NCBI GenBank assembly: GCA_964486815.1
Contig: CAZAOO010000011.1
Coordinates: forward strand, 14,760 to 78,759
Direction of reading: 5' to 3'
DNA length: 64,000 nucleotides
DNA from: an uncultured Thiotrichales bacterium
GTDB taxonomy: Bacteria > Pseudomonadota > Gammaproteobacteria > UBA4575
Both the position numbers and the translations under genes were made by a program. Every line of letters begins with the position of its first letter. Within the stretch, counting starts at the first letter, position 1. This document shows, one piece after another, positions 1 through 64,000 of the stretch. The notes under the pieces are model-generated. The model did not search any database, was not told the DNA's origin, and worked only from the letters and a program-made list of their open reading frames with translations.

Positions 1-245
1 TATAAAAATTAGGCGCAAGACTAGACTGATAATCAATTAATAATATCAAGCCGATATCTTGAATAAGCCCTCACAAATATATGGTATTAGCCAATTTGCT
101 CAACATTTCTATCAACTTGTTTATCAAATTGGCAAGATTTACACGATTTGTTCAAATACCACGGCTAATAACTGAACAGATTCCTTGGTAAATTTGTCAG
201 GTACTATATTATTAGTCATCAGAGAGCCGACTGCTTTACAGATAC

Positions 246-2663
246 ATGAATACTGTTTTCCCAAATAATAAAACCCAAACCGAAGCACCTTCTTCAGGCT
301 CGCTTACGTCTAAAACAATTCTTAAAAGTACTTACGCATCCATAAATGCTGCTCTAGAAAGTGATAAAAAATTAATCCTAATTACAGGTAACAATAATCA
401 GGGTAAAACTGCATTACTAAACACAATTAATAAAGATATTGCCACAAGGCATCGTGTTATTACGCTATCAGGCAAAGATTTACCTTTCCTGGACAAGTCT
501 AAAAATAACAGCAGTACCGAACTAAATAATGTGCAGGACTTTATATTAGAGTCCACAGATTTGGGGGATAAGTTAGTAGTCATTTTGAATGATGCCCACT
601 GCTTACCGATTAGTTTTTTAAGTGGGCTAGTTGAGAGTACTAAAAATTTAGAACTTAAAAATAACAATTTACAGCTAATCTTATCAGGACCGTTAAATTT
701 CAAAGATCAGCTTTTAGCAGTTGAACAGATAGATGCAAAGGATGTTACGCATTGCCTAATAGATTGCCTAAACAACGAAGAAATTCAGACTTATATACAG
801 AACAAAACTTACAAAATTGCTTCAAATATAAAACAGCTTAAATTTGACTCGAATACGCTACTAGCCATTGAAAATTTTGTTCAATCTAATCAGCAATTAT
901 TAGATTTAATTCTTGAATGGTGTGCTGCAATTGTTAAGAAAGACCAACTAACCAGCATGACCTCACAAGTTGTAAACCATGCTATTAGCTATGCTAAACA
1001 GTTTTCAAAAGATAAAAATATACCTTTGTCTAGCTCTTATCCTCCTTTTCATGAGGTATATAAATATATCAACGACATCCAGTCCTCTAGCAAGGCAAAT
1101 AATAAGCCAGACAAAAAAACAACTAAAACAGTTTCAAAAAATTCAGTTAAAAAGACAGACACAAGCAAGGTTGCGTTTCAAAAAACCAAAATTCCAATAA
1201 TTTCAGCTAGTGCTCCACCTCATGCGAAACGCAAACAACATAGGAAAGTGAATGAGCATGAAGATGAAGCTATGCCTACCAATTGGGTCCCTTCAGGAAA
1301 GTTAAAACGCAGCAAAAAAAATTCTTTCTCGGCTACAACAGGATTAATTACATTTCTGCTACTGGCTTTCATGGTATTCATTGCTTTCCAAATCTGGCCA
1401 GATTCCAAGCAAGTAAATCTGCCTAAACCAGCCATTGCAGAAAATAAACAAAATGAAGTAATCGTTGCTGAACAAAAACTTGTCGATGAAATAACGCTCA
1501 ATACAGATAGTGCCAATTCCCCTACTAGCAGCGCCTCTAAAATTTCCAGCACCAGTATTGGCCAGGTGGTTGAAGACACAATAGATCAAAATATGACTGC
1601 TGCTGAAGTTTCTGTTATGTCTATTAATATGGATAAAACAGATGGAGTAAATCCTGAATCTGAAAAAGCTGCATTAGATACCGTTAATAATCTTGAGAAT
1701 GAGAGCAAAGCCGACATGATGAGTGAGGGAAGCGCACTCATAATTAATCCAAAAGATCAGAACAATCTTATCGATAAGCCCAGCAACCTACCCGTCAACA
1801 TAGCAAGTCAAATAACAGGCATCAAACCAACCGAAGAAGCAGAGCAAATAAACCCAGCAGAAATAAAGCCAGAAATAAAGAGAGAAGTTAAACAAGATAT
1901 AAAAGAAGAAATAAGTCCAGAAATTAAAGCTGAAACAACAGCATTATTGTCACAATCGGAATTATCTGAATTATTCGCATTAGCAAAAGTTCAGATTGAA
2001 AATAAACAACTATCAACACCTACTGGTAACAATGCGCTTGAAACCTATCAAAAAATTCTTGCTACCTTTCCTAACAATAAACAAGCTACTGCAGGCATCA
2101 AAAATGTACATGATATATATTTAGGCTGGGCTAATTACTATTTGCAACAGAATGATCTTGGTCGCGCTAAAAACTTCTATAACAAAGCATTAGGTATAAA
2201 CCCAAGCAATACCGTAGCTATAACAAATCTACAAGTTATTGCTCAACAAGAAGCAGCTGTTAACAAATCAGTTGCTAATGCAGAGCTACATAAAAAATCC
2301 GCTCGATTAGATTTTCCGGTAAGCGATCCTCCCAACAAAATTAAAACTTTGCTTGCCACTGCAAATGAAAAGATGCTGCAAATAAATTCAGACATAAATG
2401 CAAATAATCGTAACTATAGAACCTATCAAGAAGCGCAAACTATATACCATGATGTTTTGAGGTCTGAACCGCAAAATCAACAAGCCCTAGAGGGTCTAAG
2501 CAAAATAAAAATGTACTATGCCAATTGGGCTGAATTACAAATTCAAAACAAGAATTATAATATTGCATTATTTTTATATGGTCAGGCTCTTTCTATTGAG
2601 CCGAATAATTCACAATTCAATCAACGCATTGAGCAAGTAAAAGCACTCAAGAAAGCTCTTTAA
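246..2663 (+). CDS. ExeA/MshM-like AAA ATPase fused to a transmembrane segment and C-terminal TPR repeats (MshN-like); pilus or secretion-biogenesis type architecture
   Basis: The N-terminus has a P-loop (ILITGNNNQGKTALL) and an AAA_22/ExeA-like layout. A Lys/Thr-rich linker follows, then a hydrophobic helix (TGLITFLLLAFMVFIAFQIW). The C-terminus carries TPR-like repeats (YYLQQNDLGRAKNFYNKALGINP and others). Confidence 0.5.
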   Translation: MNTVFPNNKTQTEAPSSGSLTSKTILKSTYASINAALESDKKLILITGNNNQGKTALLNTINKDIATRHRVITLSGKDLPFLDKSKNNSSTELNNVQDFILESTDLGDKLVVILNDAHCLPISFLSGLVESTKNLELKNNNLQLILSGPLNFKDQLLAVEQIDAKDVTHCLIDCLNNEEIQTYIQNKTYKIASNIKQLKFDSNTLLAIENFVQSNQQLLDLILEWCAAIVKKDQLTSMTSQVVNHAISYAKQFSKDKNIPLSSSYPPFHEVYKYINDIQSSSKANNKPDKKTTKTVSKNSVKKTDTSKVAFQKTKIPIISASAPPHAKRKQHRKVNEHEDEAMPTNWVPSGKLKRSKKNSFSATTGLITFLLLAFMVFIAFQIWPDSKQVNLPKPAIAENKQNEVIVAEQKLVDEITLNTDSANSPTSSASKISSTSIGQVVEDTIDQNMTAAEVSVMSINMDKTDGVNPESEKAALDTVNNLENESKADMMSEGSALIINPKDQNNLIDKPSNLPVNIASQITGIKPTEEAEQINPAEIKPEIKREVKQDIKEEISPEIKAETTALLSQSELSELFALAKVQIENKQLSTPTGNNALETYQKILATFPNNKQATAGIKNVHDIYLGWANYYLQQNDLGRAKNFYNKALGINPSNTVAITNLQVIAQQEAAVNKSVANAELHKKSARLDFPVSDPPNKIKTLLATANEKMLQINSDINANNRNYRTYQEAQTIYHDVLRSEPQNQQALEGLSKIKMYYANWAELQIQNKNYNIALFLYGQALSIEPNNSQFNQRIEQVKALKKAL

Positions 2664-2706
2664 AAAACTTCTTAAAACTCATCACCAAATACTAACCGGA
2701 TTTATA

Positions 2707-3111
2707 ATGGACAATACTTCTTCTTCCACATTATTGGTTGTGCAAGTTAATGGAACGCCTATGCTTGAATATGATAGAGCAAAATTACTTAGCCCGGTTC
2801 AAAAACAATCATTAGTGTTAATGGAAGAAAAACTAAATCAAGGGTTAATACTTGCTAACGAAAATGTGCCAAATCCCAGTCTTGAGCAACGTGTAGAATT
2901 TGTGGCGGCTAATTTGATTTCTGCTGTGTTAAACGATGAAGAAGTACTCGCCGCAGCAAGCTGTGCGTATATCGCAAATGCACTACCTGAACTAAAACAA
3001 GTCAAAGCACTAGAAAAAAACGGTGAAGTATCAATAGAACTTATCTTTGACCGTGAGTACCAGCCAGAAGAAATACTGACTTTTGTGCCGCCAGGCCAAT
3101 ATAAACAATAA
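2707..3111 (+). CDS. hypothetical protein, 134 aa, co-oriented and 43 bp downstream of the ATPase-TPR gene
   Basis: ORF with a coding-like composition; no family recognised. Confidence 0.35.
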   Translation: MDNTSSSTLLVVQVNGTPMLEYDRAKLLSPVQKQSLVLMEEKLNQGLILANENVPNPSLEQRVEFVAANLISAVLNDEEVLAAASCAYIANALPELKQVKALEKNGEVSIELIFDREYQPEEILTFVPPGQYKQ

Positions 3112-3562
3112 TCAGTATCGACAATAACTAGCTACGCGGGCCAGGCTATAGGCTACCTACCTAAGGGCGATATAGTGTGAATGCTTTTTAGTGCTTACTC
3201 CAAATCAGCACGGCTGCGCCCACGACTAAAATAAATAGTGCTACAAGTAAATTAACAGACATCCAAATTGTCCTTATTCAATTATTTAATTCGTAACTAC
3301 TATATATAAGTTAAATTAGTTAAAAGAAGTGCACCAGATCAGTTCATAAAATATACCGACAAAGCCTTGATCATTCTGTGGCTTAGTCCTTATGCAAATC
3401 TGAGAGTAATAATTTTCTATCGATCATTTATTACATTAGTTACGACATGACTATAGTTTCAATGAAACTTTCTGATTATTAAATTAATGGCATCGCGATC
3501 TCTGTCTGTATTATTTTTAATAAATCCAATAAATTCAACAATATACATGCTATTCTCAGCAG

Positions 3563-3754
3563 TGTTGTAATTTAACAACAATCTTAGGCACATTAGGGCT
3601 TGTGTGTATTTCACTGCATATATCAAGAATTACTCATAATTACCTGTTTGCAGTAAAACTTTTTCTTATTTTGTTGCAAAAATACAACGTATTTCTGTTG
3701 ACTTGCGTCACATAGAGAGGCAATCTGTCGTACAAATACAACGTTGTTGTATTT
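3563..3754. promoter_or_regulatory. cluster of three related dyad-symmetric sites in the porin leader
   Basis: Seen directly: TGTTGT-aattta-ACAACA at about 3563-3580, AAATAC-aac-GTATTT at about 3679-3693, and AAATACAAC-gtt-GTTGTATTT at about 3734-3754. A TTGACT -35-like hexamer lies between the last two. Confidence 0.3.
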
Positions 3755-3966
3755 AGTTTGTATGATTTGTTGTTAAGGATGCAGCAGTTCAATACAGATA
3801 GAGAGAATACATACAGAGGGAGGGAAGCACATCTTATTTCTTGTTTAAAAGACTTTATTTAATTAATAGGGGTTGTTACCAAAAAAGTATGAACAATCTC
3901 AACAGGAAAAATACTCGAGTATTTTTCTTTTATCTTTAAATCTTAGTTAAGAAGAGGAGTATCTTC

Positions 3967-5262
3967 ATGAAAACTAAACTATTAGGCGCAGCACTTGCAC
4001 TTGGCCTAGCGGTAACGCCATTGGCGTCGATCGCAGCAGGTGGAGTTGGCGGTGGTAACGCTAATTCAAGCTGGACCATCTACGGATGGCAAAACTATTC
4101 ATATAACTTCATAGACAATGACACTCGCGAGTTTGATCGCATTGATATGAACGCTGCAAACATTGGTTTTGCTGCAAGTATCGACACTGGTGTTTCTGTT
4201 GGCGGAACTGCGGTAAAAGCAAACGTTCAATGTGAGCAATTTACCCCTTTCCAACAATTTGCTGGTGGTACTGGCTGGTGTAACCGTAACTCTAAATTAA
4301 GCCTTTCTGGCCCTTGGGGTGAAATCGGTTATGCAATTTGGTTACTACCTTTCAACGAAATGGTTGCTCAGTGGGTTGACCCTTTCTATGATGCGGGTCT
4401 TGACTCATCATCTTCTATCATGGGTACTTCTGGTCTAGCAAGTAACTTCTATAATGGTGGAACCTTTGATGATACGACTCTAGGTGGTGACTTTGATTAT
4501 TCAAATTTCTCAATCTATGATGCGCAATTTAGCCGTCGCCAAGAAAACTTGCTTCATTGGTGGAGCCCAAACTGGAACGGCTTTAACGCTCGCCTAGCAG
4601 TCACTGCGGGTAACCGTGACGAAGCCAATGGCGACCTTGACCCACGTATCTGGTCTACAGGTGTATCTTATACCACTGATATTGGTAACAACAATCTTTG
4701 GTTTGCAGCTACTTATGAAAAGCATGATGAGTGGACAGCAGCGTCAAACAATCAACTACAAGGTTTTGCAAATGAGCCTTCTGCTGCTTTAGGCGCTGGC
4801 ACTTGTACTGACTCTGATGATGATGCATGGCGTATAGCGACACGATGGATTGGTTCTTTCGGTGCTACTTCTGTTACTTTAGCTGCAATGTATGAAGAAC
4901 TATCATGGGAAGCTGATTGTTCTTTCGATACTCTTCTTGCAGACTTAGAAGTAGATCATTGGATGGCTTCTGCAAAAATTGATTTTGCTGGCCCAATGGA
5001 CCTACGTATTTCATACATGAATGCGGATGAGTATGAGTGTGGTAGTGGTAGTGGTGCAGCATGTGTTGAAGATGACACTGATGCGCATGCATTTAACATT
5101 GGTCTTTTCTACACCATGCCTGCAGGCACTGAACTTCGCTTGGTTTACTCAGAAGTAGACAACGAAGACAATGCTACTTATGACTTTGGTATCAATGGCT
5201 CTGGCGTTGCTCAGGGTGACAAAGCTACTGCAATCGGCATTGGTATGGTTCAGTGGTTCTAA
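3967..5262 (+). CDS. outer-membrane beta-barrel porin (family not resolved)
   Basis: Signal peptide MKTKLLGAALALGLAVTPLASIAA; Gly/aromatic-rich alternating pattern; C-terminal GMVQWF ending in Phe, typical of an OMP beta-signal; a strong terminator follows. Confidence 0.6.
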   Translation: MKTKLLGAALALGLAVTPLASIAAGGVGGGNANSSWTIYGWQNYSYNFIDNDTREFDRIDMNAANIGFAASIDTGVSVGGTAVKANVQCEQFTPFQQFAGGTGWCNRNSKLSLSGPWGEIGYAIWLLPFNEMVAQWVDPFYDAGLDSSSSIMGTSGLASNFYNGGTFDDTTLGGDFDYSNFSIYDAQFSRRQENLLHWWSPNWNGFNARLAVTAGNRDEANGDLDPRIWSTGVSYTTDIGNNNLWFAATYEKHDEWTAASNNQLQGFANEPSAALGAGTCTDSDDDAWRIATRWIGSFGATSVTLAAMYEELSWEADCSFDTLLADLEVDHWMASAKIDFAGPMDLRISYMNADEYECGSGSGAACVEDDTDAHAFNIGLFYTMPAGTELRLVYSEVDNEDNATYDFGINGSGVAQGDKATAIGIGMVQWF

Positions 5263-5294
5263 ATTGACGTAGAACAATATTCAACCATATAAAA

Positions 5295-5322
5295 ATAGGC
5301 GTCTTAGGGCGCCTATTTTTTT
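5295..5322 (+). terminator. rho-independent terminator after the porin gene
   Basis: ataggcgtc-ttag-ggcgcctat forms a 9 bp stem and is followed by tttttttt. Confidence 0.65.
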
Positions 5323-5426
5323 GCCCATGTATGTAACAGATATATTCAATAATGAACCTTCTTTATTGGTAGAGACTCAAATTATCTATTACACTCCAGT
5401 CGTAATTTAATAATCCTATATTTGAA

Positions 5427-6209
5427 ATGTCCAATAAATACATACCATTCTTCATACTCTTATGCTTATTTATCTCAACTTCTACGTTTGCAGATTGCTC
5501 GCGTGAAGATATTCAGTTTTATCTTGATAAGGGTTTTACCCAAGAACAGGTTACACAGTTATGTTCCACATCAAACAATGGTAACGACTCACCTGATTAC
5601 ACTCCTTACCAGCAACAAGTAATTATTTATAAAGAAGGTGGTGAAGCACCTGGGCTTAAGGATGGTCTAACCAAAGAAGAACGCGAAGCAGTTAGCGTCA
5701 TTAATGCTGGAGGTAACATCTCTAAGTTACAAGTAACACCACAAAATATTAGTTACTCCGCAAAAGTCTGTATAATTTCAGCTAACAGCCCAGAGGTAGA
5801 TCAGCGTTACAAAGACTGCATAGATGTTGACTTCGTTGTACAAAGAAAAGACTTAATCGTGTCATCTTCTGGTAAAAAACTTTTATTGTTTGGTAACCAA
5901 TATGTATTACTTGAAGGCATTATTGACGCAAAGCCGAAACGTGCCTGGGAAGATTACCCAATTGATGTACGCCGAGCTCTAAAACGCAATTTTGAATGGC
6001 AAGAAACAGGCAAAAAGACGAAATTCCCTGTAGATGGTGATTATTCAGTAACCAGGCTTGTTAATGCATTTAGAACGCTTGCTGAAACATACGGAGAAAA
6101 TGAAGAAACAAACCAAGTTGCAGCAACACAAGATGATGATGAAACTAAAGAAGTGGTTGCTGAACCCAAAGAAGATAAGAAAAAGAAGTGGTGGAATCCG
6201 TTTGATTAG
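5427..6209 (+). CDS. hypothetical secreted protein or lipoprotein with a Lys/Glu-rich C-terminus
   Basis: N-terminal signal sequence ending FADC (lipobox-like); no recognisable domain. Confidence 0.45.
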   Translation: MSNKYIPFFILLCLFISTSTFADCSREDIQFYLDKGFTQEQVTQLCSTSNNGNDSPDYTPYQQQVIIYKEGGEAPGLKDGLTKEEREAVSVINAGGNISKLQVTPQNISYSAKVCIISANSPEVDQRYKDCIDVDFVVQRKDLIVSSSGKKLLLFGNQYVLLEGIIDAKPKRAWEDYPIDVRRALKRNFEWQETGKKTKFPVDGDYSVTRLVNAFRTLAETYGENEETNQVAATQDDDETKEVVAEPKEDKKKKWWNPFD

Positions 6210-6343
6210 TTTTTTGCAACATACAGCTGTGGTCTCTGTTACATTGGGTTACATTCAGTTACTTTAGTTGACTAATCTATACAACATGCTCTCTTAGCCT
6301 GCGATAGGGTTTAGCCTGCTAAGCTGCGCTTGCAATGGCCGGA

Positions 6344-6643
6344 TTATTGAATAATATCCTTATATAGATCTTTCCATTCGGGGTTATTTTCTTCTATCAG
6401 CTCAAGTTTCTTTTTTCTTGAACCAGATTTTATTTGTTTCTCTCTTTGGATAGCTGAGAACATGTCTTGATGCAATTCGCACCAGACAAGTCTATGAACA
6501 TTGTATTTTTTTGTAAAGCCATCAACTAATTTATGATTATACTGATAAGTTCTTTTAACTAGATTACTTGTAACACCGGTGTAAATAGTTCCATTACGTT
6601 TATTTGCAAGAATATATACGCATAGCGATTTTTTAGTATTCAT
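6344..6643 (-). CDS. GIY-YIG nuclease family protein (YhbQ-like, about 99 aa)
   Basis: VYIL...GTIYTGVTSNLVKR...H, a GIY-YIG-like motif in a small standalone ORF. Confidence 0.8.
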   Translation of the reverse strand: MNTKKSLCVYILANKRNGTIYTGVTSNLVKRTYQYNHKLVDGFTKKYNVHRLVWCELHQDMFSAIQREKQIKSGSRKKKLELIEENNPEWKDLYKDIIQ

Positions 6644-6676
6644 GCACCACTCTCAAATACACCCCAAATACACGAT

Positions 6677-6891
6677 GTCATTGCGAACGAAGTGAAGCAA
6701 TCCAGTAATGAAATAAATATCTTTTTAGCGTTCTATGCTGAGGCACTCGGCTACACCTGATTTAAAGTAAGCCTTTTAAAATAAACTATAAATCACCTTA
6801 TTCTGTATGCATAGTATTAAACATAAAATATGATAAATATTGGCCGCAATTTATCTTATTAACTAGATTGCTTCACTCTGTTCGCAATGAC
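6677..6891. repeat. 215 bp element bounded by 26 bp near-perfect inverted repeats (MITE-like, or a long imperfect hairpin)
   Basis: gtcattgcgaacgaagtgaagcaatc at about 6677-6702, and its reverse complement gattgcttcactctgttcgcaatgac at about 6866-6891 (24/26 match). The interior is AT-rich with no ORF. Confidence 0.45.
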
Positions 6892-6907
6892 GTTAATAAC
6901 AAAGTAT

Positions 6908-8452
6908 TTAATTGCTAATGTCATGAATCAATAATGATGCTCCCGTCATAGACTTGGGCTGAGAAATTCCCATTAATTCTAAAATGGTCGGTGCCACCGC
7001 ACTTAGACCTTTGCCATTAGCCAAATTCCAAGCACCATCATCAATCACTAAACAGGGTACCGGGTAAGTCGTGTGTTGGGTGTGAGGTTCTTTGGTGCGC
7101 GGGTCGATCATCTCATCACAATTGCCATGATCTGACGTCAACAACACCGATACGTCTTTCGCTTTTGCAGCATCCAATACGCGCCCAACATGTAGATCGA
7201 GTGCTTCTAATGCCGCGATGATGGCTTCTTTGATTGCCGTATGGCCCACCATATCGGCATTCGCAAAGTTCACCACGATCAGCGCATAATTTTCATTGTT
7301 AATAGCTTTAATGGCTTCATCGGCTACTTCTTCTGCACTCATTTCGGGTTGTAAATCATAGGTGGCTACTTTTGGAGAAGACACCATTTTGCGATCTTCG
7401 CCCTCATAAGCATCTTCATGCCCACCGTTTAAAAAGTAGGTTACGTGAGGATATTTTTCTGTTTCCGCACAGTGAAACTGATGTAAACCATGCTTGGAGA
7501 TTACTTCTGCCAGATTAGTCTCTGGTTTACGTGGTGCAAATATGACTGAGCCAAGATACTCTTTACTATACTTGGTCATTTTAGTGAGTTTGATAGGTTT
7601 ATAACCTGGACCCCGGTCAAAAGCTCTAAACTCATCTTTAGCTAGTGCTTTACTGATTTGACGCGGTCGATCATTACGAAAATTGGTAAAGATTACCTCT
7701 GATTCCGAAGTTAAAGGCAAGGCATTACCCAAAATAGAAGGCTTAATAAATTCATCAGTTTCGCCACGCGTATAAGCCTTATCTATCGCATTCATTGCAT
7801 CCGTGCATTCCTCGCCTTTTAACAGTACTAATGCTTCCCAAGCCTTAAGAGTGCGATCCCATCTACGATCCCGATCCATGGCAAAGTAACGGCCCATTAC
7901 GGTTGCGATGGAACCATTTACGTCAATTAGTGCTTCCTGTAAACGCTTGATATATTTTTTTGCACTTTTTGGTGCCGTGTCGCGACCATCCGTAATGACA
8001 TGTAGCACAGGTCTTATTTGTACTTCACGGCATAACTTAATCAGAGCCAAGGTATGATTAATATGCGAATGAACTCCGCCATCAGACATTAAACCGATAA
8101 TGTGAATATAACCTTCTTTCTTCTTTGCATTTTCCAATGCACGGCGTAGTGCCGACATTTCATAAAAACTTCCATCGGCAATCGCTTCATTAATACGGAT
8201 CAAATCTTGATTAATGATAGCGCCACAGCCAATCGTCATATGGCCTACTTCAGAATTACCCATTTGCCCTGGCGGCAAACCTACCGCTTCGCCTGAAGCC
8301 TCTAATACAGTATGTGGATAATTAGAAAAATATTCATCTAAATTAGGTGTATTTGCTTGCAACACAGCATTATTAGATTTGCTAGGGTTTGTACCAAAGC
8401 CATCGAGAATCAGCAGCAAGGCACGTTTACGTAAAGTTACTTTTTTTTCCAC
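6908..8452 (-). CDS. gpmI: 2,3-bisphosphoglycerate-independent phosphoglycerate mutase
   Basis: 514 aa; LLILDGFG at the N-terminus; an SDHGN catalytic Ser region; iPGM length. Confidence 0.9.
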   Translation of the reverse strand: MEKKVTLRKRALLLILDGFGTNPSKSNNAVLQANTPNLDEYFSNYPHTVLEASGEAVGLPPGQMGNSEVGHMTIGCGAIINQDLIRINEAIADGSFYEMSALRRALENAKKKEGYIHIIGLMSDGGVHSHINHTLALIKLCREVQIRPVLHVITDGRDTAPKSAKKYIKRLQEALIDVNGSIATVMGRYFAMDRDRRWDRTLKAWEALVLLKGEECTDAMNAIDKAYTRGETDEFIKPSILGNALPLTSESEVIFTNFRNDRPRQISKALAKDEFRAFDRGPGYKPIKLTKMTKYSKEYLGSVIFAPRKPETNLAEVISKHGLHQFHCAETEKYPHVTYFLNGGHEDAYEGEDRKMVSSPKVATYDLQPEMSAEEVADEAIKAINNENYALIVVNFANADMVGHTAIKEAIIAALEALDLHVGRVLDAAKAKDVSVLLTSDHGNCDEMIDPRTKEPHTQHTTYPVPCLVIDDGAWNLANGKGLSAVAPTILELMGISQPKSMTGASLLIHDISN

Positions 8453-8500
8453 AATCCAAATCGTTATATTGTTAATACTTTTGGTTTTAATAAATAAAAA

Positions 8501-9382
8501 TCAATCTTTATTTTTATCAGATTCATCTAATAGTTCGTCATCATCTATTTCAATATCATATGCTTGATCACCTTTCCCATGGCTTAAAGCTGAAAAACGT
8601 GGTTCTTGACGTTCAGCACTCTCTATGTCATCTGTACGCTTATTATTGATCATTATGCGCGACATTAATAAACCTAGTTCAAATAAAAGCCATACCGGTA
8701 TAGCTAATAAAAATTGTGAAATGATATCCGGTGGCGTGAGTAACATTCCTATAACAAAAGCACCTACAATTACATATGGACGTTTTGCAGCCAGTTGGTC
8801 AGATGTGGTCACGCCTAATTTAACCAGCACAAAAGTAATGATAGGCACTTCAAATGCTACACCAAAGGCGATAAATATTTTCATCACAAAATCTAGGTAA
8901 CGGCCAATATCGGTCATCACCGCAACCCCTTCAGGTGCGACACGCGTAAAAAATGCAAACATCAAAGGAAAGACAACAAAATACGCAAACGCCATACCGA
9001 CATAAAATAGGATTGAGCTCGATACAATAATCGGTAATGCTAGACGCTTCTCATGGGTGTAGAGACCTGGCGCGATAAATCCCCAGACATGATAAAGAAT
9101 GATGGGTATCGACAATACAATACTCAGTACAAATACTAGTTTAAACGGTGTAAGAAAAGGTGAGGCAACATCAATAGCTACCATTGAGCTGCCTTCCGGC
9201 ATATGCGCCATTAAAGGGCCTGCTAAATATCCATACAGATCATTTGCAAACATAAACAAGCACATAAACACCAACATCACACTGCCGACAATCCATAGTA
9301 GGCGGCTACGCAATTCATAAAGATGCGTTAAAAGTGTTTCGTGTTTTGGATTACTGTCAGAGGTATCGTTAGGGGTTGTCAT
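8501..9382 (-). CDS. tatC: twin-arginine translocase subunit TatC, with an acidic C-terminal extension
   Basis: LTHLYELRSRLLWIV start and six transmembrane helices; follows tatA-tatB. Confidence 0.9.
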   Translation of the reverse strand: MTTPNDTSDSNPKHETLLTHLYELRSRLLWIVGSVMLVFMCLFMFANDLYGYLAGPLMAHMPEGSSMVAIDVASPFLTPFKLVFVLSIVLSIPIILYHVWGFIAPGLYTHEKRLALPIIVSSSILFYVGMAFAYFVVFPLMFAFFTRVAPEGVAVMTDIGRYLDFVMKIFIAFGVAFEVPIITFVLVKLGVTTSDQLAAKRPYVIVGAFVIGMLLTPPDIISQFLLAIPVWLLFELGLLMSRIMINNKRTDDIESAERQEPRFSALSHGKGDQAYDIEIDDDELLDESDKNKD

Positions 9383-9824
9383 GTTTGGAAGGATTGCTGG
9401 TTTGCTGGCCTGAATCTAGGCCAGATTCTAGACTAGATTCAGGACTACTTTCTTGACCACTTTCTTGGCTGAGTGACAACTCGCGCTGTTTGGTTGATTC
9501 AATATGTTTTTCAACGGCTCGAATTAATTCAGAATCTCCTTGCTCTTCATCTTCAAAATCTAATTCTTTTTCTATTTCAGTTTGAGTGCTCTTAAGCATT
9601 TCCTTAAGCTCACCAATTTCACTTTGCTGTTTTTCTAAGATTTCTTTTAGTTCGGCTGCTTTGATTTCAGATTCAATATCAGAACGAACACTCGCGATCA
9701 TTCGCCTAGCTTTACCCACCCATTTACCAATCTGTCCGGCTAAGGCAGGCAAACGCTCTGGCCCAACAACCAAAAGCGCTACCACCATAACAATTGCAAG
9801 TTCCCAAAATCCAAAATCAAACAT
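9369..9824 (-). CDS. tatB: twin-arginine translocase subunit TatB
   Basis: MFDFGFWELAIVMVVALLVVGPERLP at the N-terminus. Confidence 0.85.
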   Translation of the reverse strand: MFDFGFWELAIVMVVALLVVGPERLPALAGQIGKWVGKARRMIASVRSDIESEIKAAELKEILEKQQSEIGELKEMLKSTQTEIEKELDFEDEEQGDSELIRAVEKHIESTKQRELSLSQESGQESSPESSLESGLDSGQQTSNPSKHDNP

Positions 9825-9846
9825 AGTTGTTTATGATTTTATGGAT

Positions 9847-10029
9847 TCATTCTTTAGGTTTGGTTTCGTCCGATTCAGACTGAGTTGTATCGTCTTCGTC
9901 CTTCATGGACTTTTTGAAATTTTTAACCGCACCACCTATATCACCACCCATATTACGTAATTTTTTTGTGCCAAAAATCAGTAATACAATGACGAGTACA
10001 ATCAGTAATTGCCAAGGGCTAATTCCCAT
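9847..10029 (-). CDS. tatA: twin-arginine translocase subunit TatA
   Basis: [25 protein letters not shown] at the N-terminus. Confidence 0.85.
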
Positions 10030-10094
10030 AATCTTAACTCCTATAAAACTTTAATAAGTATTTATTATCAAGCTGATAAATTACAACCGCTTTA

Positions 10095-10412
10095 CTAGCG
10101 TTGTGCTTTTTCTACCAACCCAGAAATCCCGAAGCGTTGGTTTAATTCTTCCAGAACATCTTCATGGCTCAACTTCTTTTGCGCTAAAAGAACCATGCAG
10201 TGGAACCATAAATCAGCAACCTCATGTATTAAATGTTCTGCATCATCTTTTTTTGCAGCCTCTATCGTTTCTCCCGTCTCTTCATCAATCTTATCTAGAA
10301 TTTTTTCTAGACCAGCTTCATATAAGCTTGCTACATAAGATTCATCTGGTCTTGCTGATTTGCGCTGCTCAAGTATCACTGCTAACCTTTGCAAGGTTTC
10401 ATTGTTGCTCAT
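10095..10412 (-). CDS. hisE: phosphoribosyl-ATP pyrophosphatase
   Basis: 105 aa; EEAGELIEA-like motif (ETGETIEAAK); overlaps the hisF stop. Confidence 0.85.
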   Translation of the reverse strand: MSNNETLQRLAVILEQRKSARPDESYVASLYEAGLEKILDKIDEETGETIEAAKKDDAEHLIHEVADLWFHCMVLLAQKKLSHEDVLEELNQRFGISGLVEKAQR

Positions 10413-10414
10413 AA

Positions 10415-11188
10415 TTATCTTCTCACCACGATCCCTTGCTCCGCCATATAATTTTTGGCTTGTTGGATAGTATATTCACCAAAGTGAAATATGCTAGCCG
10501 CCAGCACTGCATCTGCCTTGCCTATTGTCACGCCCTCAGCCAAATGAGCCAACGTGCCTACTCCCCCAGAGGCGATAACGGGAATACCAACGGCCTCACT
10601 GATGGCTCGTGTCAGCTGCAAATCAAATCCGATCTTTGTACCATCTCTATCCATGCTGGTTAGTAAAATCTCACCAGCACCAAAGTCTTGCATCTTCTGG
10701 GCCCATTCTAGCGCATCTAACCCTGTAGGCTTACGTCCGCCATGGGTAAATATTTCCCATCTCGGTAATTCACCCTCATTACTTACTTGTTTTGCATCAA
10801 TGGCCACTACGATGCATTGTGAGCCCACTTTATCACTAGCCTGTTTTACAAATTCCGGGTTAAATACTGCGGCTGTGTTTATCCCAACTTTGTCAGCACC
10901 AGCATTTAAGAGCGTTCGAATATCTTCTACCTTTCGAATACCCCCACCTACTGTGAGCGGAATAAATACTTCAGTGGCTACTTGCTCTACTACATGAACC
11001 ATCGTAGCACGGTTGTCTGAACTTGCCGTGATATCTAAAAAGGTTATCTCATCTGCTCCTTCATGATCATAACGCTTAGCAATCTCAACAGGATCTCCGG
11101 CATCACGAATGTCAACAAATTTGACGCCTTTGACTACTCGTCCTGCATCTACATCCAGACAAGGAATTATACGTTTAGCAAGAGGCAT
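10415..11188 (-). CDS. hisF: imidazole glycerol phosphate synthase cyclase subunit
   Basis: [21 protein letters not shown]... and the HisF TIM-barrel motifs. Confidence 0.95.
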
Positions 11189-11270
11189 AGTTTAGAATCT
11201 TTAATGAAATAATCTCTATGCAACAACAGAGGTAATGTCTGTCATTTCATAAACATTTATTTAGTAATTA

Positions 11271-12008
11271 TTATGATTGATATGAATCAGCAAGCTTTTG
11301 TGCATGTTGAAATTCTATCGTGCCTTCATACAGTGCTCGACCAACAATGACACCGATGATACCTTCTTCATCACACTCACATAAGCGTTTGATATCATTT
11401 TCATCGGTTACACCACCTGAAGCAATTACAGGAATATGAATTGCAGCAGAAAGTTCTGCAGTGGATTCGACATTTACTCCTTGCATCATGCCGTCTCTGC
11501 TGATATCGGTAAACACGATTGCAGCAACACCATCCGCTTCAAAATGTTGCGCCATATCAATCACATCATGATGGGATAATTTCGACCAACCATCGATAGC
11601 CACTTTGCCATCTTTAGCATCTAAACCGACGATGATGTGGCCTGGAAATTCTAAACAAAGATCATTAATAAAATGCGGTGCACTAACGGCTTTAGTGCCA
11701 ATAATTACATATTGAACACCTACATCTAAATAAGCTTGCACGGTGTCTTCATCACGTATTCCACCGCCCACTTGAATTTCTAGTTTAGGATGATTCTCGG
11801 CAATACTATGAATAATTTCGCGGTTTACCGGCCCACCTGACGCAGCGCCATCTAAATCTACGATATGCAAGCGTTTTGCTCCAGCTTCCACCCAGCGGTC
11901 TGCTACCGCTACAGGGTTTTCAGAAAAAACCGTTACATCATCCATGCCGCCTTGTCGTAAGCGCACACATTTACCATCTTTCAAGTCAATTGCAGGTATA
12001 ACAATCAT
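11271..12008 (-). CDS. hisA: ProFAR isomerase
   Basis: MIVIPAIDLKDGKCVRL... Confidence 0.9.
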   Translation of the reverse strand: MIVIPAIDLKDGKCVRLRQGGMDDVTVFSENPVAVADRWVEAGAKRLHIVDLDGAASGGPVNREIIHSIAENHPKLEIQVGGGIRDEDTVQAYLDVGVQYVIIGTKAVSAPHFINDLCLEFPGHIIVGLDAKDGKVAIDGWSKLSHHDVIDMAQHFEADGVAAIVFTDISRDGMMQGVNVESTAELSAAIHIPVIASGGVTDENDIKRLCECDEEGIIGVIVGRALYEGTIEFQHAQKLADSYQS

Positions 12009-12011
12009 GAT

Positions 12012-12671
12012 TTAATTAACAGTGTTACTGCCATTCCAGTTTAAAAAGTTTTTTAGTAATTGCAAACCATCTCGAGCACTTTTCTCAGGATGGCATTGCA
12101 TCGCAAACACATTGTCTTGTGCGATTACTGAAGTAAATGTCGGGCCATAATTTGTGGTGCCCGCGATTAAACTATCGTTTTCTGTTGCCACGAAATAACT
12201 ATGCACAAAATAAAAATAACTAGACTCTGAAATATCTTTCCATAATGGGTGGCTTTGCTGTTGTTCAATACAGTTCCAACCCATATGTGGAACTTTAAAG
12301 TTATTATCACCCGAGCCTATCGATAAATGGTTACCAAAGTATTTCACACTGCCTTTATATATACCTAAACAGTCAATACCATCATTTTCTTCGCTCATTT
12401 GCATCAGCACTTGCATACCCATGCATATGCCTAGAAAAGGTTTTTGATTTGCAGCGTCGATGATTGCTGATGTTAAGTCGCATTCTTGTAGAGCAGACAT
12501 ACAATCTTTTGCGGCACCCTGACCAGGAAATATTACTTTGTCACTGGCAACAATTTCATCAGCATTAGAAGTAACAACAATTTTATCCTTCGGTCTGGCA
12601 ACATGTTCAACCGCCTTGGTAACAGAGTATAAATTACCCATACCGTAATCAATAATGGCAATATTGCTCAT
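12012..12671 (-). CDS. hisH: imidazole glycerol phosphate synthase glutaminase subunit
   Basis: IAIIDYGMGNLYSV, plus Cys (GICMGMQ) and His (HPE) triad residues. Confidence 0.9.
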   Translation of the reverse strand: MSNIAIIDYGMGNLYSVTKAVEHVARPKDKIVVTSNADEIVASDKVIFPGQGAAKDCMSALQECDLTSAIIDAANQKPFLGICMGMQVLMQMSEENDGIDCLGIYKGSVKYFGNHLSIGSGDNNFKVPHMGWNCIEQQQSHPLWKDISESSYFYFVHSYFVATENDSLIAGTTNYGPTFTSVIAQDNVFAMQCHPEKSARDGLQLLKNFLNWNGSNTVN

Positions 12672-12691
12672 AACTATTTAGCGTTTGAAAT

Positions 12692-13285
12692 TTACAAGCT
12701 TCCTTTAGTGGATGGAATTATTCCTTGCATACGCTCATCTGGTGCAGCCGCCATTCGTAGTGCCCGTCCAAATGCTTTGAAGACAGTCTCTGCAATGTGG
12801 TGAGAATTCACTCCAGTTAAACTATCAATATGCAAGGTTACATTTGCATGATTTACAAAACCTTGAAAAAACTCATGGGTTAAATCTACATCGAAATCCC
12901 CCACACGAGCACGCGTAAAGTCAACATGGAATTCTAGACCTGGTCTGCCTGAAAAATCGATGACCACACGCGATAATGCTTCATCCAACGGCACATAGGC
13001 ATGGCCATAACGCACAATTCCTTTTTTATCGCCAATCGCCTGGCTAAAGGCCTGGCCTAAAGTTATGCCGACATCTTCCACCGTATGATGCGCGTCAATT
13101 TCAAGATCACCTTTCGCTGCAATGCTTAGATCCAGCATGCCATGGCGGGCAATTTGATCAAGCATATGCTCGAAAAATGGCAGTCCAGTACTTAGTGAAG
13201 ACTTGCCGGTGCCATCAAGGTTTAACTGAATCGAAATTTGAGTTTCGTTGGTGTTGCGTTCAACGCTAGCAGTTCGTGCGGTCAC
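12692..13285 (-). CDS. hisB: imidazoleglycerol-phosphate dehydratase (monofunctional)
   Basis: [16 protein letters not shown] and the IGPD His/Glu motifs. Confidence 0.9.
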
Positions 13286-13381
13286 AGGAATTGTTATGGT
13301 TTTCGTTAATAGTAAGTAGGTTTAATAAAGCTTTTCTTTTAAATTTTTTGTATATATTTTGCATATTCTTTGTATATACTT

Positions 13382-13819
13382 TTATATTTCTAACCAGAAA
13401 GTTACTGGTCCATCATTGACTAGATGTACCTGCATATCCGCAGCAAACTTTCCTGATGAAACTTTAGCATAATCTGCTTTTAATTTGTCCAAAAAATAAT
13501 CAAACAACCGTTTACCATGATCTGCGGTTGCGGCAGCGGAAAAATTTGGCCTCAACCCTTTTGTGGTATCTGCCGCAAGTGTAAATTGTGGCACTACCAG
13601 TATATCGCCGCCTACTTGTTTAACGTTTTTATTAATTTTGTCATTTTCATCAGCAAACATTCGATAATCCAAGACTCGCTGCTGCATCAAAACTGCTGAC
13701 TTCTCAGTATCCTGTTTCTGCACTGCTAAAAATATTAAAATCCCTTTATTAGCACTTGCAACATTATCGCCATCAATCACTACACTTGCATTAATAACAC
13801 GTTGTAGCAAAGCAATCAT
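13382..13819 (-). CDS. dtd: D-aminoacyl-tRNA deacylase
   Basis: 145 aa; MIALLQRV...PQFTL motif region. Confidence 0.85.
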   Translation of the reverse strand: MIALLQRVINASVVIDGDNVASANKGILIFLAVQKQDTEKSAVLMQQRVLDYRMFADENDKINKNVKQVGGDILVVPQFTLAADTTKGLRPNFSAAATADHGKRLFDYFLDKLKADYAKVSSGKFAADMQVHLVNDGPVTFWLEI

Positions 13820-14772
13820 GACAATAACTTTGTAAATTTTTGTGTGGCACGCAGCAACGCATCCACATTCTCCTTCTCGGTTGCAGAATGCCCTGATTTT
13901 GGTGTAATGATTAATTCAGCAGCGGGCCAAGCCTGCTTTAATAAATATGCTTGCTCAATAGGACACACCACATCATATCGGCCATGCACGATCACACCTG
14001 GTATATCCTGTAGCTTATAAGCATCTTCAAGTAATTGATTGTTACGCATAAATGAATGATTCACAAAATAGTGGCATTCAATTCGTGCTAAACTTAACGC
14101 TGTATGTGGGTCAGCGAAATGCTCTATAACACTATCCTTAGCGACTAAATTTGAAGTGCTGCCTTCCCATTTAGACCATGCACGAGCTGCCTCGATTTGC
14201 TTTTCGTCATCACTTGAAATTAAACGCTTATAATATGCTGAAACCAGATCATTGCGCTCAGCTTGCGGAATCACATTTATATAGTTTTGCCAAAGGTCGG
14301 GGTAAATGTAGCTAGCCCCGTCCTGGTAAAACCACTGGATATCACGTTGTCGACAAAGAAAAATACCCCTCAATATCAAACCAGATACGCATTCTGTGTG
14401 AGCTTGTGCATAGGCTAAGGCCAGGGTAGAACCCCAGGACCCACCAAATACCAACCATGTTTTTATCTTTAGGTGTGCGCGTATGGTTTCTATATCTGTG
14501 ACTAAATGCTGTGTGGTGTTTTCAAGCAGTTCGGCATGCGGTGTTGAACGACCACAACCACGTTGATCAAATAAAATAATTCGATATAGCTCAGGATCAA
14601 AAAATCTACGCTGAAATGGTTCACAAGCAGCACCTGGTCCACCGTGTAAAAAAACTACCGGGATGCCCTGTGGGTTGCCGCATTCTTCAATCCACAATGT
14701 ATGAAATTCCGAAACTCTGAGCTGGAATTGGTGATAGGGCTCTATTTCAGGATATAAATCCAATAATTCCAT
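13816..14772 (-). CDS. pip: proline iminopeptidase (alpha/beta hydrolase)
   Basis: VVFLHGGPG ... GGSWGSTLALAYA, a nucleophile elbow. Confidence 0.85.
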   Translation of the reverse strand: MELLDLYPEIEPYHQFQLRVSEFHTLWIEECGNPQGIPVVFLHGGPGAACEPFQRRFFDPELYRIILFDQRGCGRSTPHAELLENTTQHLVTDIETIRAHLKIKTWLVFGGSWGSTLALAYAQAHTECVSGLILRGIFLCRQRDIQWFYQDGASYIYPDLWQNYINVIPQAERNDLVSAYYKRLISSDDEKQIEAARAWSKWEGSTSNLVAKDSVIEHFADPHTALSLARIECHYFVNHSFMRNNQLLEDAYKLQDIPGVIVHGRYDVVCPIEQAYLLKQAWPAAELIITPKSGHSATEKENVDALLRATQKFTKLLS

Positions 14773-14802
14773 TTTTATCTATAAGTTATTTTTAGCTCGC
14801 AG

Positions 14803-15396
14803 TCATCTTTTTTGTGCAACTAATAAAGCGCTATCACGCAAGCCTTTTTTAACATCTCCTACTGTTCCATTCTCTTGATATATCAAAACATGTAATGGTG
14901 AAAATAATGCTAACAACTCATTAGACTGCAATCTATATACAGGATTGCCCGGACCATTATCAGTTACTTTTTCATTAATAAAGGTTTGATAATACAACAA
15001 GCCATTTGGCCTTAGTGCAGCAATTATATCTTGCACTATAGTTCTCTCCAGATAGTAACTGACGCAAATTACATCAAATGAATGGGCGGCTGGCGGCTGT
15101 TGCTCTACATTCCTAACTTCAGTCGTTATCGATAAACCACTTTTCTTACAGCGTGCTTGTAGACGCAGTATTGCATTTTCAGATATGTCCCATGCATGAG
15201 TTTGCAAGCCAGTGTTTGCTAAAAATTGAGCATTACCGCCCAAGCCACAGGCAAGGTCCAACGCTATCCCAAATTTGGGGAGCAAATAAGAATACTCATG
15301 CAAGACAAACACAGCTTTGGTTTTTTGCTCTGACTCAGTTTGGTCGTAAGTGGCATAAATATCATTCCACTTCTTTTCAGTAAAATGGTCCGCCAT
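14803..15396 (-). CDS. class I SAM-dependent methyltransferase; start probably at the internal Met (MADHF)
   Basis: ALDLACGLGGNAQFL, SAM-binding motif I. Confidence 0.6.
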   Translation of the reverse strand: MADHFTEKKWNDIYATYDQTESEQKTKAVFVLHEYSYLLPKFGIALDLACGLGGNAQFLANTGLQTHAWDISENAILRLQARCKKSGLSITTEVRNVEQQPPAAHSFDVICVSYYLERTIVQDIIAALRPNGLLYYQTFINEKVTDNGPGNPVYRLQSNELLALFSPLHVLIYQENGTVGDVKKGLRDSALLVAQKR

Positions 15397-15403
15397 GAAT
15401 AAA

Positions 15404-16855
15404 TTAGCGTCGCCAGAATGCAGGTGTAAGCACAACCAACAAAGTAAAAATTTCTAATCGTCCCAGCAACATACCCAAACATAACACCCATTTACTAAAA
15501 TCATTAATACTGGTGTAGTTTGCACCCACTTCTCCTAATCCTGGTCCTAAATTATTGAGTGTTGCTGCCACCGCAGAAAAAGCCGTGACTTGATCCAAAC
15601 CAGATGCCATTAATAGCAAAAGCATCACAACAAATACAGCGATGTACGCTGAAAAGAAACCCCAAACCGCTTCAATAATTCGGCCGTCGACGGGTTTTGT
15701 ACCTATTTTCACTGCTATTTTTGCATTAGGGTGAATCAAGCGCATCATTTCACGCATGCCTTGCTTTGCGAGTAATAACACACGAATTACCTTCATGCCG
15801 CCACCCGTTGAACCCGCACAGCCGCCAATAAAACTTGCCAGAATAAGCAATAGTGGTAAAAAACTCGGCCATAAACTATATTGAGAAGTAGTAAAGCCAG
15901 CTGTAGTTGCAATGGATACGGTATGAAAAACTGCTTTTAAAAAAGCATCTCCTATGCTTAGGTAGACTTCATTTACACGCAAAAATAGTGTTGTGATAAT
16001 TGTGATAGAAATAATTACCAAGAAGTACGTTTTAAATTCTGCATCTTGAAAATAATGTCGCAAACTCTGTGACTTCCAGGTTATAAAATGCAGCCCAAAA
16101 TTTAAACCAGATAACAACATGAAGATAATGGCTACGGTTTCAATCGCTACACTACGAAAATACCCTATACTTTCGTCATGGGTTGAGAAACCTCCAATTG
16201 CCACGGTTGAGAAACTATGGCCTATCGCATCAAATACTGACATGCCCGCCAACCAGTAGCCAAGTGCACAGGCGATAGTTAATGACAGGTAGATATACCA
16301 AAGTGCTTTCGCAGTCTCTTTAATACGTGGCGTTAATTTAGTATCTTTAACAGGTCCTGGTGTCTCTGCACGATAAAGTTGCATACCGCCGACACCCAAA
16401 ATAGGCAAAATGGCAACTGCCAAGACAATTATTCCCATGCCGCCCAACCACTGCAGCGCTTGGCGATAAAACAAAATTGATTTCGGTAATTCATCAAGGT
16501 TTACGATTACCGTTGCGCCTGTAGTCGTTAAGCCTGAAATAGATTCAAAAATAGAATCTGTGATGCCGATAGAAACAGAATTACTCAGCCACAGTGGCAG
16601 TGCGCCAAAAAGCCCGAGAACTGTCCAAAATAAAACAACGATTAAAAATCCATCGCGTAAACGCAGATCATCTCTGGCACTACGAACTGGATACCACAGT
16701 AGCAATCCGGTTAAGAGTGTAATTAGAAATGCTACCGCAAATGGAGCATATGCATGTTCTGCATAAATAACGTCAACTAGAATTGGCGGCAACATGGTAA
16801 AGCTAAACCACGCAAGCAAGATACCTAGAACACGCTGAATTATTTGTCTTTGCAT
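15404..16855 (-). CDS. trkH: potassium uptake protein TrkH
   Basis: 483 aa polytopic protein; adjacent to trkA. Confidence 0.9.
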   Translation of the reverse strand: MQRQIIQRVLGILLAWFSFTMLPPILVDVIYAEHAYAPFAVAFLITLLTGLLLWYPVRSARDDLRLRDGFLIVVLFWTVLGLFGALPLWLSNSVSIGITDSIFESISGLTTTGATVIVNLDELPKSILFYRQALQWLGGMGIIVLAVAILPILGVGGMQLYRAETPGPVKDTKLTPRIKETAKALWYIYLSLTIACALGYWLAGMSVFDAIGHSFSTVAIGGFSTHDESIGYFRSVAIETVAIIFMLLSGLNFGLHFITWKSQSLRHYFQDAEFKTYFLVIISITIITTLFLRVNEVYLSIGDAFLKAVFHTVSIATTAGFTTSQYSLWPSFLPLLLILASFIGGCAGSTGGGMKVIRVLLLAKQGMREMMRLIHPNAKIAVKIGTKPVDGRIIEAVWGFFSAYIAVFVVMLLLLMASGLDQVTAFSAVAATLNNLGPGLGEVGANYTSINDFSKWVLCLGMLLGRLEIFTLLVVLTPAFWRR

Positions 16856-16933
16856 GTAAGTACTTGTGAATAAATATTTGAGAAAATATCTAAAAGTGCC
16901 AGATATCTAAAATACAAATAATAAAGTATTTCG

Positions 16934-18307
16934 TTATATAAAAGTTGCGCTGACTTGAAATAGCCGTTCAATATCTTTAACTGCAGACTTGTCTGCCAAA
17001 AACATAATTACGTGATCTTCAGACTCTATAATGATATTTGCTTCAGCCATTATTACTTCCTCGCCTCGTGCTATAGCGCCGATAGCTGCGCCATTTGGAA
17101 GGTTGATTTGCTCTATTTTACGCCCGACAACTTTTGAAGTCTTTTTGTCGCCGTGTGCTACCGCTTCAATCGCTTCCGCTGCACCTCGACGTAATGAATG
17201 CACCGAAACAATATCGCCTTTACGCACATGGGTAAGCAAAGTACCTAAAGTTACTTGTTGAGGTGAAATAGCAATATCAATTATGCCACTTTCAACTAAA
17301 TCCACATAACTTGGGCGATTTATAAGTGACATTACTTTATTTGCCCCTAAACGTTTTGCCAGCATCGCAGAAAGTATGTTTGCTTCATCATCGTTGGTAA
17401 GCGCACAAAAAACATCCATATTTTCAATATTCTCTTCTCGTAACATATCTTGGTCTGCTGCATCACCCTGTAAAACAATAGTTTTGTTGAGTGCCTCTGA
17501 TAAATAATTAGCACGGTCAGGGGAACGCTCGATTATTTTAACTTGATACTGATTTTCAAGAGACTTAGCAAGATGCAATCCGATATTGCCGCCACCAGCT
17601 AGTAAAATCCGTTTATAAGGTTTATTTGTGCCGCGTAATTGCGTAGTAATCTCAGTAGCGTTGGAAGATGAAGCGAGAAAAAATACCTCGTCATTAGTTT
17701 GTATATGCCCTTCGCTATGCAGCGTAATGGACTTATTGTTACGATAAATTGCAACTACTTTAGCTTCAGTTTCTGGCATGTCTTGCCAAATTTCATCAAC
17801 TCGCTTGCCACTTAGTGGCCCATTCAGTTCCGCGCGCATGGCTAAAAGTTTAACTTTGCCATCTGCGAAATCTAACACTTGCAAAGAGCCCGGGTGCTCA
17901 ATCAAACGTTGTATATATTGTGAAATTAAATGCTCGGGACTAATTAATACATCCACTGGTAAAGCTTCTTGCACAAATAAATCACTATAGGTGAGATATT
18001 CCACCGCACGAATACGAGCAATTTTAGTAGGTGTATGAAATAAAGTATAAGCCACCTGACACGCAACCATATTGGTTTCATCACTATTGGTAAGAGCGAC
18101 AACCATATCGGCATCTTTGGCGCCCGCTTGAGCAAGTACTGATGGATGCGACGCTTCACCTACGATAGTACGCAAATCGGCCCGATCTTGAATGTCTTGT
18201 AAAACGCTAGCGTTAGTATCCACTAGGGTTATATCGTTATTTTCATTTGCCAGGCTAAGCGCTAAAGATCCGCCAACCTGGCCTGCACCTAAGATTATGA
18301 TTTTCAT
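16934..18307 (-). CDS. trkA: potassium uptake NAD-binding protein TrkA
   Basis: MKIIILGAGQVGGSLA, with two Rossmann (TrkA-N) and two TrkA-C domains in 457 aa. Confidence 0.9.
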   Translation of the reverse strand: MKIIILGAGQVGGSLALSLANENNDITLVDTNASVLQDIQDRADLRTIVGEASHPSVLAQAGAKDADMVVALTNSDETNMVACQVAYTLFHTPTKIARIRAVEYLTYSDLFVQEALPVDVLISPEHLISQYIQRLIEHPGSLQVLDFADGKVKLLAMRAELNGPLSGKRVDEIWQDMPETEAKVVAIYRNNKSITLHSEGHIQTNDEVFFLASSSNATEITTQLRGTNKPYKRILLAGGGNIGLHLAKSLENQYQVKIIERSPDRANYLSEALNKTIVLQGDAADQDMLREENIENMDVFCALTNDDEANILSAMLAKRLGANKVMSLINRPSYVDLVESGIIDIAISPQQVTLGTLLTHVRKGDIVSVHSLRRGAAEAIEAVAHGDKKTSKVVGRKIEQINLPNGAAIGAIARGEEVIMAEANIIIESEDHVIMFLADKSAVKDIERLFQVSATFI

Positions 18308-18419
18308 ATAAAATTTACTCCAGCCTGCAATAAAAATATGGCTGTTTACAGGCGGCGCAGGATAGGCGCGTTATTTAATAGTTGCAAGCCCTTTTCTATA
18401 TACGCGTCTATACGCGCGT

Positions 18420-19793
18420 TTATGTAGATTCTTTGGTATTAATGCCTAATGCACGCAATTTGCGATAAAGGTGAGTACGCTCCAGCCCAACACGTTCAGA
18501 TAATTTACTTATAATGCCGTCTACCTGTTCCAGCTGGTATAAAAAATAGCTGCGTTCAAACGATTCACGAGCTTCTCTAAGCGGCAGTTGATAAAGTTCT
18601 TCATATTCGGATGAACTTATTGTCGCTCCAGTCGCCTGTTCTGCACTTTGTTCTTCAATAGCGGTTTCTACTTCTTTGGCTGATACCTCATCTGCTGAAC
18701 TTAAAATAAGTAATCTTTGGACTAAGTTTTTAAGCTCGCGAATATTCCCGGGCCAGGTGTAATGAAGCAATCTATTTTGAGCTGCAATGGCAAAATTTCG
18801 ATATGGATAATTTTCTTTTGAACAATAGTAATCAGTGTAGTACCTCAATAACTCAGGGACATCTTGCAAGTGCTCACGCAATGCTGGAATACGAACCGGT
18901 ATAACATTTAGCAAGAAAAATAACTCGTCATCAAACCGATCTGTCTTAACAGCAGCCTGTAAATCTGTCTGTGTTGCGGTCATTATTCGCACATCTAATT
19001 TTTGTGCACTTACACCACCAATACGCCTGTATTGTTTCTTTTGTAATAAGTGAGCCAAAATCTTCTGGCCTTGTGAATTCAGTTTTGCAACATTATTGAT
19101 AAAAATTGTGCCGCCTTTGCATAACTCTAAAATACCTGCGGTAACCATCTCATTTTCTTCTGTTCCACATAACTGCTTGGCGGATTCGCGACTATTAAAG
19201 TTATCTTCATTAAGAGTTATAAATCGCTTGGATTTTCTCGTACTTAACGAATGTACAAAATTAGCAAATGCTTTTTTACCGACTCCAGACTCGCCTTTAA
19301 TCAGTAAAACATTATCATGTGCAGCTAATTTTTTAGCTTGCTCACGCAGAGATTGAATGGCTAGACTAGACCCAATTGGCATCTCTATGGAATCACTTGA
19401 GGAAGTTGACTCCGCGTTTTTTACACCCGCCTCTAATGCTCGCTTTACACTTACTAGCAACTTCGCCATGGTCAAGGGCTTTTCAATAAAATCATATGCA
19501 CCAAGGCGAGTAGCCTCAATCGCTGTTTCGACCGTTCCGTGTCCTGACATCATTACCACCGGGCAATCGATACTGCCACTATCTTGCCAATCTTTGAGCA
19601 AGCTAATACCATCCTCTCCAGGCATCCAGATGTCGAGTAATACCAAGTCGGGTTGTTGGCTATCCGCATGTTTTCTTGCAACCGTTGTATTTTCAGCGAC
19701 ACTTACCTTATATCCTTCATCCATCAAAATTTCTTGTACCAGATTTCGAATATCGGGCTCGTCATCAACTACTAATATGCTTGCTTGGCTCAT
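18420..19793 (-). CDS. ntrX: sigma-54-family response regulator, NtrX-like, with a degenerate GAFTGA motif
   Basis: Receiver domain (VVDDEPDIR...D54), AAA+ domain (GESGVGK) and a C-terminal HTH. No GAFTGA motif is present. The gene is coupled by an ATGA overlap to the upstream NtrY-like kinase. Confidence 0.65.
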   Translation of the reverse strand: MSQASILVVDDEPDIRNLVQEILMDEGYKVSVAENTTVARKHADSQQPDLVLLDIWMPGEDGISLLKDWQDSGSIDCPVVMMSGHGTVETAIEATRLGAYDFIEKPLTMAKLLVSVKRALEAGVKNAESTSSSDSIEMPIGSSLAIQSLREQAKKLAAHDNVLLIKGESGVGKKAFANFVHSLSTRKSKRFITLNEDNFNSRESAKQLCGTEENEMVTAGILELCKGGTIFINNVAKLNSQGQKILAHLLQKKQYRRIGGVSAQKLDVRIMTATQTDLQAAVKTDRFDDELFFLLNVIPVRIPALREHLQDVPELLRYYTDYYCSKENYPYRNFAIAAQNRLLHYTWPGNIRELKNLVQRLLILSSADEVSAKEVETAIEEQSAEQATGATISSSEYEELYQLPLREARESFERSYFLYQLEQVDGIISKLSERVGLERTHLYRKLRALGINTKEST

Positions 19794-22036
19794 GCCGCAT
19801 CTCCTTGGCTACGTGCAGTTATTCCATCTGCATCAATAATATTTGCTTTCGCAATGCTCAAAGGAATGCGAATTTTTATCCGCGCACCTTTATCGGGTGC
19901 ATTTTCTGCACGTATGGTGCCGCCATGTTCTTCAACAATTTTCTTAACAATCGCAAGGCCAAGGCCATTGCCTGTATTTTTCGTTGTTACATAAGGTTCA
20001 AACAATCGTTCTAGCAAGTCATTAGGAAAACCCGGACCATCATCTACCACCACAAGACTGGCAAATGGAACACCGCTTATTTCAAAGCATCGCGTTGTGA
20101 TGCTTACTTGAGCATATTCTTTAGGTTTATCCAGCATGGCTTCAAATGCATTCTTGATTAAATTATGCATAAGCTGGCGAAGGCGTGTACTGTCACCCAA
20201 AATTAATGGTGGGTGTTCATCAAGTGAAATAACAACTTCAAAGTCATGTGCATTGTTTTGATAAAGCTCAACAACTTCAGAAATTAATTTATTCAGGTCC
20301 AAGGGTGTTTTTTCTATTTGCGGGACACGTGCATAGTCTGCAAAGTCATTTACCATTTCCTTCATAGACTCAACCTGTTGCACAATTGTGGTAGTAGCAC
20401 GATCGAGAATACTCCTTTCATGCTGGTCAAGTTCTGGTAAAATTTTTCGACGTAAACGTTCGGCTGATAATTGAATCGGAGTTAACGGGTTTTTAATTTC
20501 ATGTGCCAAACGACGTGCTACCTCACCCCAAGCCGAATCACGTTGTGCGCTAATTAGCTGTGTTATGTCGTCAAATACCAGAGCATAACCACTTTGCTCT
20601 TGCTCACCCGGCAGCATTACACCACGACACATTAATATTTTGCTTTGAAACTTATTGCCTTTTGTACCACCTAGTAATTTCACTTCGGTTTGCCACTTTT
20701 GATCACTTCCTTGCAACATAGGAACGATCTGGTCACAAAAACTTTTAAGGTTTTCATGCCCCATTGCCAACTGTGCAACATCACGCCCGATATATTCATT
20801 TATATCCATTTTCAAAATTTGTGAAGCCGTTGCATTAGCAGTCTTTATTACTAACTTATGATCTAGACTAATAACACCCGAGGACAAATTTTCTAAAATA
20901 GTCTGCAAGTAGTTACGCTGGCTATCGATTAAGCGCTGACTTAATTTAGCCTTATCGCGCGCTAAAGATAGGCGCTCTGTCATCTGGTTAAAGGATGCCG
21001 CCAACATTCCAAGATCGTCATTACCTTCAACAGGAATTTTTTTATGAAATTCTCCCTCAGCAACTGCTTTGGTGCCTTGCGCAAGATCTTTAATCGGTTC
21101 TACTAATCTTCTTGCAGAATAGAACGCAGCCCATACAGCAAACAAGATCCCAAGTAATAAAACTAAAGTAATGATTAAGACAAAATTTTGCTTAAGTGGT
21201 GTACGCAAATAAACTAGTTCATTATATTTACCAAACCCTTCTTGTACACTTAGTGCTAAGTCACTAATGCGATCTGAAATCGGGTATAACACCTGTACCA
21301 TGCGCATTTCTGTGGTGATACCAGAAGCGTTCATAGGAAATACAAGACGCACATGCAAACCCGAATCTTTTACAGGATCCAAACCCACATAAGTTTCACC
21401 CTCGCTTACCAAACGCATAACTGTCTCACCAGGTAGTCTAGGTACAACCGCCGCCCCGACTTCACCTCCATAAGCAATTATATTACTACTGCGCGTAAAC
21501 ATAACAATTTCTGCAGCACCGCTACGTCGCAATAAATCATTAATTACTAATGGTGCATCTAGAGATGTCGTTCGTGAAAGCTCTCTAACCATAGGCTCGG
21601 TCTGTTGTCGCAATTGCCGCATATGCAAATCTAGGGAGGAACGACTAAGGTCTACAGAATCTTGCAGTGCTTTTTCTACATCGACATCAAACCAACTATC
21701 TACACCTTCCTGTATAAGCCACATAGAAAATGTATAAACAATCCCGACTGGAACCATAGCCAGCAATACAAACATTAATAACAGCCTTAACGTTAACCGC
21801 GAACCGGGCTGACGTCTCAGCACCTGCATTCCTAGCCGGTATACGTTAACTATAATTAATAATAAGAATACACCCAATAAAAATACATTAAACGGGAATA
21901 ACCAATAGTGAAGTTCTTCAAAACTGGTTTCGCTACGCGTGGCATCGGCCAATAAAAAAAGTGAAGCCATCAATAAACTGAATAAAAGTATGATTGGCCA
22001 TATGCGGAGAATTGTTTGTTTTTCTATAGCGGCCAT
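19790..22036 (-). CDS. ntrY: sensor histidine kinase, NtrY-like (TM-HAMP-PAS-HisKA-HATPase)
   Basis: 748 aa with N-terminal transmembrane helices, an H-box (AHEIKNPLTPI) and an ATPase G-boxes region. Confidence 0.65.
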   Translation of the reverse strand: MAAIEKQTILRIWPIILLFSLLMASLFLLADATRSETSFEELHYWLFPFNVFLLGVFLLLIIVNVYRLGMQVLRRQPGSRLTLRLLLMFVLLAMVPVGIVYTFSMWLIQEGVDSWFDVDVEKALQDSVDLSRSSLDLHMRQLRQQTEPMVRELSRTTSLDAPLVINDLLRRSGAAEIVMFTRSSNIIAYGGEVGAAVVPRLPGETVMRLVSEGETYVGLDPVKDSGLHVRLVFPMNASGITTEMRMVQVLYPISDRISDLALSVQEGFGKYNELVYLRTPLKQNFVLIITLVLLLGILFAVWAAFYSARRLVEPIKDLAQGTKAVAEGEFHKKIPVEGNDDLGMLAASFNQMTERLSLARDKAKLSQRLIDSQRNYLQTILENLSSGVISLDHKLVIKTANATASQILKMDINEYIGRDVAQLAMGHENLKSFCDQIVPMLQGSDQKWQTEVKLLGGTKGNKFQSKILMCRGVMLPGEQEQSGYALVFDDITQLISAQRDSAWGEVARRLAHEIKNPLTPIQLSAERLRRKILPELDQHERSILDRATTTIVQQVESMKEMVNDFADYARVPQIEKTPLDLNKLISEVVELYQNNAHDFEVVISLDEHPPLILGDSTRLRQLMHNLIKNAFEAMLDKPKEYAQVSITTRCFEISGVPFASLVVVDDGPGFPNDLLERLFEPYVTTKNTGNGLGLAIVKKIVEEHGGTIRAENAPDKGARIKIRIPLSIAKANIIDADGITARSQGDAA

Positions 22037-22608
22037 TCATACCATCCACTATCTAAACGCCATTTAGGTGAGAAGTAGCTTTTCATCCTTAACGGCAACG
22101 GTAATTTGCTAGTAAGTAACTGGGAGCGCAGTTGCACAACATATTTTTCTTGATCATTCAAATAATCAGCTTCAGCAATATACATCGCTGAAACTCGGCC
22201 TTGCTGAACCAGAACAGACTGTAAATCAGGAAAACTATCACTCTCTCCAGTTTCAAGATTTTCTAAAACGTATTGTTTACTAAGAATGTGGTACTTAAGT
22301 AAATGTGTTTTCATAGTAGTAGCGATTACTTTATCCCAAAGCCACTTCTGCAAAGAAACTACTTGCACCTCAACTTGAAATAGCAACGGTATGCCATTTA
22401 CCAAAGCCTCTCTTACTTCGCTATTTAAGCGATAAGCTATTTCTGCATCCAAACGCAATTCATTTTTTAGTTCCGTAACATTCAGGTAATTCACTTCAAT
22501 CGCACTGGTTTTAGACAACGCTGAATTGTTCATGAAGATATTCATAAACACGATAATGCACATGGTCAACAACACACCACTTACACTCAGTGTTGACACA
22601 GTTTTCAT
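22024..22608 (-). CDS. DUF4390-family periplasmic protein (usual partner of ntrYX)
   Basis: Signal peptide; Trp-rich C-terminus (WRLDSGWYEWPL); positioned immediately upstream of ntrY. The likely start ATG overlaps the fmt stop (ATGA). Confidence 0.55.
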   Translation of the reverse strand: MKTVSTLSVSGVLLTMCIIVFMNIFMNNSALSKTSAIEVNYLNVTELKNELRLDAEIAYRLNSEVREALVNGIPLLFQVEVQVVSLQKWLWDKVIATTMKTHLLKYHILSKQYVLENLETGESDSFPDLQSVLVQQGRVSAMYIAEADYLNDQEKYVVQLRSQLLTSKLPLPLRMKSYFSPKWRLDSGWYEWPL

Positions 22609-23576
22609 AGCACGGCCTTGGCTGGACTCATTGCAGGAGCAGAACTGAAACAAAGCCCATCTACATCATGGGCATTAAGAAAATCTTGTGCGTTGATAAT
22701 TTTACTCCCAGCTAACTGCAGGCTAACTAATCTCAAAACGCCTTCGCCAGTTACCACCTCGATACTTTTCTTCTTATTTACCAGGATAGATCCTGAAACT
22801 TTATCACTGATTTTATCACTCAGTTCTGCCTGCCAAATTCTTACGCGTTGTTGATGAAGGTATGTATAGGCAACTGGCCAGGCATTGTAGGCCCGGACTT
22901 TGCGCTCTATTTCTGTTGCAGTTTGTTGCCAATCAATATTGGTTTCTTGCTTGCTGATTTTTTTTGCATAACTAACTTTGCTTTCATCTTGCAAGCGAGC
23001 AATCAGGTTGCCGGCTTGCAGATTCTCTAAACAGCTTACAATCTCACAAGCAGACATTCCTGCAAGACGATCATGCAACATGGAACCGGTATCACCTAGA
23101 TTAATATCACACTCGAACTGTTGCAAAACGGGCCCTGAATCCAGGCCTTCTTTCATTTGCATGATACTAATGCCGGATTTCACATCACCAGCAATGATTG
23201 AACGTTGAATAGGAGCTGCTCCTCGCCACTTTGGCAACAGTGATGCATGTATATTGATACAACCAAGCTTAGGGATGGATAGCACTTGTTTGGGTAAAAG
23301 CAATCCATAAGCAGACACCAGCATTACATCTGCTTGCAGATCTTTAATTAGAGAAATTTGTTCTTGCTCTAGACGTTGCGGTTGGTAGACAGGAATATCC
23401 GCATCCACAGCGAGTTGTTTCACAGGGCCATAGTTGATTTTACGTCCGCGGCCAGCAGGCCTATCTGGCTGTGTAAAAACTGCAACGACTCGGTGTTTAC
23501 TATCGATACATGCTTGCAGCGCGGTTGCAGCAAAATCTGGTGTACCTGCAAAAATAATATTTAAGGCTTTGCTCAT
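22605..23576 (-). CDS. fmt: methionyl-tRNA formyltransferase
   Basis: IIFAGTPDFA...FTQPDRPAGRGRK, and the HASLLPKWRG motif. Confidence 0.9.
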   Translation of the reverse strand: MSKALNIIFAGTPDFAATALQACIDSKHRVVAVFTQPDRPAGRGRKINYGPVKQLAVDADIPVYQPQRLEQEQISLIKDLQADVMLVSAYGLLLPKQVLSIPKLGCINIHASLLPKWRGAAPIQRSIIAGDVKSGISIMQMKEGLDSGPVLQQFECDINLGDTGSMLHDRLAGMSACEIVSCLENLQAGNLIARLQDESKVSYAKKISKQETNIDWQQTATEIERKVRAYNAWPVAYTYLHQQRVRIWQAELSDKISDKVSGSILVNKKKSIEVVTGEGVLRLVSLQLAGSKIINAQDFLNAHDVDGLCFSSAPAMSPAKAVL

Positions 23577-23702
23577 TTTAATTATGCAGTTATTAAGTAT
23601 TGTGCCGAAATTGAAGTAAATACATAGATATTACCAGAAGCTCAGTTTTGCACTACTTAGATTACATGCTGTTAATCACACTTTGTTAATTACATTATGT
23701 CT

Positions 23703-24245
23703 TCAGATAATGTTGGCAGAGTGAGGAGATTCATTTTTATCTACGCTATCCAATTTCTTTGCTTTAAGCATTTTCTTTTTTATACGTTGCATTTTTAGTG
23801 GTGACAGATAATCAACGAATAGTTTGCCATCTAAATGATCCACTTCATGCTGAATGCAAACCGCGAGTAAACCATCTGCATGCAACGTAAACTCGCTACC
23901 TTGTTGATCAAGCGCTTGCACGCTGATGTTTTCAGCACGACGCACTGTTTCAAAGATTCCCGGAACGGATAAACAGCCTTCCTGCATTTCTTCCTCGCCA
24001 TCTTTAGCAGTAATCACAGGATTAATTAGACACACGGGCTCAGACTTATTCTCAGATACATCCAAAACGATGATCTGTTGCTGTATATTCACCTGGGTGG
24101 CAGCCAAACCAATGCCCGGGGCGTGGTACATGGTCTCCAACATATCATTCACCGTCTGTCGGACCTGATCATTCACCTCATCGACTGGGATTGCCTTTTT
24201 CCTCAAACGTGGGTCAGGAAAGTGTAAAATTTCTATTAGCGCCAT
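23703..24245 (-). CDS. def: peptide deformylase
   Basis: [17 protein letters not shown] and HEVDHLDG motifs. Confidence 0.9.
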
Positions 24246-24396
24246 TAAGTTACACAATAGTTATAAATTAATTTAGTATTGCCATATATGCTCAAATATA
24301 AGATACCCTTATATTTATTAGGGCTATACACTAGTATAAAAGTATTGCTAGCTAGTTTAGCAAAAAATCTTCTATAACAACGGATTAAGGATCACC

Positions 24397-25596
24397 ATGC
24401 TGGGGAAATTCAAGTATCACGGCACATTTTTAACACTGTTTATTGCAAGCCTAATTGCAGTAATCGTCATGGCTTGCACTACTACACCTGAGGCCAATAA
24501 CGGTAGCTCATCCGACGATATTGAGTTAGGTGAACCTAGCGTTGATATTGATACTTCAGAAGCCCAGGGCTTACTGGCGTCAGGCGAACCACGTTTAGAA
24601 GATTTGCCCGTATCTCCTCAACAACATAACGTTGAATTCAAAGCTTCCGCCCCGGAACAATACACTGTCGTACCAGGTGATACTTTGTGGGATCTATCCA
24701 ACCGATTTTTAGTAGAACCATGGTACTGGCCAGAAATCTGGTATCTAAATCCACAGATTAACAACCCGCACCTTATCTACCCTGGCGATGTAATTTCTAT
24801 TTTTTATGTGGGCGGTAAACCTTATTTGACCGTAGGTGATGGACCACGGGTTACTAAGCTTTCACCAAGCGTGCGAAGTTCAGATATAGATGATCAGATT
24901 TATGAAATCGCTATTCCGGCTATCCAGCAATTTATTATTCGACCAAGGGTTGTAAGTGAAGAAACGCTTGATTCAGCACCCTATATCTTGAGCTCAATCG
25001 AGGAAAGACTAGCATTTGGTGCCGGTGATCTCGTCTATGCACGCGGCTTCGACGGTGAACCTCAAGGACAATATACCGTTTTCCGCAAAGGCGAAGCATT
25101 ATATGACCCTGAATCTGATGAATTGCTCGGCTATGAAGCGATTATAGTCGGCGACGGTGAAGTTATACGAGCTGGTGACCCTGCGACCTTCGATTTAACC
25201 CAGACAAAGCGTGAAGTATTACGTGGGGATCGCTTATTACCGGTTGATTTTGGAGAGATTGATACAGAATTCGTACCCCATGCACCTCCTGAAGGCACTC
25301 ACGGTCATGTAATCTCTTTATATGATGCCATCAGCCAAGTTGGCGCCTTTCAAGTGATCACAGTTAGCCTTGGTGAGCGCAATGGTATCGAGAAAGGCCA
25401 TGTACTAGGTATTAACCAGGCAGGTCGTGTCGTGGCAGACCCATTTGAAAAACCCGGTTCATTAGTCGACGTTGAATTACCTGACGAAAGTGCAGGACGT
25501 GCAATGGTATTTCGTACTTTTGAAAAAGTGAGTTATGCATTAATTATGGAAACCTCGAGATCGATTCAAAAAGGTGACTCTGCTACAAATCCTTAG
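24397..25596 (+). CDS. LysM-domain lipoprotein, TsaP-like
   Basis: Lipobox (IVMAC), LysM motif YTVVPGDTLWDLSNRF, and a position upstream of dprA as in Pseudomonas. Confidence 0.5.
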   Translation: MLGKFKYHGTFLTLFIASLIAVIVMACTTTPEANNGSSSDDIELGEPSVDIDTSEAQGLLASGEPRLEDLPVSPQQHNVEFKASAPEQYTVVPGDTLWDLSNRFLVEPWYWPEIWYLNPQINNPHLIYPGDVISIFYVGGKPYLTVGDGPRVTKLSPSVRSSDIDDQIYEIAIPAIQQFIIRPRVVSEETLDSAPYILSSIEERLAFGAGDLVYARGFDGEPQGQYTVFRKGEALYDPESDELLGYEAIIVGDGEVIRAGDPATFDLTQTKREVLRGDRLLPVDFGEIDTEFVPHAPPEGTHGHVISLYDAISQVGAFQVITVSLGERNGIEKGHVLGINQAGRVVADPFEKPGSLVDVELPDESAGRAMVFRTFEKVSYALIMETSRSIQKGDSATNP

Positions 25597-25716
25597 AATT
25601 ACGGTTTTCTTAAATAAAATTATCTGTTAGACGTGCAAGATTTCCTTGTGCGTCTTTTCGTTTCTACCTATTTGTCGCTACAATTCATAGCTGGGGAAAT
25701 AAACTAGTAGCGGCTC

Positions 25717-26841
25717 ATGCAAAAACTTGAAGATTGGCTTTCTCTTATACACGTAGACAAGCTAGGCCCTGTCACCTTACAAAAACTACTCTCGCATTTT
25801 TCCACAGCCGATAAAATCTTACAGGCTACCCGCAACGAACTTCAGTCACTCGGTATTAGTAATGCCATTATTGAAGGCATACAAGCACCAAAAGAACAAG
25901 CCATACAACGTGACTTAGCTTGGCTTGAGCATGAAAACCATCATTTGCTTACTATTCAAGACAATGCTTACCCGCATCTATTAAGACAAATATCTGACCC
26001 GCCTATTGTTCTGTATGTCTTGGGAAAACCAGAACTCGCTGCGAATCTTTTATCAGAACCACAGCTGAGTATCGTCGGTAGTCGCAATAGCAGTGCATAT
26101 GGGAAAGAAATTGCTACTTCATTTTCGCAGAAGCTGGCGGCTAGCGGTCTTGTTATAACAAGCGGATTAGCCAGTGGTGTTGATGGTGCAGCGCATCAAG
26201 GTGCTTTACAAAGCGGAATCGGAAGCACCATAGCGGTTACTGCATGTGGCTTGGATCGTGTTTACCCTGCTGAACACCGCCAACTTGCAGAACAGATATC
26301 TCAGCGTGGATTGCTTATATCCGAGTTCCCGATAGGCACATCGCCCATGCCCGGGCACTTTCCCAGACGCAACCGCATTATCAGTGGGCTTAGTTTAGGC
26401 ACACTGGTAGTTGAAGCTTCTATGAAAAGTGGTTCTCTGATTACAGCACGTTTGGCCACAGAGCAAGGTCGTGAAGTATTTGCTATCCCTGGATCAATAC
26501 ACAATCCATTGTCGAAAGGTGGACATGCGTTAATCCGAAATGGAGCAAAACTGGTTGAGACAGTTGAAGATATTCTAGAAGAACTCAAACATCACATCGA
26601 TATAGACGCATTAAATAGCAATCCTTTTCAGACAGAGAATATCAATCACGAGGAAGAATTAGATCCACAGCATAAAATTGTTTTAGCAAGCATGGGCCAT
26701 GAACCGATAAGTATTGATGCTTTAATCGAGAAAAGTGGTTTAAAAGTTGAAGAGGTCTCCTCTATCCTTTTGATTTTAGAGCTGAATAACCAAGTTACAC
26801 ACCATGGAAACGGTGTATATATTCGACGCAACAGCTTTTAA
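25717..26841 (+). CDS. dprA: DNA processing protein A (Smf)
   Basis: 374 aa with a Rossmann-like DprA core (SGLASGVDGAAH..., RNRIISG). Confidence 0.85.
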   Translation: MQKLEDWLSLIHVDKLGPVTLQKLLSHFSTADKILQATRNELQSLGISNAIIEGIQAPKEQAIQRDLAWLEHENHHLLTIQDNAYPHLLRQISDPPIVLYVLGKPELAANLLSEPQLSIVGSRNSSAYGKEIATSFSQKLAASGLVITSGLASGVDGAAHQGALQSGIGSTIAVTACGLDRVYPAEHRQLAEQISQRGLLISEFPIGTSPMPGHFPRRNRIISGLSLGTLVVEASMKSGSLITARLATEQGREVFAIPGSIHNPLSKGGHALIRNGAKLVETVEDILEELKHHIDIDALNSNPFQTENINHEEELDPQHKIVLASMGHEPISIDALIEKSGLKVEEVSSILLILELNNQVTHHGNGVYIRRNSF

Positions 26842-26990
26842 TAACTCGTACCTTGTTGAGAATTATTTTCTGAAAATTTTTATCTTATACAGAAATTCTG
26901 ACAAGAATAGCGCCCTAGGCATTTACAAACACATTAGAAACGCGTAATAGTTCGCCGCTACAGGTACTTAATACAGTAGTTGCATATCAA

Positions 26991-29468
26991 ATGAGTAAAA
27001 ATTTAGTCATTGTAGAGTCTCCAGCCAAAGCCAAGACGATTGAAAAATATCTAGGCAAAGACTTCAGCGTACTTGCTTCAGTAGGTCACGTACGAGATTT
27101 ATTATCAAAGAATGGTGCAGTAGATCCAGATAATGAATTTGAAATGAAGTATGAGATTAAAGAGGATAGCGAAAAGCATATCAACGCTATCGTAAAGGCG
27201 CTAAAAAATTCTGATGTTCTGCACCTTGCCACTGACCCGGACCGTGAAGGTGAAGCAATTTCCTGGCACATTTATGAAATATTAAAAGAACGCGGCCTGC
27301 TAAAAGACAAAGACGTACGACGAGTGGTATTTCATGAAATTACCAAACGCGCCGTTAGTGAAGCTATTGAGCACCCAAGAGAGCTCTCTTACGACTTGAT
27401 CCATGCCTATCTTGTGCGCCGTGCATTAGATCACCTTATCGGTTTCAATCTCTCGCCATTACTTTGGAAAAAAATCAGACGCGGTTTATCCGCAGGCCGC
27501 GTGCAAAGCCCTGCTTTACGATTACTTTGTGAGCGAGAGAATGAAATTGAAAAATTTGACCCACAAGAATATTGGACTATTGAAGCTGATTGTGAAAAAG
27601 ACCAGCAGGAATTTCTATCCAAACTAAATATATATAAAGACAAGAAGCTTGAACAGTTTGACATAAATAATGAGAGCGATGCCTTCGCTGCCAAACAACT
27701 ATTAGATAAAAATGCTAACGGCAAACTGGTAGTTAAAACGGTTGACAAAAAAGAGCGCAAACGTAACCCCGCCGCACCTTTCACTACTTCTACTTTGCAG
27801 CAAGAAGCGGTGCGCAAACTACGATTTTCAGCAAAAAAGACTATGGCCGTCGCGCAAGCCTTATATCAAGGTAAAGAATTAGAAGATGGGGCGGTTGGTT
27901 TAATCACCTATATGCGTACCGACTCCGTTGTACTCGGCCAGGAAGCACTGGATGAATTGCGTGATTATATTGTGCAGCGTTATGGTAAAGATAACTTGCC
28001 TAGTGAAGTACGGGAGTTTAAAACCAAGTCCAAAAACGCACAAGAAGCGCACGAAGCCATACGTCCTACCTCTTTCATGCGCACGCCAGAAGAGGTTAAA
28101 AAGTTTCTTAGTGCTGATGAGATGAAACTTTATTCTCTTATCTGGAAACGGGCCGTTGCCAGTCAGATGACTCATGCTACCTTGGATTTAGTCGCAGTTG
28201 AGTTTGCTTGTGGGGATGGAAATATATTTCGTTCTACCGGTTCATCAATCAAAGATCCAGGCTTTATGCAAGTTTATCAAGAAGGTATGGATGACAACAA
28301 AGAAGAAGCAGATGACCGCATGCTTCCAATATTAGAAGTTGGCGAAAGCGTAAATCTTCATCAAATAAGAACTGAACAACACTTTACTGAACCACCGCCT
28401 CGCTTTACTGAAGCAACTTTAGTTAAGACTTTAGAAGAGTTTGGAATTGGTCGTCCTTCAACTTACGCCAGCATCATCTCGACATTACAGTATCGTGAAT
28501 ATGCCGAAGTCGAGAGTCGCCGATTTACTCCTACGGAAATGGGAAGATTGGTAAATGATTTTCTTACAAAACATTTCACACAGTATGTAGATTATGATTT
28601 TACCGCCCACTTGGAAGATGAATTAGACGAAATTTCTCGCGGCGAAAAAGAATGGGTGCCGGTTATGCGCACTTATTGGAAACCGCTCATAAAACTGGTT
28701 GAAGAAAAAGAAGGTAGTGTTACACGCGAAGAGGCCGTACAGGCACGAGAGTTAGGAACGGATCCCAAGTCGGGCAAACCTGTCAGTGTACGTATGGGCC
28801 GTTACGGACCATTTGTGATTATTGGTACAAAAGAAGACGAGGAAAAGCCAAAGTTCGCTGGCCTACTACCCGGTCAAAAGATGGCAGACGTAACTTTTGA
28901 ACAAGCAATGGAATTGTTCAAGTTACCAAGAGATTTGGGTGAAACCGATGATGACGGCACCATATCAACCAGCATAGGACGCTTCGGTCCATATGTTAAG
29001 TACGGTAGCAAATACGTTTCAATTAAAAAAGACAGTGGTGATGACCCGTACACCATCACACTTGAACGTGCTTTAGAATTAGTGGCTGAGAAAAAGAAAG
29101 CCGATGCGGAGAAGCTTATCAACCATTGGCAAGAAGAAGGTATACAGGTTCTTAATGGCCGTTATGGACCTTATGTAACGGATGGTAACAAGAATGTAAA
29201 AATTCCAAAAGATACCGAACCCAAATCCCTCAGTCTCGAAGATTGTCAAAAAATGATTGCCGAGGCGCCAGAAAAGAAATGGGGCCGCAAAAAGAAAGCG
29301 GCTAAGAAGAAAGTTGCGCCGAAAAAGAAAGCCGCAACTAAAAAGAAAAAATCGGCAGCGAAGAAAAAAGCCACAACCAGAAAAAAATCAGCTAAGAAGA
29401 AAGTTGCGCCGAAAAAGTCGGCCAAGAAATCTACAAAAACTAGCGACGAAGGTAACTCCGCAGAATAA
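26991..29468 (+). CDS. topA: DNA topoisomerase I with a zinc-ribbon-less C-terminal domain and a lysine-rich tail
   Basis: Toprim N-terminus (LVIVESPAKAKTI); catalytic Tyr region (GLITYMRTDS); C-terminal GRFGPYV/GRYGPYV Topo_C repeats with no Cys clusters; KKKAAKKKVAPKKK tail. Confidence 0.9.
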   Translation: MSKNLVIVESPAKAKTIEKYLGKDFSVLASVGHVRDLLSKNGAVDPDNEFEMKYEIKEDSEKHINAIVKALKNSDVLHLATDPDREGEAISWHIYEILKERGLLKDKDVRRVVFHEITKRAVSEAIEHPRELSYDLIHAYLVRRALDHLIGFNLSPLLWKKIRRGLSAGRVQSPALRLLCERENEIEKFDPQEYWTIEADCEKDQQEFLSKLNIYKDKKLEQFDINNESDAFAAKQLLDKNANGKLVVKTVDKKERKRNPAAPFTTSTLQQEAVRKLRFSAKKTMAVAQALYQGKELEDGAVGLITYMRTDSVVLGQEALDELRDYIVQRYGKDNLPSEVREFKTKSKNAQEAHEAIRPTSFMRTPEEVKKFLSADEMKLYSLIWKRAVASQMTHATLDLVAVEFACGDGNIFRSTGSSIKDPGFMQVYQEGMDDNKEEADDRMLPILEVGESVNLHQIRTEQHFTEPPPRFTEATLVKTLEEFGIGRPSTYASIISTLQYREYAEVESRRFTPTEMGRLVNDFLTKHFTQYVDYDFTAHLEDELDEISRGEKEWVPVMRTYWKPLIKLVEEKEGSVTREEAVQARELGTDPKSGKPVSVRMGRYGPFVIIGTKEDEEKPKFAGLLPGQKMADVTFEQAMELFKLPRDLGETDDDGTISTSIGRFGPYVKYGSKYVSIKKDSGDDPYTITLERALELVAEKKKADAEKLINHWQEEGIQVLNGRYGPYVTDGNKNVKIPKDTEPKSLSLEDCQKMIAEAPEKKWGRKKKAAKKKVAPKKKAATKKKKSAAKKKATTRKKSAKKKVAPKKSAKKSTKTSDEGNSAE
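29275..29460 (+). repeat. in-frame tandem nucleotide repeats encoding the lysine-rich topA tail
   Basis: gctaagaagaaagttgcgccgaaaaag occurs twice, along with related AAGAAAGC(C/G) units. Confidence 0.5.
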
Positions 29469-29470
29469 CC

Positions 29471-30016
29471 GTGCTTGCCAATCAAGTTTCTCAGGCTAAA
29501 GTTATTTTACGTCACGGTGGCGTAGTCGCTTATTCAACAGAAACCGTTTTAGGATTGGGATGTGACCCAAACAACGAGAATGCAGTAAACAGAATACTAT
29601 GGCTAAAAAATCGTGCTATTGAAAATGGTCTAATCATACTCGTTACAAACATCAACTCTTTGCAGCAATACACACCGACATTATCTGACACTCAAGTCTC
29701 TGAAATTGAGCCAGCACAAAACACCACGTGGTTAGTACCGGCTAATGAAAACGCACCTAAATGGATTACTGGTCGACATACCTCTATCGCCATACGAATT
29801 TCACATCATCCAGTCGTCCAACAGCTTTGCAATACAAAAAATGCCATCGTCTCAACTAGTGCAAATATTTCTGCTTATAAAACTCTTAAAAACAGAGCAG
29901 AAATTTGGAATTGGTTTGGACCCCATGTAGATTATGTAATGATAGATACTGATGCTATTGGCAGCGGTAGATCAAGTGAAATACGCGACTTGCTCAGCGG
30001 CAAAAAATTAAGGTAG
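29471..30016 (+). CDS. tsaC: L-threonylcarbamoyladenylate synthase (YrdC/TsaC type)
   Basis: 181 aa, GGVVAYSTETVLGLGCDP (YrdC fold), GTG start. Confidence 0.75.
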   Translation: MLANQVSQAKVILRHGGVVAYSTETVLGLGCDPNNENAVNRILWLKNRAIENGLIILVTNINSLQQYTPTLSDTQVSEIEPAQNTTWLVPANENAPKWITGRHTSIAIRISHHPVVQQLCNTKNAIVSTSANISAYKTLKNRAEIWNWFGPHVDYVMIDTDAIGSGRSSEIRDLLSGKKLR

Positions 30017-30049
30017 ACAATAGAGCATCAAAGAACAAGTACAAACACC

Positions 30050-30967
30050 ATGCAGCAAAATATAGATAAAGTTAAAAACTATTTGTTAGCCCTACAAGAC
30101 CGCAATTGCGAGTTGTTAGAAAAACAAGACAGTATTTCTAAATTTAAAGAAGATAACTGGGAACGTAAAGAAGGTGGCGGTGGACGAACACGCATTTTAC
30201 AAAATGGTGCAGTATTTGAACAAGCTGGCGTAGGTTTTTCGCATGTTTTTGGTGATCAACTCCCACCCGCGGCCACAACACAAAGATCCGATCTTGCGGG
30301 ACGTAGCTTTCAGGCTATGGGGGTGTCATTAGTCATTCACCCGAACAACCCGTTTGTACCCACTTCACATTGTAATGTGCGTTTTTTCATTGCTGAAAAA
30401 GAAAACGAAGCAGCAGTATGGTGGTTTGGCGGTGGTTTTGATTTAACTCCTTACTATGGATTTACAGAAGATGCGATCTTTTGGCATCAAACCGCCAAAC
30501 AAGCCTGCGATCAAGTAGATAGATCTTTGTACCCAAAATTTAAACAATGGTGTGATGACTATTTCTTCCTGAAGCATCGCAACGAAGCTCGCGGGGTAGG
30601 TGGATTATTTTTTGATGATTACAATGATGACGGGTTTGATAACAGTTTTACATTATTCAAAAGCATTGGTGACCATTTTCTCAAAGCTTATTTACCCATT
30701 GTCGATCGTCGAAAAAACCATCCTTTCAATGAGCAGCAAAAAAACTTCCAGCTGTATCGGCGCGGTCGTTATGTAGAATTTAATTTAGTCTATGACCGTG
30801 GCACCTTATTTGGCTTACAGTCGGGTGGACGAACCGAGTCTATTTTAATGTCATTACCGCCTCAAGTGCGTTGGCAATATAACTGGCAACCAGAACCGGG
30901 TAGTGATGAAGAAAAGCTATATAAAGACTTTTTACCTACCAGAGATTGGCTTCAGGATAATCGCTAA
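30050..30967 (+). CDS. hemF: oxygen-dependent coproporphyrinogen III oxidase
   Basis: 305 aa, GGGGRTRIL...FFDD...[10 protein letters not shown] motifs. Confidence 0.9.
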
Positions 30968-31109
30968 ATCCGCAGCAAAACAAGACTAGAATTAGGCCGC
31001 TAAGCCTATTATTAAATCCGTTTACGCTTGGCTATTACATACTTTACCGCCATTAGTGTCTCAGCTTTGCTAAGATCCCAGCTAACATAAGCAGTCAGAT
31101 AATCTATAA

Positions 31110-32123
<1,014 letters not shown>

Positions 32124-32140
32124 GTTGGCAACATACATTT

Positions 32141-33052
32141 GTGTCCACATCAGAAACTAACTCTAAAATATATCCTTCCATAGGCCAGCATATAGGCCTA
32201 TCTATAGACCAGTATGCAGTGATCGGTAATCCTGTCGAGCACAGCAAATCCCCAGACATTCATCTTTTGTTTGCTGACCAAACCGGCGAACAGCTTAATT
32301 ATGAAAAAATACTTGCCGATGAAGGTAAGTTTTCAAAAGCCGTGACTGATTTTTTTGCCAATGGTGGCAAAGGGCTGAATGTGACCGTACCTTTTAAAAA
32401 AGATGCCTGTGAGTTTGTTGATGAGCTTAGTGACTATGCTAAACACGCTAAAGCGGTAAACACCATTTATAAAAATGACGATGGGAAATTTATTGGTGAC
32501 AACACAGACGGTATTGGTTTATTGCGTGATTTAAAAAAGACTCTACGAATATCTATAATCAATAAAAGAATATTAATCGTCGGTGCAGGCGGTGCCACAC
32601 AAGGTATTATTGAGCCTTTATTGAATGAACAACCCTCTGAGTTAATCATCGCTAACCGTACTGTAAGTAAAGCGGAAGTTATTGCCGAGCAGTTCAAGGA
32701 GTTTGCTCAAAATAAAAATGCCGTTAAGTGCTGTGCACTAAATAAAATTCCAAAACAGCCATTTGACTTGGTGTTGCATGCCACTTCTGCAGGCCTACAA
32801 GGTAACAACGTTGAGCTACCACCAGAAATAATTGGTCCAATTACCTGTTGTTATGATCTTTTATACAGCGACCAGGACACCCCGTTTATGGCCTGGGCAC
32901 GAAGTCATAATGCTGAAAAAGTTATAGATGGCTTCGGTATGTTATTGGAACAAGCCGCGGAAGCATTTTATTTATGGCGTGGTATACGCCCTGATACTGC
33001 TATGGCCTATCATTACTTTCGCCCAGACATAGCACCAAAACCAAGTTTATAA
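32141..33052 (+). CDS. aroE: shikimate dehydrogenase
   Basis: VIGNPVEHSKSP, NVTVPFK, and the GAGGA Rossmann motif. Confidence 0.85.
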   Translation: MSTSETNSKIYPSIGQHIGLSIDQYAVIGNPVEHSKSPDIHLLFADQTGEQLNYEKILADEGKFSKAVTDFFANGGKGLNVTVPFKKDACEFVDELSDYAKHAKAVNTIYKNDDGKFIGDNTDGIGLLRDLKKTLRISIINKRILIVGAGGATQGIIEPLLNEQPSELIIANRTVSKAEVIAEQFKEFAQNKNAVKCCALNKIPKQPFDLVLHATSAGLQGNNVELPPEIIGPITCCYDLLYSDQDTPFMAWARSHNAEKVIDGFGMLLEQAAEAFYLWRGIRPDTAMAYHYFRPDIAPKPSL

Positions 33053-33059
33053 ATTAACC

Positions 33060-33971
33060 GTGATTCAACATATTAAAAAGCCCCAAGGAAAATTCAGCAA
33101 GATCGATACTGATCGATTAGGCTTATATGCAAAACTCGTTCGTCTCGACAAACCGATCGGAATTTTATTATTACTCTGGCCCACACTTTGGGCCTTGTTT
33201 ATCGCAGCTGAAGGTATTCCAAATATAACCATTCTGATCGTCTTCATCCTTGGAGTAGTACTGACTCGTTCTGCGGGTTGTGCAATTAATGATTATGCGG
33301 ATCGAAATATTGATCGCTTTGTAGGTCGCACAAGAGGCCGTCCACTTGCCGCAGGTTTAATAGAACCTAAAGAAGCACTCATTGTTGCCGCAGTTCTAGG
33401 ACTCATCGCGTTCATAATGGCATTGGTGTTTCTTAACAAACTCACCATTTACTTTGCCATGGGTGCAGCTTTGTTAGCGGCAACGTATCCTTTTATGAAG
33501 CGTTTGCATTTTTTACCCCAAGTGCATCTCGGTATTGCCTTCGCCGTTTCCATACCCATGGCCTTCACCGCCGTTACTGATGCATACCCTACACCGGTTG
33601 CTTGGTTATTGTTCACTGCGGCAGTAATTTGGACTACTGCCTATGACACCTTGTATGCCATGGTTGATCGTGAAGATGATATTAAATTTGGTGTGAAATC
33701 CACAGCAATATTATTTGGCCCCATGGACAAAGCCGCGATTGGCATGATGCAGTTTTTAGTTTTACTGTGTTTAATATTAGTCGGCATCAACACCAACATG
33801 AGTTGGATTTATTATGTGGGGCTTGCAGCAGCCAGCTTGTCTTTTATTTACCAACAAGTACTTATTAAACACCGTTTTCCTAATCGTTGTTTTTATGCAT
33901 TTTTAAATAATAATTATTTTGGCATACTGGTGTTTATAGGGATATTTACTCACTACTGGTTAGACAAATGA
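33060..33971 (+). CDS. ubiA: 4-hydroxybenzoate polyprenyltransferase
   Basis: NDYADRNID, the UbiA Asp-rich motif; polytopic membrane protein. Confidence 0.9.
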   Translation: MIQHIKKPQGKFSKIDTDRLGLYAKLVRLDKPIGILLLLWPTLWALFIAAEGIPNITILIVFILGVVLTRSAGCAINDYADRNIDRFVGRTRGRPLAAGLIEPKEALIVAAVLGLIAFIMALVFLNKLTIYFAMGAALLAATYPFMKRLHFLPQVHLGIAFAVSIPMAFTAVTDAYPTPVAWLLFTAAVIWTTAYDTLYAMVDREDDIKFGVKSTAILFGPMDKAAIGMMQFLVLLCLILVGINTNMSWIYYVGLAAASLSFIYQQVLIKHRFPNRCFYAFLNNNYFGILVFIGIFTHYWLDK

Positions 33972-34259
33972 TCGCTTCGATGGGCAGATGGGTAAGAGGA
34001 GGACGCGAAAGAACGAGTCTTTTATACCTCCTAATATATTCGCGAAAAGACCTATAATTTATTTATCGCTGTACTGCATGACCACAATAATAATGAGTAA
34101 ATACAGTACGTTAATGCAATAGATGTGATCAATATCACATATTGATTAAATAGTGTTAACGCTTAGGTTGTTAGCGTCACTATTGATATATACAGGTAAA
34201 TAAATATCTGCCAGATTGTTGTCGTATTGAATTCAATAATCATTTCTAGGAGAAATGAA

Positions 34260-34792
34260 CATGAGAACATTAACCAAATCCGCGACCGCCCTGTTGGCGG
34301 TAGCGATGATCTTTATATCGACAAGTGCCCTGGCCATATCTATTTCAGGTACGATTGGTTTTGGTGGTGACTGGACTCGTACAGGTAATACGATTGATCT
34401 TGTCGATGGCAGCCTGATGTAGAAATAGTCAGTGGTGATCTGGCCTCGTTCATTAATGTTAATGACGTGACTAATTTCAATGATCTGACTTTCAACCCAT
34501 TTGTAGCCAGCCACAACCTATGGAATCTATGCGGATTTTCATTTGCCCTGCAAACCGTGAATACCGTGTTCGACAACGGTGGCCAATTCATTATTCTTCA
34601 AGGCACCGGTGTGCTGAGTGGCAATGGGTTTACGGATACCACCACCGATTGGGACCTATCCACCAATAATCTTACCTTCTCGACTTCGAATGTCACGCAG
34701 GATCCTGTGAACGTTCCTGAGCCAGCACCATTTTATTGCTTGGATTAGGCATGCTAGGCATGGTCGGTGCAAAGAAAGCACGACGTTCTTAA
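34260..34792 (+). pseudogene. PEP-CTERM sorting-signal protein gene disrupted by two frameshifts
   Basis: Three consecutive frames read: (1) an SD site plus signal peptide MRTLTKSATALLAVAMIFISTSALA...; (2) a body ending ...NVPEPAPFYCLD*; (3) an alternate frame giving ILLLGLGMLGMVGAKKARRS*. Joined, these make a canonical PEP motif, hydrophobic helix and Arg/Lys cluster. Confidence 0.55.
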
Positions 34793-34847
34793 CGATACGA
34801 TCATCAACTTGCTTGTCAGCAGACAAGTAGACTTGAAAGATTCAACA

Positions 34848-34877
34848 AGCCCCGCACTTCGGTACGGGCTTTTTTTA
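34848..34877 (+). terminator. rho-independent terminator after the PEP-CTERM locus
   Basis: A GC-rich hairpin (cccgcac-ttcg-gtacggg, imperfect) followed by ttttttt. Confidence 0.45.
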
Positions 34878-34997
34878 TGTACAACTATTATGTAATAAGC
34901 TAAGCGATAGGTTTGCAGTAATTAAAGATTACATTACCTGATTATCTATATGTATTACCGGCTATTGTAGCAAGACGGAAATCAATACCAAACAACA

Positions 34998-35762
34998 TCA
35001 AACAACCCGGGCTATACACCAAACCCCAACACTCCGCGCCCCAGCTTTCTTAAAACACTTCGCCACTTCATTGACTGTATTTCCTGTGGTCATCACATCA
35101 TCAATAATGCACACATATTTGTTTTTAAATATCTTTGAATTATTTTTTAACGAAAAAGCACCTTTCACATTTTTGTGACGTTGCTTTGCAGGCAACTCCA
35201 TTTGTGCACTGGTATCGCGATTACGATACACAGCATTGTAATCAAGTTCACTCTTATATTCTTCGACATATTCACCGACCAATCCACCGGCCAATCCTTT
35301 GCTTACGATGCGCGCAATTTCCAATGCCTGGTTGTAACCCCGCTGCTGCATGCGTTTTTTATGCAATGGCACAGGAATAATTAACTCAGGAACCTCTAAT
35401 TGCATGCCCTTAATATGTTGCAATAATAATTGTGCAAGTAACTTGCCTTGATTAAGTTTTTGGTTAAACTTGAATTGATAAATAGCATCACGAATAAAGC
35501 CATCAAACTGAAAGGGGGTTGAGGCATGATCAAAATGCAAATCACGATTTATGCATGCTCCACATACACTGGCATTGCTGTTTGCTAACGGTAATGCACA
35601 ACGAGAGCAGGTAAATTTCACCCAGGGTAATCTTTGTAAGCATCTTTCACATAAATCCATGCCGTTATGCCCAGCATCATTGCAATGCAGACAAACTTTC
35701 GGATAAATAATTGCACCTGCTTTTTTAACAGCAGAAGTAACTAACTGCAGCCTAGTAGTCAT
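34998..35762 (-). CDS. comF: ComF family protein (phosphoribosyltransferase domain)
   Basis: N-terminal CxxC...CxxC zinc finger (CLHCNDAG...CERC, CSRC...CGAC) and a C-terminal PRTase motif VCIIDDVMTTGNT. Confidence 0.75.
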   Translation of the reverse strand: MTTRLQLVTSAVKKAGAIIYPKVCLHCNDAGHNGMDLCERCLQRLPWVKFTCSRCALPLANSNASVCGACINRDLHFDHASTPFQFDGFIRDAIYQFKFNQKLNQGKLLAQLLLQHIKGMQLEVPELIIPVPLHKKRMQQRGYNQALEIARIVSKGLAGGLVGEYVEEYKSELDYNAVYRNRDTSAQMELPAKQRHKNVKGAFSLKNNSKIFKNKYVCIIDDVMTTGNTVNEVAKCFKKAGARSVGVWCIARVV

Positions 35763-35867
35763 ACTTAATAATCATACCTGAGAAGCCATGCTTTTATTGA
35801 CACCCCACTGCAAAAGATTAGACTTGTTCGACACCATTATCGTTAACCATTACGGCAAAGCAAATCT

Positions 35868-36929
35868 ATGCAATCTGGAACCCAAACTACTCGCAACGAC
35901 TGGGAAAAACACGAGGTCTTAGACCTGTATCAACTGCCATTTAACGATTTACTGTATTTAGCGCACCGTATTTTCCGTGAAAACCATGATCCCAATAAGA
36001 TACAAGTCAGCACCCTTCTCTCGGTAAAGACCGGCTCTTGCTCGGAAGACTGTTCCTACTGCCCACAAAGTGGCCACTACGATACAGAGATTGAGAAAGA
36101 ACGTTTACTGTCTCTTGATGAGGTCAAACGAAATGCAACAGCTGCCAGAGAAGCCGGGGCTTCAAGATTTTGCATGGGAGCCGCTTGGCGTAATCCTTCA
36201 GATAAAAACTTAGAGCAAGTTATTAAAATGATCGAGGTGGTTAAGGACCTGGGCCTTGAAACTTGTGTAACCGTTGGCATGCTGACCGAACCGCAAGCAC
36301 AGAAATTAAAAATTGCAGGACTGGATTATTACAATCACAACCTGGATACCTCTCCAGAATTTTATGGCAGTGTAATTACCACCCGTACTTACCAGAATCG
36401 CTTAGATACCTTAGAGCATGTTCGAAACTCCGGTATCAATGTTTGCAGTGGTGGCATTTTAGGTATGGGCGAATCTCGCGAAGATCGAGCGGGATTATTA
36501 TTGCAGCTTGCCAACCTGCCTCAACATCCCGAATCCGTACCGATCAATATGTTAATAAAAATCAAAGGTACGCCACTTGAGCACGTAGATGACCTTGACC
36601 CGTTTGAATTCATTCGCACCATTGCGATTGCGCGTATCTTAATGCCGAAAACCTATGTGCGTTTATCGGCAGGACGTGAAGAAATGAATGAACAGACACA
36701 AGCGTTATGCTTTTTCGCTGGAGCGAATTCGATATTTTATGGTGAAACTTTATTAACGGCTAAAAACCCTGAGACCGAGAAAGACCGAGCATTATTTAAC
36801 AAGCTTGGCATTGAAGCAGATAGTGTTAATAAGCCCGTTAATAAGCTTGTTAATTCTGCTCTTCATTCTGAGGTTGATGCCCAGAATGATAACAAGATTG
36901 ATGCGGACCAGGTTGCTGTCGTTAATTAA
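35868..36929 (+). CDS. bioB: biotin synthase, with an extra C-terminal tail of about 35 aa
   Basis: Radical-SAM CSEDCSYC motif and YNHNLDTS. Confidence 0.9.
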
Positions 36930-36944
36930 GCTTATTACTTTGCT

Positions 36945-38087
36945 ATGAGTGATCTAGCAACCGCGCTAGATAAACTTCGACTCGATAATCTATATCGTAG
37001 TCGTAAAGTAACTTCCTCGGCCCAGCAAGTTGAACCGGTTATCAATGGACAAAAAGTTTTATCTTTTTGTAGTAACGATTATCTTGGTTTAGCCAATCAC
37101 CCAAAAGTAATTCAACGCTTGGTTAATGCTGCACAAGCAAGTGGGGTTGGTTCCGGTGCTTCACACCTCATCACGGGGCATCACGAAAGCCATGCGGCTT
37201 TAGAAGAGGAATTGGCTGAATTTATTGGTTGTGAACAAGCATTGTTATTTTCAACTGGCTATATGGCGAATTTGGGAGTCGTCAGTGCTTTAGCTACACG
37301 TAACAGCAGTATATTCGCAGACAAACTAAATCATGCTTCGCTGAATGATGCAGCGTTGTTATCTCGTGCAAAATTAATTCGCTATGCACATCAAGCAACC
37401 GATCAGTTAGAAAAAAATATTGCAACAGAAGAAAAAGCTAACAAATTCATTTGTACCGATGGTGTATTCAGTATGGACGGCACGATCACTCCGGTTAAAA
37501 AATTGCAGTCGATCGCTAAAACACATAACGCTACATTAATCATCGATGATGCGCATGGCATCGGCGTAGTTGGCAAACAAGGCAAGGGCTGTACTGAAGG
37601 TTTATTATCTAATGATGATATTTTAATTGGTACATTGGGTAAGGCATTTGGCACATTTGGCGCTTTCGTTGCTGGCAAACAAGAAACCATTGAATGGATT
37701 ATTCAAAAAGCACACAGCTATATTTATACCACTGCGCTACCGCCCGCCATCGCAGAAGCGACACGGGCTAGCCTTCAACTGATCAAAGAAGAAGCCTGGC
37801 GCAGAGAACATTTACAAACGTTGATTGAATATTTTCAAGAACGATGCAAACAAGTTGGTATAAAAGTTTCTGCATCAGAAACACCTATTCAACCCATCAT
37901 TTTGGGATCATCAGAAACTGCATTAGAGATTAGTAAGAATCTTTTAGCTACCGGAATACTCGTACCGGCTATTCGCCCACCAACCGTTCCTAATAACAGC
38001 GCAAGATTGAGAATTAGCTTTTCTGCAGAGCATACAAAAGAGCAGGTTGAACAACTTATAATTGCTCTTGAACAATTAGTTATATAA
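36945..38087 (+). CDS. bioF: 8-amino-7-oxononanoate synthase
   Basis: 380 aa class-II aminotransferase with PLP Lys in TLGKAFG; follows bioB. Confidence 0.85.
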   Translation: MSDLATALDKLRLDNLYRSRKVTSSAQQVEPVINGQKVLSFCSNDYLGLANHPKVIQRLVNAAQASGVGSGASHLITGHHESHAALEEELAEFIGCEQALLFSTGYMANLGVVSALATRNSSIFADKLNHASLNDAALLSRAKLIRYAHQATDQLEKNIATEEKANKFICTDGVFSMDGTITPVKKLQSIAKTHNATLIIDDAHGIGVVGKQGKGCTEGLLSNDDILIGTLGKAFGTFGAFVAGKQETIEWIIQKAHSYIYTTALPPAIAEATRASLQLIKEEAWRREHLQTLIEYFQERCKQVGIKVSASETPIQPIILGSSETALEISKNLLATGILVPAIRPPTVPNNSARLRISFSAEHTKEQVEQLIIALEQLVI

Positions 38088-38203
38088 TTATTTCCGTAAT
38101 AATCAACAAGATATAAAGCCAATAAGTTAGCTTGCTTTTTCAAGTATTGCTGCATACAGTTCTGCTCTCTCTTAAAACTATAAAAACCTCAGGAGGAATT
38201 AGC

Positions 38204-38584
38204 ATGGGAATGGTAAGTGAATTTAAAGAATTCGTCACCAAAGGCAATATGATGGATATGGCCACGGGTATCATTATTGGTGCCGCAGTAACGGCAGTAG
38301 TAGGTTCAATGGTTGATGATCTAATTATGCCAATTATTGGCTTATTAACCGGTGGAGTTGACTTTAGTCATCTTAGTGTCGTGCTAGGAGAAGGCGAAAA
38401 TGCAGCAAAATTTGGTTATGGTGCATTCATACAAGCATTGATTAACTTCCTAATCATCTCTTTTGTGATCTTTATGATTATAAAGGCAGTAAACAGTATG
38501 AAGAAAAAAGAAGAAGAAAAGCCAGCAGCCCCATCTGAAGACGTTGTTTTGTTACGCGAAATTCGTGACAGCTTAAAAAAGTAA
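38204..38584 (+). CDS. mscL: large-conductance mechanosensitive channel (start at the internal Met with an AGGAGGA RBS)
   Basis: [29 protein letters not shown]. Confidence 0.85.
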
Positions 38585-38634
38585 GTAAGTGAAAATAAGA
38601 ATATTCAAATAAATTTCTTATTTTAAAAGATCAA

Positions 38635-38670
38635 AAAGCCTGGGTAATTAACTTTAGCCAGGCTTTTTTA
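38635..38670. terminator. bidirectional rho-independent terminator between mscL and radC
   Basis: aaaaagcctgg...ccaggcttttttta hairpin flanked by an A-run and a T-run. Confidence 0.55.
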
Positions 38671-38693
38671 TTTCTAATCTATTTCTGAGTGTT

Positions 38694-39365
38694 TTACAAA
38701 TGGCCCAATGTAGCTAGAGAAGTTACATCATTGCCTATGATTAAATGATCTAAGACTTTGATGTCCACCAAAGACAAAGCATCACGTAAGGTATGGGTAA
38801 TATTAATATCAGACTGACTTGGCTTTGAGTCGCCGGATGGGTGGTTATGGGCAAGGATAATGGCATTGGCATTATGTCTCAAGGCTTGCTTCAGGACTTC
38901 TCTTGGATGTACTTCCGCACTATTCAGACTACCTTTAAAAAGTTCTTCAAATTTAATCACACGGTTTTTGGTATCTAAAAACAAACAGGAAAATACTTCT
39001 TTTTTATAGTCTCGCATACGCATCAGCAAAAATTGTTTTGCATCTTCGGGGTTAGTTAGAGGCCCTTCACGTTCTAAAGATTCACGTAAAAATCTTCGTG
39101 ACATTTCTAAACATGCTTGTAACTGGGTAAATTTAGCAACGCCCAAGCCTTTAGCCTGACAAAATGTTTCCAGGTCGGCGCACAGCAACTGACGCAAACT
39201 CCCAAAACTAGTCAATAGCTCGCGTGCTAAATCCAAAGCAGATTTTCCTTTTACACCGGTGCGTAAAAATATTGCCAGTAACTCCGCATCTGAAAGTGCA
39301 TTTGCACCTTGATCTAACAAACGCTCGCGTGGTCTTTCCCCCTCAGGCCAATCGGTTATCGCCAT
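38694..39365 (-). CDS. radC: RadC-family JAB-domain protein (UPF0758)
   Basis: HNHPSG JAMM motif with an N-terminal HhH; divergent from coaBC, as in enterobacteria. Confidence 0.85.
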
Positions 39366-39502
39366 ATATACCCCTTAATATTATCTTTTCTCATAAGTCT
39401 TTGATAATTATGGAATGAATAATGACCAAAGGCTTATAAGGCTTGGTTAGCTGTGTATAGAATTAAAGCATTTTCTTATACATATTTGGTAAACTTAACA
39501 CT

Positions 39503-40762
39503 ATGTCTTTAGCCAATAAAAATATCTTGCTCGGTGTGAGTGGTGGAATTGCTGCATATAAAAGTGCCGAGCTAGTGCGTGAACTTGTGCGCGCCAAAGC
39601 GCAAGTGCGCGTCATCATGACGCGCTCTGCTAAAGAATTTATCACCCCGTTAACGTTTCAAGCATTATCAGGAAACCCTGTATTAAGCGATGAATTTGAA
39701 TATGCTGAAGCGGCTAATGGCATGGATCATATCGCATTAGCTCGCTGGGCTGATGTAATGCTTATTGCACCTGCAAGTGCAAACACTCTGGCTAAATTAA
39801 CCCATGGTGGTGCAGATGATTTGCTCAGTACCACCTGTTTAGCCACCAAAGCTACCATTGCACTTGCACCAGCTATGAATCAGGCGATGTGGGCCAATAG
39901 TGCAACTCAAGACAACGTTGAACTATTGAGTCAACGAGGCTTTGTATTTTTTGGACCGGCTGCCGGCTCACAAGCTTGTGGTGATGTCGGTGAAGGACGA
40001 ATGTTTGAACCACATCAGTTAGTACTTTCATTAAGTAATTTATTCAATACCGGTGAACTCACCGGTATCAACATAATGGTAACCGCTGGCCCCACTCGGG
40101 AACCTATTGATCCTGTACGTTATATCAGTAATCGCAGTTCGGGACGCATGGGTTACGCCATAGCCGAAGCGGCTCATGACGCCGGTGCTAATGTACAACT
40201 TATTACCGGGCCGGTTTCAATAGCGGTGCCTGAAGGTATTGAAAGCATTTCTGTTTTAACTGCACAGGAAATGTTTGCAGCGGTACAAGCTGATATTGAA
40301 GATAAACAAATTTTTATAAGCTGTGCTGCTGTTGCAGATTATCGACCGGTAGCTAAGCAACCTGAAAAAATCAAAAAACTTCACGATGGCTTATCTGTAA
40401 AAATGGTACGTAATCCAGATATTATTGCTGAAGTGGCTAAATATCATAACAGGCCTTTTGTTGTGGGTTTTGCTGCTGAAACACGTGATCTTGAAAGATA
40501 TGCCAAGCAAAAATTAGAACGCAAGCGCCTGGATATGATTGCTGGTAATGATGTTTCTGATACAAGTATTGGTTTCGACAGCACTGAAAATGCATTAGAG
40601 ATATTTTGGGCAGGTGGACATTGCTCACTAGAGCGTGATACAAAAACAAAAATAGCGCGACGACTCATCGGTCTAATCGCAGAACGTTATGCAAGCACAG
40701 ATAAGAGAAGCAATGTCACAATACTCAAAAACGCAAAAGACAGAGGTCAGAATACTCGATAG
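39503..40762 (+). CDS. coaBC: bifunctional phosphopantothenoylcysteine decarboxylase / phosphopantothenate-cysteine ligase
   Basis: [13 protein letters not shown] flavoprotein N-terminus; 419 aa. Confidence 0.9.
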
Positions 40763-41186
40763 CCGAATTGGCAAAGAAATCCCTTTACCCGCTTATGCTA
40801 CCATTGGCTCGGCTGGTATGGATTTACGCGCTTGTATGGATGCATCGATTTCTTTATCACCTGGTGAAACAGTATTAATTCCAACTGGCATCTCTATCTA
40901 CATACAAAATCCAGGTCTCGCTGCAACCATTTTACCGCGTTCAGGCTTAGGCCATAAGCATGGCATTGTATTAGGAAATCTAGTCGGACTGATTGATTCG
41001 GATTACCAAGGGCCATTAATGGTCTCTTTGTGGAATCGTGGCCATCAGCCTTATGATATCAATGTAGGTGATCGCATTGCACAGCTGGTTATCATTCCCA
41101 TAGTACAAACAAAATTCGAGATTGTTGAAGAGTTCACGGCTACAGATCGTGGTGAAGGTGGTTTTGGCCACACTGGCAACGCATAA
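40713..41186 (+). CDS. dut: dUTP diphosphatase
   Basis: [47 protein letters not shown]. Confidence 0.9.
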
Positions 41187-41266
41187 AGTTTGCTAATTTA
41201 TAATTTTTCTAACGTATTTGGTCTTAACTTTACCTGGCGATACCAAACTAACTATATACTTTATAT

Positions 41267-42637
41267 ATGAATATCGATCCTCATATTTTTCGTGCTTACG
41301 ATATACGTGGTGTCGTAGAAACGGCATTAAAACCTGAAGTAGTAGCACTGATTGGGCAAGCTCTCGGCTCCTTGTATCCTAATAGCAACACCGTTGTAGT
41401 AGCCAGAGACGGTAGAAACTCCAGCAAACAATTAGTGGATAAGCTAAGTCAGGGTTTGCAAGCTGGTGGCTCCAAGGTTATAGATATTGGTGAGGTGCCA
41501 ACACCGGTGTTGTATTACGCCACGCACAAACTTGGCACAGGTGCTGGAGTGATGGTGACGGGTAGCCACAACCCGCCTGAATATAATGGCCTGAAAATGG
41601 TCATGGATGGGAAAACCCTACATGGTGAAGACATACAGGCTATTCATCAATGCATCATTAAGAATGAACTCAAAACAGATGCGGGTAGTTTTAAAACAGA
41701 AGACCTTCTAGATACCTACATTTCAAGAATATGCTCAGACATAAAACTGGCTCGCTCACTGCGTATTGGTATTGATTGTGGTAACGGTGTTGCGGGTCCC
41801 GCTGCGCTTACATTATTTAAAAAACTGGGTTGCGAAATTTTTGATTTATATTGCAACGTAGATGGGAATTTCCCTAACCACCACCCTAACCCTAGTGATG
41901 CAAAGAATTTACAAGACTTAATTTCATGTGTGGAAAAAAATAATTTAGATTTAGGTCTTGCCTTTGATGGTGATGGTGATCGTGTTGGGGTAATAGATAA
42001 CAAAGGTGGGATCTTGTGGGCAGATCGTCAGATGATGCTTTACGCACGCGACGTGCTTTCCAGAAAGCCGGGGTCGAAGATAATTTTTGATGTTAAGTCA
42101 TCTAGGAATCTGGCCACAGTGATTGAAGAAGCGGGTGGTGAAGCCATTATGTGGAAGACAGGTCATTCTTTTATCAAAAATAAAATGGCAGAAACTGGAG
42201 CGGAATTGGCGGGAGAAATGAGTGGCCACATCTTTTTCAAAGAACGTTGGTACGGCTTTGATGATGCACTATATAGTGCAGCCCGTTTACTTGAAATTGT
42301 AGCGAAACAAAATTTATCTTCTAGTGAATTATTCGCAACCTTACCAAATTCTCTCAGTACGCCAGAAATTAATCTGCGCTTTGATGAAGATGGTGCGCAA
42401 CACGACTTTATGCAAAAATTTGCCAGTACTGTTGATTTGCCAAATGCAAAGATTACTACCATAGACGGGATACGCGCTGATTATGAAAATGGTTGGGGCC
42501 TTGTGCGTGCTTCCAATACAACACCTTCATTGGTAATTCGATTTGAAGCAGATAATGAAAGTGTAATTGAGATGATCAAGAATGACTTTCGTCAACAGAT
42601 GACTAAAACTGACGCAAGTATCAAATTACCATTTTAA
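41267..42637 (+). CDS. algC: phosphomannomutase/phosphoglucomutase
   Basis: TGSHNPPEYNGLK active-site Ser loop and GDGDR metal loop; dut-algC-argB order as in Pseudomonas. Confidence 0.85.
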   Translation: MNIDPHIFRAYDIRGVVETALKPEVVALIGQALGSLYPNSNTVVVARDGRNSSKQLVDKLSQGLQAGGSKVIDIGEVPTPVLYYATHKLGTGAGVMVTGSHNPPEYNGLKMVMDGKTLHGEDIQAIHQCIIKNELKTDAGSFKTEDLLDTYISRICSDIKLARSLRIGIDCGNGVAGPAALTLFKKLGCEIFDLYCNVDGNFPNHHPNPSDAKNLQDLISCVEKNNLDLGLAFDGDGDRVGVIDNKGGILWADRQMMLYARDVLSRKPGSKIIFDVKSSRNLATVIEEAGGEAIMWKTGHSFIKNKMAETGAELAGEMSGHIFFKERWYGFDDALYSAARLLEIVAKQNLSSSELFATLPNSLSTPEINLRFDEDGAQHDFMQKFASTVDLPNAKITTIDGIRADYENGWGLVRASNTTPSLVIRFEADNESVIEMIKNDFRQQMTKTDASIKLPF

Positions 42638-42653
42638 ATACTTTTGCCAGTAA

Positions 42654-44192
<1,539 letters not shown>

Positions 44193-44315
44193 CTAGAATT
44201 TCAATAGCAATTTTACTACCATATTCCAGCAAGTTAGAGTCAAATTGGTTAATTTAATCGTGAAACTTTGCTCGCTCGTCATGTCAAGAATCAGCTAAAA
44301 CAATAACCATTTTAA

Positions 44316-44984
44316 TTATATGGTATTAGCTCGGTATTTAGCCAGATAGTTTTTAATTCTCTCGAGATATTCTGTATACATATTATTTGATTCCGAATAC
44401 GAGATAAGGTCATTTGCTTTTGCAACCGTTATTACCGATAAGCCTAGATCGCGTTCAACTTGTCCCACCGCTGACACTGCCATCAATGAGGCAGCTTCAT
44501 TCTCCTGGCTACGTTCTTCTCTATCAAAAGCGATTACTACACCTGTCGCTTTTGCGCCCGATTGGGCAATAATGTCAGCCGCCTCATTGATAGCGGTTCC
44601 AGCCGTTATTACATCATCGATTATTAATACTTTTCCACTAAGTTGTGCACCAACAATTTGTCCGCCATCACCATACTTTTTCACTTCTTTGCGGTTAAAT
44701 GCATAAGCATAATTCCTACCGTGATCACGTGACAGTGTCATCGCGACCGCCACAACTAAAGGTATACCCTTATAAGCAGGACCAAATAACATATCGAATT
44801 CTAAATTTGAATCAACTATGGCTTGCGCATAAAACTGGCTTAATTGGTGCAAAGCATTACCATCATTGAACAAACCGGCATTAAAAAAGTACGGACTGAC
44901 CCGTCCAGACTTAAGTGTGAATTCACCAAATTGTAATACGCCGTGCTCAACCGCAAATTGAATAAATTTAGAGCTATTTTTCAT
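44316..44984 (-). CDS. pyrE: orotate phosphoribosyltransferase
   Basis: FGEFTLKSGRVSPYFFNAGLF and PRTase motif VLIIDDVITAGTA. Confidence 0.9.
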   Translation of the reverse strand: MKNSSKFIQFAVEHGVLQFGEFTLKSGRVSPYFFNAGLFNDGNALHQLSQFYAQAIVDSNLEFDMLFGPAYKGIPLVVAVAMTLSRDHGRNYAYAFNRKEVKKYGDGGQIVGAQLSGKVLIIDDVITAGTAINEAADIIAQSGAKATGVVIAFDREERSQENEAASLMAVSAVGQVERDLGLSVITVAKANDLISYSESNNMYTEYLERIKNYLAKYRANTI

Positions 44985-45097
44985 TTCAATTTTTCTTACC
45001 AATTTCTCTGGCCAATTTTTCTGGGTAGATACTTTTATTGATTGATCTTTGCTAGTGTACTAAATACTAACTTTATCTGATCTAATCTCATTTATAT

Positions 45098-45868
45098 ATG
45101 CGCATCATCACTGTCAATGTTAACGGTATACGAGCTGCAGCTCGCAAAGGCTTCTTCGATTGGCTAGAAAAACAAAAAGCAGACATCGTCTGTATACAAG
45201 AAACCAAAGCGCAGATTCATCAGCTTGAAGAAAACCCGATCTATTTCCCCAAAGGCTACTTTTGCTATTACGTAGATGCCATAAAAAAAGGCTATAGCGG
45301 TGTAGCGATATACAGCAAGCATGAACCAAAAAAAGTGGTACAAAAATACGGTGATGAAGAATTTGATAATGAAGGGCGTTATTTGGAACTACAATTCGAT
45401 AATCTTGCAGTAGTTTCATTATACGCACCCTCCGGTTCTTCCAGCGAAGAAAGACAAGCAGCCAAATTCCGTTTCATGGAAACTTTTATGAATCATCTGA
45501 AAAGTTTAAAGCGACGCAAAAAGGAATACATAATTTGTGGGGATTGGAATATTGCCCATAAAGAAATCGACTTGAAAAACTGGCGAGGCAATAAGAAAAA
45601 CTCAGGCTTTTTACCTGAAGAACGCGCTTGGTTAGATAACTTATTTGATGATGAAGGCTATATAGATGTATTTAGAGAGATTAATCAAAAAGAAGATCAA
45701 TACACCTGGTGGTCGAACCGCGGACAGGCTTGGGCTAATAATGTTGGTTGGCGTATCGACTACCATATCGCTACACCAAAATTAAAAGCTACCGCCAAAA
45801 AAGTCAGCATCTATAAAGACCAACGCTTTTCTGATCATGCACCCTTGCTAATTGATTACGATCTATAG
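45098..45868 (+). CDS. crc: exonuclease III-fold (EEP) protein, Crc-like catabolite-repression-control homologue
   Basis: ExoIII fold motifs (NVNG, CIQETK, GDWNIAH, SDHAP); divergent from pyrE as crc is in Pseudomonas; KRRKKEYIICG / KNWR / PEERAWLD regions resemble Crc. Confidence 0.55.
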   Translation: MRIITVNVNGIRAAARKGFFDWLEKQKADIVCIQETKAQIHQLEENPIYFPKGYFCYYVDAIKKGYSGVAIYSKHEPKKVVQKYGDEEFDNEGRYLELQFDNLAVVSLYAPSGSSSEERQAAKFRFMETFMNHLKSLKRRKKEYIICGDWNIAHKEIDLKNWRGNKKNSGFLPEERAWLDNLFDDEGYIDVFREINQKEDQYTWWSNRGQAWANNVGWRIDYHIATPKLKATAKKVSIYKDQRFSDHAPLLIDYDL

Positions 45869-45870
45869 AT

Positions 45871-47220
45871 TTGAACACTCACCCCGAAAAAATTTCTTGG
45901 CTTGAAGCGCTGAGTGTTTATAAAGAAAAAAAGGTTTTGGCCATGCTGTTTCTCGGCTTCTCAGCCGGACTGCCACTTGTACTGGTTTTTGGAACCTTAT
46001 CTTACTGGTTGCGCAAAGAAGGTATAGATCGCACTACCATTGGTTACATTTCCTGGATCGCGCTGTTATATGGATTTAAATTCGTTTGGGCGCCATTTGT
46101 TGATCGCTTAAAAATTCCGTTGCTGGAAAAAACTTTTGGTCAACGCAGAAGTTGGATGTTATTGGCTCAAGCTGGAGTCATTATTGGCTTGTGGGCCATA
46201 GCTAGCACAAGTCCTACAGCTGATTTGAGTATGTTAGTTTGGTTTGCATTAATCGTTGCATTTTCATCAGCAACGCAAGATATCAGTATCGATGCCTGGC
46301 GAATTGAATCAGTACCGATTAATCAACAAGGCGCTATGGCCGGCACTTATCAACTTGGTTATCGTATCGGCATGCTATTAGCCGGTGCAGGAGCCTTTTT
46401 CATTGCCGGCAGTTTTTCCTGGAACATCGCCTATGCCACTATGGGTTGCGCAATGTTTATAGGCGTGATCACTACTTTCATCATTAGCGAACCAGCAAAA
46501 ATTATTACTCAAGATACCTGGAAAAACGAACAGCGCGTTATTGATTTTCTGCAAGACTCAACACATTTGCCTGAAGTAATTCGCAAGCCTATAGCCTGGT
46601 TGCTAGGTGCAGTAGTCTGCCCGTTTGTAGATTTTTTTACGCGTAACGGCGCAGCAGCTGCATTAATCATACTTACTTTTATCAGCATTTTTAAAATGAG
46701 CGATATTACTATGGGTGTGATGGCAGGACCGTTTTATGCCGACATGCAATATACCGAGCATCAAATTGCCTGGGCATCAAAAACTTTTGGATTAGTCGTT
46801 ACAATTCTTGGCGCATTGTTTGGAGGGGTACTAGTGATGCGCTATGGAGTAATGCGCATGATGATAGTCTCTGCATTATTGGTGGCGATTACAAATTTAA
46901 TTTTTGCCTGGCTAGCCACACAAAAACCAGAAATGCTTCCACTGGTTTTAGTAATAAGTGCAGATAACTTAAGTGGTGGCATTGCGGGTACCAGTTTTAT
47001 TGCCTACTTATCCAGCTTAACTAACCGTGCTTATACCGCCACTCAATATGCACTGTTTAGTTCCTTCGCTGTACTATTGCCCAAGCTAATCGGTGGATTT
47101 TCCGGCAAAGTGGTTGATTCATATGGATATATCGACTTTTTTATCTATGCTGCCGTTTTAGGCGTGCCGGCAATACTGTTATCGAGCTATCTCTGGTACA
47201 AGCATTACCATCAGGCATAA
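45871..47220 (+). CDS. ampG: AmpG-family MFS permease (muropeptide transporter)
   Basis: LGFSAGLPLVLVFGTLSYWLRKEGID...FKFVWAPFVDR, about 12-14 transmembrane helices. Confidence 0.7.
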   Translation: MNTHPEKISWLEALSVYKEKKVLAMLFLGFSAGLPLVLVFGTLSYWLRKEGIDRTTIGYISWIALLYGFKFVWAPFVDRLKIPLLEKTFGQRRSWMLLAQAGVIIGLWAIASTSPTADLSMLVWFALIVAFSSATQDISIDAWRIESVPINQQGAMAGTYQLGYRIGMLLAGAGAFFIAGSFSWNIAYATMGCAMFIGVITTFIISEPAKIITQDTWKNEQRVIDFLQDSTHLPEVIRKPIAWLLGAVVCPFVDFFTRNGAAAALIILTFISIFKMSDITMGVMAGPFYADMQYTEHQIAWASKTFGLVVTILGALFGGVLVMRYGVMRMMIVSALLVAITNLIFAWLATQKPEMLPLVLVISADNLSGGIAGTSFIAYLSSLTNRAYTATQYALFSSFAVLLPKLIGGFSGKVVDSYGYIDFFIYAAVLGVPAILLSSYLWYKHYHQA

Positions 47221-47301
47221 TAATCAAGAAACTCTAATGTTTTTGAACAAAGCAAATGAGTCTGGGTCGAAATCAATAATAATATTCCTCGGGAGTCGGT
47301 T

Positions 47302-48042
47302 ATGAATTATAAATTTAAATGGTTAACTATTGCGTTTTTTACAGTTTTGCTAACAGGAAATTTACAAGCAGGCTGGCTAGATAAGGCTAAAGATTTATTA
47401 AATGAATCTGGCGTTAGCACTTCAACATCCGCAAGCAATCTAACGGATGGCGAAATTACTTCCGGCCTTAAAGAAGCGTTAAGTGTAGGCTCCGACTTAG
47501 TCGTAAATCAACTCGGTGTTAGTAATGGCTTTAATGCTGATCCAAATATTCGTATTCCACTGCCCAATAGCTTGAAGAAAGTACAGTCCACCCTGGAAAA
47601 GGTCGGCATGAGCGGAATGCTGGATGATTTGGAAATACGCTTAAATAGAGCAGCAGAAATTGCAACGCCAAAAGCCAAAGAATTATTCAAAAATGCCATC
47701 TCTGCGATGACATTAGATGATGCTCGCAACATCCTGACTGGTGAAAACGATGCAGCCACACGTTACTTTCAAGCAAAAATGACTCCTGATCTAGTTACTG
47801 AATTCACGCCTATAGTAAATGACAGTCTTGCTGAGGCAGGTGCTATAAAAAGTTATGATAATGCAATTGGGCAATATAAAAAACTTCCTTTAGTTCCTGA
47901 TGCAAAAGCAGATTTAAGTAGTTATGTAGTAGAAAAAGGTATGGATGGAATCTTCCATTATCTTGCAGTTGAAGAAGCAAAAATCAGAACCAATCCTGTT
48001 GCGCGCACAACAGATTTATTAAAAAAAGTATTTGCTAAATAA
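47302..48042 (+). CDS. DUF4197-family periplasmic protein
   Basis: Signal peptide plus ITSGLKEALSVG motif. Confidence 0.5.
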   Translation: MNYKFKWLTIAFFTVLLTGNLQAGWLDKAKDLLNESGVSTSTSASNLTDGEITSGLKEALSVGSDLVVNQLGVSNGFNADPNIRIPLPNSLKKVQSTLEKVGMSGMLDDLEIRLNRAAEIATPKAKELFKNAISAMTLDDARNILTGENDAATRYFQAKMTPDLVTEFTPIVNDSLAEAGAIKSYDNAIGQYKKLPLVPDAKADLSSYVVEKGMDGIFHYLAVEEAKIRTNPVARTTDLLKKVFAK

Positions 48043-48061
48043 TTTACTAATATGCAAGTCA

Positions 48062-49069
48062 TCAGCTTTCAATAAAATTAATCTCATTAAAAAGTTTTTT
48101 AAGTTTTAAGCCCTTATTTACATTCAAGCGAGCAACATGATTTATTTTACCCAATAGGTGTTCTTTATAGTTTATATGGTTATTTATATTTTGGCTTAAA
48201 GGGCCAAAGCGAATACAATTATATAGTGTCGCTTTTAGTTTATCGTAATAACGACGATCAATATTCGTAAAACGATTTACCACAAGACCTGTAATTTTTT
48301 GCGCTCTGCTCTGTGTCATTATTCGGCTTTTATGGTGATTTAGTATAAAACCCTCTTCATAGCAAATTGATCAAACCACTGTTTCTAAAAATCTCCAATC
48401 CCGTTCATGATTACTAGAAAATGAAAGATCATCAGCATATCTTGAATAACTTAAATTTAAGCTTTTAGCTAGGCCAAAAAGACGGCAATCTAATACTCTT
48501 GTAACAGCATTAGCAATAGCTGGAGATGTGGGTGATCCCTGCGGCAAATGCCGCTTTGATAACAAATTTATTTGCTTTTCGTCAATGCACGGCTGGTGTA
48601 ATCTTTCACTATTACAAGTGTGAGTACTCAGGCCGCAAAGTATTTGAGCAACTTTTCCCTCATATCCAATATATCGATAAAATCGATATACTTTTTGCCA
48701 ACTAATTGACTGAAAGTAATTTTCAATATCGAAACAAATTACATATTTTTTATTTGTATGTATATCTGCATGCTTAATGCAATCTAATTGTTTTCTAAAC
48801 CCCATTGCAGCATCGTGGATTGCAGCATATACGACAATCTGGTCTAGAATTTTTCTTTGAATTACTTTTAAATTTACTTTTGGTGCCTCTATTACTCGGG
48901 TTCTAGTTCTCTTTTTCTCTTGCGTAAAATAATTGTAGTGAAGTAATTTTTTTGCCCTAAGTTTTGAAGAACGCCATAGGTCTGCATGCCAATTCAATTC
49001 GTTAGGATTCAAACCCAACCATACTGCTAAATCACTCTTGTTATCTAGTTTTGGTAAATTTGGGCGCAA
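48062..49069 (-). pseudogene. retron-type reverse transcriptase interrupted by one in-frame TGA (codons 48371-48373); all other RT motifs intact
   Basis: Upstream ORF carries RT motifs HDAAMGF, FDIENYFQSI, LPQGSPTSPAIANAV and YSRYADD. Downstream ORF carries the retron-type KITGLVVN (VTG) region. (49069-48319) is divisible by 3, so both ORFs share one frame separated by TGA plus 17 sense codons. Confidence 0.7.
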
Positions 49070-49500
49070 TAATTCTGAGCTTTTTATACGCTCCAGATTA
49101 ATAGAAATGACCAGTGGTTTTATCCTATAATATTTAAACCAATTTTTAATAAAGATGAATCACATCTGCAATATCATCTGGTAAGTCTTTTGTAACTAAA
49201 ATACAAGCTGATAACAGAGTACTGTAATACCATTTACTAGAATATAGATGTTCGCTGAGATGCTTTACGAAAAGCTGTTGGCTTACGTTTGTCATTTCAC
49301 ACTTTATTGATAGAATTTAGTGGCACCCAACCCCTAACAACGCGTGTACATGATTGCATATGATGCAACGTCGTACATGCAACGAAATGTCAACAAATCA
49401 TTACCTTGGGGTTACCCAAAGCCCCTAATTTTAGGGAAATGCTTGAATGCCTTATAAACATAGCTAGCACATATTAAAAGGTCAATGATGAATTAAGTTT
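49070..49500 (-). ncRNA. candidate retron msr/msd non-coding region upstream of the RT (repeat- and palindrome-rich)
   Basis: 430 bp with no ORF. Direct repeat acccaa(ag)cccctaa at about 49325-49337 and 49414-49428; palindromes ttgcat-atg-atgcaa at about 49354-49368 and ccctaa-tt-ttaggg at about 49422-49435; repeated atgcaacg and gtacatg units. Confidence 0.3.
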
Positions 49501-50043
49501 TTATGGAATAATTTCTATTGGGGTGCCGTCTTCCACCGCATTCCAAATTTCGTCCATTTCATGATTCTGAACCGCGATACAACCTTCGGTCCAATCGTCT
49601 TCTTTGAATAGCAGTTTGGTTTTTTCAACCCAACTGCTTGGTTGGCCATGAATCATGATCGCACCACCCGGAGTATCACCACGTTCACGAGCATTGCGGT
49701 GATCAGACTTACTCGGGTATGAGACGTGAATCGATCGATAGAACTTACTATTCGGGTTACGCCAATCTAAGGTGTATAAACCTTCTGGGGTGCGTGAATC
49801 ACCTTCGCGTGACTTATGTCCGTCAGGCTGTTTGCCAAGAGCAATTCTATAGGTTTTTAAAACTTCGCTGCCACGATAAAGATATAACTTGCGTTCAGAC
49901 TTTTTAACCACAACATAGTCAGCCTTATCAATAAGGGTTGCATCGGTGGATGCGGTTACCATGCTATTCAATAAAATCGATATGCAGTACAACACGCTAA
50001 TAAGAATTTTGATAATATTTCGCGCTTTTAAAAAAAATTTCAC
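49501..50043 (-). CDS. L,D-transpeptidase (YkuD domain), secreted
   Basis: Signal peptide plus catalytic HGQP...GCIAV motif. Confidence 0.8.
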   Translation of the reverse strand: MKFFLKARNIIKILISVLYCISILLNSMVTASTDATLIDKADYVVVKKSERKLYLYRGSEVLKTYRIALGKQPDGHKSREGDSRTPEGLYTLDWRNPNSKFYRSIHVSYPSKSDHRNARERGDTPGGAIMIHGQPSSWVEKTKLLFKEDDWTEGCIAVQNHEMDEIWNAVEDGTPIEIIP

Positions 50044-50111
50044 GGTTACACTCTCTAGTTATATACATGGTACAGAAAGCGTGGCAAGACTATATTGCCT
50101 ACCGTTTTATT

Positions 50112-50750
50112 CTACGGCTGACTGCGCTTACTTTTCACCCATTTTATGATGGGCTCCCACATTTCACGGTCAAGCTCGGTAGCACCAGGTGCCATCTCAA
50201 AAATGCCTAGGCCACGTTCTGCGGCTTTAATGTAGTTCTGACTATCTCGCAACATGGTTAAAAAAGGAATGCGTTGTTTGCTCAGCAAGTCATCCAACTC
50301 CCAATAAATATTAGTGTAGTCGCGTGAACGGTTTGCAATCAGTGCAAGTTTGGCTTTTTTGTTTTGTACAGGTGATGATTTCTTAATTTCGGCAATAAAG
50401 TCGGTAACTGCACGCATATCGATTGGCGAAGGTAATACCGGGATTAAAATAGTTTCTGCTTTATTCAGCATTTTACTTAAGTTGCCGCCATGCATGCCTG
50501 CAGGGGCATCATGAATCACAAAATCGGTGTTTCGGCTGGGGCGCTTGGCACTTTTTTTGAATGCCGCTATGCCTTCAATCGGCGAACGAGCAGAAGAACG
50601 TGCCGCTAGCCATGCCATGCTACTGCCTTGCTGATCATAATCCATCATCACCACTTTTTTATTTTGCGAAACAAAATATGAAGCCAAATTAGTTGCCACA
50701 GTGGATTTTCCAGAGCCACCCTTTGAATTAATCACCATAATGTTGCGCAT
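50112..50750 (-). CDS. ParA/MinD-family P-loop ATPase (orphan)
   Basis: MVINSKGGSGKST deviant Walker A; 212 aa. Confidence 0.75.
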   Translation of the reverse strand: MRNIMVINSKGGSGKSTVATNLASYFVSQNKKVVMMDYDQQGSSMAWLAARSSARSPIEGIAAFKKSAKRPSRNTDFVIHDAPAGMHGGNLSKMLNKAETILIPVLPSPIDMRAVTDFIAEIKKSSPVQNKKAKLALIANRSRDYTNIYWELDDLLSKQRIPFLTMLRDSQNYIKAAERGLGIFEMAPGATELDREMWEPIIKWVKSKRSQP

Positions 50751-51040
50751 TTTTTAAACACCTCACGTATGTAGATTGGTAGATGAAGTTTGTCTTAACT
50801 GCGCCTACATTCCAAGTGTAATTACCAATGCAATTACCGAGCTCAATTAACTCTTGCTGCATACTAAATGCCTGAAGCATACATCTTCAGCTTTTCATGC
50901 TAATTTGAAGCCTTAATCTAGGGGTCAAATAACGATGAGAATTAGAGCATTAGATTGTAGTGACAACTTCGATTATGCTGCCGTTATATTTATATTTTAT
51001 GGATTTTCAAGAAAGTTAGCTGCAAATCAAAGAATGATGT

Positions 51041-51805
51041 CTACATAAACTCGGCTATTACTGGAGCATGATCTGACGGCCTTTCGTTACTCCTGGGGGC
51101 TTTATCCACCACACTGAAGTTACAACTCGCTTCCATGGAGGTGCTAGCAAGGATGAGATCAATCCTTAAACCAAGGTTTCTAGGAAAGCCACCCGCTCGA
51201 TAATCCCACCAGCTAAAGGTGTTTTCTTCCTGGTCAAATAACCTAAATGTATCAACAAAACCTAAATCCGTGATGTTCTTAAGAGCTGCACGCTCTTTAC
51301 TGCTGCATAAGATTTTATCTTTCCAGGCAATCGGATCATGTACGTCTATGTCCTCAGGGGCAATATTAAAATCACCCAATACCACATAATTTGAGTATTT
51401 TTTAAGCTCATTTTTAATAAAGGCGGTTACTTTTTCTAGCCAATCTAATTTGTAATCAAATTTATCTGAGCCCACTGCTTTCCCGTTCACTACATATAGA
51501 TTCAAGACACGTACATCGTCTACGGTAACCGCGAGTATTCTGCGTTGCGGATCATCCAAGCCTTTTACATCTTTAACAACATCACTTGCCTCAAGTTTGG
51601 AAAGCACTGCTACACCGTTATAGGTCTTTTGGCCCGAGTACTGAACTTGATAACCGGCTTGCTGAATTTCATCTACTGGAAAATCTTCATCCACCATTTT
51701 GGTTTCTTGTAGAGCAAGCACATCAACCTGATTGTCTTCGAGCCACTCCAATACTTGCGGTAATCGAACTCTTAATGAATTAACGTTCCAAGAAGCAATT
51801 TTCAT
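51041..51805 (-). CDS. xthA: exodeoxyribonuclease III
   Basis: WNVNS, LALQETK, VLGDFNIAPEDID, SDHAPVIAEF; all catalytic motifs present. Confidence 0.85.
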   Translation of the reverse strand: MKIASWNVNSLRVRLPQVLEWLEDNQVDVLALQETKMVDEDFPVDEIQQAGYQVQYSGQKTYNGVAVLSKLEASDVVKDVKGLDDPQRRILAVTVDDVRVLNLYVVNGKAVGSDKFDYKLDWLEKVTAFIKNELKKYSNYVVLGDFNIAPEDIDVHDPIAWKDKILCSSKERAALKNITDLGFVDTFRLFDQEENTFSWWDYRAGGFPRNLGLRIDLILASTSMEASCNFSVVDKAPRSNERPSDHAPVIAEFM

Positions 51806-51828
51806 AATAGTTAAGCTTTTTAATTAAC

Positions 51829-52473
51829 TCACAAGCGAAAACCATGCAGTCTTTTTTTCATTCGCCAGGAAGAAACCTTTAGCCCGAACAAAAAGCTAAC
51901 CAGCAAAAATACAGCCCCCAGTCCTAGCGACCATTTATTTAATTCCAGTATTATTATAGGTTTGTTGCCTTGATTGTCAGCTGTCACTGATGTAGACGAC
52001 CCAATTTGCGAAACATTTTTGTCGGCTAATTGTTTTTGTAATGTTTGATTGTTTTCTTGTAACGAAGATAGCTCTGCCTGTAGTTCCGTAACTTGGACAT
52101 TTGCAGCCTCACTAGATGAACTAGCACTATTCGACTGTGCCTCATTTCTTAGCTTTACAAGCTCCGCCTCTAGCTGTTTGTTGTTCTCGCTAACAGAAAA
52201 ATAAAGTAGTTTTGCGGGTGGGTCTTCTACCAGGAATGCCGATTTAACCCAACCAACTGTGACGTCATTGGTTGTTACCTGGGTAAAACCACCTTCAGTA
52301 GCAAAAACTTCAACGGAGTCGCCACTATTTATTGTCTGTAAAAGTTCACTATCCGCACTGGCGCTTGAATAAATGCGTAGCTGCAATGAGTCGGTTACAT
52401 ATGCAAATTCTTGTGCATGTAAAGACGCACTAAAAATTACAAAGTAAATGAAAATGTAAAAAGAATTTTTCAT
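51829..52473 (-). CDS. SH3-domain membrane-anchored protein (YgiM/TIGR04211-like)
   Basis: Signal peptide, SH3b-like region, coiled coil and a C-terminal transmembrane helix. Confidence 0.5.
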   Translation of the reverse strand: MKNSFYIFIYFVIFSASLHAQEFAYVTDSLQLRIYSSASADSELLQTINSGDSVEVFATEGGFTQVTTNDVTVGWVKSAFLVEDPPAKLLYFSVSENNKQLEAELVKLRNEAQSNSASSSSEAANVQVTELQAELSSLQENNQTLQKQLADKNVSQIGSSTSVTADNQGNKPIIILELNKWSLGLGAVFLLVSFLFGLKVSSWRMKKRLHGFRL

Positions 52474-52509
52474 TGCTAAGTATTATGCCTCAACTAATTA
52501 GGCTATGAA

Positions 52510-53427
52510 TCAAATCTTGCCGATTAGTTTTAAAAAAGTACTGGCTGTTAAAACGACAAATAAAAATGCAAGCCCTGCAGAAATAATGCGGTTTTTACGT
52601 GTCATATGTGTTTCAGATTTTGATGAGAGTAAAAATGGCTGGTACTTATTTGTCTGAGGCTTTCTTAGAACATGCATAGGCTTAGGTAATGGGCTTGATA
52701 AGCGTTGTTCGATAACAACTTTTTTTGCATCCATCCGTGCTTGTTCCCACTCCTCTGCATCAATTTGGCCATCCCGATTTAAATCATAAGTTGCAAGTTT
52801 TTCTTTGTCTTGTTTCAGTTCGCGTAAATATGCTTTTTTAGCCTCTTTTAGGTTATCTTCATTTCCAGTCCCTATGGAATTGTATTGGCCTATCACATAT
52901 AAAAACTCATATTGATCTATACGTTGTTCAGTATAACGATACTTCTTGCCTGATTGAAAAATAGCACCACTCAAAATATCTAACGGTGAAGTGTGTACTG
53001 CAGGTGTTAAACGCTTAGATCCATACCAAGTATTTGAAGAGCTAGGTGTTACGTTTGCCCCATCAGGATCAATCAAACAAGTGCCAGTATCATCTTCTAA
53101 TGTAAACAACCCATCACTTACTCCACTATCAACGCTGCGCCACTTTTGTTTTGAATGACTGACATATTCTTCAACGGTATACGCATACCAAACACAAGGC
53201 TGTCCACTTAATGGTGCACGAATTTCTGGTCCATCTATCCATTTAGCTGTTCCGTGAAGTTCTACATATCCTTGGGGACAGGAGCGAATCTTTGAGGTGG
53301 GCATGTCCTCAATTAAACGTGCCCGATGAAACATTCGTAATGCAGCAAGTAGGCATATCACTGCACCAATAAATAATGCAGTTACTAAAAACCAATCGCC
53401 ACCACTTAAGCGAGTAAGTTCTTGCAC
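52510..53427 (-). CDS. GIDE-domain membrane protein with an EF-hand-like calcium-binding loop
   Basis: N- and C-terminal transmembrane helices; Cys/Trp pattern of GIDE (CPQGYVELHG...CVWY); DLNRDGQIDAEE 12-residue EF-hand loop at about 52750-52785. Confidence 0.5.
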   Translation of the reverse strand: MQELTRLSGGDWFLVTALFIGAVICLLAALRMFHRARLIEDMPTSKIRSCPQGYVELHGTAKWIDGPEIRAPLSGQPCVWYAYTVEEYVSHSKQKWRSVDSGVSDGLFTLEDDTGTCLIDPDGANVTPSSSNTWYGSKRLTPAVHTSPLDILSGAIFQSGKKYRYTEQRIDQYEFLYVIGQYNSIGTGNEDNLKEAKKAYLRELKQDKEKLATYDLNRDGQIDAEEWEQARMDAKKVVIEQRLSSPLPKPMHVLRKPQTNKYQPFLLSSKSETHMTRKNRIISAGLAFLFVVLTASTFLKLIGKI

Positions 53428-53465
53428 AGATGTACTATTGTTTAAATTAACGAGGCCGCAACAAT

Positions 53466-54086
53466 TTAATTAAATAACGCCTTTACATCTACGTCATGAG
53501 TTTCAGCGTCTGCAAACTCAAGCAATTCAAATGGATTAAAAGCTAATGCTCTTGCTACTATTAAGTCAGGGAACTGCTCAATACGAACATTGTTGCGATT
53601 TACGCTTTCATTATAGAACTCTCGACGGTCTGCAATTGAATTTTCAATGCCTGAAATTCTCTCTTGTAAATGCAGAAAGGTCTCGTTAGCTTTTAGTTCT
53701 GGGTAATCTTCTGCTACTGCGAATAGATTGCCCATACCCATGCGCAACATTCCTTCTGCTGCACCCAATGCATTCATATCACCAGACTGTTGGGCATTAG
53801 AAACTCTGGAACGCGCTTCCATTACCTTGGTTAACGCTTCTTGTTCATAGCCCATGTATTGTTTACATACTTCGACAAGTTTTGGGATTTCATCGTGGCG
53901 TTGTTTAAGTAACACATCAATATTGGACCATGCCTTGCTCACTGCATGCTTGAGGTTTACCAGGTTGTTATAAATAACAATAAAGTAGCCTGCTAAAGCA
54001 ACTGCGATGGCTAAAAAGATTATGCTACCGATACCCATAAGAACACTCCCAAATATTGAGGCGGATGTATTGGCTTGTAAAACCAA
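53466..54086 (-). CDS. LemA family protein
   Basis: N-terminal transmembrane helix plus LemA core (NNLVNLKHAV...YNESVNRNNVRIEQFP). Confidence 0.8.
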   Translation of the reverse strand: MVLQANTSASIFGSVLMGIGSIIFLAIAVALAGYFIVIYNNLVNLKHAVSKAWSNIDVLLKQRHDEIPKLVEVCKQYMGYEQEALTKVMEARSRVSNAQQSGDMNALGAAEGMLRMGMGNLFAVAEDYPELKANETFLHLQERISGIENSIADRREFYNESVNRNNVRIEQFPDLIVARALAFNPFELLEFADAETHDVDVKALFN

Positions 54087-54217
54087 ACAGATAAAAAGCT
54101 ATAGCTTACATTAGCTTGTTTAAAAACTAGTATATCTACCAGTCAAACATAGGCTGGCACACGACCGAACGGCAAACGAATAATTCAGATTAGAATCATG
54201 CTAGTGAAGCATCATTT

Positions 54218-56656
<2,439 letters not shown>

Positions 56657-56762
56657 TTATAACAATAGTTCAGGTAAGCTGCGCGTGAATTTAAAGACTC
56701 GCTTTTCGTCTTGCTGTTTAAATGTTATCTACTGAAAAATAATAACTTTTAATTTTCTTACA

Positions 56763-57830
56763 TTAGTTCACACCCCCCTGTTTCACGTGGAACACTTTAC
56801 AGTCTTCCCAGCCTTGCAGATTTATCTGCTTCTTTTCAATCGCCGTTATAAATACCTGACAACCCAATGTCTGTAATGCATTCATCAAGGCATGCGCATG
56901 CTTTTCGTCAAGTTCCGCACGTATGTCATCTAATAGCACCACGCACTTGCAATTATTAAATTTCTGAATATGGTCAATCTGGGCTAATAGCAATGAGGCC
57001 ACTATTAATTTTTGTTGCCCTCGTGAGGCGGTTGCGGCTGCATCTTGCTGGTTTAAATATATTTTAAGATCTGCGCGATGAGGCCCGTAGCGAGTGGTTT
57101 TACTGAATAGCTCTTGCTCCCTGAAACTGTTCAATAATGTCTCAAGAGAGACTTCAGTTTGCCAACCACGGTGATATTCCAGGTTTAATTGGCATTCTGG
57201 TAGTAACATACTGCTATATGTAGAGAAAAATAGGCTAATTTCTTTAAAAATCTCCAATCTTGCTTTATTCAGGTGCTCGCCTAAAGCACTTAACTGAGCC
57301 GTCCATACTTTTAATTCATCAGCACTGCAACGATTACGCAATGCTGAATTACGTTGCCGTAGACATTTATTATAGTCACGCCAGATAACAAGAAAATCAT
57401 GTTTCACGTGAAACGCAGACCAATCAATGTAATTGCGTCGAAACTTACTGCTACCTTGAATTAATTGATGCGAGTCTGGGTGCATGGACAACACAGGCAA
57501 ATAACTTGCATGGTTTGATATCGAGGCAACCTTTTCTTGGTTACAGTGAAGAATAGTTTGCTTTGATGATTTTTGTACGCCGAGGTGTGTAAAACCTTCT
57601 TTTGAAGTTATTTTACCACTTACAATAAGCTCGTTCCTTTGATGCTGGATAAGGGACAAAGTACGGTGTTCACGAAAAGAGCGGCCTCGGCTAAGTACGT
57701 CAATAGCCTCTAAAATACTGGTTTTACCTGCACCATTCTCCCCCACAAACAAATTGGCATCTTTCGCAAAAGAAATATCTAAATGTTCAATGATCCTTAA
57801 ATTGTGAATCAGGAGGGTGTGCAGCGCCAA
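56763..57830 (-). CDS. recF: DNA replication and repair protein RecF
   Basis: Walker A GENGAGKTS; 355 aa; dnaN-recF-gyrB order. Confidence 0.9.
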   Translation of the reverse strand: MALHTLLIHNLRIIEHLDISFAKDANLFVGENGAGKTSILEAIDVLSRGRSFREHRTLSLIQHQRNELIVSGKITSKEGFTHLGVQKSSKQTILHCNQEKVASISNHASYLPVLSMHPDSHQLIQGSSKFRRNYIDWSAFHVKHDFLVIWRDYNKCLRQRNSALRNRCSADELKVWTAQLSALGEHLNKARLEIFKEISLFFSTYSSMLLPECQLNLEYHRGWQTEVSLETLLNSFREQELFSKTTRYGPHRADLKIYLNQQDAAATASRGQQKLIVASLLLAQIDHIQKFNNCKCVVLLDDIRAELDEKHAHALMNALQTLGCQVFITAIEKKQINLQGWEDCKVFHVKQGGVN

Positions 57831-57848
57831 AGCAAGTAGCTAAACGCA

Positions 57849-58949
57849 CTATAGGCGCATGGGCATTACTACGTAGCGGCTTGCCTGACTTGCGGGTGAA
57901 ACCATTAATGCACTGCTATTAGCATCTTGAATGATAATTTCTACCTTGTCAGATTCTAAGGCGTTTAGTACATCAAGAAGATATACAACATTGAATCCTA
58001 CCTCTAGCCGATCACCTTTATACTCGATTTCAATCTCATCTTCCGCTTCTTCATGTTCGGGGTTATGTGCTTGAATAACCATGATGTTATTATCCAAGAT
58101 TAAACGTATACCCTTATATTTTTCATTTGATAAGATAGATGCTCTGCTAAGCGCTTGTTTAAGAGTAACTTTGTCAATTATTGCACGGTTGTCACATTCT
58201 TCCGGCAAAACACGTTGATACTCAGGAAAACGGCCATCAATTAACTTAGATGTGAATTGTAAATTAGTTAAATTAACACGTAAGTGATTTTTGCCGATAG
58301 AAATTGTAATTTCATTATCTTCAGAGCTTAGTAGGCGTAACAATTCTTGCACACCCTTGCGAGGTAAAATAATTTGCCGAGAGCCATCAATATCAGATTT
58401 ATGCTCTAGTTGGGAAAGTGCAAGACGATGACCATCTGTTGCAACCGTACGAATTTGACTTGAATCTAGCTCTATCAATAACCCATTTAAATAATAACGT
58501 ACATCTTGTTGTGCCATTGCAAACGCAGATTTTTCAATTAAGGATTTAAATTCACCTTCTTTGATTACAACATTTTGATCCAGTTCTAAATCATCAATAG
58601 TTGGAAAATCTTCAGCAGGCAAGGTAGCCAATGAAAAACGACTACGGCCGGAGCTGACTTTAATTTTTTCGTTTGAAGAATTGATAGCTATTTTGGATTT
58701 ATCAGGAAGTGCACGACAAATATCAAGTAACTTCCTTGCGGGTATGGTTGTCGCTCCTTTATCTTCAATTTCCATATCAAGAGTAGCCACGAGTTCTACC
58801 TCAAGATCTGTTGCAGTTATAGAAAGTTTTTGATCGCCTCCTCTAAGTAAAAGATTGCTTAATGCAGGCATAGTTTGTCTACGCTCTACAGCACCAATAA
58901 TTTGCTGGAGAGGTTTTAGAAGGTCTTCACGTATTATAGATAACTGCAT
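57849..58949 (-). CDS. dnaN: DNA polymerase III beta sliding clamp
   Basis: 366 aa; follows dnaA. Confidence 0.95.
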   Translation of the reverse strand: MQLSIIREDLLKPLQQIIGAVERRQTMPALSNLLLRGGDQKLSITATDLEVELVATLDMEIEDKGATTIPARKLLDICRALPDKSKIAINSSNEKIKVSSGRSRFSLATLPAEDFPTIDDLELDQNVVIKEGEFKSLIEKSAFAMAQQDVRYYLNGLLIELDSSQIRTVATDGHRLALSQLEHKSDIDGSRQIILPRKGVQELLRLLSSEDNEITISIGKNHLRVNLTNLQFTSKLIDGRFPEYQRVLPEECDNRAIIDKVTLKQALSRASILSNEKYKGIRLILDNNIMVIQAHNPEHEEAEDEIEIEYKGDRLEVGFNVVYLLDVLNALESDKVEIIIQDANSSALMVSPASQASRYVVMPMRL

Positions 58950-58990
58950 ATTATATATATTTAGTTATAGTTATAGAGTAGCCACTTTTC

Positions 58991-58999
58991 TGTGGATAA
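58991..58999. promoter_or_regulatory. perfect DnaA box (TGTGGATAA) in the dnaA-dnaN spacer
   Basis: Exact 9-mer consensus seen in sequence. Confidence 0.5.
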
Positions 59000-59183
59000 T
59001 GTAAATTTATCTTTTTAATTCAATATCTTACTTGGATATTGCTTGGGTAAAAACAGTTTGGTATTGGCACTTTAACACTGGACACATCAGGCATAAGTCT
59101 TAGATTTAGTTTTCTGTGCAAATTATATCACCATTTATACACAGCTAATCAACATATCTAGCTGCTGCTGTTTAAATTTGCTT

Positions 59184-60536
59184 CTAACTACTAAGGCTTC
59201 TAAGTAAATTTATGTAGTCATCATTTATGCGAGTGTCGCCTTCACGCAAACTGATAACTTTTCTACAAGCATGTAAAACAGTGGTGTGGTCACGACCACC
59301 AAATGCATCGCCAATTTCTGGCAAGCTATGATTGGTTAATTCTTTCGCAAGTGACATAGCTATCTGTCTTGGCCGCGTTATAGAGCGGCTACGTCTGGCA
59401 GACAATAAATCTGAAACACGAATTTTAAAATACTCTGCTACTGTTTTTTGAATGTTATCGACGGTAACCAGTTTATCTTGCAAGGCTAACAGATCATGTA
59501 AGGCCTCCTTAGCAAAATCTAAGGTAATTGCTGAGCCTGTAAATTGGGCATTTGCGATCACTCTGCGTAGCGCACCCTCAAGTTCCCGTATGTTTGAACG
59601 TATCCGTTTACCAATAAAAAATGCAACATCACTGGGTAAATCTATATTTAGTTGCTCTGCCTTGCTCTGCATAATGGCAACGCGAGTTTCTAGTTCCGGT
59701 GGTTCAATTGCTTGGGTTAGGCCCCAGCCGAAACGAGATTTTAATCTTTCTTCTAGGCCTTCAACCTCTTTAGGGTAGCGATCACAAGTTAAAATTACCT
59801 GGCTCTGTATTTCCAACAAGGAATTAAAGGTATGGAAAAACTCTTCTTGAGAGCGCTCTTTGCCAGCGAAAAACTGGATATCGTCAATCAGCAAAGCGTC
59901 AACCGTACGATAAAAACGCTTAAATTCGCTGATGGCATTATGTTGTAAGGCCCTTACCATATCGGAGACAAAGCGTTCAGAGTGCAGGTACAGAATTTTT
60001 GTAGCCGGGTTCTGAACCAGCATCTGGTTGCCAATAGCATGTAAAAGATGTGTTTTACCTAAACCAACACCACCGTAAATTAATAACGGGTTATAAGCGG
60101 TTCCTGGGTGTCCCGAGACTTGTAAAGCTGCAGCCTTAGGCAGCTGATTAGATTTACCTTCTACAAAGGTGTCGAAAGTGAAATTAGGATTTAAGTTATG
60201 GTTGAAATTTTTTAATTTAGCCGAGGTTGCGTTTACAACTTGATTTTTTTCAGCTGTTTCAGAAAATGCCACAGTTTGGAGTGACGCACGTTCACTGCTA
60301 CCAATTTCTAATGACACTGGCCGGGTTGATGAGCTATTACTGATTCCTGCCAACTCATCAATCCGTGATAGGAAATGGTCGTGTACCCAATCCAGTACAA
60401 ATCGGTTTGGTGCAAGTAGCGTCAAGCCGCCATTTTCTTCAATGGCATGAAGAGGCCGTATCCAGGTATTGAGTTGTTGTTCGGTTAATTCAGATTCAAG
60501 TTTATGAATACATGATTTCCAGAGAATACTAGTCAC
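59184..60536 (-). CDS. dnaA: chromosomal replication initiator DnaA
   Basis: AAA+ domain [11 protein letters not shown] and a C-terminal DNA-binding domain. Confidence 0.95.
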
Positions 60537-60780
60537 GCATCTAACTCCAGTATGCTTATAATGGTTATATTTTTGTTGTGGGGGTAGATCAGTCTATCCA
60601 GTAATAGGATTGTTATCCACTGTTTAATGTCAGACAATAATCGTTGACAAATGTAAGTAGCGCGACTATTTTTGCGCACCTTATTAGGTAATTATCCTAA
60701 GCCTATAAAAGATAGAATAATTAATGTTAATAAATTATATTAATAAATATTAAGTTAAAAATTTTTAAAGTTGAAATAAT
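60537..60780. other. candidate replication origin (oriC) in the rpmH-dnaA intergenic region
   Basis: DnaA-box-like TTATCCACT at about 60613-60621, a GATC site, and a roughly 70 bp extremely AT-rich tract next to rpmH. The divergent dnaA/rpmH layout matches Pseudomonas-type oriC placement. Confidence 0.45.
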
Positions 60781-60924
60781 ATGAAGCGTACATATCAACC
60801 AAGTAATTTAAAGCGTGCACGAACACACGGATTTAGAGCAAGAATGAAAACTAAAGGTGGTCGTGCTGTAATTAATGCGCGTCGCGCACGAGGTCGCGCA
60901 CGTCTGTCTGTAGCACACACATAA
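60781..60924 (+). CDS. rpmH: 50S ribosomal protein L34
   Basis: [47 protein letters not shown], 47 aa. Below the ORF-track length cutoff and translated by hand. Confidence 0.9.
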
Positions 60925-60926
60925 AT

Positions 60927-61271
60927 TTGCTCATAGAAGATTTTTCGTTTACGCGTCGAGACCGACTGCTAAACGCAAGTCAATTTACAAGAGTCTTCGA
61001 TCAAGCGACTAAATCGAGCAGCGAATTTTTTACTGTGCTGTCTAGAGAAAATACCGAAGAGCAACCGCGTTTAGGCATAGTGGTAGCTAAGCGCAGAGCA
61101 AAACGTTCAGTTGATCGAAATATAATAAAAAGAATAATTAGAGAGAGCTTTCGTTTGCATAAAGCTTCATTGCCTGCAAACGACTTCATTGTAATTTTAA
61201 AGCGTCCGATAAAAATCATTAAGCGACCAAATCTTAGAATACAAATGGAAACGCTTTGGAAGCAATATTAA
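60927..61271 (+). CDS. rnpA: RNase P protein component
   Basis: Basic protein with the RNR motif region (VVAKRRAKRSVDRNIIKR); follows rpmH. Confidence 0.85.
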   Translation: MLIEDFSFTRRDRLLNASQFTRVFDQATKSSSEFFTVLSRENTEEQPRLGIVVAKRRAKRSVDRNIIKRIIRESFRLHKASLPANDFIVILKRPIKIIKRPNLRIQMETLWKQY

Positions 61272-61277
61272 ATAATC

Positions 61278-61517
61278 ATGCGAGCAGTAATCAGTAAATT
61301 TCTAATTATTTTGATTAAGGCTTATCGCCTTATACTCAGCCCTTGGTTGGGCCAACAATGTAGATTTCACCCAACTTGCTCGCAATTCGCATTACAAGCT
61401 ATTCAGCTACACGGCCCTTATCGTGGTGGTTGGCTTGCAATCAAGCGATTAGCATCATGCCACCCATGGCATGCAGGTGGAATCGACCCGGTGCCAGAAA
61501 ACCACGCGAATAAATAA
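61278..61517 (+). CDS. yidD: membrane protein insertion efficiency factor YidD
   Basis: YRLILSPWLGQQCRFHPTCSQFA. Confidence 0.85.
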   Translation: MRAVISKFLIILIKAYRLILSPWLGQQCRFHPTCSQFALQAIQLHGPYRGGWLAIKRLASCHPWHAGGIDPVPENHANK

Positions 61518-61520
61518 GTT

Positions 61521-63218
61521 ATGGAAAATCAAAGATTCTTTTTGTACATAGGGTTGGCTTTTTTGCTTTACATGATTTGGCTTACTTGGCAACAGGAAAA
61601 TGCGCCAGCGCCGGTAGCTCAACAAGATTCAATACAACAACAAACTGACGGCTCTCAAAATAACAATAATTATGAAAACTCGGATGATTTGCCCGATGCA
61701 TTAGATGCGCAACAGTCCGAGAATAACGTAGCGAATGTTGATAATGTTAATGTATCTGCCAAACAAAGTGGTAGTCAAAAAATACATGTGCGCACCGACG
61801 TATTAGACTTAATTATTGACACTCGTGGTGGTGACATCAAACAAGTCGAATTACCTACTTATCCCGTATCTTTAGAAAAGCAAGACGAGGCCTTTCGTTT
61901 AATGTTCAACGAACAACGAACGTATATTGCTCAATCAGGGTTACGTCATGACAAAATTAGGGGCCAAGCGCTAACGGGCGTCGCGCCAACACACCATGAA
62001 ATTTATCAAGCAGAGCGAAGTGAGTATCTGCTCGATGACGGTAAAGATGAACTGCAAGTAAAATTAGTGTGGCAAGGTGAAAACGGCATCGTAGTAGAAA
62101 AGATATTCACTTTTTACCGTGAGTCCTTTGTGTTTGATGTTAAACATCGTGTGGTAAATAACAGCAACACAGACTGGGTGGGTCGTCAGTACCAACAACT
62201 CAGACATAGCCCAGTCCCCGAGAACCGTAGCTGGTTGCGCCTACCAACGTATACCGGCACTGCATATTTTGATGGCGCTTATCATAAACACGCTTTTGAC
62301 GACATCGATGACAAGCCGATAAACATGCAGGTAGAGGGTGGATGGGTTGCGGTGCTACAACATTACTTTGTGTCTGCGTGGATTCCTGATCCTGAAGAAC
62401 AAAACCGTTTTTATAGTAAAACAGTCAATACCGCAGGCAACCAACAATTGTTAATAGGCATGCTGTCAAACGCCAAAACGGTTGCACCGAATAGCACAGC
62501 CGAATTTAATCGTAGATTATATACTGGGCCCAAGATTCAAAGTGAAATGAAGCAAATAGCAAACGGACTGGATCTAAGTGTTGATTACGGAATGTTTTCT
62601 ATTATTTCCAAGCCATTATTCTGGTTATTACAATGGTTTCACGATTTGGTTGGAAACTGGGGCTTGGCGATTATTTTAGTTACGGTTGTGGTAAAGCTTA
62701 TTTTTTATAAATTATCTGAAACGAGTTATAAGTCAATGGCTCGTATGCGCAAGCTACAACCCAGAGTAAAAGCATTGCAAGAACGCTATGCAGATGACAA
62801 ACAAAAATTGGGACAAGCCACCTGGGAGTTATACCGTAAAGAAAAAGTAAACCCGGCTAAAGGTTGTTTGCCAATTCTTATTCAAATGCCGGTGTTTTTG
62901 GCTTTGTATTGGGTGTTAATTGAAAGCGTTGAATTAAGACAGGCGCCGTTTATGCTTTGGATTCATGACCTTTCTTTACGCGATCCAATATTTGTATTGC
63001 CATTTTTAATGGGTATTAGCATGTATGTGCAATTTAAATTAAATCCTGCACCACCAGACCCTATGCAGGCGAAAATATTTGCCATGATGCCAATCATGAT
63101 GACGATCTTTATGGCATTTTTCCCAGCAGGCTTGGTACTGTATTGGCTAGTGAATAATATTCTTTCGATTATTCAACAATATGTAATTACAAAGCGCATA
63201 GAAAAAGAAGCGTTTTAA
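61521..63218 (+). CDS. yidC: membrane protein insertase YidC
   Basis: 565 aa with an N-terminal transmembrane helix, a large periplasmic domain and five C-terminal transmembrane helices. Confidence 0.95.
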   Translation: MENQRFFLYIGLAFLLYMIWLTWQQENAPAPVAQQDSIQQQTDGSQNNNNYENSDDLPDALDAQQSENNVANVDNVNVSAKQSGSQKIHVRTDVLDLIIDTRGGDIKQVELPTYPVSLEKQDEAFRLMFNEQRTYIAQSGLRHDKIRGQALTGVAPTHHEIYQAERSEYLLDDGKDELQVKLVWQGENGIVVEKIFTFYRESFVFDVKHRVVNNSNTDWVGRQYQQLRHSPVPENRSWLRLPTYTGTAYFDGAYHKHAFDDIDDKPINMQVEGGWVAVLQHYFVSAWIPDPEEQNRFYSKTVNTAGNQQLLIGMLSNAKTVAPNSTAEFNRRLYTGPKIQSEMKQIANGLDLSVDYGMFSIISKPLFWLLQWFHDLVGNWGLAIILVTVVVKLIFYKLSETSYKSMARMRKLQPRVKALQERYADDKQKLGQATWELYRKEKVNPAKGCLPILIQMPVFLALYWVLIESVELRQAPFMLWIHDLSLRDPIFVLPFLMGISMYVQFKLNPAPPDPMQAKIFAMMPIMMTIFMAFFPAGLVLYWLVNNILSIIQQYVITKRIEKEAF

Positions 63219-63261
63219 AAACATTACTGCTAAAACCCGTTAACTACTAGAAGGGCGAGCT

Positions 63262-64000
63262 TTGCCCAAATCTATTCCACAAACGATCGAACAAAAAGAA
63301 TCGATCTGCGCACTGGCTACGCCAGCCGGTAAAGGTGCTTTGGCAATCGTGCGCTTGTCTGGTAAAGAGGCGCATAAAATTGCAATACAAATTACACGTA
63401 AAGAATTAGCCCCGCGTGTTGCTAACTACACGAAGTTTTATGATCAAAGTGGCGCAGTAATTGACCAGGGACTTGCCATCTTTTTTCAAACACCAGCTTC
63501 CTTTACCGGCGAGGATATCATCGAATTTCATGGTCATGGTAATCCACTGGTAACAGAGCTGTTACTGAAGTCACTCTGTAACTTGGGGGCTCGTTTAGCG
63601 AACCCGGGCGAATTCAGTTTGCGAGCATTTTTAAACAATAAAATTGATTTAACTCAAGCTGAAGCGATAGCGGATTTAATTAATAGCACAACAGAACAAG
63701 CAGCACGCACGGCAACACGTTCTTTGCAAGGTGCATTTTCTGAACGTGTTCAAAGCGTTCTTGCACAGTTAATCCAGGTGCGCATGCATATTGAAGCGCA
63801 TTTGGATTTTCCTGATGAAGAAATAGATCGACAGCAGTCGGCACAGCTTAGTATGCAATTAACCTCATTAGATGACTTCTTAGACAAACTTCTTCAGCAG
63901 GCAAAACTGGGTGAGCGTTTACAAACAGGTGCAACTATCGCAATAGCAGGCAAACCCAACGCAGGTAAATCAAGTTTGTTGAATGTATTAGCACAAAGTG
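63262..64000 (+). CDS. mnmE: tRNA modification GTPase MnmE (5' partial; TTG start; continues past the window end)
   Basis: ICALATPAGKGALAIVRLSG N-domain, and the G1 motif GKPNAGKSSLLN at the window edge. Confidence 0.85.
   Translation, partial: MPKSIPQTIEQKESICALATPAGKGALAIVRLSGKEAHKIAIQITRKELAPRVANYTKFYDQSGAVIDQGLAIFFQTPASFTGEDIIEFHGHGNPLVTELLLKSLCNLGARLANPGEFSLRAFLNNKIDLTQAEAIADLINSTTEQAARTATRSLQGAFSERVQSVLAQLIQVRMHIEAHLDFPDEEIDRQQSAQLSMQLTSLDDFLDKLLQQAKLGERLQTGATIAIAGKPNAGKSSLLNVLAQS

Follow-up and report, generated by a model that had tools for sequence, protein, structure and literature searches.

Retron reverse transcriptases (RTs) are recognized by a catalytic YxDD motif together with region X (NAxxH, in which the H is most conserved) and region Y (VTG, in which the G is most conserved), and the canonical architecture of the msr-msd ncRNA that accompanies them has been described by Mestre et al. 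(PMC7736814). Stand-alone (msr-msd)-RT cassettes are described in RT clade 11 by Mestre et al. 2020 (PMC7736814). In a 2026 survey (bioRxiv 10.64898/2026.05.14.725207) they appear as clade11-A/B, and clade11-A is reported from Pseudomonadota, Actinomycetota, and Acidobacteriota, where it has two ncRNA families known so far and lacks an accessory module. Type XIII retrons (RT clade 10; Mx162, Mx65, Sa163, and Ne144) are associated with SWIM/winged-helix and usually HEAT/ARM-repeat partners.

The DNA analyzed here, referred to as the window, is a 64,000-nt stretch of a contig from an uncultured Thiotrichales bacterium. The minus strand of positions 48062-49485 very probably represents a stand-alone retron, consisting of a promoter, an msr-msd ncRNA of ~130 nt, and an RT gene, which died recently. 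This copy is a recently inactivated, decaying member of an effector-less retron lineage that has already been catalogued. The whole cassette is 1.46 kb long (48042..49504; 1,463 bp) and is bounded by the loss of synteny with a related genome (L084). A previous sequence-only reading of the same DNA had described a retron-type RT complete except for one in-frame TGA. This observation was right yet incomplete, and the retron identity was right as well. To it can be added another lesion of the gene, an msr-msd ncRNA, the lack of an effector, and evidence from synteny. That ncRNA, on which the status of the locus as a retron rests, had been overlooked.

Two minus-strand ORFs, 48371-49069 (232 aa, TTG start) and 48062-48319 (85 aa), lie in one common frame and are separated by the TGA at 48371-48373 and 17 sense codons (SICYEEGFILNHHKSRI). 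Translation bears out this arrangement as it had been read earlier, including every motif listed for the joined 335 codons, i.e., HDAAMGF, FDIENYFQSI, LPQGSPTSPAIANAV, YSRYADD, and KITGLVVN. The identity of the joined ORFs as an RT is far beyond chance, with Pfam RVT_1 matching at E=2.4e-25. In a profile search with the joined 335 aa, the best 25 PADLOC matches were all retron RT models, the first three being RT_other (5e-109, 364 bits), RT_outgroup (8e-105, 349 bits), and RT_XIII (1e-86, 290 bits), and retron models of NCBIfam matched as well with scores under their cut-offs. Catalytic YxDD, region X, and region Y are all present. Region X reads KHADIH against a family consensus of THAxxH, meaning that the N of NAxxH is replaced while its A and its final H remain, and this H is invariant in 95 of the 95 sequences aligned. 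Region Y reads KITG, the G of which is likewise invariant in the 95-sequence comparison.

Every PDB sequence match at E <= 1e-8 was a retron RT (Ec86, Ec78, St85, Ec67, Ec83, Kva2, and Eco8), and a group II maturase appeared only at 3e-05. For Foldseek, the closest intact homologue, P0002, was modeled with AF2 (pLDDT 94.6); retron RTs made up the 18 best matches, and group II, DRT2, DGR, and Abi RTs ranked below them. By sequence, by fold, and by the ncRNA located upstream of it, the RT at this locus is of retron type, and on this point the sequence-only reading holds.

A search of 5.8 billion protein clusters yielded 3,518 relatives of the RT. The best intact homologues are 420-448 aa long and extend ~100 residues further at the N-terminus than the 335-codon reading, in which 80-145 N-terminal positions of the PADLOC profiles are without a match. 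The RT belongs to a lineage of retron RTs that carry an N-terminal helical domain of ~100 aa and have no associated effector gene. In the AF2 model of P0002, this domain is a five-helix bundle, and the bundle is without structural relatives. Intact relatives cover the whole of PADLOC RT_outgroup (positions 8-407 of 407), N-terminal domain included. An intact, near-identical allele was absent from the 5.8 billion protein clusters, where the next match is 52% identical, and a contig-level genome scan contained no close orthologue, its best match being 47% identical.

Given the length of the intact homologues, the gene is not complete except for one TGA, as had been claimed, because a second lesion is situated in the N-terminal domain. 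The RT gene begins with a 5' fragment (49146..49295, minus strand), a 49-aa ORF (MTNVSQQLFVKHLSEHLYSSKWYYSTLLSACILVTKDLPDDIADVIHLY) that starts at the original ATG 49295, encodes the initial ~45 residues of the N-terminal helical domain, and ends at a TAA because of the downstream frame change. With tblastn, P0002 residues 3-42 map to 49277-49158 within this ORF, in another frame than the remainder of the gene and with 48% identity, and homologue residues 67-424 map to 49153-48074. Since the two blocks are in different frames and only 4 nt apart in the window versus 24 residues in the homologue, an out-of-frame deletion of ~68 nt (~24 codons, P0002 residues 43-66) can be placed at the junction 49154..49157 (minus strand), where the frame shifts by +1. 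In the P0002 model, the missing residues run from the end of helix 3 through helix 4 into the start of helix 5. The middle of the gene (48374..49153, minus strand) follows with the rest of the N-terminal region, the fingers, and the palm, including KHADIH of region X and the catalytic YADD; the 232-aa ORF is the part of this segment after the first TTG. The 3' part (48062..48370, minus strand) contains the end of the palm, the thumb with KITGLVVN of region Y, and conserved C-terminal helices, and it closes with a stop codon at 48062-48064 (minus strand), P0002 being aligned up to residue 424.

The other lesion is the in-frame TGA (48371..48373, minus strand), which replaces a Gly (VGSIC) that is conserved among the closest relatives. 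The aligned Gly codon reads GGN in L003 and L004, the two relatives with a readable codon at this position. A nonsense mutation, one of the causes suggested previously, at a conserved Gly codon is therefore the best reading of the TGA, and a single G->T change of GGA would account for it. Genes terminated by TGA in the window match their orthologues in the related genome in length (214 vs 215 aa and 305 vs 302 aa), thus TGA is an ordinary stop here, and genetic codes 4 and 25, in which TGA is a sense codon, are excluded. Another frame-sharing pair at 6908-9382 (minus strand), TatC (293 aa, TGA stop) and phosphoglycerate mutase (514 aa), was considered as a TGA-interrupted gene and rejected, as these are two unrelated genes. 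Judged from the sequence, the RT gene carries two lesions that are predicted to be inactivating, and no full-length RT should be made from it. Outside these two lesions, the coding sequence appears free of further decay.

The retron ncRNA lies at 49322..49451 on the minus strand, 26 nt upstream of the original ATG, and displays every element of the msr-msd architecture. Its ends form a terminal inverted repeat, a1 (49451-49443) and a2 (49330-49322). Directly 3' of a1 is an unpaired G (49442), the putative branch point, and an opposing unpaired G (49331) is located directly before a2. Between them, the MFE fold places msr hairpin 1 (49436-49423), the conserved msr hairpin 2 (49422-49403), a weak hairpin (49402-49381), and the msd stem-loop (49380-49342), all on the minus strand. 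The fold of the 133-nt stretch 49320-49452 has a ΔG of -49.9 kcal/mol (z = -4.78, 0/200 shuffles).

The ncRNA is also conserved at a considerable distance. The 205-nt spacer 5' of ATG 49295 can be aligned with its counterparts in L001-L004, the four closest genomic relatives, of which the RTs are only 45-52% identical to the window RT; among these five sequences, the arms GGCAYYCAA (5') and TTGRGTGCC (3') covary through compensatory a1/a2 changes. A covariance model (R1) built from the window and the four relatives was scanned over 81 related loci. At E<=0.01, 59 of the 81 gave a match on the RT strand just 5' of the RT, and weaker, mostly partial matches (E 0.01-1) occurred in ~15 further loci. 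Loci bearing the ncRNA are found in Gammaproteobacteria, Burkholderiales, Planctomycetota, Acidobacteriota, Actinomycetota, Myxococcota, and Verrucomicrobiota. A 40-sequence alignment contains 29 consensus pairs, 25 of them with compensatory double changes. The proportion of paired cells is 93.7%, compared with 36-53% when partners are slid, and the covariation score is 0.457 versus 0.06-0.10 in the slid controls; none of 500 shuffles reached the observed values. In this architecture, the unpaired G after a1 (…CAA-G-C…) faces the unpaired G before a2 (…G-TTGG…), one of the short msr hairpins is nearly invariant (UCUCYGGGGYUACCCCRGGG), and a long msd stem-loop is present. These alignments show ncRNA conservation and covariation at the level of the sequence; what the ncRNA does and which G is the branch point are proposed by analogy.

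In the window, the ncRNA still looks intact. In its most conserved msr hairpin, at 49403-49422 (minus strand), a GGG stands in place of the GGGG of 38 of 40 relatives, with the 8-bp stem and the 4-nt loop persisting; the hairpin shorter by one G could be neutral variation or a first sign of ncRNA decay. No Rfam family was found at a permissive E-value on 46000-52000 or at the gathering threshold on the 64-kb window, and ARAGORN detected no tRNA and no tmRNA over the 64-kb window.

A consensus scan placed a sigma-70-like promoter at 49457..49485 (minus strand), with the -35 element TTGACC at 49485-49480, a 17-nt spacer, and the -10 element TATGTT at 49462-49457, so that it stops 5 nt before a1. 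By eye, the alignment has TTGAYY-17-TAYNNT at an equal distance from a1 in L001-L004. Promoter-like sites in the promoter region are not enriched over shuffles, which is why the promoter is called putative. In two of the gammaproteobacterial relatives, a run of five or six T directly follows a2 (L003:5630-5643 and L004:5670-5683), where the a1/a2 stem and the U-run resemble an intrinsic terminator between the ncRNA and the RT ORF. No such T-run is seen after a2 in the window.

The sequence-only reading had labeled the RT as belonging to defense, a label that is without support, a conserved effector gene being absent from the window locus and from the 81 related loci alike. All-against-all clustering of the ORFs from these 81 loci gave no neighbor family common to more than ~10 of them, besides spurious ORFs in GC-rich genomes, which overlap the RT in another frame or on the opposite strand; these seemingly recurrent "families" were discarded. 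Neither a co-located effector gene nor a fused effector domain, as expected of a tripartite defense system, was found. Two effector candidates, a 425-aa upstream gene in Exilibacterium and a 418-aa gene in Granulosicoccus (M24 peptidase), are mutually unrelated and were rejected. The neighbors of the RT in the relatives are unrelated housekeeping genes, arranged for example as RNase R-RlmB-[RT]-RpsF or M24 peptidase-[RT]-amidohydrolase. The genes flanking the cassette in the window (YkuD-family, ParA-like, exonuclease III-family, DUF4197, AmpG-like MFS permease, and PyrE) bear out the housekeeping neighborhood that had been noted for the RT. Two Exo_endo_phos exonuclease III-family paralogues, at 45098-45868 (plus strand, 256 aa) and 51041-51805 (minus strand, 254 aa), are situated 3-5 kb from the cassette; both are conserved in the syntenic genome L084 and thus lie outside the cassette.

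Window positions 50819-49505 and 48041-41891 align to the related gammaproteobacterial genome L084 (ENA ERZ25072999 contig ctg319396, 437 kb) at 71-79% nucleotide identity, and no trace of the RT or the ncRNA was found in the slot between them in L084. From this break in synteny it follows that the 1,463-bp stretch 48042-49504 is a lineage-specific cassette. In L084, a globin-like 135-aa gene and an unannotated 202-aa gene (L084:9233-10524) fill the slot between the YkuD-family and DUF4197 genes, a slot which appears to be a small variable region in the lineage. The GC content of the cassette is 33.8% as opposed to 40.3 ± 2.1% for 1.4-kb windows, placing it among the lowest 0.6%. Synteny break and low GC point to a lineage-specific acquisition followed by recent decay. 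The RT differs at 4 of 74 highly conserved columns, in each case conservatively, and intact members differ at 0-9; with so few changes at conserved columns, the inactivation looks recent.

Readings in which some part of the cassette is still at work are, taken jointly, improbable. They comprise an ncRNA and promoter that work without an RT in cis, a lineage with a non-defense, domesticated cellular role, and double recoding of the RT gene. The ncRNA and promoter may serve an RT encoded elsewhere or act as a regulatory RNA, and, in principle, another copy of the RT outside the 64-kb window could stand in for it in trans. If the lineage has a domesticated role of this kind, the retron could be lost in some lineages without cost.

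Double recoding considered by itself, that is, a functional gene expressed through a programmed +1 frameshift near 49155 plus UGA readthrough at 48371-48373, is very improbable. It would agree with the undegraded state of the remaining coding sequence, which a functional recoded gene would also show, with the intact look of the ncRNA and promoter, and with lesions that appear fixed in all assemblies seen. Recoding would nevertheless require two independent events and would still leave ~24 residues of a well-folded helical bundle missing. By eye, the junction contains neither a slippery heptamer nor a prfB-like CUU-UGA site, and the UGA in the window precedes U, a strong termination context in E. 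coli. Not one of ~120 homologues among the matches listed needs recoding. Programmed readthrough of the TGA, another cause that had been suggested, is unlikely for the same locus because TGA is a normal stop in this genome and the upstream frameshift would remain unrepaired.

Still less probable is a split enzyme in which the 232-aa fingers/palm and the 85-aa thumb assemble in trans and the N-terminal domain is dispensable. Both ORFs are publicly annotated as genes, and an ATG (48319) is located just upstream of the thumb. On inspection by eye, however, no Shine-Dalgarno-like sequence precedes TTG 49069 or ATG 48319. The conserved SICxEEGF strand, encoded by the 17 codons from the TGA to the ATG, would be lost, and a split architecture occurs in no relative among the ~120 matches listed.

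That the stop and the frameshift are sequencing or assembly artefacts in a gene that is really intact is barely credible. The contig is metagenome-assembled, and consensus errors are possible in such assemblies. However, both ORFs (232 aa and 85 aa) have been recorded in assemblies from NCBI, ENA, and Logan, and Logan contigs from two runs reproduce the locus without gaps: L082 (SRR3310984) has 1 mismatch over 6,494 nt and spans both lesions and the ncRNA, and L083 (SRR3311162) has no mismatch over 2,452 nt and spans the TGA. The deletion is thus present in two assemblies (window and L082) and the TGA in three (window, L082, and L083). As the lesions recur in independent sequencing runs, neither is a sequencing error, which had been another of the causes proposed for the TGA. 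A K->M change within the 232-aa ORF accounts for the sole mismatch in L082, and hence the stop is common to two or more strain variants. Homopolymer errors do not typically take the form of a G->T substitution or a 68-nt deletion, and the lack of an intact, near-identical protein among the 5.8 billion clusters argues in the same direction. The three assemblies may sample one population, in which the lesions, although real, could be polymorphic.

Least credible of all is another RT class, i.e., a group II maturase, a DGR, an Abi/UG/DRT RT, or a type XIII retron with its partners elsewhere, as the weak NCBIfam matches to group II RT TIGR04416 (53 bits) and Drt2 (34 bits) are far under the respective cut-offs of 300 and 390, the best 25 PADLOC matches include no DRT, UG, or Abi model, Rfam has no match to an intron or other RNA family, a retron-type ncRNA is present, and RT_XIII, although the third-best PADLOC model and one for RTs that are N-terminally extended too, fits the RT poorly as set out below.

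The preferred reading is thus a recently dead stand-alone retron, the intact relatives of which are inferred to work as follows. Transcription would start from the promoter, corresponding to 49485-49457 in the window, and the transcript would fold with a1 paired to a2. The RT thumb, through region Y, would bind the msr hairpins, and the unpaired G 3' of a1 (here G49442) would provide the 2'-OH that primes reverse transcription of the msd stem-loop. In intact relatives, the predicted product is msDNA, in which RNA is joined through a branch to roughly 50-65 nt of DNA. In the window copy, by its anatomy and the two lesions seen in its sequence, translation would end after 49 codons. A product from TTG 49069, if made, would be without the N-terminal domain and, as the Gly-to-TGA nonsense mutation would split palm from thumb, without the thumb. 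With the RT ORF broken twice, branched msDNA is not expected from this copy.

These observations have consequences for annotation. The two ORFs recorded as "hypothetical" or "RVT_1" and the 49-aa ORF should become one RT pseudogene, and the retron ncRNA should be added at 49322-49451. The locus is a further case of an effector-less retron set among housekeeping genes and indicates that the cassette of such a retron can enter a variable chromosomal slot and then decay. The locus alone opens no new question, and the ncRNA model supported by covariation, together with the high-confidence structure of the N-terminal domain, could aid studies of this orphan lineage.

Among described systems, Ec107-like orphan retrons (clade 2 branch) are likewise without an adjacent effector (PMC7736814), but they belong to another RT clade (RT_Ec107-like matches only at 4e-53) and have no N-terminal domain. 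Type XIII provides the next-closest typed RT model, and its RTs are also N-terminally longer than E. coli retron RTs; both type XIII and the lineage of the window retron are often chromosomal and outside defense islands (PMC7736814). The type XIII N-terminal domain is, however, not common to the window lineage, as the RT_XIII alignment to intact relatives begins at ~residue 95 and leaves the N-terminus unaligned. Intact relatives score 420-525 bits with RT_other versus 292-348 bits with RT_XIII, a deficit of 130-180 bits. No SWIM/winged-helix or HEAT/ARM partner is located beside the window cassette, and none is conserved at the 81 loci. Membership in type XIII was rejected, given the absence of these partners and the rank of RT_XIII below RT_other and RT_outgroup.

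Retron-Eco1 (Ec86; PDB 7v9u and 7v9x) is the best solved match to the RT core, with a Foldseek E of 1.7e-20 and a TM of 0.80-0.82 normalized to Ec86, and it shares with the window retron the same logic of a1/a2, branching G, and msd stem-loop. Ec86 differs in having an NDT-type effector (type II-A) and in lacking the ~100-aa N-terminal helical bundle, and sequence identity is ~26%.

The clade 11 stand-alone cassettes resemble the present lineage most. They likewise consist of a retron RT and an upstream msr-msd, and they are without a recurrent accessory gene, as are the loci analyzed here. The taxa of clade11-A are matched by the relatives identified here (Pseudomonadota, Actinomycetota, and Acidobacteriota), to which Planctomycetota can be added. 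In PADLOC-DB, clade 11 cassettes correspond to RT_other/RT_outgroup, and the intact relatives match RT_outgroup end to end. The window copy differs from clade 11 cassettes in being inactivated by two lesions, and its equivalence to them is derived from the PADLOC RT_other/RT_outgroup matches and the taxon spread, which indicate that the RT clade of the window retron is probably Mestre clade 11.

Follow-up and report, generated by a model that had tools for sequence, protein, structure and literature searches.

Organisation of the locus

The window analysed here is the whole 64,000-nucleotide stretch of DNA from an uncultured Thiotrichales bacterium. On its minus strand, an L,D-transpeptidase (YkuD) gene is followed by a retron-type non-coding RNA (ncRNA) and by a broken reverse transcriptase (RT) gene (Table 1). 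A preliminary description of the sequence had treated the 430 bp between the transpeptidase gene and a 232-aa RT ORF as one structured, repeat-rich leader and as a candidate msr/msd. Positions 49070-49500 do indeed lack any ORF of 60 aa or more, and the msr/msd proposal holds for 49319-49454, about 135 bases, but not for 49070-49295, which is the frameshifted N-terminal part of the RT. That part is disrupted coding sequence rather than leader, and the true intergenic space is 49296-49500.

Table 1: Genes, lesions and RNA elements of the locus, in positions of the window.
Feature	Position	Strand	Remarks
L,D-transpeptidase (YkuD) gene	49501-50043	minus	
Promoter-like site	49457..49485	minus	-35 TTGACC (49485-49480), 17-nt spacer, -10 TATGTT (49462-49457)
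Retron ncRNA (msr-msd), 136 nt	49319..49454	minus	full covariance-model match; a1-to-a2 core 49322-49451
a1	49451-49443	minus	GGCAUUCAA (also given as GGCATTCAA); 9 bp with a2, two of them G-U
Candidate branching (priming) G	49442	minus	directly 3' of a1; role inferred from canonical retrons
msr hairpin 1	49423..49436	minus	CCCUAA-AA-UUAGGG; variable hairpin of the family
Hallmark hairpin	49404..49421	minus	CUUUGGG-UAA-CCCCAAGG; family consensus CUNNGGGG-YUA-CCCCNNGG
Predicted msd template, about 60 nt	49331..49390	minus	boundaries inferred by analogy with the Mestre-1894 RT-DNA
Long msd stem-loop	49342..49380	minus	outer GCAUGUAC/GUACACGC; inner UUGCAU-CAU-AUGCAA
Opposing G	49331	minus	directly 5' of a2; predicted first templated base
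a2	49330-49322	minus	UUGGGUGCC (also given as TTGGGTGCC)
Original RT ATG	49295	minus	26 nt after a2
RT pseudogene, N-terminal fragment	49146-49295	minus	49 codons; frame differs from main body
Lesion 1	about 49150-49160	minus	in RT body; deletion of about 24 codons plus frameshift
RT pseudogene, main body	48062..49159	minus	RVT_1, YADD, ITG region Y
ORF first taken as RT	48371-49069	minus	232 aa
Lesion 2	48371-48373		in-frame TGA; GGA to TGA at a near-invariant Gly of the GSIC motif

The reverse transcriptase gene

The RT matches Pfam RVT_1, and the 232-aa ORF was matched by the PADLOC profiles RT_other and RT_outgroup only from position 145 of 481 and 81 of 407, respectively. As both matches start well inside the profiles, the RT family has an N-terminal extension that is absent from this ORF. 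The extension was found upstream in another frame, and the start assumed in the preliminary description (49069) is wrong: the 49-aa ORF that begins at the original ATG is the RT N-terminus and aligns to homologue residues of about 1-47. By tblastn, the homologues matched in two segments of different frame, residues 1-47 at 49295..49155 and residues 70-431 at 49150..48071, with about 24 conserved codons absent between them. Once joined, the fragments give a repaired protein of 411 aa. Its PADLOC RT_other score is 368 bits, up from 245 before joining, and the match now spans profile positions 100-470; against homologues of 425-435 aa, 97-100% of the length is aligned at 46% identity.

The second lesion, the in-frame TGA, removes the RT thumb including region Y (ITG). 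Recoding of this codon, for example as glycine, was considered and ruled out: the RT itself terminates on TGA exactly at the C-terminus of its homologues, and the other ORFs in the window are long and intact under table 11, so the TGA is a genuine stop. Both lesions are also present in a locus from an independent run (L164, Logan SRR3310984) that differs from the window at one of 1481 positions, and they are therefore real. The RT gene is a pseudogene with two lesions. It follows that the retron should no longer make msDNA, and the element, judged by its sequence, is almost certainly dead.

That the broken gene encoded a retron-type RT is supported at several levels. The repaired protein scored 368 bits with RT_other, 354 with RT_outgroup, 293 with RT_XIII and 178 with RT_Ec107-like; a literature search found no mention of these PADLOC model names, and none of the NCBIfam retron models reached its cut-off on the RT. 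Its best sequence matches in the PDB were the Ec86, Ec67 and Ec78 RTs (Ec86, E=1.6e-49). An AlphaFold model of an intact homologue (P0003, pLDDT 93) matches retron RT structures with a Foldseek TM(target) of about 0.8 (0.80-0.82 for Ec86) and carries an extra N-terminal helical domain, beyond the coverage of the solved retron RTs; the N-terminal 127 residues modelled alone with AF2 gave a poor model (pLDDT 46.7). The two regions that define retron RTs, X (NAxxH, with H most conserved) and Y (VTG, with G most conserved), were found as tHAxxH and xTGxVVN in the family consensus, with the histidine of region X and the glycine of region Y invariant. The window has KHADIH and ITGLVVN, the latter lying downstream of the in-frame TGA.

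A conserved ncRNA upstream of the RT

Scans of genome and metagenome collections yielded 160 loci with relatives of the RT, and an element common to their upstream regions and to the minus strand of the window was visible by eye. A simple regular expression detected the hairpin CUNNGGGG-YUA-CCCCNNGG immediately before the RT in about 139 of the 160 loci, and long inverted repeats bracket the element in most of them. RNAalifold, applied to an alignment of 45 sequences (A2), gave four helices, corresponding to the a1/a2 stem, the hallmark hairpin and a long hairpin in two parts, with compensatory double changes in 27 of the 33 pairs. Such changes were seen at all 12 pairs of the a1/a2 helix (45 sequences) and in 12 of the 13 pairs of helices 3 and 4, which form the long hairpin, while the GGGG/CCCC core of the hallmark hairpin is invariant in 44-45 of the 45 sequences and its two outer pairs covary. 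Of the alignment cells, 93.7% were paired, compared with 35-49% when the 3' partners were slid by 1-3 columns, and the covariation score fell from 0.586 to 0.09-0.14 on sliding; none of 500 shuffles reached the observed values. The segment ends in this alignment were chosen by a stem search, which favours helix 1, but the conserved CAAG and GUUGG motifs fix the register.

When 100 loci were searched with a covariance model of this alignment (R1), 98 of them gave a single match each, which was invariably located immediately upstream of the RT and on its strand. A further model (R2) was built from those 98 loci only, with the window left out. It matched the window over its full length (model positions 1-158 of 158) at 49454..49319 on the minus strand, with 58.7 bits and E=1.5e-10, and gave no other significant match across the 64 kb; it also recovered 55 of the 62 remaining loci. 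Overall, the retron ncRNA accompanies the homologous RT, just upstream of it, in about 153 of the 160 loci and in many phyla, and the suggested position of such an RNA gene, on the minus strand ahead of the RT, is thereby supported. The a1/a2 inverted repeats and the branching G context anticipated in the preliminary description were likewise recovered: a G stands directly after a1 in 97 of the 98 loci and directly before a2 in 96 of the 98, and both are present in the window (G49442 and G49331).

The folding of the minus-strand transcript agrees with this. The isolated 136-nt segment had a minimum free energy (MFE) of -49.9 kcal/mol (z=-4.3, none of 200 shuffles equally stable), and its MFE fold is msr/msd-like and shows the architecture of the family, as do those of relatives from the Arenicella group. 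The intergenic space taken as a whole (205 nt) reached only z=-2.3. Searches of Rfam 15 with gathering and E-value thresholds gave no match in the window. Among 15 intact homologous loci, Rfam returned tRNAs only, and the ncRNA of one of the relatives (L018) had no Rfam match at E values up to 10.

Anatomy of the ncRNA in the window

The window thus holds the elements by which a retron is defined: a contiguous ncRNA, encoded on the same strand as the RT, in which a1/a2 form the closing stem around short msr hairpins and a long msd stem-loop, with opposing G residues immediately after a1 and immediately before a2. Several of them are reduced in comparison with the relatives. The a1/a2 stem comprises 9 bp as against 11-24 bp, the three outer pairs of the model being unpaired in the window, and the hallmark hairpin has lost one G of its 5' arm, where cmsearch marks a deletion and a mismatch. 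At the place of msr hairpin 1, the relatives have a hairpin of variable sequence. The closest ncRNAs are those of Arenicella sp. and of marine metagenome contigs (L161-L163; a1 AAAGGCAUCCAA, a2 UUGGGUGCCUUU), which scored 77-89 bits, as against 58.7 bits for the window and up to 144 among the intact relatives. The a1 of the window differs from that of the Arenicella group by one C-to-U change, with pairing kept through G-U.

The promoter-like site upstream of a1 would set the start of transcription at about the a1 5' end. It is a match to the consensus only, and such sites are no more frequent in the region than expected by chance; TTGAYY/TAAGCT-like hexamers are similarly placed in relatives. 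An alternative a1 was considered in the 3' end of the YkuD gene (49518-49527, minus strand, GGCACCCCAA, with GGCACCC at about 49521-49527), which could form 7 bp with a2 and resembles the a1 consensus of the family. It was rejected as a chance likeness, because it lies about 70 nt too far upstream (the a1 of the relatives stands 27-40 nt before the hallmark hairpin) and falls within conserved Gly-Thr-Pro (G-T-P) codons.

The repeats and palindromes that had first drawn attention to the region were all present, and all fall within 49322-49451. The direct repeat ACCCAA(AG)CCCCTAA occurs on the plus strand at 49325-49337 and 49414-49428, with a gap of 76 nt; the pattern, which was defined post hoc, has only these two matches in the 64 kb against none expected in shuffles. 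The palindromes TTGCAT-ATG-ATGCAA (49354-49368) and CCCTAA-TT-TTAGGG (49423-49436) were found, as were two copies each of ATGCAACG (49363 and 49377) and GTACATG (49346 and 49373). The arms of the long hairpin account for the octamers and the TTGCAT palindrome, and CCCTAA..TTAGGG is msr hairpin 1. The direct repeat was rejected as the a1/a2 pair, being direct and not inverted and having its copies in different structural elements; it is a lineage-specific resemblance of the hallmark-hairpin 5' arm to the start of a2. It was observed that a1 together with the CCCUAA arm has two potential pairing partners, the proximal copy (the hallmark 5' arm) and the distal one (a2), and a lineage-specific alternative fold is therefore possible.

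Two further observations concern the relatives. In those that are AT-rich (L161-L163, L002 and L003), a T-run that is absent from the window and from the GC-rich relatives directly follows a2; the a1/a2 stem and U-tract there resemble an intrinsic terminator or attenuator placed after the ncRNA and before the RT. In public metagenome records, some 'long' RT annotations of 474-485 aa (P0002, P0015 and P0025; also L161, 926-2383) start inside or upstream of the ncRNA, which means that the msr-msd has been annotated as coding sequence, and tblastn aligns the translated ncRNA between loci.

Genomic context

All-against-all clustering of 911 neighbouring ORFs revealed no conserved neighbour: the RT cluster covered 150 loci, and the next largest cluster 6 of the 160. 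The linked or fused effector that characterizes a tripartite defence system was accordingly not found at these loci, in agreement with the published stand-alone status of clade 11. The neighbours in the window are YkuD, DUF4197, MFS and ParA-like genes. Elsewhere the cassette also sits among housekeeping genes, with rnr and rlmB upstream in two relatives (L002 and L003) and rpsF after the RT in the former; the rnr-rlmB-RT synteny shared by the two suggests local vertical inheritance. The cassette was also observed in MAGs labelled Flavobacteriaceae, Gemmatimonas, Polyangiaceae, Verrucomicrobiales and Planctomycetota (L043, L068, L075 and others), again with no conserved neighbour.

Phosphoribosyltransferases (PRTases) are effectors in several retron types. 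A gene for a PRTase-domain (PF00156) protein of 228 aa lies about 3 kb from the RT, at 44316-45002 on the minus strand. It was rejected as an effector, since no conserved PRTase neighbour was found at any of the 160 related loci, and for the same reason a ComF-like housekeeping function is probable. Two paralogous Exo_endo_phos (exonuclease III-like) genes were also noted on either side of the locus (45098-45868, plus strand; 51041-51805, minus strand).

Relation to known retrons

Stand-alone (msr-msd)-RT cassettes have been described in a branch of RT clade 2 and in clade 11 (Mestre et al., 2020, PMC7736814). The same work states that canonical msr-msd transcripts carry "two opposing G residues" and that region Y directs the retron RT to its msr (PMC7736814). 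The census of Khan et al. lists clade-11 retrons without an assigned type from Arthrobacter, Nakamurella, Kibdelosporangium, Gordonia and Nocardia, and the ncRNAs printed there show the same hairpin and layout as the family of the window (PMC10849725, supplement). One of them, Mestre-1894 of Gordonia aichiensis, produced RT-DNA at 0.16x the level of Eco1 by PAGE, and the product was sequenced as 68 nt (PMC10849725, supplement). When mapped, this RT-DNA extends from the G that immediately precedes a2 to a point 13 nt beyond the hallmark hairpin, a stretch that corresponds to the msd predicted here.

The locus resembles the clade-11 examples (Mestre-1894; Mestre-1840 of Nakamurella multipartita; Mestre-1913 of Nocardia salmonicida) in the order of its ncRNA elements, which is a1, G, a small hairpin, a CUNNGGGG-NNN-CCCCNNGG hairpin, a long hairpin, G and a2, and the match of R2 places the hallmark GGGG/CCCC architecture of clade 11 in the window. 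It also resembles them in having no conserved effector gene, an RT with an N-terminal extension and RT_other as the best PADLOC model. One of the loci in this study, from a Nakamurella MAG (L078), carries an ncRNA identical to that of Mestre-1840 at 132 of 156 positions (85%); it was a member of the seed alignment as well as a model match. The actinobacterial RTs include the highest RT_other score (L069, 558 bits), followed by acidobacterial (486) and gammaproteobacterial (413-421) ones, with the models ranked as for the window RT; in members of all three groups, the RT_other match covered the full length. Unlike the clade-11 examples, the copy in the window is gammaproteobacterial and AT-rich, its closest relatives are from Arenicella and marine metagenomes (46% RT identity), its a1/a2 stem is shorter, one hallmark G is lost and its RT is a pseudogene. 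A recent preprint distinguishes two clade-11 ncRNA families, A and B, and reports clade11-A in Pseudomonadota, Actinomycetota and Acidobacteriota (SPIRE, bioRxiv 10.64898/2026.05.14.725207), so that a wide phyletic spread is already on record. The probable placement of the locus in clade 11 is based on the ncRNA and the best HMM that it has in common with that clade, not on a phylogeny, and is made at the level of the clade, with families A and B taken together.

Other retrons are less similar. Retron-Eco5 (Ec107), which belongs to the stand-alone branch of clade 2, differs in its RT clade (178 bits with RT_Ec107-like versus 368 with RT_other), in lacking the N-terminal extension and in its ncRNA. 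Type XIII (clade 10: Mx162, Mx65, Sa163 and Ne144) supplies the next-best RT model after RT_other and RT_outgroup, and is alike in its long RTs with N-terminal extensions and its partly vertical inheritance. It has, however, linked SWIM/winged-helix (cluster-114) and HEAT-repeat genes and an ncRNA family of its own (PMC7736814); no such neighbours were found at any of the 160 loci, and the first 70 or so residues of the RT have no match to the RT_XIII profile. Retron-Eco1 (Ec86) offers the best solved-structure match to the RT and shares the general msr/msd logic (a1/a2 and a priming G), but it is a type II-A retron with a nucleoside deoxyribosyltransferase-like effector, an RT of 320 aa that lacks the N-terminal helical domain and an ncRNA of unrelated sequence.

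Interpretation and proposed mechanism

Taken together, the locus is very probably a degenerate stand-alone retron of the kind assigned to Mestre RT clade 11. Its ncRNA gene is almost intact and its RT gene is dead; the ncRNA is therefore a relic, which may still be transcribed but cannot be reverse transcribed. In the intact relatives, a promoter just upstream of a1 would drive a single msr-msd-RT transcript, in which the ncRNA would fold with a1/a2 as the closing stem. The RT, composed of the N-terminal helical extension, the HAxxH region X and the xTG region Y, presumably docks on the invariant GGGG-YUA-CCCC hairpin of the msr. Priming would take place from the 2'-OH of the G directly after a1 (G49442 in the window), and copying would start at the G directly before a2, proceed through the long hairpin and stop shortly before the hallmark hairpin. 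The expected product is a branched msDNA of about 60-70 nt; the version of the window would have been about 60 nt, equivalent to 49331-49390 of the plus strand, and would have carried the long hairpin. Since the cassette is effector-less, its downstream action may be exerted in trans or be built into the N-terminal domain.

The last of these options leads to a different reading of the family. The lack of any conserved neighbour in 160 loci from at least eight phyla, together with the housekeeping surroundings, could point to a two-part retron in which the conserved five-helix N-terminal domain acts as a built-in effector or sensor, or to a cellular role other than defence; the RNA half might here outlive the enzyme through a use of its own. 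This was considered rather unlikely. A related proposal, that the relic has been retained for a function independent of the RT, such as that of a small RNA or of a terminator or 3' element of the L,D-transpeptidase gene, is less likely still. The RNA is far better preserved than the RT, with only point changes and with G-U pairing kept through the changes in a1; it lies 47 nt after the stop codon of the transpeptidase gene, and the hallmark hairpin was flagged as terminator-like. The T-run after that hairpin is weak, however, and the retron family consensus explains every element. Recent pseudogenisation accounts for the preservation equally well, and the sole other copy belongs to a near-identical strain (L164), which provides no measure of selection.

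Continued function of the retron, with an active msr-msd in the 430-bp leader and an RT expressed, for example, from a TTG at 49069 or by recoding across the lesions, is very improbable. The ncRNA still folds canonically, and the 232-aa ORF retains the catalytic YADD together with most RT motifs, but about 80 N-terminal residues conserved in all homologues lie in another frame with some 24 codons deleted, the genuine stop truncates the protein before region Y, and two independent lesions point to decay. Lastly, the modest stability of the whole 205-nt spacer and the lack of Rfam matches might suggest that the structure and repeats arose by chance in an AT-rich intergenic spacer, or that they belong to a cis-regulatory leader with no relation to retrons. 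This can be practically dismissed, as it is refuted by the full-length match of a covariance model built independently of the window and by the covariation of the RNA, which stands beside the RT in nearly all of the related loci; relatives, moreover, make RT-DNA from the same RNA (PMC10849725).

The element in the window is thus an ordinary degenerate member of an already known stand-alone retron lineage. The value of the present analysis is mostly corrective: half of the apparent leader is a frameshifted gene start, and the limits of the ncRNA, its candidate priming G and the likely msd are now fixed. It also provides a family consensus for an ncRNA that is absent from Rfam 15 (158 positions, 33 pairs, both flanking G residues in more than 97% of loci) and confirms the effector-less lineage well beyond the Actinobacteria. 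The naturally dead copy, beside its intact relatives, offers a minor piece of evidence on how stand-alone retrons turn over.
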